From the NCBI GenBank assembly GCA_001949185.1, contig BDGG01000005.1:1415249-1479248 (forward strand): 64,000 bases of DNA. The letters are read 5' to 3'. A model generated the notes under the pieces. It ran no database searches and was not told the DNA's origin. It was given only the letters and a program-made list of their open reading frames with translations. A program made the translations under genes and the position numbers. This DNA is from Ramazzottius varieornatus (Eukaryota; Animalia; Tardigrada). Below, piece after piece: positions 1-64,000 of the stretch. Position 1 is the stretch's first letter; the number at the start of each line of letters is the position of its first letter.

Positions 1-1629
1 GGAAGTTTCGCTCTCGTGGTAAAAACTAGACGCACAGATTACATGATTTTCCGAAGGAGATTGCCTTATTTCATGGGTGGTAAACCTAGATTTTCAGTAC
101 GAACGTTTACCGATGAAAGTGTTCGAGGGTTAGTGGAATGAGGTAAACGGCGTGGAGATTTCTCCGCAGCATTGTTCTGCATACTTGCCTGATCTTAATA
201 ACCCCGACAGGCTTTTTAAAATTGCGCGACGCCTCCGTCTCGTCCAAGGCTAGTATTTGTCGACCTCTGCTTCGTCCTGTAGAGCTTTGAGGAGGATGTG
301 AACAAATTTTTACTGATTTAGATCAAGAAAAAGTGCTGTAGGCAGAAAGGTTCGAAACCTAGACCTGGAATATCCACGCTGAATTTTTTGACTTGAAATC
401 TCCATGCCGACTGACTGAAGAAGATCCTGTAGACCAGATCACACAAAACTCTGCGGATCTGTAATTGTCGGCATGTGACAGTGAAAAAAACGGCGTCAGG
501 CCTGCGCCAAGCGAAAATCGTGGCAGTGGTATGGACGTATTCCACAGTGTGGGCATGCGAATGCCGTGGTAGGAATGCTCCCAGCACAATGATTTTACAG
601 CGTCATCCTAATTTATGTATACTGCTATCCATTTATTTTCACTGTCCCTTCTTGTATTCGCCGAATTCCAGTCCGAATTGGTCCAAACTTTGCCCAGAAA
701 TTCAGAAATATTGTCTAGATGTTCTAGAGCTGTTAAAAACCAGACCAGACCACTTGGAAAGTGGTTTATATGGTTCATGTGGTTCGAGCCACCTCAAACC
801 GTATGGCATCTCAAACCAAACCACTCAAACCGGTTTCGATCATGCGCCAAACCATATAAACCAGTGGTTTATGCGGTATAATATGGTTTGCGGTAAGGGC
901 AAACTTCGTACAAAATCTGCGGATTCCGTGCCAGACCTCGAGCCGAAATTGGCCATCTGGCATTGCCAATCCTTTTCCACCCAGTGCCACCTTGCGCAGC
1001 CGCATCGTTCTGATGAGCTATGACTAGTGATGCACAGCTTTAACTGGGTGCGCACTGTGTCTTACGCTGCCCGACTTGAGAACTACGCCTTCCGTCAGGC
1101 AGAAATCACAATTCCGACAGTGCTGAACAGAATTGATGGCGGAGAAAGGATTGTACTACCGCCTTGCTTGCCACGGTGCCTTTACAATTCCGGCACGCGC
1201 CAGTTTTGCCTGTTTGCGTGTGTTCGTAGAGAAACCAGCAACCAGTTTTCAAAAGTTCAAAGCCGTCTTATGAAGAACACTTTAGGCTTCCAAGCCACGT
1301 GAGCGATTAATCGCCACGTCAATGGATCGACCGGCCAGCAAAGGGATTGGTTTGGCTGCTCGACACCCTTGTTACTAGCAAGCGAGAAACCCTATCGGGA
1401 GTTTTGCTATAACTTGCCTGCTCCCCGGACGTTTGAATGCAAAAATTTATCTCTCTAAAGTGAACTGGGATATCTCTTTCATTCTTACTCAGCAATACCG
1501 TATCAACTTTTACTGAATTCCGGTCGAGAGCACTCAGATCTGTCGCAGCTGGGATTCATCAGCAATAAAGATTTCCACGTGACAATTTCGAGAAAGCTTT
1601 GATTCCTAGTGAAAGAATTTCTTATTGTC

Positions 1630-2160
1630 CAAGCCTACGCTTTCAGATTCGGAAAACATTGCATACGAAAGGCCAGTTTTCCGGTAGTTGCGAAGAAACC
1701 GATCCAAACCTGTCCGCACAGGGGTACCCATCGGTTTAGGGCAACTAGCAGAACCATCGTTGACCGGTTTCGATAGCTCAGGAAGACAAGAAAAACTTAA
1801 AATTGTTAAACTCGCTAAGGTGGCGCAGTGTACAAGTCTGTTTTTCCGGGAAATTTTCGAAAATGTTGTTTGAAAATCGAGCAAGTCGGAATCAAAAGCC
1901 TTCTGGTAGTTACCGAAGCAGACAACATCCAGTCATTCAGAATATCGAATCAGTTCTTTCACCAGATTGCATTGTTTCAGAAAATGAATGGAGAAATAGG
2001 GGTATGTGAAAATTGTGTGCAACTTCTTCTGTCCCAGCTTTGTCTTCCCAGTCTGACTGTGAGGTATTTGTTTGTGTGTTCAAAAGCAAGGAGAGCCTGC
2101 GCACGTTACTTTAAAATAAAAAGGTTGACGGGTGAAGTCAGAAAACGAATTCGAAAGTGC
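1630..2160. mobile_element. Diverged copy of the 3520-4258 MITE family in opposite orientation
   Basis: The reverse complement of ~3555-4085 aligns by eye with ~1660-2160 (e.g. gaagtcagaaaa..ttcgaaagt; gcaagtcg.aatca.aag; ggcgcagtgt). Confidence 0.6.
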
Positions 2161-2296
2161 CCCCCCCCCCCCCAAAAAAAAACAAACAACAAATTTCCGG
2201 ATAAGTTAAGAAGGAAGGGAATGAAAACCTTAGGGTAGCGATGACCCGTGACAGTGACTATATGTCGATTGATTCAATCACCATCCTTCTTGACAG

Positions 2297-3221
2297 CTCT
2301 GAGGTGCTACAGCTGCGACACAGACCAGGCCCGAAGACAAGGAAGTCCTCAGCCTGTGTGCGCAGGATCGAGGCCTGATATGATGGACCAATTTGCAACT
2401 ACGTGTCAACGAAACATTACGACGATGTGTTTTGTGGCCTTCAGGAACGACTCCTTCCTAGGAAACAGGTTTGGTGAGTCGTAGTACAAAACCTAACGGC
2501 AAGAGATTTAGCTGGGCGAGCTTTTACGTTACATAAATCTATACAATGGCTTTTCGCATGTTTAGTTAGGATATCAAGAGGCTGTAACGACTACGCAGAA
2601 TTCGACCTAAAAGTTTCCGGACAGTGCGGCAGAGTCGATCAATATGACAAGACTGCTTGGTTCTGCGCTTGCCAGACAGATCTCTGCAATACCTACACCA
2701 ATTTGACTTACACTAGCGCTTCTATCAGTGGTGTCCTTGGTCAAACTTGGCAAGCTCCGGTTCCCAGTTCTACCACAAGCACATCACCAAGTACAGTCCC
2801 CAGTACTGCACCCAGTACTGCATTCAGAACATTGCCAAGTACAACTACTTCAAGCACGACTACAAGCACCACTGCGATCACTACTCCGAGCACGACAACA
2901 AGCACCACTACGAGCACTACGCCGAGCACGACTACAAGCACCACTGCGATCACTACTCCCAGCACGACTACAAGCACAACCACAAAAACAAGTCCAAGTA
3001 CAGTTCCCAGTACCGTACCTAGCACACAGCCAAGTACGACACCTAGTACAACTTTGACTACTGCAAGCATGACCCCCAGTACAAGTAGAAGTACTACTAC
3101 GACTACACCGAGGTCAACAACGACAACTACGACAACCACAACAACCACTACTACGATCGCACCCGAGAAGCGCGCCTACGGCCTTATATTCGGAATGTAC
3201 CCACATTTGAAACTTCTTTGA
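2297..3221 (+). CDS. Ly6/uPAR three-finger (quiver/sleepless-like) protein with Thr/Ser mucin stalk; exons 2297-2473 and 2566-3221; signal-peptide exon not located
   Basis: Spliced translation gives (A)LRCYSC...C...C...CFV...SRGC...C...WFCACQTDLCN, the three-finger Cys pattern, then ~130 aa of T/S/P repeats. Splice sites: AG acceptor 2295-2296, GTGAGT donor 2474, AG acceptor 2564-2565, with compatible phase. Confidence 0.75.
2770..3155 (+). repeat. Coding tandem repeats (STTTSTTAITTP-like units) of the mucin stalk
   Basis: Repeated agcacgactacaagcaccactgcgatcactactcc units and ccagtac/caagtac motifs. Confidence 0.85.
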
Positions 3222-3519
3222 GAAAAACGAAGTGCAAATTGATCTTCCGTGAGATTCGGTGTTTTTACGACTGTTACGGAAAAAAATCGTATCTGTTGGT
3301 CTGTCAGTATCATGACATAGCCGCACTTAGTTCCTAAGAGAAACAATGTTCGTGCCAGAAACAGATCGTTAGTTTTATAATGCTTCGGGTACCGGCCAAC
3401 AACATTCATACGCACAACTGGATGTGAAACAAGCCGGTTTTCTGTTTGACGTTCAGTAGTTTCCAAGTCACCGGAACACAGGAAATGCGTCTAGAAAAGA
3501 GTAAACAGCGATGTCGAAA

Positions 3520-4258
3520 ATCAGGTTGTAAGGTATGACTTGTCCGTGTTTGGGGAGTGACTTTCGAAATTTTTTTTCTGACTTCGCCGTTGAACTGTTT
3601 GATTTTAAACAAAATTCTATGCAGTATGTAAGCTCTTCTCAATTTTCTGACGCGCCGACGAATGCTATACGATGAGACTGGGAAGAGAGAAGTGGGACAG
3701 AAATAATCACAAGAACTTTTCGCTTTTCGCTTTCATCTATTTCTTTGTTTTATTTTCTGGACAAAAGCATTCCAACAGAAGGGATAGTATGGTATCCCGA
3801 ATGCCAACACACAGTGTCCTTTAGCCACGGCCAGAAAACTTCTGATTTCGACTTGCAGTTTTAAAAAAAACAATTAGCAAAAACTCTTTCGAAAAATCCG
3901 ATCCGCACACTGCGCCGCTTCATTGGGGTTAACGAGTTATGTATTTTTTCATCTTCCTGATTTATCGCAAGGCGTTAACAGTGGTAACGTGGTATAACTA
4001 GTCACCTTAAACTGTTAGATACCTATATGCGGAGCCAAGACTGCATCGGATTTTTCACGAATTCAGGAGAACCCGTCTTCCGTCTGCGGACTTCATCATT
4101 CTTTCCTCCTTTTCACCTGGCTATCTGCTTAACAAAACTGTTTAGCGAAAGTTTTAACCGGATATTTGAGAGTGCTGGGTCTGAAGCTTTGTTTGCCATG
4201 TTTCACAGATTTCTGAAAGCGCATGGAGAAAACAGACAAGTCATACCTTACATCTGAT
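3520..4258. mobile_element. MITE / non-autonomous DNA transposon with ~26-bp terminal inverted repeats (TIRs)
   Basis: tgtaaggtatgacttgtc (~3527-3544) and its reverse complement gacaagtcataccttaca (4235-4252). Confidence 0.7.
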
Positions 4259-5165
4259 AGTATGAAGAAAAGAGTCGGATGAACTGAAAAGCAGTTGATG
4301 CTTCCGGAAATTTCCAGCGAAAGTCGAAGACCGAAACGACGCAGCTCGTGCAGGCGCCCGCGTGCCTCACGACGACGCTTCAAGCAAATCTAATTAAACT
4401 ATCTATATGATGAAAATGCCGAAAGCGTTGACGTGGGCTATCTGTTTACGCTATGCAGAATACGCAGTGTTGTACGACGAGTGAGTAGTACGGGGCATAC
4501 AGACCACGATGCAACTTTGAACTTCAACGCGTGCTAGAAATGGCTCCACTTTTCCGCCCACGACGCCTTTATTATCCGGAACCTTCGGTAACCCTTTTTT
4601 GTTCTATTAGGCTTTAATTTGGCTTTCAAAACGGACTCGAGCGCGCGTTTTCGTGCACACAAGCGGTCATAATTTTTTGAACACCTAATTTTTACACATG
4701 AACGGTAATGACTGGGGAGAGTTTCTCGTTGTCCTTCCCCCTAACATTTCCCTAAAAACCGCCCTTGTTCCCTCAAAAATTCGGCCTCGAACAGCCATCG
4801 TCTTGAACAGCTACGGTTTTTGACAATCGCTAACTCTAACAACTTCGGTTCTGATGACCCCTCTTAGCAAAAACCATGCAAAAATAAACTGGGTAACTGT
4901 TAATGACGATTAAGCTCGGTGTTGAACTGTGTCGACTTGCCTTCCTTGGCTAACTGTTCCGATTTTCTGGAGATGGCATTTCACGCAGTTCGAAACCGTG
5001 AAAGCGATCCAGAAGCAGTGAAGCGAAGCACCACCTGCTGAATCATCTTTCGCAGAAGACCGTTGCCTCAATCGAATCGATGCATGCAGCGCCAAACACA
5101 CTGTTAGTGAATCATGCAGTAAAATTTACATCTGAGACTGCAAGAATTAATTCGTAACAGTAGTA

Positions 5166-6040
5166 CAGACATTAAGTTGCCACCGCCAGATGAAAGTCCC
5201 ACTGTAGCTAAGATGAGTTGCAACGTCACTCACAAGCGCAGCAGCTGATCAGAACTTTGGATAGTTGGGCAGCCACCATGCTTCCCAATGCTAGTCAACC
5301 CGCAACCATACCTCCGAATACGCTACTTTTCGAAAATAAGGGAAGCTCCGGAAAGCAAAATGTAGTTACACGTCACGAAAGGGGCGGAGCGAGGCCGTAG
5401 CTACAGTTGCAAAGTGAAAGGGAGTGGCAACTTAATCTCTATAGTGGCTCACTTTTCGACTGCAGTTACGGCTGGCAACGCCTCTTTCGTGACGTGTAAC
5501 TACCATTGGTTTTCCGAAGCTCCATGTATTTCGAAAAACAGCGTAATCTTATTTCCGGTTAGCTAGCGTTGCGAAGCATGCAGTGTTGTATTCAGTTCCA
5601 GTCCCACATTTAGTCCCAAGTCTCGTCGGACTGCTAAAAAATTAAGCCCAGAAATATATCAGTTCAGTCCGACTGGACCGAATTGCCCCTCTTTTCAAAC
5701 GAGTCTAAGTTGGACGGAAAAGATCTTTCGTCCCCAGACTGAGACTGATATCGACCGAAAATCGGTTTCAGTCTCTGCCTGGGCGAATCAGTCTCTGTGC
5801 TCTCAATCTCAGTCCGAGCGAGGGACCAGACTGTTGATTCAGTCTAGTTCCGAAACCAGAACTGAAACTGATTTGAAATCTGATATTTCCATAAGCCTCG
5901 GACTGAAACTAAATACAATAGAAGCATGGTGGTTGCCCAGCTGTTTACAGAACTGATCAGCTGCTCCGCTTACGAGTCATGTTGTAGCTCAGTTCAGCCA
6001 CAGTCAGACTTCCATCCGGCGGTGGCAACTTAATCTGTCT
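5166..6040. mobile_element. Two adjacent inverted copies of a small MITE (TIR attaagttgccac) forming a long palindrome
   Basis: attaagttgccac at 5171 and gtggcaacttaat at ~5424-5436 and ~6022-6034. 5166-5284 mirrors 5921-6040, and ~5285-5420 mirrors ~5450-5580. Confidence 0.7.
5581..5920. mobile_element. hAT-type MITE nested in the palindrome
   Basis: 8-bp duplication GAAGCATG at 5573-5580 and 5921-5928; TIR cagtgttgtattcagttccagtcc / ggactgaaactaaatacaata. Confidence 0.7.
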
Positions 6041-7917
6041 ATCGATCCTTTGGCACCTGTTTTCGGTCGCCTTGGCCTGACCTGGTGGCTTCAGCTATTC
6101 GCCCGCCTCTTTTCCAGGTAATCAGTTTCTCACTTTGACCGGTGAGTAGCTAACTTTCGCGGAACTGGACTAAGAAATCGACTGGCAGTACTCGGCCTTG
6201 TTTTCCGTACCATTCTGAGGGTGCCAACAGCTATCACAATCCACTTGTCTTTACAACGATTGACTTAATATCGGGCTTTCGAGCAACGCCACGTGTGCAT
6301 TTTTTTCGAACTCTGCAGAAAATGTTTTGCAAATATGCCAACCAGGAAGTACTTTCGGCTTTCATCGGTGTTGAATATTCTGGACGCCTTATTTTCGATA
6401 TCCTTACCACAAATTACGCTTTAGTGGTAGCCATTTCCAGTTGCCTCGTTCAAGTCGTTTGGTTGGCCGGAACCGAAATATCAAAATTGAACAAGCTTGG
6501 GCAAATAAGCATGGAGACTTGCGTGAAAGACAGATATCGGCTTCTCCAGTGTGGGCTGACCAGAGTGAAAAATTTTTATACAGGAAAAATAACGAAAACG
6601 TCGAACAATGGTCTGACCAAGGATTGGAACAGATGTAGAAAACCACCAACCTACTCATTCAGGCGCCTGCATGCGTGTGAGTAGGTATGTGTTTGTCGCA
6701 TCCTTCGGCAAGATGCGAACTTGTCGCGCACCACCATACAGGTTATAGGAGGATACATTTACATACAACATAGGCTTGGAGACAAATCAGCACTCTGTCA
6801 ATCTCTGTCAGTAGCCAGCCTTGTCGCTGTGTTCGATGGAAGATGGAGTGGACTTGTCAGTTGATAGGCAGAAAATTATCACTATAGAACTCATTGGTGC
6901 TGTACGGGGTGGACAATGGCTCCACGCTTTCAGAATTTTCTCCAGCTTCAGGGAGGTGTTCCTAGCATCTCTTCCTGCTCTTTATAGTAAGGTAGGAGAC
7001 ATGCCTATCAGGTGACAGCATTAAAACGAAGATCGGCGTCCGATCGCCTTGACCGTTCCCTCGTAAGCAAAACCAGAAGAACAAACTCAGGTTTGTAAAC
7101 GTCAATTGAATACTTTTTACGTGTTCACAGGAACGCCTGGTTCCTTTTGGGAAGATTTGTCCGAAAGTTCGAGGGGTGATTACTAGCTACACTAACCCCC
7201 ACATGAGGGTTTTGTTGCAGAATACTGTGCGGGCGCATTTTCAGCTGCATGACGTCGCTGTGACGTGGAAAAATTTTCAGTCAAAATTTTGAACACCTTC
7301 AGATTTTCCTGACGTAACCACCTGAACACGGCCAAATGAGCCCCAGCATCTTGTTCCTTGCTAAAATGGATGCTACACTAGATTGCTGTATTAAATTGCT
7401 TCGGCAGTTTAATTTTGCCTTTGGGGTCCCAAAACGTCGTTTCCTGAACAATTGGACTGGAGAACGTTTAGATGGGGCCGCCGAAACCCATTTTCTACCA
7501 CTTCGAAGTTTATTTTCCGTACAGTTGATCGGTTTTGCCTACCAATTTTGGTCGAAATTTCATAAAAGGTCGTTTCTTCCAGAATTTATCGCAGTTGGTT
7601 TGAGACACAAACTATGCAGTACAAGACAGACTCATTTCTGAGAGAGAAATAATAGGTTTTCCTGTAAATGAAGCGAACATACCTTGGTCACAACTACGCG
7701 CTGCCCTTGTCCTATATTTGTTATTTTCACTCTTATTGCTTCGGTTGTGCTTATATAAAACAAACTGGCTACGCGCGCGGCACACCCCCACCTAAGTTTG
7801 CCTTCATGTTTTCAGAGCCATAAAAATAAGTGAAATAAGCGTGGGTGTGTTTGTTGTCTTCCGAGATAAATCAGGGGTCCGGGATTTCCCCGGTTCTGCC
7901 GTAGCAACAGTCTCTGT

Positions 7918-8794
7918 TAGGCTTGGCGCAGGTAATTTAAGTCGAGACAATCAACTTCCGGCAATACGAGGTAAAGGTTGTAAACTCAGCCACCCCATAC
8001 CGGGTTTGTAAAGTTAGCCACGGCTGTAGCGTCTATCGCTTGATTGACTATTTGATTGTCAGTCTTGGCTTTTTAACATGAGATTTCAACGTTCTTTTAA
8101 TTGCGGTTCTCTTGGATTCTCTGACTCCTCGTGTTGGCTGTGCCTAATACCATTCGACAGCTCATTATCTTATCTATCGATCTATGCTTGAAAGTTTGGG
8201 ATTGAGTAGTAGAGAACAGGCGAACTTAGACGGCTAACTTTACAAACCCGGTATGGGACGGCTATCTGTACAACTTGTCCCTCGTAGTCAATTTTCACCA
8301 TAATTACCCGAAGTTTCGCCAAAGTTTCACCATCTGCCCGAAGTTTCACCATTATTTGCCGAACCTGCGTAAAGGTTTTAAATGATTTTGTGACTTGCTG
8401 AACGTATTTCAAGACGTTCGTACTCGCCACCAATGTGAAGAAACCAATGTGTAGACACCAATGTGAAGGTTGTCCTATTGGAAGCGCATGTTGAAAGTGA
8501 AACAAAATTGTTACGGCTTAAGTTGCAAGAATGACATTTGCTTGAAGAAACGACCAGGTTTTCGGACTGACCTGTGTAGCGCTGTGTGGACTGTAATAGT
8601 GGTTCTACAGTGCCGAAAAAAGCGGTGCTCCACACAGCTTCCAACACAGAATATCGTTGTTCCGGCTTGACAGACGATCTTGAGATTTCAGATGGAGCAT
8701 CGGGTAGCTATAGTGAAACTTCGGGTAATAATGGTGAAAATTGACCATTGCCCGAAATTGATCATCCTAACTTAAATTACCTGCGCCAAGCCTA
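7918..8794. mobile_element. Non-autonomous hAT-type element
   Basis: 25-bp TIR taggcttggcgcaggtaatttaagt / acttaaattacctgcgccaagccta; 8-bp TSD gtctctgt / gtctttgt (1 mismatch); subterminal ccgaagtttcaccat repeats. Confidence 0.85.
7967..8284. mobile_element. Tc1/mariner-type MITE nested in the hAT element
   Basis: TA-cgagg...cctcg-TA ends; long TIR containing ccataccgggtttgtaaagttagcc; near-identical second copy at 39697-39991. Confidence 0.8.
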
Positions 8795-9525
8795 GTCTTT
8801 GTAGAGGAACCATGTGAATACGCTGGATAACCGGAAATCTAACGTGTAACGTCACAGAACATGAATATGCGGAATAAGTGCCATCAAGCGAGCTGAGATC
8901 CTTGTGCAGAATCATAATTTTATGACAGATTCGTTCGTGATGATCTCTTTTTGGAGGGGGGAGCGTTGGGGACTACCTGGATCGGAAGGGGGTACGGGGT
9001 CGCCCCGTTTTCGTTCTATCTGACAGTTTTGGAGTCGGTTGCGTTTAAGTCATAATATTCAAGGGCATCGTGTGGTAGAGTCGCCACGCTTCGCCACCCA
9101 CAGAGGTCTGACAAAACTGGTGCCCTTATGGGAAGATACTCCAGAAAATTTCACGGGTGATCAACAGCTTAACCCTATCGATCACTTTTCGACGGAACTA
9201 CGATCAAGCGCCATTGGTGAGAATTATGCCGAATTTTGTTAACTGTGCGATGGAGGAATGTTATCGACGTCGACAATTTTTCTCGAATATGGCGTTTGAA
9301 TGGGAAATAAGTCCCAAAACTAAAATCATACTTGAGAAACGTAAATCATGAGAGAAAAACGTAAACATAAAGATCGACGTAGACCTTCGCATCCCATCAA
9401 TGATAAAGACCGAAAAAAATTCTAAAATCACATAAGCGTGAGATACATAATACAGTGAAGAAAAAGAGGAAACAAGCCTACCTGAGAATCATGAGCAAAT
9501 ACTGTTCAAAGAAGTGAGCAATTTT

Positions 9526-11272
9526 TTAAACTAATCGAAGGTCCTTGTAGCCTTCTGGCTGCCTATCATCGCATGGACGCTTTGGAATCTTTTGCTCAGC
9601 GAACCCGCCATCAGGGAATGCCATTCTCAAAGCACGACCCAGTCTCATTCCGAACGTTGACAGAGGAGTGTCAGAGCCCAATTGTTGAGCAGCTTTCACT
9701 TGAAGGTCTTTGGCGACGACATAGCCTAGCTCGTCCAACTGAACAATATACGGAAGAGCTTCTGCAATCCGCGAAATCTCCTTCTGTGCAGCCACCACTG
9801 CAACATGTCGTCTGTCCCGTGCCCCGGTAGGACCTTGCGAAAGAGCCAGTGCGGGTTCAGGTTCTTCTGCTGCAAATGGACTGCTAACATCGATGAAGTC
9901 GTCGACAGGAAATTGCACATCCTTGACAATGTCGACCACGATTAGTTCCTACAAGGCAAAGCAGCTCAGGAGTCCAGTTTAGCACGCGATCTACTACATA
10001 ACAGAATCGTATCTAAATCACATGACAGTTTGCTTACGAGGGGAGGTTCGTGTTGTTTGTAGGACTATATACGACCGGAGGAAATCCTGTTTCTGATGAC
10101 TCTTGCAGCGGTCCGATCCTGGCAGTGGTCTTCTTTTGGCCATCGCTAATTCTGCGGCTGTCGATTGTAGAAGTTTCTATCCAGAAGTCTTGCTCCCGTT
10201 GTACCCACAGCTAACCCAGTGGTACAACGGGAGCAAGACTGTTGGTCCAACTAGCTATCATTCCCAGTGTTATTGGCTGATAAAGTGCGCCACTAGGCCA
10301 AGAAAAGATTCACATTTCCAAAGTGCCGCACGCCCTTAGCTCGATAACACAGAATGTGCGCTAGTTGGGATGACAATCTTGGGTTCAGGGCTTTTTTCCC
10401 AAGCTCCTATTGTATTTAGAAGAGGCACTGTTCATTTTAGTGCAGTGGAACTGATCGCTATCTGTTAAGCGATGTTTTTCTGTGCCACTGTGGTCCTTCG
10501 CAATTCCTTCTCGCGCTTCTGGGAGGACATCCGTCAGTACCAGTGTACAGTTTTCCACTATGCGGGCGAACTGCGTTCGCTACGTGCTGGCACAACCGTC
10601 CACCCCACTGGACAAACCTCGTTCCCTTCGACTCATCTCTGGCGTGAGACTCCGGCGGCAGATCGGGACCGAGGTTGCCGAGAGGTTCGGTATCCGGATG
10701 GCGGCCGAGGGTTACGGCTCCACGAAGGGTAACGTCAGCATGGTCAACTTCGATGGTAGACCGGGAGCCATCGGGCTCTACTCCTAATGGGGTAAGTATA
10801 TCAAGCAGCAGTACACGCGCCCGGCCTAATTTTTGGCCGAGACGAAATTTTTCGGCCGAAACTTGCAGCGCTTCGATTGCTTGGTCAGTTCAGCAGGCAG
10901 CTGCCGCTTTCGGCCGGTGGCCAAAACTTTTTTCTCGCCCAATAATTATGCCAGGTTCGTTTACTTAACTAAAGCTGACAGAGAGACCAGCGAAATGAAA
11001 GTACAGTCTCTCGAAAATTCGACCAGCAATCGGGACGGTTGATCACGATTATTCTCTGTACAGGTTGTTAAGGTGAAGCTGGCATGTCCTGTGTCGTATG
11101 CTTCAATTGCGACACTGACATGAAAAAGCTCTCGGATGCCATCAAGCAGGGCTTGGTGACATTTTCTGGTCGGCTCTACCTGCGCTCGTTGGGCGGACAA
11201 CTGGTAATTGCCGGTTATGACCTCAACATGGAGTCCGAAGAAGTTACGCAAGAGTAGGAGTTTGAAAAGCAC
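9526..11272 (-). pseudogene. Unknown ORF, probably a third gene of the CACTA-type element, interrupted by an insertion at ~10191-11004
   Basis: Excising the segment between the two AGTCT copies (10186-10190, 11005-11009) gives a continuous frame ...LLVEFSRD|FWIETSTIDSRR... A further coding-like segment lies at 9526-9948; its splice phase to the upstream part could not be reconciled. Confidence 0.45.
10427..11003 (+). pseudogene. Fragment of a long-chain fatty acid transport protein / very-long-chain acyl-CoA synthetase (SLC27A/FATP family)
   Basis: Translation HFSAVELIAIC*AMFFCATVVLR..SRFWEDIRQYQCTVFHYAGEL/RYVLAQPSTPLDK..LR...ERFGI....GYGSTKGNVSMVNFDGRPGAIG, then VYLTKADRETSE, matches FATP motifs. 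It has an in-frame stop, a frameshift near 10575 and a GTAAGT donor near 10791. Confidence 0.8.
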
Positions 11273-11355
11273 TCACGCATCAGGAACATGATAAAACCAA
11301 GGTACTGAAAACTGTAACTCACATTTTTGACGTCGAAAATTTGGACAAATACTGC

Positions 11356-14118
11356 TTATGTAACACGGAAAATATTTGAGGGAGGGCTGACAGTAAACAA
11401 GTTGTCCTGCTCTTCCAATATCACCAAATGCTTGGTTATGTCGGCTGTGTTAATGAGCACAAGATCACGCGAACGCTCGAGCTAAAAAATATGATTGACT
11501 TTGACGGAAGAATTACCGGAGATGTTAGTGTGGGTTCTGGTCAGCGCTTATCCGAAAACAAACATCCCGCACACTTTTTCCGCTTCAACGTCGACTGCTG
11601 CAACCACATGTTTCACCGCAATGACAGTTCCACTGCTATCCATCGCAATGCTTTCATTGCGGCAATACTTTTCGTTGCGCTTCTGGATCCTTACTTGAAT
11701 TACGATCTCGATCACAGCTTTCTTGAAGGTGTAAATGTCTTTGGATGTCCAGTCTTGTCCGATTTCCATACCGTTTGCTTCCACGAAACGTCTGATCGTT
11801 TTTGTGGTGTTTTCTCCCGGACGACCAACAAGCTTACAGCAACCGGAAGAGGTTTTGGAATTTTCGTGTCTGTTAATCCCAGGACGTTCCTTGCAGACCG
11901 AACCACCTGCTCACTTGTCCCTGGCTTGTTCATGATATTCTCCACTGGGACAGAACATTCAGCGAGAACACGGAAATCAACCATGATACTCTTCGTGGTG
12001 TTGTTATACGCGCAAACTCGACGCACGACACGCCCTATTTCATTTTCCGGACCATAGCAGGAAATATTTTGTAATGGTCCGTGGAGTCGAATAGTGTGCA
12101 CCACATGCTGCATCAGATGGATTGAGAACTTCATGTTTGCTTCGCCAAAAAAACCGTTCGAAGTTTCTGAGGAACAGGTCCGAGTGACGCTCGATCCTGG
12201 ATAGGTCCACTTCCGTGATGACGTCACGAGTAGCTAACCAAGCGATCGAGCTAGCATGGCACAAGATAGAATGGAAGTTTTCGGGGAAAATGTCTTTTGT
12301 GATGTAAGGCGCACCATGTTGTAGAAAGAATCTTAGCTCATGCGCCTTCATCTTCTTGAAATGCGATATAGATCTTGTGCTTCGCTATTCATGACCGGGA
12401 ACGATTATTTGTATCTATCGCCTGTCGATCTCTTTGATCTTTGCCGCAGTCAACCGCATTCTACCACGTCCTTCAACAGTTCGAGACAGAAACCATCGGG
12501 CGACCCCTTCGTCCATCATGTGCATCACGTCAATGGCAAAAGCATCGACCATGTCTATCTTCGGCCAGCGAATTATTAGTGACGGCCTTCGGAAGCCCTT
12601 GGTCAGCTTCATTTTGAGCATTGTATGTCGCTGCTTGGGGGACAGGTCATCCCACTCCGCTTCCATCTCGACAAAATCATCGTGGTTCTTCATAGGAGGG
12701 TTCTTGACGTACCTGTAGCAGATTTTGTGTGAGATGCAAACGGCTTTCTAACGAAAAACATTCTTTTAATGCCTAATATCCAAAGTTTGTTATTTTTAAT
12801 GTGTGTTTCGCATTCTCGAGTGCCTGCAGACAATAAACACAGCCTTGATAGGCGGAGTGCGCCAGGTGACCATTTAACGCAGTTCTTTCCGGCGAATCTG
12901 CCAGTATGCAGTAGACATACGCGGACGAATGATGCACAGTTCCAAATTTGTCGGTCCATACAACAGGCTGGAAGCTTTCACTGTTCTCGTCCAAGTCGCG
13001 CAGATGAGTAGTTAAGTTCAAAAGGAAGCTTTCTCTGTCGGATGGAAGATTCTCGCCTACCCAGACCGCCGCCAGATGCCAAACACATTTTCTAATTCTA
13101 ACTGGCAAATTCAGCACTTGCACGAACACCAGATACATCTTTTTGTTTGTGCTTTTGCTAAACTCTCCTGAGTCCGCATGAATGGCTAGCTCTATTGCGT
13201 CACTTGGGATACCCATTTGCTCGCTTCTCATGCCATCCGTGACGTCTCGCAGATCGTCATGCCTTTCTTGATCGGAAGGATCTATCTGACAGCCGTATTT
13301 GTCCATTGTTTCCTGGATTGCTCTGCGTACCGGATTCATGATGAAGAGATTCCCGTCTTTCTCCACCGCCTTCCGGGTCCACACCGTCTCACACAGGTCG
13401 CAATGGTATGACTTGTAATTGCCGTCTCCGACTTCCCTTAAAGTGTACCCACATAACTCCGTTTCCCACTGCTCGTTTCGCTTTTTCCTCACCGGCCTTT
13501 GATACGGACAAATATACACGACCTGTTGCTTGTCGTCTTTCTGCAGATTCAGCATGGTTTTCAGAGACTTTGCGCTTTTTCGGAAATTTTCTGTGCTTCT
13601 TAGGCTCGGCTCGCCTTCTTTTCCCGTCAGCTATCAGGGCGATTTCTTTGAGAAATTTGTTCAAAGTAGCATTGGACGTGCCGGTACTCTTGGCTACATA
13701 CAAGAGAAGGCTTGCCACTTGATCCATTGTCCATCCTGCCTCATTTTCACGGAAGAATTCCGAAAGAGCAGTGCCTACAGGATCAATGAGTGTGAGAGAG
13801 ATCTTCGATTACATGTAGGACAAGTCATTATACTGTACAATAACAAGCCAATAAATCACTGCATTTACCAGCTGATGGCTGCTCCGTCTCGTCGTGACAG
13901 ACAGTATCGATGAAGGAGGCATCCAAGTTCATATCCTCTTCGTCCGGTTGATCGTCGTGCTGTGAAGAGACTTCTTTCGCTTGATGAACGCGGGGTCGCT
14001 TCGAACTTCCTGCTGGTACTTGAACCATATCATCCATCGCATTTCGTTTCTTGGCAGCTCCACATTTTGCTTTCAAGCGAGATATCCGATGGTCTTTATC
14101 CATGCCGACCACAAACAA
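11356..14118 (-). mobile_element. CACTA/EnSpm (CMC superfamily) transposase, degenerate, with introns, stops and frameshifts
   Basis: Motifs DVTDG, HADSGEFSKS, LNLPVRIR, ADSPERTALNGH..YQGCVYC, FAIDVMH...GV, KAHELRFFL, IHLMQHVV..IRLHGPLQNISCYGPENEIG in the order typical of CACTA transposases. Confidence 0.85.
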
Positions 14119-14476
14119 CTTCTATCGTTGATGACATGCAAGAAATATAACAATAAATTGGAATTAAAAATCGATCTCTTTGAATCTTTGGCAGCTCGAT
14201 TCGGTTCGGTTTGTGGACCGGGTTCGCCATCAGAACTTTCTGGACGTTCAGTAGATAATGCCTCCAAGGATAAGGGCTACTGTTCCTCTGTGTACGGTCC
14301 AACTGAACGCAGTCTCTGTACAGCCGATGCTGCTGTCAGCAATGGTAGGGCTGTCCATGGTACTGCATGTTGGCGTTTTCTGCGTCTTTTTGTGCAGCCG
14401 TTGAATTTGTTTTCTCATTCTCCAGTAGGTTTTCTCCCACTGAATCCTGTACCAAATTGTTCTTCCAGGAGCAGTA

Positions 14477-16655
14477 ATGTCTCATCGTGAAAGGGGAATA
14501 ACCCTACCAAGGCCACCAGACGCCCACGCGACTACAAGACCTCGGATACTGAGGCGTCAACACCCATACCGGACTACTTCAAAGCGGTAGTCAACCGTAC
14601 AAGGGAGGAAGTTCCGTGTAAGAAAACCAAGCTTTCTGTTTGCCGATTACTTTTCCGTTTATCGATATTTCCTTAGCAGTCATTTACATTTTTCTGTGCT
14701 TTGCAGACTGGGTTCTGTTTCAGTACGATGACGGGGTTTACTACCTTCTGCCACCGCCCAAGATCACTCTGGACATTGTAAAGCCTCTTTCTCGAGAAAT
14801 CAATTCCTTCAAGAAGAAAGAGATATTGCAGCAATGGATGAAGGTGCGCTTGTTCTACACTCATGTCTATCCTGTCAGCAAAGCAACGGTCATTGATGTG
14901 AGTAAGGACCAGGACAGGATGAACGCATTGTTCGACACACTGGACAATGCAGCGAAGCAGCAGAAAAAGAAACGAAAGGTACTTGTGATTTAACGCTCTT
15001 GTCTTAAGCGGATAACGCGCTTGTGCTAGACTTCGCTCTATTCGTATCAATACTGGAATATTATTCACTGTTCCGAAGATACTTTGTACGGTGTCTTCTT
15101 CTAGAGACCAGACAGGAAGCCTGCCCCAACCTCGAAGATGACACATGTCAACAGAGCCGAAGACAACAAGACCAAACGAAAGAAATTGAACGATGAGAGA
15201 TCAGGTGTGGTTTCCGTGGGGAGAGGTCAAGTCGCTTCCCCAGAAGTTTCTGAACGAGAGGCAGACTCCACCGGCGATGACAGTGCTCCAGGTCTCATAA
15301 CCCATCTCAAGTGGAAAAGCAGCTCTCAATTGTGTACTGGAAGCACAAAGCTACGGATCTCGGACTCTCCCTTTTCTAGTGGAGATGAGGAACTGGACAC
15401 AGAATTTCCGGTAAGTTTGCAATATTTGTTGGTACAGTTGTTTGGGATTGAATAAGGGTCTTTGGTAGTCCATTCAGAAGCCACGTCAACGCTCGGAGGA
15501 TAGCGCATCACGGAAGCCTGGATCGCCTCTCCACATCAACGCCTGCAATGCCGAAGAAATCTTCAACGAGGCCGATTCCAGTGATAGCGATTATCACCCT
15601 TCCACAGATCCTAACTGAAGAATAAGTAAGCGAACTTACAATCCGCTTCAGCCGCAGTACTCTTCTATTCTGTGCTTGGTTTGTTTCTTGAAGAGACTAG
15701 GTTTATCGACAGTGAAGACAGGGATAGTGTCAGCATCTCCGGGAGTGCCAAATATGGAGGTAAACGGCTTACCAAATTTCGATTAACTTTGCGCGCAGTT
15801 CGGCTATTGTGTTCGCCTCCTTTGCACAAGCGAAAACAGCGGCGGTAAGAATGGAGATACAACGGAAGACTATACTGCAGAGAAGACTGAGGAATTTGTT
15901 CAGAAACGGGAGGAATTGCTGAAGGAAGCTGAAAGTGAGTGCCCAAATAATATTGCGTGATGCAGTGTAGAATTAGCTTAGCTATGAAAACTCCTCGAAT
16001 AGAAATGAAAGTCTTTGCTTATTTGTGGCTCATCATAGTGATCAATCGGATTTTGAAATCAGCGGGACATTCCAGACCATCACGCAAGCCCAAGATACAG
16101 GGTGAAAATCACCTCTGTTCGGTTCCTCGAGTGTATCAGTCTAATGATAGTATCGTATTACAGTTCCGGCCATCAACTGGTCATTCAACGCAGATCCAGC
16201 AACAGTCGACCGCACTCTGTTCCAGCGACTGCAGCCGAAGTCTCCAATATGGGTCAGACAAGCAAGATTGAAGCAAGCGCAGAAAGCGCGAAGGACATGG
16301 ACAACTACGCACGAAAGCTGATGTGGAAAGTCTTAATCCCTGACGATGATATTATCGCTCTCTTAAAGACGAAGACGAAAGGCGTGGGGTTTGCGAAGCT
16401 TTTCGGCCCGAAGAACTTCACGTCGTTTTACGGTAAGCCTGTTGTAACGCAACCAGCCCGCTTTCTTACTTTTGACAGTCGTTTTTCTTTGCAGATCACG
16501 TTCTCAAGTTCAAGAAAACCAAGGAAGGATTGACGGGAGGAAAGTGGAATAACCAGATAACATCCGAAGTTGAACTACGTAAACGATTCATTAGCACTTT
16601 CGATCGCAAAATGTCTCGTGTACTTAAGCACACTGAAAATCCACAATCCTACTAG
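14477..16655 (+). CDS. Multi-exon accessory gene divergent from the CACTA transposase, C-terminal BEN-like domain; 5' end approximate, may be degenerate
   Basis: Exon ~14707-14978 (WVLFQYDD...ATVIDVSKDQDRM). Spliced last exons give NYARKLMWKVLIPDDDI...FGPKNFTSFY|DHVLKFKK...ELRKRFISTFDRKMSRVLK, which resembles the BEN helical pattern. Stop at 16653-16655. Confidence 0.55.
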
Positions 16656-17061
16656 TTCCTCCTTTCAATGGCTTCTTCCTCTTTGGTCCTTAATGCTAGA
16701 AATCGATCTGTATGGACAATTTTCAATTTTGAATTTTATAGCCATCCATCGGCCTACTATTACGAGCTGGTTCATCAGCCGAATAGAAACCTGAAGGATC
16801 ACGAAATTTTCGTGGTTTATCTCCTCGTAGATGACTTTCATCAAGCGTTTTCTCATTAGTGAGTCTCGCGAAACAAACCTCACGCTACACTTCCACGTTC
16901 ACTTTTCTCGTGGTTGGTATCTGCATTGCATTTCCCGACACCGACAAATTTTCTCTACGTTTAACGACCTTTTTTGATAAGAGAAAATCCATCCGTCAGA
17001 AAATACGATGGGAAGTCATAAATGGCGCCAATCAGGATCTTTGTGATCGATAGGATAAGGC

Positions 17062-17106
17062 AAGGTTATTCTTCAGAAGGTTATTCTTCAGAAGGTTATT
17101 CTTCAG
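17062..17106. repeat. Three tandem copies of a 15-bp unit
   Basis: aaggttattcttcag x3. Confidence 0.95.
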
Positions 17107-18199
17107 AAAGGGTTCGACAACCGCGAATTGAAAAGTGATCTTGTTCAATGTGTCTTCTACATGTTGACCAGCACAACTGGCTTGAAAACTTTTATAGTTT
17201 TGGAGAAATAAAATTTTGAAGTTGGTAGGGTCAACCCGGAAGCAGCCTCTCTGCGATCTTTCAGACGGAGGGACCGGGGATGCAAGGCATGTGGATGCTG
17301 ACTTGTCAGTCGGCGCGCTCTGTCGCTCAACTCGATACAGCTCAGTCAAAGACATGCTCAGTCTGACTACATACCACGAAGAGATTTAGATGAGCCGACT
17401 TGTCGGCAAGAGAGATGAGCAGGATCACAATTACGCGTCACCTCGTTAACTACCTGATACTGCAGTGTAAAACAGCTATAAAATCAAGGCTGATGCAATC
17501 TGGTGTAACAGACATCGAGGAACACAATGTTGAACTCTAGCTGGCCATCTGGCCACTCGTCAGATGACTTCGACAGAAAAGTTTAAAGTGATTCGAAGTT
17601 TCGGCTGACAAATTTTTGGCGTCCTACAGCCTGAATGTGCGTCTGCATCTATTCTGACAATAAACCCCCAGGTGGGGGTGCTTCAGCCACAAATCACCCT
17701 GGATTTTCGGTAGAATCACCTCAAACGGGCGAACAGTTTTGTGAAACTTCTATCTGTAGCGAAGCATGGCGGCTCCACCGCCCGATGCCTTTGAGTACTT
17801 TGAAGATTTTGATGTCAAAAAAGTGAAATTTGGAAGCAAAGAAGTTCGTATGAAAATTAGGCCGCCGAAACACATATATGGGTATATTGCGTTCTCTGTC
17901 AGAGTGCCCTAGGCAAAATATTCGATAAGCGCACGGTGAAGCAATTATTAGTACATTCTGGCAGCGCAATGATTAGGGGTTTCTCAGAAAATGTGTGAAG
18001 CGGAATCCTAGCCTCGTTTCGGTACAACTTGTTGTGGCAAATATGTCACGGAGAATGTTCCTCAGGGGCAAGGTGAATTCGGTTGGCCGATTTCGGCAAG
18101 CTCAGCTAGTCCAATTTTAATATGGCCTGTTTTGACATAACAAAAGTTACCATAACAAGCCGGCTTCAAAACTGCAAATAGCTTAACGCTACTACAGTT

Positions 18200-19800
18200 G
18201 GATGTTTCTAGTGTTGCGGGAAAGCCGTTGCGGGAAAGGTGTGCAAGAGTGAGCATGGTGCCAAGATTCATCAAGCCAAAGATCCGTACTGTGGACAAGC
18301 AGGACACAAGATAACCAACGAAAGGACAGAGCGATGTGGGAAGTGCAGCGCGTACTTCAAGAAAATTGGCATGAAAATCCATGAAAGAACGTGTGATTCG
18401 GTGGAAGTAATGAGAAGGAAGACGAATGCCATCAGACAGGTCGAAACGCCAACGGTCGACCCAACGCCTTCAGTCCTGGCCATCCCACCTATGTCTTCGA
18501 ATCAGCCGACGACAGAGTCGGACGATCGCAGTGATGAGAGAGAAGTGGACAGTGAAGCTCCAGAAATTTGGTAAGGAGTTGTCAACGGAAGAATTTAACC
18601 AGTTCGAAGATGCGTTACAGGAGTTCATTCAAGAAATCAACGGGAAGACGCCATAACCACCCAGGCGATCAATCAAGCACCCGAACATGGCCTACCATCA
18701 GCAAAAGAAGACTGCAGGTTTCCAGTCGCGAAAAGCCACGTACGGATCCAGTAATCCCCAACGGAAAGACGACAGAATGGCGGAAGCAAGCAGAAAGAAC
18801 CACCAGTGGAGGAGAGCGCAGTACATGTTTAAGAACAAGCGAAAGAAGTTATTGAGTGAGATCGTCCAGGTAAAAGACAACAGAAGGTGCGAGGTTGCGA
18901 AGGAAGAAGTTGAAGAGTATTTTAAAGATCTGTTCAGTCAGCCCAACCAGAAGACAAGACCGAGGTAGGAAAGCCCTGACAGCGACCTAAACGAAGGATT
19001 GGACCGTGACTGCCTCAGAGCAGTGACAGCGAGTGAGGCGATGAAGGCGCTGAACGGCCTGAGGATGGATGCAGCAGCTGGCCCAGACAAAGTGAGTGTG
19101 AAGATGCTAAAAGATGTGGACAAGCATGGCGAGATTATGGCGAGTGTGGCGTCGGTGTGCTGTATCAACGAGAAGTTTCCGGAAGTGTTGCAGAATGCCA
19201 GAACAGTGCTGCTCCTAAAGAAAGGCGATCCGAAGAAGATGACCAACTGGCGAGGAATCAGCATCCGCTCAGCCATCCGCAGATGCATTAGTAAAGCACT
19301 GTGCCACAGACTGAACATGTACGTGGACCTTTCAGAACATCAGAAAGACTTTAGACGGTTACCTGGGCTGCTGGAGAATGTGGCGAGACTGCAAGGAATC
19401 CTGACAGCGAGCGTAGAAGAAGAAAGAGGAGTGAGTGTCGCCTTCCTGGACATCAGTAAAGCCTTCGATAACGTGGGACACGAACATGTGGAAAAGACCC
19501 TGAGTTCTTTCGCCATCGCAGAGAACCTCCGGAGGGCGATCGGAGCAATGTACAGTGGGATGACAGCAAGGGTGGAAGTCGGAGGCGAGGTGACTGGGGC
19601 AGTGCCGGTTAAGAGGGGCGTTCTCAAGGGGGATCCCCTATCACCCCTGCTCTTAAACCTTACCATTAATTTTCTACTGCACGAACTAAATGATTTCGAC
19701 CTGAAGAAAGCCTTAGGGCTTAATGTTAACGATATCTTAGCCTTGTCTGCTTTTGCTTTTGCAGATGATCTTGTGATCGCGAGGAAGAACAGAGCGGCGA
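18200..19800 (+). mobile_element. Non-LTR retrotransposon of the RLE (R2/NeSL/HERO-like) group; N-terminal zinc fingers plus RT; degenerate and 3'-truncated
   Basis: Zinc-finger-like CGKVCKSEHGAKIHQAK..C and CGKCSAYFKKIGMKIHERTC. RT motifs AAGPD, NWRGISI, AFLDISKAFDNV, RGVLKGDPLSPLLLNL, AFADDLV. In-frame stops at ~18572, ~18654 and ~18966; homology is lost just after FADD. Confidence 0.85.
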
Positions 19801-21686
19801 GCAGAAGGCTTTCAAGAGGTTTTTGTACATGGTTTGTGGTTTGGCGCACGTGGTGTGATTTCGAAGGTTGGCTTATCGTTGTTACGTTCCCTTGGTATCA
19901 ATCAATCGACTATTGATGAGATTGTTAGTCTTGTTCTGAATCTTTCTCATTCCATGTACAGAATGTTCATGAAGTGTTAATCCTCTTGTCACCGAGTCGA
20001 AAGGCTACCACCTATACGGTGGCGGTTCTTTTCTCAATAAAGGTATATCTCTCTGCTGAGCGGATCCGCTGAGCAAGATTAGCCTCGATTTTGCTGAAGT
20101 GGGGCTGAAGTGCTTGCCGAAACCCAACACGACAGCAAACAGATCTACGGTTCGGGTGTTTTGCAGGTACTGTAAAGTTCCTCTTTTTACTGAAGCAAGA
20201 TACATGCCATTCGTCCAGAAAAAAGCTGTAGCACTGAGCACAGATCTGTCTTCCGAACCTGAGCCTGTTTCCAATTTAGTTGGCATTATAGTGTTACGAA
20301 AGAATAAAAGTGGCCTGAGATACTTGCTCCAAGTTGGCCTGTACCGCCTGCTGATCTTTGTGATAGTAAAATTTCGAAAACTGCCTAATGGCTGAATCAG
20401 TCTTTTCGGCATGGTTTTTATGCAGCATGGTTTTTTCGGCATTGTTATTTCTTTTTGTGCACTTATCAATTCATAAACACGAAGGCAGCGTTTCGCATCT
20501 CAATCCTAGTCGTTATGAGCTCAAAATTGTGTGTAACTCTAGTACGAGGAGGAAAACCCAACCTTTCTGTCGAGAATACTTTGCTAAGTCAAATGCTACA
20601 GGGAGCGCTGCCCACTGCGGCGCCAGACTAAATTCAGCTGGCGACTGAGCAAAAGTTAGCAAAGTTTTAGCCGTTCCGCGTTTGCGATTGACGAGTTCAG
20701 GACGAAACTTCTGCATGTTTTGATACGAGCTATTTTTATCGCCATATCTCACCGTAACGTGAATAGATTCCGTTTCTTCCAGTTTCAGAATGTAGCCAGG
20801 AGCTCATTCCTAATTTTGAGAATGAAGGATGGAAGAATAAGCTTGATATAACACTGCAGTTTTTCGATCCTTCTCCGACGACATCATGCGCCACCTGAAG
20901 ACAAACAGCTGTTATTAAAGCCGGCACAAGGCGGCTCTTTCGCATTTCCCGGGCAAGGTTTTGCACCCGGCTGTAGAACTACCTTCATGCTACAGTTTGA
21001 CACCTGGAAACATCCAATCTTACCATTGTCAGCCAAGATATGAGCAACTATTGTCCACTAACGAGTTACCGTGTCCCGTAGTCGACCGTTCAACGCTGGA
21101 TGAGCAACAACATAGAAGTAACTTCTGGAAGTTGCGGAGGAAACTCGCTGGACATGCTGCAGGACATCTCGCAAATCCACAATCAGATAGGTGGGTGTGT
21201 GGTAGACTGGATGGCAGTACAAAGAGGGTCGTTCCCACTTCCCAGCGAGAGATTCAGGTACAATAATTTTGTCAAAGCTGCAGCAATGCGTTTTCGCTCG
21301 AAAGTTAGCAGAGTTTCAGCTGTTCCGATTTTCAATAGGTGAAAACTGCGATGGCACGCTGAAGCACGCCATCCCAACCGTGTCATTTCTACTTGGTCCA
21401 GCCTATATGTGGTTTAGTGGCATAGCTCGCTCTGCCATCTGCAGAAAGCGTGCTTCCTAATAGGAGTCTTCAGTCTTGCTTGCAAAACTCGTTGAAGCCG
21501 CAAACGTCTTACTAAATTATCTTGATCAACACGAATCAAGCGTGAGTCAGGGAAGTTCGAACTTTTCGCAAACTTCGAATTGCGGACGTTCTGTTCTTGA
21601 ATAAATTTGGCGAAAAGTATGCTTTTAATTTCCGCTTATCATATTCTTACTGTTCCCTCTCACTTTGTACTGCGCTGCAACTCATT

Positions 21687-23001
21687 ATGCCGGGCAATTC
21701 CGAAAGAAAGCGTTTCATTGAGGATCTGGAATAATGGGTGGTTGGTCGGAAGCTACTGAAGATGAATTTGGACCTCGGCGAGCATGACGACGATGATGAA
21801 GTGGATGTTCCTGCCGTGCTACTTCAGTTCGTTACCGCTACACGATACCTTCAGCGACCGGAAGTGCCTAAGAGTAAGCACTTTGTGGAGTATCTGCTTC
21901 CGGCACTGGATGATGAACGGTTCAAGGAGGAAGTCAGGATGTCCCGCGAGTTATTTGAGATGGTACTGAGCAAGATCGTCGGTCATAAGGCCTTTAACCT
22001 TCACGGCAAAACACCTCAAGCCGATCCACGACTACAGCTTATGATTTGCGCCTATAGTTTCGGGAGTTCGGGAAGCTCAGCCTCCGTAGAGAACATTGCT
22101 GGACGTTTCGGGGTTTCAGAAGGCTTTGTCCTTCTTTGCACCACTAGGTGTATCGAGGCTCTGTTGTCGGTAGAAGGAAGTGTGGTTAACTGGCCGGATA
22201 AAGAGGAAAGAACTACCATGGTACTTATAGGTACTTATACCTTAGCTCTTGAAATTCTTCGGTATGCTAGACACAACATCACAAATTCATTAAAGTGTAA
22301 TATTTTAGGCACGAATTCTTTGGGATTCAGGATTTCCTGATTGTGTTGGAATGTTGGACGGCACGTTAGTCCCGTTAGAGTACAAGCCTACCAAAGATGG
22401 CGAGGATTACTGAAGCCACAAGTCCCGATACGGAATATCAGCGATGGTGGTTTGCGGTGACAAGTGTAAAATTCGATACATGTTTATCGGATTTTGTGGG
22501 TCGGCCTATGATATGAGAGTATACAGTAATTCTTCGATGGCAAGACAAGTCTCTAGGCTGTTTTCACCAGGCGAATATCTTCTCGCTGACAGCGCCTACA
22601 CTACGTCAACTCATACCATCGCTTCCTACAAGAAGCCCGCCGCCGGAGTCATGTCAACGAACAACGAGCGATTCAACTTTTACCACTGTTCAACAAGAAT
22701 TAAGATCGAACACACCATTGGCATCTTGAAGGGACGTTTTCCGTCTTTGCAGTCCTTAAGAATTAAGATCCACGATAAGCAGACCCATCGTGCAGCTGTA
22801 GAGTGGACACAAGCATGTGTTGTTTTACACAACATTTTACTCGAAGACAGCTATTTTGATGACAACTGGACAAAATACCGAGAACCGGAAGTACCAGAAA
22901 TGAGCTACGATGCTGCAGTTATGGACGGAAAAGATTTCCGAGAGACCATCAAAGAAAGAGTCTTGCATAGCAGAAAGCCAGCTCGACGTTTTGTTCAGTG
23001 A
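21687..23001 (+). pseudogene. Harbinger/HARBI1-like DDE transposase with one intron (~22221-22308) and premature stops
   Basis: RMSRELF, IAGRFGVSEG, GFPDCVGMLDGT, GSAYDMRVY, YLLADSAY, RIKIEHTIGILKGRF, ACVVLHNI; stops at ~21732 and ~22410. Confidence 0.9.
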
Positions 23002-24620
23002 AACGTTTCTTAGCTAGTTCGAGTTGTAGTTCTAGTTTCTTCAATTCATAATCGCGTACTTCTTTTTTTCTGCTCGGTCTCTTCTCTCTGGTTATTTTCG
23101 AGTTGTCTTTGCTGTCGACGTTCCTCTCGTTCCACGTCGGCATTTTGTCCTGCCAGCTCTAGCTTCTTTTCCTCCAGTAAGAGTTTTTTTCGCTATGGCG
23201 AGCTGATCCTTCGTGCTTGTTTGTAGAGCTTCGGCGATGGTCAGTGATTTCTGTTTAGTTCTGCTGTCTTGACATTTCTTCTCAGAATATCCTGACACTC
23301 TCGGTTGCGGAGTAGATTTGATTGAGCTAGGACAACTACGGGGTAAACAGCAAAGTTGGCAGGCATGCGAGGCTTTCCCAGGTCAAACGCGTTGGCTTCC
23401 GCTCATTCAGATCTTCGAATCGTGAATCTGAACAAATGGGAGCTTGACAAGCAAACTTGGCAAGATTGTGTCTCAAATGGCGTGCTTTCGTGGTTAAAAC
23501 ACTACAAGCGTGCGCCACTTGGGAAACGAATTAGGTCGAGTCTGTTTGTCGAGTTTCCATTTGTTCACGAATCCGCAATCAGACGTTCCGAACGGGCGAT
23601 AGGCAAAACGTTCGACCTACATCTCCAATATGACAAACAACTCCGCTGTTACCCCGTAATGAGCTGAGATGTGGCAACAGGAGAAACATCTTCGGGCAAC
23701 TCCAGAAGACCGCAGGAAAAGTCGACTTCCGGTTCTGAAGCGTTGTTGTACGTTATAAGGCCACTTGCTTCGTTTTCTTCTTCTTCGTCCTCCGAGGCTT
23801 TCTCTTCAGCCGACGTTCTCAGGGTATCTGAAAAGTGCGGTGGTTCCATGGAAGCTCGGTCAGTGAAGACAGGACGCAACCTGAACCAGTATGGGCAATA
23901 ACTGGGTACAATACCTGCAAAAATCAATCTATTGTAATATCGGAATAAGTCGCGTATGACGTAGTCAATACCCCTTTTATTTTGTATAGCCTAATCTGAC
24001 GTTACAAACTGCGCCAGTTGATCGAGATGAAAATTTACCTTGATTTTTAGCCTCCTCCATTTTCTCCTCAATAGGTATGTCAGAATCAGGATTGCCGCAG
24101 CCAGAACCAGTAGATTTTAGAAAGACCATTGCCGCCTTGTATCATTTTTCCAAGTGAAGAAGCTTGTTCTTGATTGTCGTACTACTGTATGCTCTCCCGA
24201 AATTCACGTACGTCACTCCATTCAGAGTGTAAAACTAGAGAAAGAGTTCTCACACGGTGACCATAACAGTCTGATTCAGTTACGTACGTGAATTTCGAAA
24301 GAGCATACAGTATCTCGGTGAACGCCAAGCTGGCCCAAGTGAACGGACATATTGCGGTGCACTGCAGCCTTTGTCGTTCCGGTCGTCGCCATCTTTCCCG
24401 CCACGGTGTTCTTCTTTCCTGCTCCCTTGTACAGAAGATAGTTGGTGGGATCTTCGATCCACTGAACCAAATGCTCTTCCTCGCCAGGCATCCACACTCC
24501 ATAGTTGCACGGTTGGGAGTTGTCTGAGGCATGCTCTCTGACTACTCGTGGCTTGCGAGACTTGTTCGTTGGTGTCTGACCCGTCTCCACGTCGGTAGCT
24601 ACTTCTTTGCGTCTTCCCAT
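22949..24620 (-). pseudogene. Harbinger Myb/SANT-like DNA-binding accessory gene, spliced, degenerate
   Basis: W..GEEEHLVQWIEDPTNY...GTTKAAVHRNMS..L...G..RD|..IKNKLLHLEK*YKAAMVFLKSTGSG...CPYWFRLRPVFTDRAS, plus a C-terminal coiled-coil (ELKKLELQLELAK). Confidence 0.7.
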
Positions 24621-26070
24621 AGTCAGAGCTGTGAAACAGAAGTCAAAATTCGTAACTTGTAGGAAATGTACGCAGGAGGATGGGGATTGTCAGTTAGCCA
24701 AGTATTCGCCAGTTTGGCGAGTTAGCAAAGTTGGGGTTTCCTCCTCGTACACATAATGAACGAGCCAGCGAGCGAGTTGAGGTGGGGAATGAAATTATCA
24801 ACCCCAGGTTATGTGTAATATTTCAGCGAACCAGCGGTGGCAAAGTGTGATGTCATTTCATCAACTACATACTATAAATCCGCAGCGACAGCTGCATTAA
24901 GTTAGTATGATAACTGCCACCATAAATTCAGAAATCTCTTTATGGCGCTTTTTCTCTCGAGAATCGAGATTCTGCTCGCTCTTTCATCATCCGACTCTTT
25001 TGCTCTGCTTGATTACCAGGTACCGGAGGAAAGCACAAGGAGAAAGCACCGAAAGAGGGACAAGCTTAAGACGAGGACGATACGCCAGGCCATAGCCCAG
25101 CCGAAGTAAGAAAGCGGCTTACGAGTTTATAATTTGATGCATATGACTGGTCATCCGTTTTTGAGTACGGATTAACGGCGATGGTGATGGCCAAAAGTTG
25201 GTCGGACGGAAGATCCATAGTTTGTTCAGAAAGCTAACGAACACGCCAAAATTCTGAAAAAGAAACCGCGTCGACACCATCTCGCCGTATTATCCTTCTG
25301 CGTACGTCATACGTTCCAGCGCGATACAACGCAATCCAACGCAAGAAGGTTCCTTAATTTCCTGCCCAATATATTCTCTCAACAACTGCCCGCCCCCTTT
25401 CCCTCAGCGAAAATTTCGTCGAGACCCTCGAGACCCTCGAGACCCTCACGACAATCTCTAACAGGGCACATCAACCCGGAAATGGTAGGTGTCATTTGGG
25501 CAAAAAGCCGCCCTAACACGGCCGTGCGCGTGATTCCCAGGTGATCCCCTGCTAGTCCACAATAAAACGGCGCAGCCGCTTGGCACTGCGCACTGTAATA
25601 GGTTCACCATCATTGGTCATAGCCACCCTGTGGTCTTCGTTTCTTTCATCGTATTTTCTGACCCTGAAGTCCTATTTCAAACACTCAAAAGCCAACCTCA
25701 AAAAAATTGGATTATCTGATGACGTGACAAGTCTAGTGTCTAGAGTCCAGAACATAAGGATCATTTTGACCCCCGCTCCCCGGTCAAGCGACGGATTGAC
25801 AGCCAAGCTTGAAATTCCTAAACGGCCAGACTGTAGCGAAAATATCGGTTTTCTGAATTCAGCAACAGAGATCTCCTGTAGAAAATTATCTACGATTAGG
25901 TAGTACTAATAGTTCTGACCACTAGGATGGCCGAGCAAAGAAGGTAAACCATCATGGAGCACAAATTCTTACTGCGTTGCGTCTAGTATTGGGCCACAAA
26001 ACCCACAAAATGTTTCTGAAATTGCGCACCCTTAAAATGGCCTTTGCGCTGCAGCTAACTTCGTGACACT

Positions 26071-26254
26071 CTAGAGATTACGAGCGAAAGCGCACTACCA
26101 CAATTTAAAGACACACAGGAACATCGTGACGTCATATGTAGACACAGTGCGACTGTTCTGACACAGCGCCTACGAGACGAACCTGTCCCTGTGATGTCAC
26201 GATGTTCCTGTGCTTACTGAATTGTGCTAGCGCACTTTCGCTCGTAATCCCTAT
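26071..26254. mobile_element. ~180-bp MITE, family A copy 1
   Basis: TIR gattacgagcgaaagcgcacta / tagcgcactttcgctcgtaatc; related copies at 41880-42060 and 50608-50778. Confidence 0.8.
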
Positions 26255-28103
26255 ACTGTTTTGGTGCGGCGAGAATCGGTAACAGTGCGCCCGTGGTGGC
26301 TACCGTGCCGACGGTGTCAAGCTGAGTCCCGGTTCCTTTCGGCTAGATGATTAATGGATGGACCATGTATGATTGAACCTGGCGTCATTGTTGCTCCTTG
26401 CTCCGTACTTGGTTTAGTCCTGCATGGCCCATATACGACAGAAGTACTTTTATTAAACGGGCTCGAGATACAATCCATATACGAACCGACCGGGATCATG
26501 AAACTATGATCGAACCATGGCTCAACCATGGATTGATTCAGGGACAGTGAGGGACTTGGAAACCGGGATTTTTCTACCGGGAAATCATGGCAGAACCAAG
26601 AATTTACCACTTCGACTGCAGTCGCACAGAAAATCAAGTTTCAACGGGTGGAAATACCTTGTCTAAAGTTATTTCCGAACTTGAGAGCAGAATATAAAAC
26701 GCCAACGAAAAGTGAATCCAGAGGAGATACTATTCGAGAAAGAAAGGCAGCAAAAGACAGACTCAAGCCAGCGAGAGAAGTCGAGACCGAAAGAACGGTA
26801 GCGCATGCGCTGCAACACCCGTTGTTCCACTTGCATCGAGGCCTCCTTCCCAGCCTACAAAATAACAGAAGATCTATCGATTACGGAGCCTAACGACGAA
26901 AGAACAACATATAAATCCATTTTTCAAGCAGGAGATTCAGAACAGATATAACGCTTGCGTTGTGCAAGTGAGCAGAAGTTTGCTTACCCGTGAAGTATCG
27001 AGCCAATGCCCGGTAGTTCTTTGAATGATCTACCGTCCTAGGAATGTTCAGCTCCTGTTACTTCCAATGGACCCAGTCAACTCCTATGAAAACAAACTGC
27101 ATTAACGGCGAAACTGATGTACAGTCCACTCGTTCGAGATGTGTTACCTAAGTATTCGTACCGTCAGCCAAACTTTTACTGTACAGCTTGCCAAACACAG
27201 AAGAAAGTGACGTCAAGACTTCACCGACAATCAAATAGCAGGAAAATCAACTACTTACTTTCTGCCATATGAAACGCTTCAGATTTACGAAAGCAGTTTC
27301 GAATAGTCGACTCGTCAACTTCCGATCATCCTTTCATGATCCATTTGACAGAATGTAAAATCGTAAGAGAATTTTCATACAAGATTGTCAAAGCTATTCC
27401 TGTTTTCTCGACGGTGATCGACGCCATTTCGGTGACAGGCACGTCGAGATATGTGGTTAGAGCGGTATGTCGGTTGCAGAGCTTCGCCGGAAGAGGGTCT
27501 CGTTGTTTAGCTCTTATCCATAAGATGGGTTCCATCTTATCCGTAAGATGTGCTCGTGTTTGAAACAAAGCCACAGTCCGTCCTGATCTAGCTCTCAGTT
27601 AATTGACTGGGAAGATGATAGGAGAACAAGAAATGTTCGCTCTTCGAGCAAACAAACGGAAAGTAAACGCAACAGGTCGCTTCTGTTCCACTGCTCATGT
27701 GCACCAGTGAACAAACAATCAAAACTCGCCATGGCGGGCCCTCTTATGTTTACGAGAATTTTGCAGCTTTGAATTCGAAGAATTAGGTAACACATCTCAA
27801 ACGAGTGGACTGCAATTCCGTACGACCACGCATCAGCCGCCGTTCGCGACAGTTCTCACAGCAATTTCAACCTGACAGCCAGCACTCACCAAAAGTCCAG
27901 CATCCATAGAGTGCGTTTCTTTTAGTATTATAGAACTGAAACAAGCGTATGCGCTAGAACGACGGAGAATGGAGAATTATCTGAGGAAGTCAGAGGAGAA
28001 GATCTGGAAGAATCCACTGCTAAATTCAGACAACATTCACCGAAGTTACTACGCAATCAAGAATCAACCGTACCAGGGTGACACCAGATTGACTAGAATT
28101 CCG

Positions 28104-28136
28104 CTGCTGCTGCTGCTACTGCTGCTGCTGCTGCTG
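28104..28136. repeat. (CTG)11 microsatellite with one CTA interruption
   Basis: Read directly from the sequence. Confidence 0.95.
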
Positions 28137-29844
28137 ACGGGTGTTTCAATAAATCTCCGGCAAGTTAAGACGGCTGGTGCCGCCTCCTGCCTTTCACAGT
28201 TTGTCGTCGGGAGCAGCGTGATAAAAACAGTCTGTAATCTCAAAACGCAGGACGTGGCTCAACGCGCCTTGTGTTACAGTGGGTGGTCTAACGTCATACG
28301 TCTAAGAGCCGCGTTTTAGGACAGTCATACTCGCGTCCTTCCACTTCTCGATTCTATCCCAATAGTCAGATATTGCGGGAAAGCTGCGGTTATACTGGAT
28401 TCGAAAGCTAGAAAAACCACACAGCAGTCAAAGCGGGGGTTGACATGAGCGCATGCGCTTCAGATTCTTCGTAAACGTGAAGGACAAACGACTGACTTAC
28501 CTTGGGAATTACCGACGAAAGTTGCCAGTTCTCTCTGGAGACTCTGAGTACAGAATCTAATGTCCCAGTCGGACAATCCGAATCCAAAGAGTTCACAAGC
28601 TTACGTCCATGAGTTACTCCGCATGATGTGATAGTTGTACCTGAGCAACTAAGTCAATAGACACTGTGGGAAGAATAAAACAAGCTTTGAGCACCAGTGA
28701 GCGATATTTTGCGTAAAGTCAAGAAAGTGGCGAAACCAGGCTCCAGTTATGGAGCGGCTATGGATCGCACAGGGCGACACTGAACGGAGCTGGGCACCAG
28801 GCTCCAAATATGACCGAACCGTGCTGCAACTACGGTTCGTGGTTTACGAACCGGGCAAATCGGTCTCAAACGAAACGGGAGTAGAGTTTGCGAGAAAAAG
28901 TTCTGGTCGCTCGGACCAAGCGGCGCGTTTTTTTCATTTGAGATACCTGAAAGCTCGAACAATCTGATCGTTCGCTGAAATTTCGACAAGCTAAAACTTA
29001 ATTTTGGAGATTCTCCGTGTGCAAGCTGCACCCTGCTTCACCACATATTTTTCGGGCGTAATATTGAATACACATCGTCGATTAATCAATATAGCGATGC
29101 AATCCTGCTTGAAGAAGTGATCAGTTATCAGGTGGGAAAGTACGACTTGTGAGATATTTTCGGACAACAACTTCAAAATCTCCTCCCGTTTGGCCCTAGT
29201 TTAACCTTCCAAACTTTTCGCAAATGAATCTGCCATCGATCGATTCCCGCATCTGCTCCAAACCATTCAATGCACAGATGCTTGGTGAGTTGTAAGGTCG
29301 GTTTAATAGAGGTAGAGTTCTTGTCAAAATCCCGGCAGATTCGAAAAACAACTATTTTGAGCGCTCAAATTACTTTGAAAATGTATTGGTATCTCCAAAC
29401 CTTAGTGCGTTGAATGCTTTCTTGAAAGCGTTGCGCAGTATCCCTGAAGAGCTTTGCCGCCGAAGCTTTCCTAACATTCTTTCGTGTATTCTGAGAGCAG
29501 GAACAGCTTGACTCAAATCAGCTTTGACTGAGCAACATAAAACCCGGGGATGATATGTTTTGCACTCAATCCGGTTAATCCGGTTCCGCAAGGAAAAATT
29601 AGAAAACGGCGGATAACTTCCTGATGAGAGTTCGAATTCAGCGTTTTCTCCCGGTTCTTAATGGAGCTGTCTTGAGCCTTGCTGTGAAGGAATGCGGGGA
29701 AATTGAGAATCAAGTTTGTGAGAACATTTTTAATGGGTTCCCCCCAAACCAGACAAGTCATACTTTCCCAACTGATAGAACTTAACGATGATTCTAGGTT
29801 CGATGATTCTAGGTTGTCACCTGTCAGAGCATTATATTCGAAAA

Positions 29845-31854
29845 CTATATCTGGGCTCTTGGTGGTTTCGCGACTGGTGCTAAAACCGAAACTAAACTTA
29901 ACATTGCTGTGACTAGTTGGATTCGTTGTTCATTTCCAGCATTGGCTGACATTGAGTTCGGGTTTGCTGAATCATCAGCAGACGGGCGGTCAGCTCGCTG
30001 CGGTAGGTCTTCAGGTATCGGTATGAGTCCGGTGAACGGCTTTCTCGACGTTTCACTGCTGCCAGATGCTTCAGAAGCAGAAGCCTTCAAGACAACGTAT
30101 TGCTTTCCGCTGAAATGTTTTGCCGAGTCGGTCTTGTTACTCGTGAGTACACCGAAATAGAGTCCTTTATCGTCCAGAACCATCTTGTCATAGACGTTAC
30201 AGAGGTCGGTCGAACAACCACAACTGTATAGTGAAAGGTCTTTGTTGGGGTGAGGATAACATTCACCATCTTTGTGGCTATCTGTCATGACGAAACAGCT
30301 GCGAGTGCTGTGGGTGTCGTCAGGATGACCGAGAGCAGGAACCGCCGCATAGCAAGATGGAGGACCATTATCTTCACTGCAGTTTTGGATATATGGCGTC
30401 AGCTCGCTCGTGTCTTTAAACTTGTAACAAGGTGGTTGGTTACGCTGGCTGCGGTTCGCGTACACCCACAAATCGATATCTGCGGGATGTCCAGCGTAGT
30501 TGTCACAGACGAAGCACCGGATGCCTGTTTTACATCAGAAAGTAAGCTTTCTCTCGCCATGACAAACAGTTGACTAGCTCTGATGAATAATTCAGCCAGG
30601 AATTCCGAAGTTGAGAAGTAAACGCACTTCTTGCCCTACCAAAGACGTCCTAAGCGTTGAACAACGTTAAAAAATTTTACAATGCATTGTCCTAAATGCT
30701 ACAAGAAGAAAATCGCGGAGTTGTCCATGTAAAATCGCATTGCGAAGTTGCTCATTATGAAAAAGTCTCACGCAAGCGTATAAGGTAACTTGACCGGTTA
30801 GAATCAGCTGTTTTTCGAACAGATTTTTTATCAATAACACTGATGACAGTCCTCCCGAGTCTCCCCCCGCCAAGTGAGTATCTTCAACAAATTTGCTCTT
30901 CCTTCGTACCTCTTGTTTATTGACACTTACGGAACCGCGTATTGTGCGCTCGGTTTGACACACTGGGTCAAATTTGAACCACTTTCTAACTGGTAGAACG
31001 AGAGGGGCGGACACTTGATCCACCAATGACCGCGAAAAGGAAGGATATACGGTGCGCGACATGATCCGTGTAACTCCCATTTTTTTGTAACGGTATGATT
31101 CTTTTCCATAGTCAACCAGCACCGATACAAAATCTGACCGATGCACTCGAGGAACAATGTGCTTCTGCATCTTTAGATGTTTTTTTGGAGTGGAATTTTC
31201 ACTTTCTTACAAAATATACTAATTCTTAAAGATAGAGGCAACAACGACCATCACCTCAAATTTTAATTTTCAAGGGTGTATCGACCAACGGCTAACTCAC
31301 TCCGCCGCACAGGTAAGTGTTTTGGTGTGCAATGTAAAAAAATGACCCCCGCTGATTTGACGAAAATAAAGCCTACACAGCAGGCCTTCAAAATCATTTT
31401 CGTGTCGGTTTTGACTCAGTGGTCCCGTAAGTGTTAAATAGCTCGACAGGTTTTTCTGTCAGCAAAATCAAGCGTAGCAGCCTTGTAAACGAGGATAAAA
31501 TTCAGGATGAGCAACTCCGCCATGCGATTTTATATGGACAACTTCGCTGTTTTCCCTGTATCTATTTCACCAGTGAATGAACGGAAATCAGTCAGAAGAC
31601 ACCGGCAAAAGCAAAAATGATCGACCAATTTTTGATCGGTAAATGGGTCTGAATACTAGACCTCCGCAACTTCGATTTCTAATTGCCGTGAAAGAAAGCT
31701 CTCGCCTCACATCAGGTAACGTTACAAGCCGCTTTATTTCTGTACCTGCTGCAGTGAAGTCCGTCAGGATTTGCGATAAAGCGGTGAGCACTAGCAATAA
31801 ATATGCAAAGACCTGTTGAAGCGACACACGAGCAACAACAAACAGTGGAATCAT
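29845..31854 (-). CDS. Ly6/uPAR three-finger protein, signal peptide plus probable GPI/hydrophobic tail; exons 31854-31746 and 30524-29845
   Basis: Exon 1 MIPLFVVARVSLQQVFAYLLLVLTALSQILTDFTAA-G joins in phase 1 to IRCFVC...C...C...CYA...RSC...C...YSCGCSTDLCN. The C-terminus is IQLVTAMLSLVSVLAP. Confidence 0.8.
30708..31553. mobile_element. MITE-like element in the Ly6 intron
   Basis: ~48-bp imperfect TIR agttgtccatgtaaaatcgcat.gcg.agttgctcat and its reverse complement at ~31508-31553. Confidence 0.65.
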
Positions 31855-33170
31855 CACTGTGAAATGAGTTTCGGAGTACAACTTTCACCACTAAGTTTTG
31901 TTGAAGAGCGGATCATTGGTTAGATCACTGACACCTCTAAAACTTGCTGCCGGCACCAGCCTTTTCAGAGCTGTATCCAGATAGTAGATACCGGCAATGA
32001 CTTTCTACCTTGAGTCAACATTTTTCACATCAGTCGTCCAAATTCCGTTGCCAGGAACTTCTGAAAGTTCATCGTCCCAATCGTAATGTAATTGACAGTC
32101 CTTATTTGACAAATTCTTATTTGAATTTTACTTCTATTTAATTAAAAGAGTGTGACTATTGTCACCGCGCAAACCGCCTAGAAGTCTAACGCAACCGTCT
32201 TGGTAGCATGCCTAACCGACCAATTCATGACTGGAAAGGCTGATCTAATGTTTCTCTGTTGCTACATATTGCGTGTCCTTCCCCTTTGTCAGATTTAAAA
32301 AACCACAATTAAAGGCAGTGACGACAGCTTTGAGGCGGTGTGGAATTAGTTAGTCAAATTCTGAAAAGAGGCGGTGGCTTTAGGCTTTAGGCGGTGAAGA
32401 CGGTGGCAATAGCCATTTAAGCGGTTTGGGCTGTGACTAGCCATTTCCTAATCAAACTCCCTAGAATTACCAATTTTATTGAACCAACCGTTAAACCACG
32501 GAACTAAAACTTTCACTTAATCAAAATTAGTAAGAAGTTCTAATTAAAATTAGTTTTACTTTAATGAACTGAATACCTTTTCTCTAGTTTTGCTACATGA
32601 AATAACGGAAAAATCTGTACAGAAATGGTATTTGGACCCTAGTTTAACCCCAGCTGCGCACTCGTTTCGTTATTTCACCATGCACTGCCCATTTTGCAAA
32701 TCTTTATCACGTGCACCTGCGTACATTCACTCGTCAAATATCGTGTACGGTTCAGTCTCCATGTGAACATTTGGTGTATGTATTTGCCCGAGGCGTTGTA
32801 TAAAGACTGCTCAGCACTTGAACTGCTAACGAAAACGAGTTTACTAGATCTTCTGTTAGAGTTTTGATTATCCCTTTTACTACATCGAGACAAAGAATTT
32901 TTTGATTAGTTACTTTTGCTTAGTAAAAGACGCAGGGCTAAATTGGTAATTTTAACTGGCCTAGTAAAACTCGAAAACCTCGATTTTGAAGGAGTTTTAC
33001 TTCCACTTCTACTAATCAAAACAACACTGTTATTTGTGGCTTCAATTACAGACTTCATTCGCCGTATGAAGTTCGTTTCATGACCCTAGCATTCCTAGAA
33101 GTTGCAGTCGAATTCACCTCTGCTTGAAAATAATGTTGCCGTAGTTCGACTTGGTTTGACTTAGTTCGAC

Positions 33171-33813
33171 TTACAAAGGAACGGAGGTGATCGTCGGCGC
33201 CTGAACCTCTTCCGACTTTTTCTGTCGAAACTACTCGGTCCTAGCTACTGTATGAGGGTACTCTGAACGGCCACCGCGCATCTTTCGGCCAGGGAGAAAA
33301 TTTTGAATGCGTGGAACCCTCTAGAAACCATTGTGGGACCCATGACTTCTCGACGTCTACTGGTTCTCGTATCGTTCGAAACATAACGTCTTCAGCAACG
33401 AAAATGCATCAAAGGAACTGGTAAACATTTCTGCTGTTTCAGATTTTTGCGAAACAAAAATTTTCGTTTTCGTCGGAGTTTTCGTGATGGACTACTCATC
33501 AATCGAAAGTTGGAGAAATCGAAAAACTGTGTTTCGCTAACCGGAAACAGCAGAAGTGCTCACCATTTCAACCGATGCATTTTTGTTGCTGGAGACGTTA
33601 TGCTGAGGACGGTACGAGAACCAGTAGACGTCGAGAAGTCAGCGTCCTACAGTAGTTTCGAGAGGGTTCCACCCATTCAGAATTTTCTCCTTGGCCAAAA
33701 GGTGCTCGGTGGCAGTTCAGAGTACCCTCAAACGGTAGCTAGGACCGAGTACTTTCGAAAGAAAAAGTCGGAAGAAGTTCAAGCGCCGAGGGCCACCTCC
33801 GTTCCCTTGTTAA
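33171..33813. mobile_element. Foldback element with ~300-bp imperfect inverted arms
   Basis: ~33173-33470 mirrors ~33515-33810 (e.g. gacttctcgacgtctactggttctcgta / tacgagaaccagtagacgtcgagaagtc). Confidence 0.85.
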
Positions 33814-33902
33814 CTCGACTAACCGCGTAAGTCGTTTTGCATTTCGGTCAACCATTTTGCAAAACGAGTTTTGACATTAGTCCTCCTCACGAGAGGCCGT
33901 AA

Positions 33903-33953
33903 GTTTCGCTTTCAAGATAAGCAGCTCTCGAGTAGCTTATCTTGAAAGCGAAA
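33903..33953. repeat. Short near-perfect hairpin
   Basis: tttcgctttcaagataagc ... gcttatcttgaaagcgaaa. Confidence 0.85.
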
Positions 33954-35020
33954 ACGGATTATTCTCTGCACACTTGACTCAAAATTTCAAATTTCCACTT
34001 CTCAGCTGATCTCTGTCTGCACAGTGCTTGAAGTTGCGAGATACCGTTTCGCTTATGGGCTTCTTGTTACCTATTAGTGTCGGAGATATCGGAAGACAGA
34101 GACTAGCCAGAGAGAAAACCATGAGTTTCAACGAACTAAACTACGAGGTAAACGACATAATTTCGGCACATCGATTTTCGCATCATAATTGAAGTTCAGC
34201 GAAAAGCTTGAACATCATCCACAACGCTTGATTCATCTTTCACCGTACGGCTGTGGGAACAACTTTAGGCTTTTTAACATTGGACTGACCCATCAGTCTT
34301 CCAAGACAGATTCCTTTGGGGTACAATGCGTTGTCGTTCTCGTACTCGCTAAGACCTCGAACAGAGAGATCGATCCACCTCAGGAAACAAGAAGCGGTGA
34401 TTACAGGCAACATGAGCGGAGAAAATATATGCCCGAATTATGTCTTTTACCTCGTACGCAGTGATCCAAACTCTGTTTAACAACTATTCTACCAGGGGGT
34501 GAAACTCACTTCCGTGGTGCAGGGTGATCTGACCGTAAAAAGCTTTCGGACGATCATCTTCGATTGATACCTTTTGCATTACCCGGAGAATCAAATTATA
34601 CTAAAATCCAAGCGACGACCATTGGCTAGCGCTTCTGGGGACCCGGATGTTGATCTCCGTTCGCGTCTACTATCCATATGACCAGCCGCCAGGGTAGTAA
34701 TTTTTTGGGAACCCCCTGCTTCACACAAAGTTTCTAAAAAACCAAGACTTGCGCCAAGATACTGTACGAGGTACAGTATAGTGAAAAACATATCGGCTTT
34801 TCGCACTGCCTGAATTATGATGGGAAAATTGGCCCGCCCGAATGGTGAAGTTTACTTCGAACGCTATCGCACGCGCGAAAATTACCCGCAAGTAAAGCAA
34901 TATGAGGTTTCAAACTTCGATGATTGTTTGATAATCCCCTCATTCTGTACGGTAACATCAAACTCATAAATTCTATCCACATTCATGGTTCTTGTAACTC
35001 TCTGGTGAATTCTCGCTGTT

Positions 35021-35400
35021 ATGCATTCGTTGGGAAGAATTAGAAAGCGGAAGACGTATGGAGACGAAGAAGCGAAGCGTACTGTTGAGTCATTCCGGAA
35101 CTCTGGAAAGCTTTTGAACAAGTTTTCAAAAGAACACAGGATTCCAGAGTCTACGCTTCGAGGATGGCTGTAAGTGTCTTTTATTCTCTGGCTCAACATT
35201 TATCGTTACGAGGGCTTCTTCTTTCAGACAAAATCTACCAGCAAAGATCAAAGGTATCGGAAAGATCAAGTATCAGAACCACTCTACATGCTAGCTGACG
35301 AGTATGTTCAAGATCTTAACTGCACTTCAGATTGCAGTGGAAGACAGCTGATCTGGATGTTAGATATTCCAACGATAGCAGGATTTATGATGGATTCTTG
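35021..35400 (+). pseudogene. Helix-turn-helix (psq/CENP-B-like) fragment, possible pogo/Tigger remnant
   Basis: RKTYGDEEAKRTVESFRNSGKLLNKFSKEHRIPESTLRGWL, followed by a GTAAGT donor; the next exon is disrupted. Confidence 0.4.
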
Positions 35401-36360
35401 ATTGGCCAGAGTGTGTGAAACCAGTGCCTGACGGGCAAAATTCACGCGATTGATGGCGTGCTTCGCGAAGTTTAACACTTGCAGTACCAAGGGGTGCAAA
35501 TGATCCCAGTGCCGCAATTCTTGGCAGAGTACGGGCTTCATATCAAGCGCATCAGCTTAAGATTTTTTGCTTTGCCCGGACAATATCCTCATCCATCTGG
35601 TGAAGCATAGTGACCGCTGGCTAGACAAACCAGAAACCTCCAGCAATAAATAGTTCGAGGAGGGAAGATTCTGTCTCCTTCCCTTAGGAAATTTTCCTAA
35701 TTTTTATCATACTGTGGAATTCCTCTCCAGTTCATGAAGAAGAGAAATGTATTCTCTCTTGCGTGTTGTGGGCAGACTGGACCAGCGGAGTCTGCTGATC
35801 GCACGAAAAAATTCAAACTTACCACTGACGAGGAGCTGTTACCCGATCAGCTGGCGCAAGGTATCTCCGCCTCGTTTTACGTCACTCAAACCACGCATTC
35901 TGCTACTGACCGATTTGAGCCCCACCCCCTCTTTTCAACCAGTTAAAGTCCCCGGGATCGTTTGAACCCCCTGACTTTATTCCGACAGAACACGTGGTAC
36001 TGGACGTGTCACGAAGCATTACGGTACCATAACCATTGCACCTTTCCCAACAGCTTTTGTCTCGATAAGGTTCGCGCAGTCCTCAGAAAAGAATCTGATT
36101 GTTCGTTTTGTCGATCCGGCAAGTGGCGCACTTCCGCCTGATTTTCCAAATTTTGGCCAATCGAGAAGGCGGTAACTGGATCCTTGGTCCAATGTGGCAG
36201 TGATTTTTGAAACCTAAAATTATTCAAAATTAAAAATTATCTAAAAGAATTTCACCACGCTCCGGCCCCTAGGCCGTTCGGCGTGGGACGTCACTCACAG
36301 GCAGAGAGTGGACCAACCGACGATAATTCGTCCACTTGACAGAAGATGTTTATCGTACCG

Positions 36361-37307
36361 CAGTTGTATTTATTTACACTCTACAGTAAAATCAATTTAT
36401 TGTTTTCTTCAGTTACAGGTTTACTCCCGAGAGTTAAACTAAGAGTAAAACTGAATGTCGAGAGTAAAACTGTAACTTTCAGGAGTCAAATGCGAAAGCT
36501 GGGAGTGAACTAAAATGCTTGAAAGTAAACAAAAATTCCGAGAGGAAAAGTCAAAAGCCAAAGACTAAGATGTCAACGCTGAGACTGAAATTCAGAATCA
36601 TAAGAGTAAAACTAATCTGCAAAACGAAAACTAGAATTCTCGGGAGTAAAAGAAGGAAGCAAGATCGAAGTCCTCCTTTCACACACCAGAGCCCCAGCAA
36701 ATCCATAACAAATCGGTCCACCATAATACAACGGCCAAACCGTAAAGGCCCCGTGACAACTTTACCACTGCACTGGTCCTCATACCGTCGTTCAGTTCGG
36801 CAACAAAATGCCGGCAGATCAGCTTACGAAGTCATTCGCTGTTTCATATGTCCGAGAAGTAATTCGGTGCCATAGTCCGATGAATGGACCGTAAACTCGG
36901 AACATTGAAACTTTCAAGAGCAACAAAGTTTTGCAAATAGTAAGACCGTGCGTGAAGTTCAGTTAGGTCTTGGAAGTAAGCTACCGTTTTGAAAAACATG
37001 GGGTTTTGTAAATACTGAAACTCTGGTGCTTCAAACTGAAACTTGAAGTCAGGACTAGACAAGGTTCACATTTAAAAGACTAAAATTTTCGTGAAAACAA
37101 TTCAATCTAAATCGTTCGGAACTGAAACTAAACCTAGGGACTGGAATTAAAATTTGCAACACTGAAATGATTTTAAAAAGAGTAAAACTAAATTGCTCGG
37201 TAGTAAAACTACATTGTGAGAACTGAAACAGTGAACCATGGTAGTGAATTTTTTTACTCTGCGTGAAACTGTAACTAAATCTGGGAGTAAAACTAAATAC
37301 AACACTG
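36361..37307. mobile_element. hAT-type non-autonomous element related to 5581-5920
   Basis: Right end actaaatacaacactg, degenerate left end cagttgtattta; many gagtaaaact subterminal repeats; TSD tcgtaccg / gcgta[insertion]ccg. Confidence 0.6.
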
Positions 37308-37312
37308 GCGTA

Positions 37313-37552
37313 CAGGAGGAGTAAGCATGTGTGACCCAGTAGTCTCAGACGGCGTGACATGTATCAAGTATGCCTTACGTTAACAGAAACACTTTTTATG
37401 TAAGATAGACAACACTGTAATTCAAAATTGTAATTCGTTACGTCATAGGCTTTATTTTAATTACGAGTGTCTCATGATTTTCTATGGATGCGCCGTCTGA
37501 GACTACTGGGTCACACATTTCCTCACTGGGTCACACATGCTTACTCCTCCTG
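37313..37552. mobile_element. Tc1/mariner-type MITE
   Basis: TA flanks; 28-bp TIR caggaggagtaagcatgtgtgacccagt / actgggtcacacatgcttactcctcctg. Confidence 0.85.
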
Positions 37553-37559
37553 TACCGGT

Positions 37560-37999
37560 AATTAGGCACGATATCAGCCGATATCGTATCGAAAGATATC
37601 GATTATATTTCGATATATCGTTATTGCAAATTTGCGGATTTCGTGACATCAGAAGATGCAAAATTTGTAGGTTTCGAGGACCAAACCGGCAAATTCTGAG
37701 CTTTTGGAGTGTTTCGTGACATATTCAGTTTAAAGTTCAGTCTGTCTGAGGAGCGTTTCGCTCCCAAGGCCTCAAATCGATCGGCCTACTGATGAGACAG
37801 GGTTTTCCGGCACAGCGGGAACAATGTTCAACATATCGATATATTGCTGCGACAAAATTCGATAAATCGAGAGTACGATATCCAAAAATATCGCATCGGA
37901 AATATCGATATCTGACAGATATCGAAAAGTGCGATACGATATCGGCAAATATTTTATCGAAAGTATCGTATCGTATTTGATCGTATTTTTGCCAGCACT
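37560..37999. mobile_element. Partial GATATCG-rich hAT-type MITE related to 43727-44376
   Basis: Dense gatatcg/cgatat motifs; right end tatttttgccagcactg. Confidence 0.55.
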
Positions 38000-38128
38000 G
38001 TCCCCCGTTCTGCGCAGTCAAATGACGGGCCCATAGAATAATCCCGTGGACCTGCTGACTGGGCCACGATCACCCGAGGTATAATGTCTGGGCCTGTCAT
38101 GTGACTGTGCGGAACGTTCGAGGAAATA

Positions 38129-39690
38129 CAATAATTCCATTCAAATATGGGGCAAAATTTTGGGAAGAGGTGGACAATTTAAAATTTCGTGAAACGATGA
38201 GTCATCTGACTACACCTCTTTTCATCCACGAGTGGCTAGAAATTTGTCCTGATATCTGCTTGTCTGCTTCTCTACTTCTCCGGCTCGGAGGCTGGAAAAG
38301 TAGATAATTTTGAGTTTTATCCTCGCCGACCGATCGGTCGTTTTCAGTTGCACGTTCCTAAATTCGTTTTTCTCTCCTACTGCTTCCCATCTTCGATCAT
38401 GTCTGCACTCCGGAGTATGCTACCTTCGCGTCTAAAAAGAAGGTCTAACATTCCTTGCGGTGGAGGCAGCAAAGAAACTACGGGGAAACCCACACGTCCA
38501 CCGGAGATACCAGCAGCGAAGGACGGCAATACAACAAGTGGAAAGGATCGCTTGCTGAGAGCGCCCTTGTCGAATGGTTTGAGAAGCTTGACAACTACGA
38601 CCAGTGAAAGTTTACGGCCAGAGGTCACGGAGCTGGGAAGAAGAACACGCCAGGAAAGACCTGGACGAGATTCGCCTTGTGAGAAGGAGCGTTGTCATGC
38701 ATACAGATTACTCGCTTCTTCTGTTTTGGACGTTCCCTAATCTTTGGCATCACTTTCTTAGCCAGCAAGACAGCGTAGCTGAAGCGGTTTGTGGAACCGT
38801 CAACAACGAAGAACGATAGGGGACCATCGCGAGTGATTGTTCCGTGGCACATCACACTGAAGCGTCCTGGCGGCAGTTTTCTTTGAAACTCTGCGTTATA
38901 ACGGCTCTCTCCGGAATACGATCGAATCTGAACATAGAAACCATTTTCTAAACAGTGAGTTTTCCATCGTACAGTGGAGCATCACATCAAGACTTACTGT
39001 ATGGCGATCGCAGTCAAACTTCGCACTGGCTTCGTCACTGAAGGCAACGTAGTTCAAGTGGTTCTTGTCCGTCTTTAGCCTGTCCAATATATCAAGAGCC
39101 CAAATCACGTGCATTGTTCGATGATAAGTGAGAGGATTCTTGACAGGAGTGACAATCCTGGCGCTCCATGCTTTGAGACGACGCTGAACAGTACGTTCAC
39201 TGAGTTTGGGTCGTTTTCCGGTGAGCGATTCTTCACAGTCCAAAGCAACCTTGATGATTCTGCCTGCTGACCAGTCTCGTGCTTGACAGTGGTGAGACAG
39301 ATGGCGGATAGTGTCGTCCAGTTGATCAGAAGTTATTTTTGGTCGTCCCATCTTCTTGGCGATATCACCGCGAGCAGCCTGATCCTTGAGAAGATTCAGG
39401 GCCCAGCTCCAAGATCGTCCGAAATACTACCCAATCTTTGCCCAGCTTACGTTCTTACGCTCACTACAGGCTCACTGGTTCTCTTCCCGCGTCCCATCCT
39501 GAAATTCAGACCACAAAGCATTCAAAGAGGTACAGTTCGAGATTTAAAGAGAAAAACCTGCTGCAAGCTGAACAGCTAGCTTCACCGGAATTCAAATCAA
39601 GGCTTCTGATTGTACCGCCCTGTGGTCATGTGCTCTTCTCTTGATCGTTTGATTGGGCATGTTTTGATGTTTTTGTTGTCAATGGTGAAC
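38129..39690 (-). mobile_element. Degenerate Tc1-like transposon (DD-E transposase remnant); 5' boundary approximate
   Basis: GRPKITS, LSERTVQRRL, VAFSDEAS, MCHGTITRDG, MHDNAPSHKA; TIR TA-caataattccattcaaatatggggcaaa at 38127. Confidence 0.8.
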
Positions 39691-39696
39691 TTGGTC

Positions 39697-39991
39697 ACCC
39701 CATACCGGGTTTGTAAAGTCAGCCGCGGCTGTAGCGTCTATCGCTTGATTGACTATTTGATTGCCAGTCTTGACATTTTAACATGAGATTTCAACGTTCT
39801 TTTAATTGCGGTTCTCTTGGATTCTCTGACTCCTCGTGTTGGCTGTGCCTAATACCATTCGACAGCTCACTATCTTATCTATCGATCTATCCTTAAAAGT
39901 TTGAGATTGAGTAGTAGAGAACAGGCGAACTTAGACGGCTAACTTTACAAACCCGGTATGGGGCGGCTAACTTTACAACCTTTCCCTCGTA
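39697..39991. mobile_element. Second, left-truncated copy of the 7967-8284 mariner-type MITE
   Basis: Near-identical sequence ending ccctcgTA. Confidence 0.85.
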
Positions 39992-40087
39992 CTTGTACTT
40001 AGAGACCGAAAAACCGTGAAACTTTTATTCTCTTGCGTGGAACTTGGCGAGCTCGTCGAGGTCGATACCACATGTGCCATGAAAAAA

Positions 40088-40931
40088 GTGTAATCACATT
40101 TTAAGTGTAATCACATTTTACACTAGTTTACATTTTACAGACCGAGCGGTTCGTGACGCCTAGAAGTGACAAGGAGCGACGGAAACGACGAACCAGCTAT
40201 GTCTATGATTGCATAGAATATAGATCTTAGTAATTGTCTTCCAGACAAAGATAAAAATACAATAGAAAAATGACCATACTCGGGAAGTTTCTGGCATTTT
40301 CCGCGTAAGTCAGCCGAATTTTAGATTTCTGGCGGCGAAATACTCAAAAATACCGCAGATTCTGGCAAGTAAAAGTTGTAATTACGTTTTACATTTACAT
40401 TACAACTTCCCCGTGGCTGTAATGTCGTGTAAGAGTGTAATTGTAATGTAAAATGTAATACTCATCATTAGTCCGTGCAGCATACGGAACAGCGTTTGCA
40501 GCATGGTACCGCAAGAAAAAGTCACGGAAATAACCGCGTGCCGTACGTGCAGTAAGTTTCTGCGAGCCCGCAGTATGGTTCCGCAAGAAAAACCCCACGC
40601 GGCTTTATACTCTGATTGCGTAACGGTGTATAAACATTCGCGCTTACCATTTATCGTACTGTAATGCTTCATGAACTTCACGATGTACGTCATCATACGC
40701 GTGCAGTAGAACTCCGGTCCGATAATTTTGCAACCGTATTTTTATCTTTGTCCGGAAGACAATCACTAAGATCTATATTCTATGCAAACATAGAAATAGC
40801 TGGTTCGTCGTTTTCGTCGCTCCTTGTCACTTCTAGGCGTTATAAACCGCTCGGTCTGTAAAATGTAAACTAGTGTAAAATGTAACTACACTTTTACAAT
40901 TACACTATTTTACATTACACTTTACATTACA
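40088..40931. mobile_element. Foldback/MITE with ~170-190-bp TIRs and ttacattacac-type repeats
   Basis: 40105-40260 mirrors 40736-40890. Confidence 0.8.
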
Positions 40932-41879
40932 CGGACCATCTGCATGTAATGCTCATCATTAGTCCCACAGTCTCTCACAGTCTGTTCTGGAAAAAATGGG
41001 GGGCGGAGAGAAAGCAGGCGCGCATTATGAGAATCACGTGATTGACGTCAGATGTGCCAGCCACTCAGAGCGAGGCTGTGCAGCCGGTATAGTGCGCTGC
41101 CTTTTTGTATAGCTATAATTCGAACGCAGATGACTTGAAGGGACTGTTTTCCATCTTGACAGAGTGCCCAGAAGCACGGATTCAATCTTAGACTAGTCGA
41201 AGTCAACGAAACATCCGTCACCGTTTCCCCCGTCCACTGGATCTGTTTAGAAGAACCTCTAAACTTCTTTCCTTCGAGTACCGTTTCCGAATGGAAGTTG
41301 CAATATCTGCAGCGACAAGAACATCGAGAGAGAACGCCGCCCAGGAAAAACAACAGGAGAAGTACAATACAAAATTTGAACCTGTTCTGCTTTATTTCCG
41401 GTGTGCACAGTATGGCCTGAGTGAAACAATACTATATTCGCGGGGCGGCACCCTAACGGGTACTGTTGCCGCCAAGGGAGGCTAAAAGGGAAGAAAACGG
41501 GAACTGGGATGATGGCAGGGTGTATCCCAAGTTCCCAACCATCGAATTACTCCCTGTGACTCAGAATACAATGCTATAGCCTTATCTCTTTCTCTTGAGA
41601 CCTACTTTCGCTTCCCCACAGTCACATTCCATTCACAAGCTTATCTCCACTAATGTTGTACTTTGCCCTTCACTGAGCAAAGTTTAGCAGGAGGGTTCAA
41701 ACACAAACTTACGAAGAAAACCAGCTCCGCAACGACAGCTCGCGCCCAAAAATCCCATGTTAGACCACCTGAAGTGGTTTGACATGGGATAAGATGGGGT
41801 ATCAAGTCGCATGCAAGGTTTATTAGTAAGCTCTGCGAGCATTACGTAATAGCCTCACACTGTATCGGCGGCAACAACA

Positions 41880-42060
41880 TATTCTGAGCGAATGCGCACT
41901 AGCATAATTTGATACGCACAGGAACATCGTGACATCATAGGAACAAGTTCGTCTCGTAGGCCCTGCGTTAAAAGAGTCCCACAATGTTTACATATGATGT
42001 CACGATTCTCCTGTGCGTATCGAATTGTGCTAGTGCGCTCACTAGTGCGCAATCTCTATA
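41880..42060. mobile_element. MITE family A copy 2
   Basis: cacaggaacatcgtgac ... aattgtgctagtgcgc...caatctctata. Confidence 0.75.
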
Positions 42061-42416
42061 CTGCCTCCAGTGTTTTCACTGCATTAAAGGCTGGAACCGA
42101 AAACCGCTGATACAAATTTCGAAAAATTTCAAATGATCCCTACAACCACCATTGGCCGAGCCAAAAATAGCACCAACCCCCTATACCGAAACTAGTTCGT
42201 TTCTTGGAGTCTCCTGATGGTCCTGTGCTTCCGAGAAGTCCTGCAAAACAAGCAGAGAATTGAAACACGCCTGCCTCATGTGCTGTACCAGACACACCAC
42301 ACATCTCAGACAGACGTAAGTGAGAAGCAGAAAGTGAACGGGAACGTATTCCGATACCGCTTGTTCGGTTCTCAGGCACCTGCATACCCAAATTCGTACC
42401 TTTAACGTGACGAGTT

Positions 42417-43297
42417 AGTAGTTCCATTCAAATATGGGGCAAACTTTTGGGAGAAGTTAGAAAGTTGGTTGCACCTCCCTTATATGCGCTCGACCAATCA
42501 ATCACTTCTCCTCTTCTATGATAATTGAGTACATCAGATACTTCTGAACCCACAGTTGTCAGTGTTTGTTTTCGAACGATCGCTCGTCTCAGTTGTTTCG
42601 CTCTTAATATTCATCGCAAGTAAGATTATGTCTTTTCCGAAAAGAGGAACAACGTGTATGAAAGACCTGGCAACCCTGATCGTAGCTGAAGAGACCATGC
42701 CTTTGTTATGCAATGAGTACGAGGAATTACCGAATGCGGAGGATGTGTTAGATCTCACTTCGCCTCGCAATCTACTCAATTTATTGCCGTCCACGCGGCA
42801 TCTACGGTCTCGGACGGAACTTCCGAAAAGTAAGGACTTCCTCTGCAATATTCTGCCCAGGCAGGAATGAAGACAGACGGCGGAAAGAATTAAGGATGTC
42901 AAGAGATGCTTTCGAGATGCTGCTGCGGCTGATCAGCCGTCACAAAGAGTTTTCTGCTGCTCCCAGCGCAAGGAATGTTTGACCTTCTTTTCAAAAGCGA
43001 AGGTAGCATACTCCGGAGTGCAGACATGATCGAAGATGGGAAGCAGTAGGAGAGAAAAACGAATTTAGGAACGTGCAACTGAAAACGACCGATCGGTCGG
43101 CGAGGATAAAACTCAAAATTATCTACTTTTCCAGCCTCCGAGCCGGAGAAGTAGAGAAGCAGACAAGCAGATATCAGGACAAATTTCTAGCCACTCGTGG
43201 ATGAAAAGAGGTGTAGTCAGATGACTCATCGTTTCACGAAATTTTAAATTGTCCACCTCTTCCCAAAATTTTGCCCCATATTTGAATGGAATTATTG
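42417..43297 (+). mobile_element. Internally deleted Tc1-like element of the same family as 38129-39690
   Basis: TIR ttccattcaaatatggggcaaa at 42422, inverted at ~43270-43297; 3' part homologous to 38129-38530. Confidence 0.7.
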
Positions 43298-43726
43298 TAT
43301 TTCCTCGAAAGTTCCGAGGTGGGCGAGGTGATAATCTCGATGGTCAGCTCTGGAAATGTTCAGTCCCGCAGTCCCTTGCGAAATCCGGGACTTCTCTTCG
43401 ACAACTCCACGCAGAGCACAGTATGTGCTGTTGGCTAAGCGTTACAGGTATTCCCAGCGGGAAGAAAGAAGCGAGATCTTAGCTCTAGACTCAAACCCAA
43501 AAGATTTCGCAACGGGAAATGGAAAACGAATTTCCAAAATGATAATTTTGAATTTTCAGGTCACGTGGACAAAGTCGGCCCTAGTCAGTCAATGGCGAAC
43601 CCACGATCAACAAGTGAAAGTCCACCCTCAAAAAGAACCAAAATTTAGCGTGTCTGCCTACGGTTGATTGTGACGACGGACTTCTCCAATGTATCAACGG
43701 CTTTACACAAGGGCCTGTATTGCAGT

Positions 43727-44376
43727 TAGTGCTGCGATAAATATGATATATCGTGTCTTGTCGAAATATGTCACATCACAGTGATTCGATATGACAAAAG
43801 AATATCATATCGAAATATCAATATGGACGGAATATCGCTGAGCGGAATATGATAGATGAAAATATCATACCGCGGTATATCGATATATTTCTGATATATC
43901 GATAAATCGCAAACCCGCACTTGAGAATCGGAACAACGGAAGTCAATACTCCGGTTCGGTACCGCGCAGGCAGCGCAGCCTCGCCCTTAATGTATCGCGC
44001 ACATGTATCCAAGCTGACTTCGGAGAATTGAGCAGTTAGCGCACCTAGGTGCGTAACGACAGACCTTGAGAGACTGAGCAACGAACACACTCGCGTACAC
44101 AAAGACATTTGACTTTTGTTCTGACTCGAACGTAGTGAATGACAGCCGTTCGGTATCTCTTTGGCTCTTTCTTGATTTCGATAGTCTCCAACATGGTACT
44201 GGCTTGATATATCGATACATCACTGCAATAAAATTCGATATATCAACAATAAAAAATCAGAAACGTATCATATCGAAATATCGATACGTGGTTGATATCT
44301 AAAACGAAATATAGCTAATGAAAGATATGTATCAGAAAATATCATATCGTATTACATCGTATTTATCCCAGCACTA
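43727..44376. mobile_element. hAT-type MITE, 650 bp
   Basis: Perfect 8-bp TSD ATTGCAGT (43719-43726, 44377-44384); TIR tagtgctgcgataaata / tatttatcccagcacta; gatatcg subterminal repeats. Confidence 0.9.
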
Positions 44377-46793
44377 ATTGCAGTGAACACACTAGAGGCA
44401 ATATTGTTTCACTCTGGTATGGCGCACCAAACGCAGCGGCAAATGTGTAAGTGTTACCAGGTTGGCATGGATGTAGTCCGATGTAGCGGTAGAGTGGTTT
44501 GTATCGGCCTGCCAAATTTTCTTCTTCGCAGTGCTGTTTGTCAAGCCATCCCATTTTCGTACCGGTATATCCATGCCAGCCTGGCCCTGAGGGCTGAGGC
44601 CAGCGTTTGTAGCCGGTGCCAGTATTGTTTTAATGATCGTAATAGATAATTGAAAATGGTCGGAAATTGGACGTTTTGAATTCTGCTATCATAATTAAAA
44701 TTGCCAAATTCAGCCGACGGATTTCACTATATGGTGAAATTATAGTAAAATTTGCTGGATGGTCGGCTAGTAAAATAGATAGCTAAAACTAGGCCAAACT
44801 GCAATTAAAGTGGGCCTGAGATGCGGAAAAGGGGCCGCAAATGCGCGATATATAGGGATTTTTGCATGGTTTCTGTTGTTTGACATTCGACAACATCCGC
44901 GAAACGTAACCCAGGTACTACGTATGCGCTTAGTTTGCGTACCCGAGTTGTGCAGAATGGACTGCACACCACATAGTTGCGTTTCGCTCACCCTGAATTG
45001 TGCGTTTTGTGATGCTGCGGTGCATTGATTAACACTTCCAGCACGATCGTTTTCATGTTTGCAGAATACTACCGTCCTCTTTGTGTATACAGGAATTTTA
45101 TTGGCTGGTACCGTGTTGCAGAGGCTGGTCCAACCAATAGGCAGTTTTCGATATTTCAAAATTCGGATAATTGGCAGGCCATGAACGCCAAATCTCAAAA
45201 GGGAGAACTGGTCGTCTTGATTTTCTTCTGACCGCACTGATGACTACAAAATTTATCCCAGGCTCGGCTTCGATAGATAAGACTTTCCCCAGTGCTCTAG
45301 TTTTTTTCTAAGCGAATAACGTGCACGTGTCTCGCGTGAAGAGCCGAAACACCAAATTTCACCAAAACCACCCGAAACCGTAGAAAAAATTTCCTGCGTG
45401 CTGGGGTTTTGCTGACCGCTGGTCATTAGTGTTGCTTTGGTGAGAAGACCGAGGTACATGCAAACAAAAAGACCTGGAACCGAAAGACCAAAAGCTAAAA
45501 CTGGGAGGTGAATAAAACTGAGTGATTGTATACACAAAGAGGACGGTCGTACGCAGAGCGTTAAGTGGCCGAAGAAGAGCTAACACTGTTTTCTGACTGT
45601 TACGGCAGCCTGTCTCCATACTGTAATTGGTCCGCTTTTAAAAGGCAATGAGAAGCGGACCAACGGTTCGAACTGCGTGTAGTGTACTGGCATTGCTAAT
45701 TAATCGAAGGATTAATAAGAGCGAGTTCCTGCATGTGAAAAAAAGCTCGAAACTGCCTGAATATCTCAGAATTTGAGTTAACGGATAGTCACTATATCGA
45801 TACGAGACAACAAAGTCCAGTTTTTGGGAAATTGTTCAGTGACGGCGATGCTGTTAGGGTTCTTGTTTGTTCGGAGACGAATTTCTTCGAGGCTGTGGTT
45901 CTTCGGGGCCGAAGTCGTTGGGGTATAGTCACTCAGTACAAAGCATTTAGAGGAAAGAGTTCTTCTAGTTCACGATTCTTCGGAGCCACGTTTAGGGGAA
46001 ACTAAAGTTAAAGGATAACGTGCCCGACCGAAGCGCTATTCCGTTTGCGTGAGTTGTTGATGGTTGAATATCTTCCTGCTGTTCACTTTAGTTCTTCCAT
46101 CAGACTGACCACAGTTCCTATTTCTTGCAGTTACATTACAATGTCATCATTAAGTTTCTCGCTTGGGTTGGTGCTCATGAGGGAGGTTATGGGTCAGCTA
46201 CCCCAGCCTGCTGTGGTTGCTCTTTAGTTTGCGCTTCTCGAGCAAGGAAACGTACTAATATAACACTGCCTGAGGCCCGGAGTGTTACTCCTTAAACCGT
46301 TTCACCACGTGGTACGACGAAGTACAACGTAGAGGAAAAGAGCGCATGGCCAGACCGACGTTATCCGGCCCGGACTTGTGCGTCTGCTCTACCATCAGGC
46401 ATCAGCAGCTCTGTGAGTTGGGATTGGGGACCCTAAAAGTTGAACCTCTCAACCACGTGAAATGTTTGCGGTAACGAAGAAGGAAATCTCACGTAGGGGG
46501 ATTGATGTCACAAAGCACGACCTTGAACGGAAACCTATATGCCGTCAAAACTCTGAAGTAAAATGCGTTCTGTCGGGACTGTGGAGTCAAGAAGTGCCGA
46601 GCATTTCATTTCTTACAACGCGAGTGCTTCGTTCCTTGAGGTCGACCAGCTTATCAAGGTACACTTCATGTCAGTCCGCCGGTGGATTCACAAACACTGT
46701 GGGGACACGTCTATTTATTGACATCCTATCCACTAACTGTACAGCTGCATCACCGGTGTCAGGCAGCTTGTGAGAGACGCGATGGCAATACTT

Positions 46794-49700
46794 TCAAATT
46801 TTACGAGCTCCGAGAAGGGACTTCTCGGCTGCATCGATGCGATCTACAAGAAACTCTTTAGTAAACTTGGCAAACTTTCCAGTCAAAACCTTTGAAGAGT
46901 TTCTCATCAGGAAATGTCGAACAAAAAGCCGAACACTTTCTCTAAACGTCTTGTATTTCTTTTCAGACAGCGCTGCAAATATCCGCCTCACATCTTCCTC
47001 AGACGGTGACAGAAGTAGCTCGGAAAGAACAGCGCGCAGGAATGTCAACAGGGCCGCATTCATATCGGCAAAGTTGATCTTCTTCAAGACTGTAATAGGT
47101 AGGGCGTCGTTGTGCAGCAATCCATGAGAGACCATTTCAGCCAGGTTCGCCGCTTCTGTTGGTGAGAGAGTGGACAGGTCGCGGATCTTGTCCCAGACAG
47201 TAAATAGAAACTGCCTCTGAAGATGAAGAGCATTCGTGAAGAGCATGACGTAAGCCAAGTTAGGCAACATGATACTAGTTTCCTTTTGAATGGTGAATTC
47301 AATGTTGTGAGTTGTTCATACCTGATAAGTTCGGTGTACGGCAGCGAACTTTTCCAGCACGAAGGAGTAAAACGGATTGAATTTCTTCTCGTGAAGCCCA
47401 CAATGAAGTAACACGTGAATGATTTCCGCTTCTTGGGCGTTCTTGAGTCCTAACTTTGTCACACGCTCGAATGCGTCATTATAATCCTGGAATTTCGAGA
47501 AGAGCATCACGTTAAGACGGTATCGGTCGATGCATGAACCGGGAGCTCGGTATACAAAGTCGATAAGATCGTTTCAGCAAGTGGCGCACGTTGTTACTGT
47601 TATTGCCTGTCAACTTGCGCCATTTAAAAAGGATCCTGCTGAGTTTGCCGAGCTCCGAACATTTTTGCAAAGTCAAATTTTCTTGATTTCATTTTATTAA
47701 TCTTATTTTTTGCTTCGCGAATCTATCCCAATAATGATTCCAAGTTACCTCAGCGCTCATAATGGAGCAAAATATGGCTTTGCGGACATCCGTGTTCATC
47801 CGTTGCTGGGTGGCCAATCTCAGCAGTTTCTCGCTGAACTTCGCGCTCAAGGAGCCTTCCTGCCCCACTCGTGACTTCCGGTCCGCCTCCACTCTGTTGT
47901 CCACCGGATCGCCCTGGCCAGGTTTGTTCCACGCAGCACCCACGACCCACCACCTGCCCTTCTCACTAGCGTTTCTAAGGTCGGTCAGCGGGACCTTGAG
48001 TTGCGCCTCCATGACATGGCCTTTGTGGATCAATGCTCGGAAGACCTTGAGAAGGTGCTCCAGCTCTGCTGGGTCGTAGTTGGGAATCTTGCGCATATTG
48101 TTATTCTTGATGGCGCTAATGGTGTCCAACATGAACACCACACGAGAACCCATCTCTTTTCTAGAAACAATGTTCAGTTCAACAAAGAGACTGAGCAAGA
48201 GCTCGGCAATCAAACCCGACCAGATCGTTTTCGCAAGTGTCGCACCCTTCCGGCTTATATACTGAACACGTGCGCCACTTGAGACAACGATCCGGTCGAG
48301 CTTGTCTGAAACTCTGAACCAACCAAGTTCAGATCAAAAATTGAACGTGAAATAAAACAGATCTATCATGGATTCAAATCACATTAGAACTATATCATAA
48401 TGTATCAGTGAAAGTTGGATTTTGATCAAGGCTTACGCTTCATCGTTTCGTTTCTCGCCAATTTTCGACTGGATAGTGGCTACCAATTCTTTCAGTGCGA
48501 CTGGGTCGTCCTTTCTCAACGAAAATCCAACTTCTAAACAAGCAACATATTGATAAGCACCACTCTTTCAAGTTGTTCGGCACCATGCTCTATCAGTCTA
48601 CGTGCAACTACCTTACCTCGTAAGATCGAGAGAGTCAAGTTAATGTCCTTTTCTCGGAATCGATCCGCAAATTCCCCTAGGAGATCCAAGACCATCGAAG
48701 CATCGATGATCTTAAAGTTATATGCATGGCACCATAGAAGCACGATGTTGTCTATACGCCTATCCTCATCGTGAAGCGTCTCTTTGGCTCTCAGTGTGTC
48801 GTACGAATTGAGAAGCTTCTGAATGTAAAACGCACCTGTGAATACAAGGCCACGGTTAAGAACGTCTACAAGGCTTAAGTAGTCCAAAGCTTTGCTTGGT
48901 CGATTGACATCATAAACATCATCCTACCGATTTCCACTCCGACATTCTGATACAAGAGCGCCATGAACATGCCGTACTCGAATGCCAGCTTCTTCGGCAT
49001 CAACGAAGGCGAAATGCAGCTCTCGAATATCAAACTGGTCAGTGTTTCATTCATTCCTGTAAACAGAAGTATATTAATTAATCCTGAAAGATTTTCTTTG
49101 TGATTCTCTATGCCAAAATAATGCTTACTTACCAAATCGACTGTGGGAAGAAAACATTTGTTCCACTTGCTTGACGATCCCGGCCATATTGGCCTCGGTA
49201 AGTCGATTTAGCAGACCTTTCAGCTGTCTTTTCAACTGTACCATTGACTGATCTGCTACTCCATCGGTGGCTTGCCGAGCTGGAGGAATGTATCTCCCAG
49301 TCACTTCCGGCTCAACAATGTTACCTTCTATGTCACGCATCCTGCCGTAGATGTCTTCTCGAAGACTACCGGACTCTTCGGGTTCACTCTGTAGGCCGTC
49401 TTCTCCATCCATTTCGTCTTCTTCTGGCTGGTCCTCGTCATCCTTGTCTTCATTCGGCACCTCATCGAAACCTTCTTCTGCTTCGTCCTGTTCCATTTCG
49501 TCTCCTTCCGAGCCGAACTCTCCTTCGGCATCCTCGAGTTCCTCTTCCATTCGTCCATCTTCATCGCGGGTTCCTTTCTTACCCCAGTTGTCCTCCGAGT
49601 TGACATTCAAAGCGCCCGCAGCGGAATCAGTCATCAATTCGAGCAGGTCTAGAATGTAACAAGTAATATTGTCTGTCATTCACGGAAATATGGGACAACG

Positions 49701-50458
49701 ATCACATGCGCTGAGTACGCAAGTCGTCGTTGTTCCTGCCATCGGAGTGTGAACTTACATCCGAGACCATCGTCTGTAAACGACGCAGGAACGGCTGTTT
49801 TGTTCTTCCTCTTGTTTAGACGAAGTTTCTTTTCGAGCTTCTTGATCAGACGATCTTCCTCCTCGTTCTCGGCCTGAAGACGCTGAATATTTTGCTGGCG
49901 CTGTAAACACAGAGCAGCTATGAATATCAATCCTTGAGCCAGCTCTCCTAAATCAAGAACCCAGCACCGTCGACGGCGACGACTTGGAGTGGTCCAGGCG
50001 GAAACGAAGGAAAAAACTGGGACAAAACGAACCTTTTTTTCCTTCAGTTGTTCAACCTTCTTTTGTGCTCTTGCTTCTCGTTCGAGATCTTTCTTCTTCC
50101 TCACGGCTCTACTCTCCTCAATTTCTTTGCCATCTTCTCCAGTACTGCGTTTTCGTTTCGCGGAATCCGTCTTCGGTTGAGCCGTCAATCCTTCCACCTG
50201 GATAATGGGTTCAGTTCGTTGTAAGAACTTACAACAAGAGATTGTCAACTGGTCACCAGAACTTCAACGGCCAACACTCACCGTTTTATGGGTGTACCAG
50301 GCTACCTTCTTCACTTTCTTCAGCTGTCTGTTCTTTTTCCGCTGTTCCTTTCTCGTCCTCGCCGGTTTCAATAAAGATGCCGCGGATGCTTTGGAAGACG
50401 TCTTCGGCTGTCCAGGCGCAACTTTTGAAGCCGTCTTGGTAGATGCCCTGTACCCCAT
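46794..50458 (-). CDS. NOM1: Nucleolar MIF4G domain-containing protein 1 (Sgd1 homolog), multi-exon
   Basis: IKKLEKKLRL..VPASFTDDGL, EDIYGR, GRYIPPA, QLKGLLNRLTEANM (MIF4G), KGRWWVVGAAW, QRMNTDVRKAIFCSIMSAEDY.DAFE (MA3), EKKFNPFY; about 10 short GT-AG introns. Confidence 0.93.
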
Positions 50459-50607
50459 CCTGAGCTTCAGCAAATCGCGACTTTCTTCCAACAAGCTCTG
50501 GATGAGCTATGCTGGTCTCGGGTTTCGGAGAGGGACGGTAGTTCGAGGAAGAAAACAAAATTCGAGATTCCAGAAGGAAGACCCACTGATTGGCACTGAA
50601 AAGTGAT

Positions 50608-50778
50608 TATAGAGATTGCGAGCGAAAGCGCACGAGCACAACTCGACACGCACAGGAACATCGTGGCGTCATATCTAAACATCGTGCAGCTCTTTTAACA
50701 CAGAGCCTATGAGGCGAACTTGTTCCTGTGATCGTGCGTATCGAATTGTGCTAGTGCGGATCACTTCGCAATCCGTAT
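50608..50778. mobile_element. MITE family A copy 3, in the NOM1/WDR13 divergent intergenic region
   Basis: tatagagattgcgagcgaaagcgcac ... tgctagtgcggatcacttcgcaatccgtata. Confidence 0.75.
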
Positions 50779-51450
50779 ATTAAGTGAAGTTTCTTCAGGA
50801 GACATACGATCACCTGCCTGTTTTGGTTCAGACAATCAACTGATCAGCCATGGCACGCCTTCCAGTGTCGTGATTCAACGACTTGATTGACCTGCTGCGT
50901 TTGATCAGCTTGAACAATGAGGCTGGCATTTTCTTCCGAACTTCGAAGTCCGCAGCAGCGGTGGACAGATGATTTAGACAGCCTAATATCGAAAATTGCG
51001 CAGGTGTCTCGTGCGACCTGTTACGGACAGCTAAAACTGGCAACTTTATCACGGGTGCGGGAATTCCGTCTTTACTGCTTAAGAGACCCACTGCTCGAAC
51101 GACATTCGAAGCGATTTTACAAGATTGGAAAAAGACTGATTGATTAACTGCTGTTTTTGAGTTGGGCTGTACCTGGTGTTGGCTGTAATTCGTCCGTAAT
51201 TCACTGTCCGTAAATCATTGTCTAAATCATCCGCCCCACCGCTGGTCCGAAGTCCAAAAACTTGGCAAAGAGTGTTATTTCTTATCGACTTCATATTCAT
51301 GTTCGACAGGTCGAGGACTGGAAATACTCATACCCATATGCACATAATTGTATCTCTTGTTGCAGGTATCTTCTGTTGATGACGGACAAGAGGTGAAACG
51401 CAGCGATGAGGGATTGTAAGGATGTAACTTAGGCTTAGCTGATTAGCTGA

Positions 51451-53176
<1,726 letters not shown>

Positions 53177-53502
53177 AATTCCTCTTCGCACTGTACATAA
53201 ATCCTTTAGTTTGTTAACTCATGTAAAACTCTAGCTGTTTTGGATTCGGCGTTTGCGCTGATCGTCTATGATTTGGAGAGTTCTATCAAACTGTTTCAGA
53301 GAGTTTCCACAAGTTCACCATTCGCGAAGTACTGGGCAGTAATCGGATGAGCCATTCGCAGCGTCATCTACAGTAAAGCAGCTTGACGTGCTCGGGTTTA
53401 TCGCTCTGACGACTCCGAAATCCCATGACAGCGCGATAATAATTAAGATGTTGTCAAAAGATATGCGTAGAAAACTGGTAAGAACGCATCTGAGGCGCTA
53501 GT

Positions 53503-56091
53503 TTAGAGGATGTTGCCAGTGTCGCTGGCTTTCTGATGTTCGAGTTTGGCTTCTGCCGGTGGACCAGGCCAGGGCCATCGGGCATGTCGGGGCTCCATGA
53601 AGGGAATGAGTCTTTGCAGATCTCTCGTTCTCAGCATCTCTATCGTGTGCTGACTACGTCCTTCGGTCGAGATACCCATCATTTCGAACAACTTCCTCAG
53701 TCTCTCTTCTTCGTCCCTCACCGTTTCTTCCTGCCTGTGCTTGGCCGCTTTTGCCTTCTCGATAGCCTCGAACCACTCCTTGGCTTCCCTTTCTTCTCTC
53801 TGGGTTTCATGTACGATAGCCTCTTGAATGAAGGGCTCACACATTCTGAGAAAGTTCCTGGCTTCAGGGACGTCAGCGTAGAGAAGGCGTGGATCCCAGT
53901 GAGAAAGGGTCTCAACTACTCGCTCAGCCGGGATAGTGGAGGCTATGGGCGAGTTGAAGCCTTGCTTAACGTAGTCTTGGATGAGAAGGTGGATTGTGAG
54001 AAGGAGCTGCATCTCGGAGAACGGGAAGATTTCGAACTGGGCGTTCAGGGCGAGGCAGTCGTAAATCTCTTCGGTAGTCATGCGGAAGAACCTGATACAG
54101 TTGAGAAGACGGCTGGCTTGATTGATGTTGGCTTTGTTGTTAGCCGACAGCCAGTTCAGTACAACCAGGAAAACGTCCAGTTCACTCTACAAAGTGAACG
54201 GCAATAAATCAGTGATCGAAATCGAAACGTATCTTCGACAAAAAACGTTTCATACTTATTTCCGAATACAGTGAAACACAGAAATAAGTTGTTCTTACCT
54301 TTACTCTGAGCTGGTCGGATTTGATATAAATTTCGAGCGAGTCGACGGACCATGATGAGAAATGGTCGCCATCTTGGTAGTAATAGAAATTACTGGTCAG
54401 ACTAAGAAAAAACGGGAACAATCCATCACGTCGAAAAATAGTTTCAGAACAATTTCGCGAAGAAGAGAAAGGACTTACTAATCGAATGCGGCAATGTGGA
54501 GCCAGTACAGTCCGGCGGAAGGTGTGAAGGACATGGCGAGAAGCGGGTCTATGCCAACGATGTTATCCCGGATGATCTGTTCCATAACTTGATGTAGCTT
54601 ATACAAGCCCACATCCAGAGCTATCAGGCTCATGGCGCCCAAGTTAGCCGTCCTGAAGTCCTCTTTCTTGACATGGTTGTAGAGGAAACATAGAAAGAAG
54701 TCAACGTCTCTGATGAAGTGCCGTCGGAGGTCAACGACTGATTGAAGCTCGAAGAAGGGACCATCCTTCGTTGAAGTGCCTTCGACACTATCGGATGACG
54801 GACTGGGTTTGATGAGGGGGAAGTTATTTGCTCGGTACTTGTCATAGAGTTCTGCGTTCGGATACTTCTCTGAAGGTTCCAGCCATGGAATCATCACGTC
54901 ACGGTGAGCTTTTCGATCTCCAGAACCAGTCTTGAAAATTACCAGGTCGATCATGTCGGCTTCACCCGTTGACTTGTGAAGATGGCTTCTCAGACCGTGA
55001 AACGTCTTCCTCACTGCAACAAAAGCAAACCAGAACTTGTGGTGACGAATTTCGACAGACGGACTATGCCCATGTGACAGCCACCTGCGTACACGGTTGA
55101 CATGCACGATCATAACGGATCAACGTATGCAGGTGAGTGATGGAAGCAAATCTTACTGAATTTAGACATTTCCAACATGGCTGACTATCTTACTGTTGTA
55201 GGCCTGCTTTCTCCGGACGGTTAGGAAGTATCTCGAGATATTCGGAGAAGCCGTCGAAGGTTCATATTTCAAATCCAGTGCGCAAGTAAGGTTGTGGAAT
55301 ATCTGCAGGTTATTATCCTCATGAAGGTACGCTTGCTTCTCATCGTCGAACCTGTACTCCTTCGGGACGATATTATCATGGCTCTTCTCGACTGTCGCGT
55401 ACGTCGATGCCCCGAGGTACGACGTGGATCTCTGAGGTCTCGGTTCTCTTGACGAGACATTTCGTGGTGGGAAAGGCAAGTCCGGTGCTGGGTCTTCCGG
55501 GTCCAGAGCGACGCTCAGCTCGGGTGTAGGTGGTCGATGTGCAGCAATCTCCGACTGTTCGTCTTCCGATCGAGGTGCCTTCCGAGTTCGGCGGTTATCA
55601 TGTGGAGAAGCAATGGTGTTGATCGTGGTGTTGGTGACGGTCGAGCTGTAGCATGTCTCGTTGGATGGGGACGGAGTGACGAGGACGCCATTTTGTTGAG
55701 CGAAGTTTTCGCCATCCGGACTGTCTTGTGCTTCGAGCGTACTGAAAGGAGACAGCAGCTTTGTTTCTAATAAAGCAGACAAAAGGTCTTTTTGCAGAGG
55801 GCTGCTGTAGGAAAAAAAAGAATGCTCTCAAGCTCAGCCTCAGAAAGAGATTTATTTTAGCCGTAAAGCTGTCTGCACGGTAAACTTACTCTGCAACAGT
55901 GATCTTGCGCGATCAGAAAAGAACCATCCGCCATTTCCGCCTAAGATGGCCGGGTTGATATCAATGGGCTGGACGGAGCCGTTCTGGAGGTTTGTGCTGG
56001 ATGTAAAGCATGTTCGGGTAGGACCATTGGAAAGTAAGGGGGAATCACTGGGTGCGGAAGCCTGAATATTCCTATGCCCAGCGTGATGCAT
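53503..56091 (-). CDS. Divergent BTB-BACK domain protein without kelch repeats, multi-exon; start tentative
   Basis: BTB-like DLVIFKTG..RKAHRDVM...FFLCFLY...LYKLHQVMEQIIRDNI. The spliced BACK-like segment reads AFDY|LTSNF...FSSWSVDSLEIYIKSDQLRVK|SELDVFLVVLNWL...LLNCIRFFRMT. Confidence 0.7.
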
Positions 56092-56665
56092 GGCAAAGAT
56101 GACTTCCGCCAGACAAAATGGGAGTTTTCGATTAGCGATGAATACCCAACATGAATTCAGAATTTCAAGCGAATACACTACGTTAGTGACCTCCAAAACA
56201 CAACCGCTGAGCACAGCCAGCTGAAATAAACCGGGATCTCTTAACTCCATCGCAACACGGAAACGTCCTGGACCTGGACAAAACTACACAAGTGGCTTAG
56301 CCAGTAATTTTCCAAATTTACGTTCAAAATAAATGTTGAGAGGCTCAGGACAAATTCTTCTCTCGGCAAAGAACCCTGTGAGCCATAAAATCGCATAAGG
56401 AAAGAAAGTACACCTAAAATAATGTATAAATAATAATCACGCCTCAATATCGACGCTGATGCCACAAACAGCCAGTGTAAACAGCGCGACGAACTGTAAC
56501 GCTATGCGCCACTCTGAAAAAGTGAACATTACGTCGAACCTCCGGAGTGACACGGTTCGCTTTAACAACATATCCGCAGGAACATTCCACAGAACAGTGA
56601 GAAAGTTCTAAGAATATCTTGCGTTGGCGCTGCATCGAGACGGGTGAGAATGCTGTGGAAACGTC

Positions 56666-57182
56666 TCAGTATCGGTACTTGGTGGAGTAGTCCTTGGGTG
56701 AAATGACCAGACCTCTTCCCTTTCGAGCGCCTCGGTAAACGGTCTCCAGGATGTCGATCACTTCTTGCTTGTCTTCTATGGCCCAGTTAATCTTGTTGTT
56801 GTTACCCGTTCCCAAATCGATCATGATGTGCTTGTTACGGAAGAAGAACATGCAGGTACAGGGATCGTACAGTTCGTACATCTTGTTGAAGTCAGGCACT
56901 TCCGAGATGTCTACCAGGTAAACCACAGCGAAGTTCTTTACCTTTTCGGCGATGGCGAACAAAGTCTACAATCAAAACGTTACTTTCACCCACCGACAAA
57001 ACTCGGGATAACCCACGACCCCAGGGTTTCAAACGGGAGCAACTCTAACTTACCTCGTCCATCTTCATGCAGGTTGGGTCCCAATCGTGTCCGAAGCGGA
57101 TAACAACCACACGATCCTCCTCTGACAGAATGGACTGGTCTACCTGCCAGCCATTGTGGAGATGCGGTAGCATATAGGACAT
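56666..57182 (-). CDS. TXNL4A: Thioredoxin-like protein 4A / Dim1 (U5 snRNP), 142 aa; exons 57182-57054 and 56965-56666
   Basis: MSYMLPHLHNGWQVDQSILSEEDRVVVIRFGHDWDPTCMKMDE|TLFAIAEKVKNF...DLGTGNNNKINW...GLVISPKDYSTKYRY. Confidence 0.98.
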
Positions 57183-58030
57183 GGTGACAGCTTTGTTTCA
57201 CCTTCGGGAAAGATCTTGAGAAAAGATGGGAACTAGTTTTTCCACAACTTTCCACTGTTTTCCTTCGAGGGTCGATAATCAACAATCAATTCACCCAGTT
57301 GATTGTCGATAGAAATGGCCAGCTGCAGTTTCGCCGGTTACGTCATCGTATGGTAATAGAGCCGCCGTACGTACAGCCCGTACTGGCAAAGGGCCAGAAC
57401 GGCGAAAGCCTGGGAAAATGTATGAGGGGCGGTCCAGCCGGTTACATCAGATAAATCCAGACTACTGGATTGGTCGACGGAGGACAAAAGGATCCTAAGC
57501 GAGCCGGACCTTTTACGCAGCTGGGAACGAGGGCACGCAGCCACCCAGCGTAAATCAGGACCGGATCGGGTCAGAAGGAGCGGGCGGATCTGCTCTCTTT
57601 TGCATTTGTCCACCTTCCGTGATTTTCGCAGCGTTCGGAACTTTTTCCATGAAAACGTGTTGACAGCTTGCAGGAATCCTTCGCGTCAGGATCTTCTCAA
57701 CGTCCACTCGCACCTTCGTACGACTTTCTTCCCCGATTTTCCAAGTTGCGACTCTGGTGCTTTGAAGCGCCTTTCCATCTCCTTTTTTCCAGATAGTGTA
57801 GCGAAACGAAAAGACAGCCCATCAAGCCGAACACCAAACAAGACGCGTGGAATTCTTCCGAAGAGCGGATCGGAGCTACTTAGGTGAGGCATTTTCACTC
57901 ATGAATTTTCTGCTTTGGAAAATGTGTGGTCCTCCCATCGTATACTTACATCAGGAGAAAGACATCATGTTTTACTTCATGGTCTGTTTTTGGTGTTTGC
58001 AGATTTTTTCTTGATTTTCCCAGCGACAAC

Positions 58031-61000
58031 ATGGACTCCGTCAAGCAACTCACCATCGCCTCCTTTATCATCATCGTCGTAACAGGTGGGACACTCTTCC
58101 GTATTTTCTGCCAGTTTTGTAGATAGCGAGGTAATCTAGCTTTTGAGGTTGAATTTTGGGCAGTTGAAATCAAGGAGAATGGCAGTCCAAATTTCAAAAG
58201 TGGACTATTCGTCAGATGTCTCGTCGTGTTCATCCTTTAGATAGTCCCAGAAACGTAATTGTTGAAAATTGTTCTGAACATCTAAAGGGCGGGAAGAGTT
58301 TCATCCAGGTTTCAACATGAGCTGCAGTGGTAGTAGATCGTTCATTGTTGAGGTGTCAAAGTGAGGGATCAATTTTTGAATGTTGAATGATATCCATCCA
58401 GCTTTTGTAGAAGTGAGAGTCTGACTTGTGCGACTAATTGGTTCAGGTCAGAACCGTGGGTCTGCTTGGTTTGAGGTCTCACAGAGATGCACGCAGAGTT
58501 TATTCCGTTTAAATATTGCGTAGAAGAGTTACAAGTAGATGATGCGAAGAGGATGGATGCTGGTCAAGCTCGGAGCTTGCTTGCCTTGACGAGAGCATAC
58601 AGGAGGATTATGATTGGCTTTTGTTAATGCCGTTGATAGATGTACTCTTGTCAAAGGCCAATGAATACATTTACCTTCTCGAGCTAGCTGCTTATTCTCA
58701 AGAGACTTATAGGCTTGTCAAACTGACCATGGTCCACTCTCGTTTCGGTCATTTGATCTCAAGCAGATGTCGCCAATCAATTGGTAGCTCGGAACTTCAG
58801 TCAGGGATATCAGCAGGCCGTAGTGCGCAACTTTGTGACGTCACAATGGAAGCTTTGAGGTTCAAACCAAGCAGTTCCAACAGGGGGGCGGTGCTTCGCT
58901 CGTGATGTATTCTATTGGTAGAGCTTGGATTTTGTCCCTAACGCCCGAGCAGATATGGTCAAGTTTTGGTTGCAGTGAGTCAGGTATTGTCCCGCACCCA
59001 CGTTTAGTTACTGGTGTGGATTCCTAATTCCATTCCTTCCCGAATTCCGTTCCATTCCTGGATTTCCAAGGCATGGCCATTTGGAACGGTGGAAGTCCTA
59101 TTTGGAAAGCAGGGATAAACTGAAACCGTTCGCAAAATATGGTTCTGGAATTCCGGGTTCGCTTGGAATTCTAGAAAAGGAATATTAGGAATTCCTTTCC
59201 TATTTTCCATACCGGGAGCCTCTGGTCAGTAATCCACACCCTGACGTTTTGCTGAATGTCCACAGAGGAAACTTATTAGTTCAATAAGGGTTGGAATTTT
59301 GTCGCTGCTTCGAGGCGAGATTGTTTCCACGAGGCGCTATCAGCAGTTTGTGTTTTGCTAAACGCCAGACGTTCTTGCGCATCTGGCGCTTTGCATAGTT
59401 GTGCATCACAACAGACGTAATCAGAATCACCCAGGAATTTGATAAGGATGTGATGAATAGCTTTGTTGACACAGACCCGCACGGTTTTTTTTCTGAGGCT
59501 TTCTGGTTGAACCGAAGGAGTGATGTGAGGATAATGGCGTGTCACCACAGAAAAACAGACTTACCCAGATAGACCTGACAGCGATGATATTCTTTGAGGT
59601 GCTCGTCGTCAGAGTCACACGCTACACTTTGGTAGGAAACATCAGGCAAAACTTCTTCTTAATTTGAAATCTCGTGCTTTGAGTCCTGGAAGAGTCAAAC
59701 TGATGGAGAATAGGTTAGAGTAAAGAGGTATGGCCGCAAGATGGCTCGAACTCAAATTGGGCAAGTAATAACACTGAGCCTGTGCTGTTGAGTGGGGGTG
59801 TCATAATGGGTGAATGCTAAGTGCAGGTTATTATGTGACGCATGTGTCGAGGTCCGTGACGTCGTGGGCTTCTGATTGCGATAACTTTATACCGATATTC
59901 TCGTTACTCCTTTATTTCAGACAAGTCTACCCTTGTAGACTCATCAGAGGAAATTCGATTGCGATCTAATATTGGATGATATTGTCTCTCCTGATACTAA
60001 TCAGAATGTTTTTCGTTTCGCAGTGCTCGTTGTCCGAGGAGCTCAGCTGACCCCAACACAAGTCGTTCAAGTTATCGACGTCCCTGCTACTGCTCATCAT
60101 CAGCGGGACTGGGAACGTGTTGCGCTGGGGGAGGAGGTCCGTTCCTCATGCCTCCAGGTCAGTCAGACTTGGATGCGAAATGGCGCTAAGGTGGCGGAGA
60201 AAGGTGACGTTTCTCAAACGGGTACGGCGCTCATCATCAAGAACTTTAGCGAAGCTTATGCCGGCCGTTACGACTGCGTCGAACCGGATGGAGTGATCGG
60301 CAAGAGCTACACCTTCTATCGTAAGTAACAGAGTTTCAATGCGTCAGTTCAATTTTCAGCGCTAAATATTGTTGCTGTCCGAGCTAGATCTTGATTGCGT
60401 TCTCTTTTGCTGCAGAAAATGTGAGCATCTCTGACGATACTCCGGCAGAAGTAGAACTTACCGAGGGCATGATTGGTGGTATCGCCTGTCAGATACTGGG
60501 AGGAGGGAACCTTTCCAAGACTCTGTACCGTGTGGAGAACTCCAGCTCGCGTCCAGGTAACATTCTTTTCTGTCCGTCAACCTCATCAACTTCCGCCCAG
60601 TTTAATATTTCGTAGTTTTATTCACCGTCTAAGGCATACCCTTTGCTTTTAGTCGACTTCGTCAATGGGAACTTTGAATGGACACGGAAAGTGGAGAAGG
60701 GCGACGCCGGACTGTACGTCTGCAGCGGAACTCAGACCATCGAAGGGGACAGTAAGACGGTCAACAAGACTATCGTTGTCCGTGTCACATGTGAGTTTCT
60801 CCTGAAGTTTCCTCTCCAAGCTTTGATCTGGTCTGATCATTAGCTTGAGCGAAGACTCCAGACTAATATGCCCGTTTTTGTGTCTTTCGCAGTCGCACCG
60901 GAAATCCTCCCCGTTGACGTCCTAGTCTCTGGCGACTATCCCGACCGCAGCATTACCCTGTCCTGTCCAGTTGTGGCCGTACCTGCTGCATCGCTGAGAT

Positions 61001-61715
61001 GGTTCAACGTGTCCAGCGGAACGGAACAGGAGCTCAGTGAGGCAGCTTTGATCGTCGATGGCAACGTGACGTTTCCAATGTCAAACAGCACGGACACCGT
61101 CGTCAAGTGCACTGCTACCAACGCCGTCGGCGATTCCAGCCGAATTTTTACCGTCCCTCATTTCGGTACGTTTTTTTTCTTTCCACTTCTGTTTTGCGGT
61201 AGAAGCTAATACGTGCTGGCCAAGTGACCTGAACTCGATCGTCCTTTCAAGCGGCGCACGCTCTCAGCTGATTACATAGTAAACATGTTTCATTTGGGAA
61301 AACGAACATGTCGAGTTTTCCCAAATCGTGCACACTGTCAGCCAATAACAGTCTCAGCGTGTACCATTTGTGAAAACGAACTAGTTCAGTTCATTTTTCC
61401 CACTTCCCGTTTCGTGCTACCCCAACTCCACCGCCCGTGTACATTCAATAATAGATGCTCCATTGTTTTATAGAGCCCAACCGCGAGAACGTGTATCCCA
61501 ACGTGACGTCGACGTACAAGAACGTGAAAATCGGCCACGGCATCAAAGGTGAGAACGGCACGATTGTTGTTGCTGCTTTGGCGTACAAATTTGATACGAA
61601 CGGCCAGGATGTCGCGGTCGCCACTAAAGGCCCTAGCAGTCAGATGAACTCCGCCGCTGCTTCCCGATTCTCCGCATTCCTAGGTCTGTTACTGATGGTT
61701 GTATTCGCGTTCTAG
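58031..61715 (+). CDS. Cell-surface protein with three Ig-like domains and probable GPI signal; exons ~58031-58085, 60024-60320, 60416-60557, 60653-60790, 60892-61165, 61474-61715
   Basis: Signal peptide MDSVKQLTIASFIIIVVT|VLVVRG; Ig motifs W.RNG..LII...YAGRYDC, DAGLYVC, ITLSCPV.A.P...W..VKCTATNAVG; hydrophobic end SAFLGLLLMVVFAF*. Confidence 0.75.
59010..59214. repeat. ATTCC/GGAAT-rich MITE-like element in the first intron of the Ig gene
   Basis: Clusters of attcc then ggaat, with a short inverted end ctggtgtgga / tccataccgg. Confidence 0.45.
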
Positions 61716-62631
61716 CTTTTGAAAGTGTCGTGTGTTAGGTTACATGAGACGAAATTTGCTTCTGTGTTCGTATCGGAATAGCGTTGAAGACTTTGATTTT
61801 TTGATCTTGACATAGCCTTCATCGGCCGGATTTTACGTTTATTCTTTTACGAAGTCAAGAGTTTTCTCGTGTTTACATTGTTTCTATCGACAAAATTCCA
61901 TTTTAGCTGGCTTTTGTGTGAACTTGTAAACGCTAGTCTTCTGATACGAAATACGCCGCCATTTGATCGAAACTTAAAACTGCATTGTATCCCGGTGTCC
62001 TCTCATTCTTTTTTGTCTTCTTTCCCTACCATCCTCAAGGTTGGCATCTTCGGCGAGATCCCAGGTAGTTCGTTTCAGGAACCTTGATGAAAGTAGGAAA
62101 ATCGTTCTTTTCGGTCTTTGTGAGTCCAGCAGGGAACAATCGGAAGGCGGTACATGTTCTGAGATGTCCCGGGGTTCGATCCAGTTTTCTGAACTTCCGG
62201 TGGTATCCCAGGAGGTCTTTGCATTTCGAGATTTCCGTGGGACCGGTGTCGAACACTGAGAACCGAACAAGATTTTCCCGGATATCGACTCTGCCACAAT
62301 CGTTCAGCCAATTGGTTCAGCTATGAATGGGGTCTTGATCAGTACAAAACGTCGCGCTAGAAGATGCTGTATCCGAGAAAGTAACCCGGATTTCTTTCAA
62401 CGAAGCTCATGGTGACCTCAAGATTCTTGTATGGTGCCTGCCGGCAGGCAGAACACAGACCCGGATCTGATAAGGGAATCTCCCTCGCACGAGATCTTCT
62501 GTTAGATCAGAAGCTCGTCTCGAGATCATTTCTGTGTTTTCTTGTCGAAAGCGTTTCTGTTCTCGCCTCTTAGTCTCTGTTTTATTCCCTCCCCTAATTT
62601 TCTGTTACAGTTCCTCGTACTCTGGTCCACC

Positions 62632-63766
62632 ATGTCTTTTGGAGGAGGAAGTCAAAACGAGAAGGGAGGTATTGGCAAAAGCAAGAAGGCTGGAATCGTC
62701 TTCCCTGTTGGCCGCATGCATCGTTACGTGAGTAATTCCACCATTACCACCTGTTTTCTCTGCACCAAGAAGCTTTCCTATGGTCATACATGGTTTTTCT
62801 GCTTGCACCTTCCTTTTCTTGCAGATGAAGAAGGGTAATTATGCGGAGAAAATCGGAACTGGGGCTTCCGTTTACGCTGCCGCTGTCATCGAATACCTGG
62901 TTGCGGAAGTCTTGGAACTCGCTGGAAATGCTGCACGTGACAACAAAAAGGGCCGTATCACTCCTCGACATCTCATGATGGCCATTCGCAACGATGAAGA
63001 GGTAAGAAGCGATGGTAACTGGTGAAGAAATTTTACTTCCGTTTCCATCGCTTCTCTCTTAAATTCCGCAGCGTGTGACGAACAGGGAGTCTACTGGTGT
63101 TCCAGCCTGGTTCCCTGACGTCATGCGCCACTGCAGACAAGACATGGTTATACTCTACAGCGAATAATGACTCCCTTTGTAATTCTGCTCTTCTTTTTAC
63201 AGCTGAACCGTCTTCTGGGTAGCGTCATTATCTCTCAAGGAGGCGTCATTCCGAACATCGAGGCGGTCCTGCTGAAGAAACACACATCTAGCGGTCCAGC
63301 AGGAGGAAGTCAGCAGTCTCAATCGCTATCGCAGTCGGCGCTGAAAGAGTCGCAGAAGCCAAACAAGCAACGAGTCACGAGCAAGCGTCCAGTCCCTCCT
63401 GCCAAGAAATCTCCAGTCACTAAGGAACCACAAGGTAACAAGACTCGACCGGAAACCGTCAACGAGGCCAGTGAGGAAGAGTCGTCAGATGCAGAGTCGG
63501 AGGAGGGAGGAGAGAACCAAGAAGCGGCTCCCAACAACGCGCAAACCAACGAAACCCAGAACGCGACTCAGAATAACGGAGAGCAGGAAGAAGGAAGCGA
63601 GGAAGAGGAAAGAGAGGCTTCATCTCCTCCGGTTCCTCGAACTACACGAGCATCATCCAAGCCTCCACAGTCGAAGGCTCCACAAGCAAAGCCCCGGGCC
63701 AAGGCTCCTGCTGGAAAAGGCAAACTTCCAGCTCGAGCCACAGCTGCCGAATCTCAAGAAGCCTAG
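62632..63766 (+). CDS. Intron-containing histone H2A variant (~278 aa): macroH2A-like fold, long disordered tail ending SQEA; exons 62632-62727, 62825-63001, 63203-63766
   Basis: [14 protein letters not shown]|[56 protein letters not shown]|[26 protein letters not shown]; both introns are GT-AG and phase 0. Confidence 0.92.
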
Positions 63767-64000
63767 GTTTGTCTTGTGAGGATCTCCTGATCATTTCAGT
63801 GGGGTAGTGGTGGCTTTCAGTTCTCGGAGACTCTTCTGTCGATGGGAGGTTTCTATTGATGGTTACCGTGTTCGAAGCCCTTTTACGTTTCATTTTCTTG
63901 GCTGATATATTTGAGTCGCTTGTCGTATGGTATTTTTGGTACGATCGACTTTCATGTCTTTATTAGGCAAGGATTTTTTCCCGTCTTTGTATGGTTCGAA

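What the first reader, a model, noticed from the sequence alone, without database searches (positions are those of the whole stretch)
62632..63766. Unusual histone H2A variant: macroH2A-like core and linker, no macrodomain, ~160-aa tail ending in an H2A.X-like SQE motif
Seen: a three-exon ORF of ~278 aa, about twice the length of a canonical H2A. The fold is a mosaic. It has macroH2A-type residues ([18 protein letters not shown]; DNKKGRxTPRH, where canonical H2A has RAGLQFPVGRVHRLLRKG and KKTRIIPRH). It keeps the canonical L1 loop GNYAE and docking region AIRNDEE...QGGVxPNIxAVLL. The acidic patch and the KK ubiquitination site are retained. The tail has PVPPAKKSP, similar to the PPPAKKAKSP of the vertebrate macroH2A1 linker, but then runs to a stop at ...AAESQEA. 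Established: H2A.X is defined by a C-terminal SQ(E/D)-hydrophobic motif phosphorylated by ATM/ATR; macroH2A normally has a macrodomain; introns mark replication-independent variants; long-tailed H2As occur in bdelloid rotifers. Inference: this is a lineage-specific variant, either a macroH2A that replaced its macrodomain with a damage-signalling tail or an H2A.X with a greatly extended tail. It is a candidate for a distinct DNA-damage or stress chromatin system.
Basis: partly seen in the sequence, partly recalled or inferred. Interest (0 to 1): 0.88.

Follow-up and report, generated by a model that had tools for sequence, protein, structure and literature searches.

The report
Long-tailed H2A.X-type histone of a tardigrade
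This is a real, expressed tardigrade (Ramazzottius varieornatus) histone H2A whose ordinary nucleosome core carries a 160-residue disordered tail that ends in the DNA-damage signalling motif; it looks like a stretched H2A.X, not a macroH2A that lost its macrodomain.

Summary
Window 62632-63766 (+) encodes a three-exon, 278-aa H2A identical to the public record RvY_10340 of Ramazzottius varieornatus, annotated only as 'hypothetical protein'. Transcript contigs from three studies use both GT..AG introns. They run through the stop into a roughly 300-nt 3' UTR and never splice onward.

The macroH2A reading is not supported:
- The genome keeps a separate macroH2A with a macrodomain on contig 1. Its fold is very divergent and its introns sit elsewhere.
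- The macroH2A-like residues are two short motifs that the 289-aa relative P0002 does not keep.
- The L1 loop, docking domain, overall score and the NDEE|L intron all match ordinary H2A.
- The linker resemblance is not significant.

The terminal SQEA is not special to this gene. Two of the three histone-cluster H2A genes end in it too. The gene is best read as a solitary H2A.X-type variant whose tail grew by about 120-175 residues between the docking domain and a standard GKGK..SQEA end.

The tail plan is S/Q-rich, basic with K-S-P, strongly acidic, basic, then SQEA. It is shared with a paralog 190 kb away (RvY_10416) and with P0002. No other tail relative turned up among 5.8 billion proteins, and no paper names it. 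Its function is inferred, not shown. An earlier reading by this scan (s1-804737) covers the same stretch.

The parts
62509..62631 (+). 5' UTR. The transcript start is approximate.
   Evidence: Transcript contigs of runs X3, X6 and X7 begin at 62509-62511. There is no upstream ATG in these 123 nt.
62632..62727 (+). Coding exon 1: atypical N-terminal tail with a conserved G-[ST]-Q, then alphaN and the start of alpha1 ([14 protein letters not shown]).
   Evidence: macroH2A.1 ranks 3rd in the PDB for this exon.
62728..62824 (+). Intron 1 (97 nt, phase 0, GT..AG). It is present only in the two long-tailed genes.
   Evidence: Joint 62727>62825 in three runs. The same position occurs in paralog L006 and is absent from the short H2A genes.
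62825..63001 (+). Coding exon 2: L1 loop (KKGNYAE), alpha2, L2 (KKGRITPRH), alpha3 and the acidic patch.
   Evidence: Pfam Histone 32.8 bits. The best PDB matches are canonical H2A. It is 78% identical to the cluster H2A genes and 85% to the paralog.
63002..63202 (+). Intron 2 (201 nt, phase 0) between NDEE and L. It is shared with the cluster H2A genes.
   Evidence: Joint in four runs. Same position and phase in L001, L002, L003 and L006, but not in macroH2A, H2A.Z or the C15 variant.
63203..63280 (+). Docking domain / H2A C-terminal region, ending in LLKK.
   Evidence: Pfam Histone_H2A_C 48.3 bits. The best PDB matches are H2A and H2A.X.
63281..63355 (+). Neutral S/Q-rich stretch with four SQ sites. 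Its start, TSSGP, matches the tail start of the C12 cluster H2A.
   Evidence: Three SQ sites are kept in P0002; the paralog P0010 has only one TQ.
63356..63445 (+). Basic block 1 (net +8) with the conserved KRP and K-S-P..K (AKKSP at 63401-63415).
   Evidence: Invariant K152 R153 P154 K160 S161 P162 K165 in alignment A1. Charge profile.
63446..63616 (+). Acidic, N/Q-rich block (net -18) with SEEE-type sites.
   Evidence: The same block is present in P0010 and P0002.
63617..63739 (+). Basic, proline-rich block 2 (net +10), ending in the conserved PQ.KPR..AGKGK.
   Evidence: A GKG/GGK stretch before SQEA also occurs in the short H2A tails.
63752..63766 (+). Terminal S-Q-E-A followed by the TAG stop.
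   Evidence: Conserved in P0010, in all P0002-cluster members and in two cluster H2A genes.
63767..64000 (+). 3' UTR. It runs about 50-100 nt beyond the window end.
   Evidence: The contigs continue 52-97 nt past 64000. No Rfam histone stem-loop was found. An AGTAAA lies near the contig ends.

Best explanation
RvY_10340 is a solitary, expressed histone H2A variant of the tardigrade Ramazzottius varieornatus. Its core is an ordinary H2A fold, with canonical L1 loop, acidic patch and docking domain, so it should pair with H2B and enter nucleosomes like any H2A (inferred).

Origin. It most likely descends from the tardigrade's own H2A.X-type H2A. The tail begins like the cluster H2A of contig 12 (KK-TS-GP) and ends with the same GKGK..A..SQEA module. 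About 120-175 residues of disordered sequence lie between these ends.

Tail plan. The inserted sequence is conserved in plan rather than in letters: an S/Q-rich stretch, a basic stretch with a K-S-P site, a strongly acidic block and a second basic proline-rich stretch.

Proposed working, all inferred:
- The H2A C-terminus leaves the nucleosome near the DNA entry/exit. The basic stretches would therefore bind linker or neighbouring DNA, as the H2A.W tail and the macroH2A linker do.
- The acidic block would counteract or gate that binding, or hold basic partners.
- The terminal serine, four residues from the end, would be phosphorylated by ATM/ATR-type kinases after DNA breaks, as in H2A.X. The long tether would present it far from the nucleosome surface.
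For: Shown:
- Gene model and expression.
- H2A fold and docking domain above the Pfam cut-offs.
- The best PDB matches for the whole protein, exon 2 and the docking domain are canonical H2A and H2A.X.
- The core is 72-75% identical to canonical H2As, 55% to the genome's macroH2A and 56% to its H2A.Z.
- The phase-0 NDEE|L intron is shared only with the three cluster H2A genes and the paralog.
- The last exon aligns with that of the C12 cluster H2A through KK.TS.GP (E 2e-11).
- SQEA ends two cluster H2As, the paralog and the P0002 relatives.
- The three long-tailed proteins form a clade (99/98) once other fast-evolving variants are left out.
- The tail charge pattern is conserved in all three.
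- Only 8 of 161 tail residues are hydrophobic, the AlphaFold2 model predicts no secondary structure for residues 109-278, and the Atlas finds no fold match.
- The gene lies outside the three H2A-H2B-H3 clusters.

From the literature:
- H2A.X is defined by S at -4, then Q, E/D and a hydrophobic end (PMC2642717).
- A KSPK tail that protects linker DNA can coexist with a working SQ motif in Arabidopsis H2A.W.7 (PMC8208582).
Against: - Nothing here shows nucleosome incorporation, phosphorylation or DNA binding by the tail.
- The last residue is Ala, not the I/L/F/Y of described H2A.X proteins.
- With the genome's macroH2A, the C15 variant and a fly H2A-like protein included, the fold tree groups all of them with the long-tailed proteins (95/87). 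An exclusive clade of long-tailed plus cluster H2As is then disfavoured (p-AU 0.013). I read this as long-branch attraction: the macroH2A branch is 4.78 changes per column, and the rejection disappears (p 0.21) without those rows.
- The match of the extreme C-termini is too short to be significant alone (E 1.2).
- The SQ cluster is weak in the paralog.
Confidence: 0.62

Rival explanations
1. It is a duplicate of the tardigrade macroH2A that lost the macrodomain and later gained an H2A.X-type end.
For: - Seven macroH2A-type residues sit in alphaN and L2. macroH2A.1 ranks 3rd and 1st in the PDB for those two short stretches.
- The genome's macroH2A shares K..FPV..RYM, IEY.VAE and RI[ST]P with it.
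- In the full tree the macroH2A row falls among the long-tailed rows (74/53 to 90/80).
Against: - The macroH2A row is a 4.78-long branch with deviant composition, so its place is unsafe.
- Introns differ: the macroH2A gene has AE|IL, SP|KC and RS|LL and lacks NDEE|L, and this gene has none of the macroH2A introns.
- The L1 loop and docking domain are canonical.
- The relative P0002 has RAGLVFPVGRIHRF and KKRRIAPRH, so the macro-like residues are not ancestral to the family with any certainty.
- A fly H2A-like protein shows similar changes without any macroH2A link.
- The linker similarity is not detectable.
Confidence: 0.08
2. The tail mainly acts as a nucleosome-tethered protective cloud that shields DNA from radicals or drying, as Dsup does in trans. 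The SQEA end would be only an inherited remnant.
For: - The long disordered tail has basic DNA-binding stretches.
- The host is an extremely tolerant tardigrade with a known chromatin protectant.
- Bdelloid rotifers, also desiccation and radiation tolerant, independently lengthened their H2A tails (PMC2642717).
- The transcript is assembled as one contig in every RNA data set laid.
Against: - SQEA and the GKGK module before it are kept in the paralog and in the P0002 relatives although the rest of the tail has drifted to about 40% identity. That argues for selection on the end.
- No protection data exist.
- The tail is net neutral, not polycationic.
Confidence: 0.12
3. It is a stage- or tissue-specific packaging histone, for instance of oocytes or early embryos. 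Cleavage-stage and egg H2A variants of other animals are the model, and it would have no special link to stress.
For: - It is a solitary gene outside the histone clusters.
- Its N-terminal tail is atypical.
- The K-S-P site is of the kind used by cell-cycle kinases in H2A.W (PMC8208582).
Against: - No stage-resolved expression was examined here.
- Transcript contigs were recovered in runs of four different studies, which does not suggest a narrow window of expression, though contigs cannot measure level.
Confidence: 0.08
4. The tail is a largely neutral low-complexity expansion without a function of its own, and the protein simply works as one more H2A.X.
For: - Tail identity is low (40% to P0002) and tail length varies (161, 170 and 214 residues).
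- P0002-cluster members differ by indels in the acidic run.
- The paralog has changes in the otherwise invariant FPVGR.
Against: - The order of blocks, the charge profile and about 40 tail positions are invariant across the three clusters.
- Two paralogs have both been kept.
Confidence: 0.08

Closest known systems
Histone H2A.X, including organisms whose major H2A is of H2A.X type, such as budding yeast
   Same: The core is near-canonical. The serine sits four residues from the C-terminus and is followed by Q and E. A short G/K-rich stretch precedes the motif, as in invertebrate H2A.X tails seen here (P0019, P0194). As in yeast, the cluster H2A genes of this genome carry the motif themselves.
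   Different: An acidic block and two basic blocks are inserted. The last residue is Ala, not I/L/F/Y. The N-terminal tail lacks the usual SGRGK start. The gene is solitary and has two introns.
Arabidopsis H2A.W.7, the rare hybrid H2A.W/H2A.X variant (PMC8208582)
   Same: It is an H2A with an extended tail that combines a K-S-P basic motif, thought to bind linker DNA, with a terminal SQ damage motif. It is the closest analogue for how this protein may work.
   Different: It is a plant lineage with no shared descent. The H2A.W motif is KSPK(K) close to the SQ end. Here K-S-P-x-x-K lies about 115 residues from SQEA, with an acidic block between them. No tail homology was detected.
macroH2A
   Same: It is a large H2A with a basic stretch after the docking domain. 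A few alphaN and L2 residues match.
   Different: There is no macrodomain, and the L1 loop and docking domain are canonical. Introns differ. The genome has its own macroH2A, which is the radiation-induced one in other tardigrades (PMC11233135 supplement).
Bdelloid rotifer H2Abd, H2Abd1 and H2Abd2 (PMC2642717)
   Same: These are lineage-specific H2As with lengthened C-terminal tails in a desiccation- and radiation-tolerant animal. They also arose from canonical H2A.
   Different: Bdelloid tails extend only 28-43 residues beyond LLPKK and lack the SQ(E/D) end. They replace canonical H2A and H2A.X, whereas here the long variants coexist with short H2A.X-type genes. No sequence relation was found.

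Membership tests
Core histone H2A | Histone fold plus H2A docking domain recognised by the family profiles | tested here: met
   PF00125 scores 32.8 bits (cut-off 26.4) on exon 2. PF16211 scores 48.3 bits (cut-off 20) on exon 3.
Core histone H2A | Acidic-patch residues and the conserved DNA- and H2B-contact positions | tested here: met
   E55, E60, E63, D89 and E91 are invariant and E90 nearly invariant in a 35-sequence alignment.
Core histone H2A | Incorporation into nucleosomes with H2B | not testable with these tools
   Needs histone extraction or reconstitution.
H2A.X | Serine four residues from the C-terminus, followed by Q and then E or D | tested here: met
   The protein ends S275-Q-E-A-stop. 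The definition comes from PMC2642717.
H2A.X | Hydrophobic last residue (I/L/F/Y in described members) | tested here: inconclusive
   The last residue is Ala, as in every SQE-bearing H2A of this genome and in P0002. Ala is small and apolar but is not among the residues listed in PMC2642717.
H2A.X | Motif conserved in orthologs | tested here: met
   SQEA is invariant in P0010 and in four full-length P0002-cluster members.
H2A.X | Damage-induced phosphorylation of that serine by ATM/ATR/DNA-PK | not testable with these tools
   Needs mass spectrometry or a phospho-antibody. An antibody against H. exemplaris phospho-H2AX exists (PMC11233135).
macroH2A | C-terminal macrodomain | tested here: not met
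   Pfam finds no Macro match in the protein. Transcripts end after the stop. The only Macro matches in the genome are on contigs 1 and 4.
macroH2A | Histone fold closer to macroH2A than to canonical H2A, including the macroH2A-type L1 loop | tested here: not met
   No macroH2A chain is among the 60 best PDB matches for the whole protein, exon 2 or the docking domain. The core is 55% identical to the genome's macroH2A against 72-75% to canonical H2As. The L1 loop is KKGNYAE. Only alphaN and a 23-aa L2 stretch favour macroH2A.
macroH2A | Gene structure shared with the genome's macroH2A | tested here: not met
   No intron position is shared.
H2A.W | KSPK(K) motif in the C-terminal tail | tested here: inconclusive
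   K-S-P is invariant in the three clusters but is followed by x-x-K, not K. The family is restricted to plants, so any likeness is functional only.
Bdelloid H2Abd-type variants | Tail homologous to the bdelloid tails, without an SQ(E/D) end | tested here: not met
   A tail-only search of 5.8 billion proteins found only P0001 and P0002. An SQEA end is present.

The most novel reading that the evidence does not exclude
Tardigrades of this lineage have built a damage antenna and chromatin guard into the nucleosome itself. It would be an H2A.X whose 160-210-residue disordered tail reaches linker and neighbouring DNA with two basic arms, is switched by an acidic, phosphorylatable middle, and carries extra SQ sites plus the terminal SQEA. 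That would be a cis-acting counterpart of Dsup and an independent parallel to the long-tailed H2As of bdelloid rotifers, contributing to desiccation and radiation tolerance.
Probability: 0.15. Interest if true: 0.8.

Novelty: new variant of a known kind. Interest (0 to 1): 0.58.

Why it matters
Hybrid or greatly extended H2A tails are rare. The plant literature argues that combining tail motifs of different H2A classes is usually selected against (PMC8208582). Here an animal known for extreme DNA-damage tolerance carries two expressed or annotated H2A.X-type genes with tails longer than the histone fold itself. They stand beside a complete set of short H2A.X-type, H2A.Z and macroH2A genes.

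If the tail binds linker DNA or changes how the damage mark is read, it would be a new and directly testable component of tardigrade chromatin biology, next to Dsup and TDR1. It would also be a second, independent case, after bdelloid rotifers, linking long H2A tails to anhydrobiosis.

There is a practical side. Phospho-H2AX antibodies raised against tardigrade C-terminal peptides may also detect these larger proteins, which matters for reading published and future blots.

If the tail proves inert, the finding is a curiosity of histone evolution.

Tried and rejected
- Joined model. The spliced model was searched exon by exon by reference. The joined protein was never typed or sent as letters. 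The public record P0001, identical to the conceptual splice, was used by id instead. Inside scripts, exon translations read from /data were concatenated only for coordinate mapping and for local alignments and trees.
- macroH2A folds of other animals could not be fetched. macroH2A was therefore compared only through PDB rankings and the genome's own copy.
- Fold phylogeny is unresolved. The result depends on whether long-branch variants are included.
- The tail-only search and the Atlas search gave no relatives or fold. The basic block against the PDB gave only a chance cytochrome f match.
- Rfam found no histone 3' stem-loop in any of five H2A loci, only a sub-threshold U7-like hit. This does not separate variant from cluster genes.
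- Anoud et al. 2024: the legend that says which H. exemplaris protein served for the phospho-H2AX antibody is not in the held text. Neither RvY_10340 nor RvY_10416 occurs in the held parts of its tables, which were cut when stored. No paper in the library names these genes.
- An HMGN/Dsup-like stretch (RTTRASSKP, 63638-63664) was considered as an acidic-patch anchor. It is not conserved in P0002 or P0010, so I do not rely on it.
- The AlphaFold2 model has low confidence throughout (mean pLDDT 51.5). It was used only for the absence of predicted structure in the tail.
- Neighbouring ORFs upstream gave no informative Pfam match.

Full report
WHAT IS THERE

Reading the window directly gives a three-exon gene on the + strand. 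The exons are 62632-62727, 62825-63001 and 63203-63766, with GT..AG introns of 97 and 201 nt and a 278-aa product. Pfam places the histone fold on exon 2 and the H2A C-terminal domain at the start of exon 3, both above the curated cut-offs.

A search with exon 3 returned a public protein identical over its whole length. It is RvY_10340 (GAU99316.1) of the tardigrade Ramazzottius varieornatus, called 'hypothetical protein' by NCBI and 'Histone H2A' by UniRef. I searched the model exon by exon by reference and otherwise used that record (P0001) by id. The joined protein was never sent as typed letters.

Contigs of four public runs were laid on 62400-64000. Three of them, each from a different study, give one contig of 1244-1291 nt.
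- Each contig starts at 62509-62511 and carries both predicted joints.
- Each then runs without interruption from 63201 through the stop codon and 52-97 nt beyond the window end.
- No contig splices out of exon 3.
- The 5' UTR of 123 nt has no upstream ATG.

These are assembled contigs. They show the spliced form exists but give neither expression level nor exact ends.

THE H2A FAMILY OF THIS GENOME

Profile and protein searches of the assembly show the following.
- Three ordinary-length H2A genes of 153-164 aa each sit in a histone cluster beside a divergent H2B and an H3. Two end in SQEA and one in SLEA.
- The present gene and a paralog 190 kb away on the same contig (RvY_10416, P0010, 341 aa) both lie alone. 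Both have long tails ending in SQEA.
- There is one H2A.Z gene.
- There is a divergent H2A-like gene on contig 15.
- Several decayed copies also exist.

So the terminal SQEA is not a novelty of the long protein. As in yeast, the major H2A of this animal is already of H2A.X type. All these genes have introns, so introns do not mark variant status here. Lying outside the clusters does.

IS IT A MACROH2A DERIVATIVE

Human macroH2A.1 ranks third among PDB sequences for exon 1. It ranks first for a 23-residue stretch around L2, at 37 against 33.5 bits. Everything else points the other way.
- For the whole protein, for exon 2 and for the docking domain, the 60 best PDB matches are canonical H2A, H2A.X or H2A.J and include no macroH2A.
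- The genome has its own macroH2A on contig 1, with fold exons, a basic linker and macrodomain exons. The supplement of Anoud et al. 2024 names RvY_00439 on that contig as the best match of H. exemplaris BV898_10478, 'core histone macro-H2A.1'. That gene is strongly induced by radiation and bleomycin.
- Over 99 core columns the present protein is 55% identical to that macroH2A. It is 72-75% identical to canonical H2As of animals and fungi, and 80% identical to the two other long-tailed proteins.
- Intron positions separate the genes. The cluster H2A genes and both long-tailed genes share a phase-0 intron between NDEE and L. The macroH2A gene instead has introns at AE|IL (the H2A.Z gene has one at the matching AE|VL), SP|KC and RS|LL.
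- The 289-aa relative P0002 has RAGLVFPVGRIHRF and KKRRIAPRH, so the macroH2A-like letters are not a fixed feature of the family. A fly H2A-like protein shows similar substitutions independently.
- The resemblance of the basic stretch to the macroH2A linker is not detectable. The PDB holds a macroH2A.1 chain of 161 residues (9pm0_A), longer than the 120-residue histone-region chain 1u35_C, yet this stretch does not match it even at E 10.

THE TREE

With all rows, the maximum-likelihood tree groups the long-tailed proteins with the macroH2A, the contig-15 variant and the fly protein (95/87). An exclusive clade of long-tailed plus cluster H2As is then disfavoured (p-AU 0.013).

The macroH2A branch is 4.78 changes per column with deviant composition, and the tool itself warns about its placement. 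Without those three rows the picture changes.
- The long-tailed trio is a clade (99/98).
- The two R. varieornatus paralogs are sisters (95/80).
- The clade sits in an unresolved canonical comb.
- A clade with the cluster H2As is no longer rejected (p 0.21).

I conclude that the 99-column fold cannot resolve the origin. Introns and tail ends are the better markers. I leave 8% for the macroH2A rival.

THE TAIL

Beyond LLKK the protein has 161 residues, the paralog 214 and P0002 170. Only 8 of the 161 are hydrophobic. The plan is shared by all three.
- A neutral S/Q-rich stretch with four SQ sites. P0002 has three; the paralog has one TQ.
- A basic stretch (net +8) with invariant KRP and K-S-P..K.
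- An acidic, N/Q-rich block (net -18).
- A basic proline-rich stretch (net +10) ending in an invariant AGKGK.
- The terminal SQEA.

The start of the tail aligns with the tail start of the contig-12 cluster H2A through KK.TS.GP. The end resembles the G/K-rich run before SQEA in the short tails, and in invertebrate H2A.X tails seen among the hits. On its own that terminal match is too short to be significant (E 1.2).

AlphaFold2 predicts helices only within residues 16-96 and nothing structured after 108, at low confidence throughout. The Atlas finds no feature or fold match. A tail-only search of 5.8 billion proteins finds only the protein itself and P0002. The exhaustive representative search adds only the paralog.

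HOW IT MOST LIKELY WORKS

Shown: an expressed gene, an intact canonical H2A core, and a conserved disordered tail with an H2A.X-type end.

Inferred:
- The protein enters nucleosomes.
- The tail leaves near the DNA entry/exit.
- The basic arms bind linker or neighbouring DNA, as the KSPK tail of plant H2A.W does (PMC8208582).
- The acidic middle modulates that binding.
- S275 is phosphorylated after breaks.

The closest working analogue is Arabidopsis H2A.W.7, a rare hybrid that carries both a KSPK motif and an SQ end. In that protein, phosphorylation of the nearby KSPK blocks reading of the phosphorylated SQ (PMC8208582). Here the two motifs lie about 115 residues apart.

The last residue is Ala, outside the I/L/F/Y set of described H2A.X proteins (PMC2642717). 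Membership in H2A.X is therefore probable but not complete.

NOVELTY

No paper in the library names RvY_10340 or RvY_10416, and none describes long-tailed tardigrade H2As. Bdelloid rotifer H2A tails are far shorter (28-43 residues beyond LLPKK) and lack the SQ end.

I rate this as a new variant of a known kind. It is an H2A.X-type histone with an exceptionally long, patterned tail, restricted as far as can be seen to one tardigrade lineage. The scan's own index holds another first-stage reading of the same stretch that reaches a similar H2A.X-like description.

LIMITS

- No macroH2A folds from other animals could be fetched.
- Expression level, stage and stress response were not measured.
- No function was tested.

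Noticed in passing
L001 (G000:C2:7826800-7827225), L002 (G000:C12:269813-270281), L003 (G000:C2:7595915-7596338): The three ordinary-length H2A genes each lie in a cluster with a divergent H2B and an H3. Each has one intron, and their tails run 41-52 residues beyond LLPKK. Two end in SQEA and one in SLEA, with the Q lost. The major H2A of this tardigrade is thus of H2A.X type.
   Followed up: partly
L028 about 3500-5100, minus strand (G000:C1 about 1271500-1273100): This is a complete macroH2A gene with a very divergent fold: a three-residue insertion in L1, and KC in place of RH after L2. A basic linker and macrodomain exons follow. It corresponds to RvY_00439, the best match of the radiation-induced BV898_10478 of H. 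exemplaris.
   Followed up: partly
L026 about 1224-2250, plus strand (G000:C15 about 345800-346840): This is a further divergent H2A-like gene. Its L1 loop (DHAKYRIS) recalls my recollection of the vertebrate macroH2A L1 loop (not checked with a tool here), yet no macrodomain match lies nearby. Its intron near NDE(E) is in phase 1, two bases from the NDEE|L intron of the other genes.
   Followed up: no
L004, L005, L008, L009, L010, L023, L025: Decayed H2A copies are scattered over several contigs, with broken first exons, LPYIA in place of LPNIA, no SQEA, and some internal stops.
   Followed up: no
L006 (G000:C5:1669780-1670210, minus strand): Paralog RvY_10416 has FSVSR in place of the otherwise invariant FPVGR, and H for N in ELAGN. 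It also has a longer N-terminal tail and a 214-residue C-terminal tail. It may be under looser constraint than the window gene.
   Followed up: no
window 63638-63664: The stretch RTTRASSKP resembles the HMGN/Dsup nucleosome-binding core RRSARLSA in its R..R.S spacing. It is not kept in P0002 or the paralog, so it is probably chance.
   Followed up: partly
window 62400-62693: One low-depth contig of run X1 (1221 nt) runs from about 930 nt upstream of 62400 straight across the transcript start into exon 1. It may be genomic DNA in the library or read-through from upstream.
   Followed up: no
L001, L002, L003, L006, L007: No Rfam histone 3' stem-loop was found in any of the five H2A loci of about 3 kb, cluster genes included, even at E 1. 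The only match is a weak U7-like one in L001 (1957-2012, 20.9 bits, below the gathering score).
   Followed up: no
P0196 (Bradysia coprophila 'histone H2A-like'): A fly H2A-like protein shows several of the same core substitutions as the tardigrade long-tailed proteins: LVFPVGR, RYM, GSGASVY, RITPRH, TISQGG and QPVLL. This points to recurrent, probably convergent changes in fast-evolving H2A variants.
   Followed up: no
runs X8, X9 and X15 (study P5): Three runs labelled as three other organisms (B, C, D) hold the window's transcript words at the same share (0.69) as the runs of organism A.
   Followed up: no
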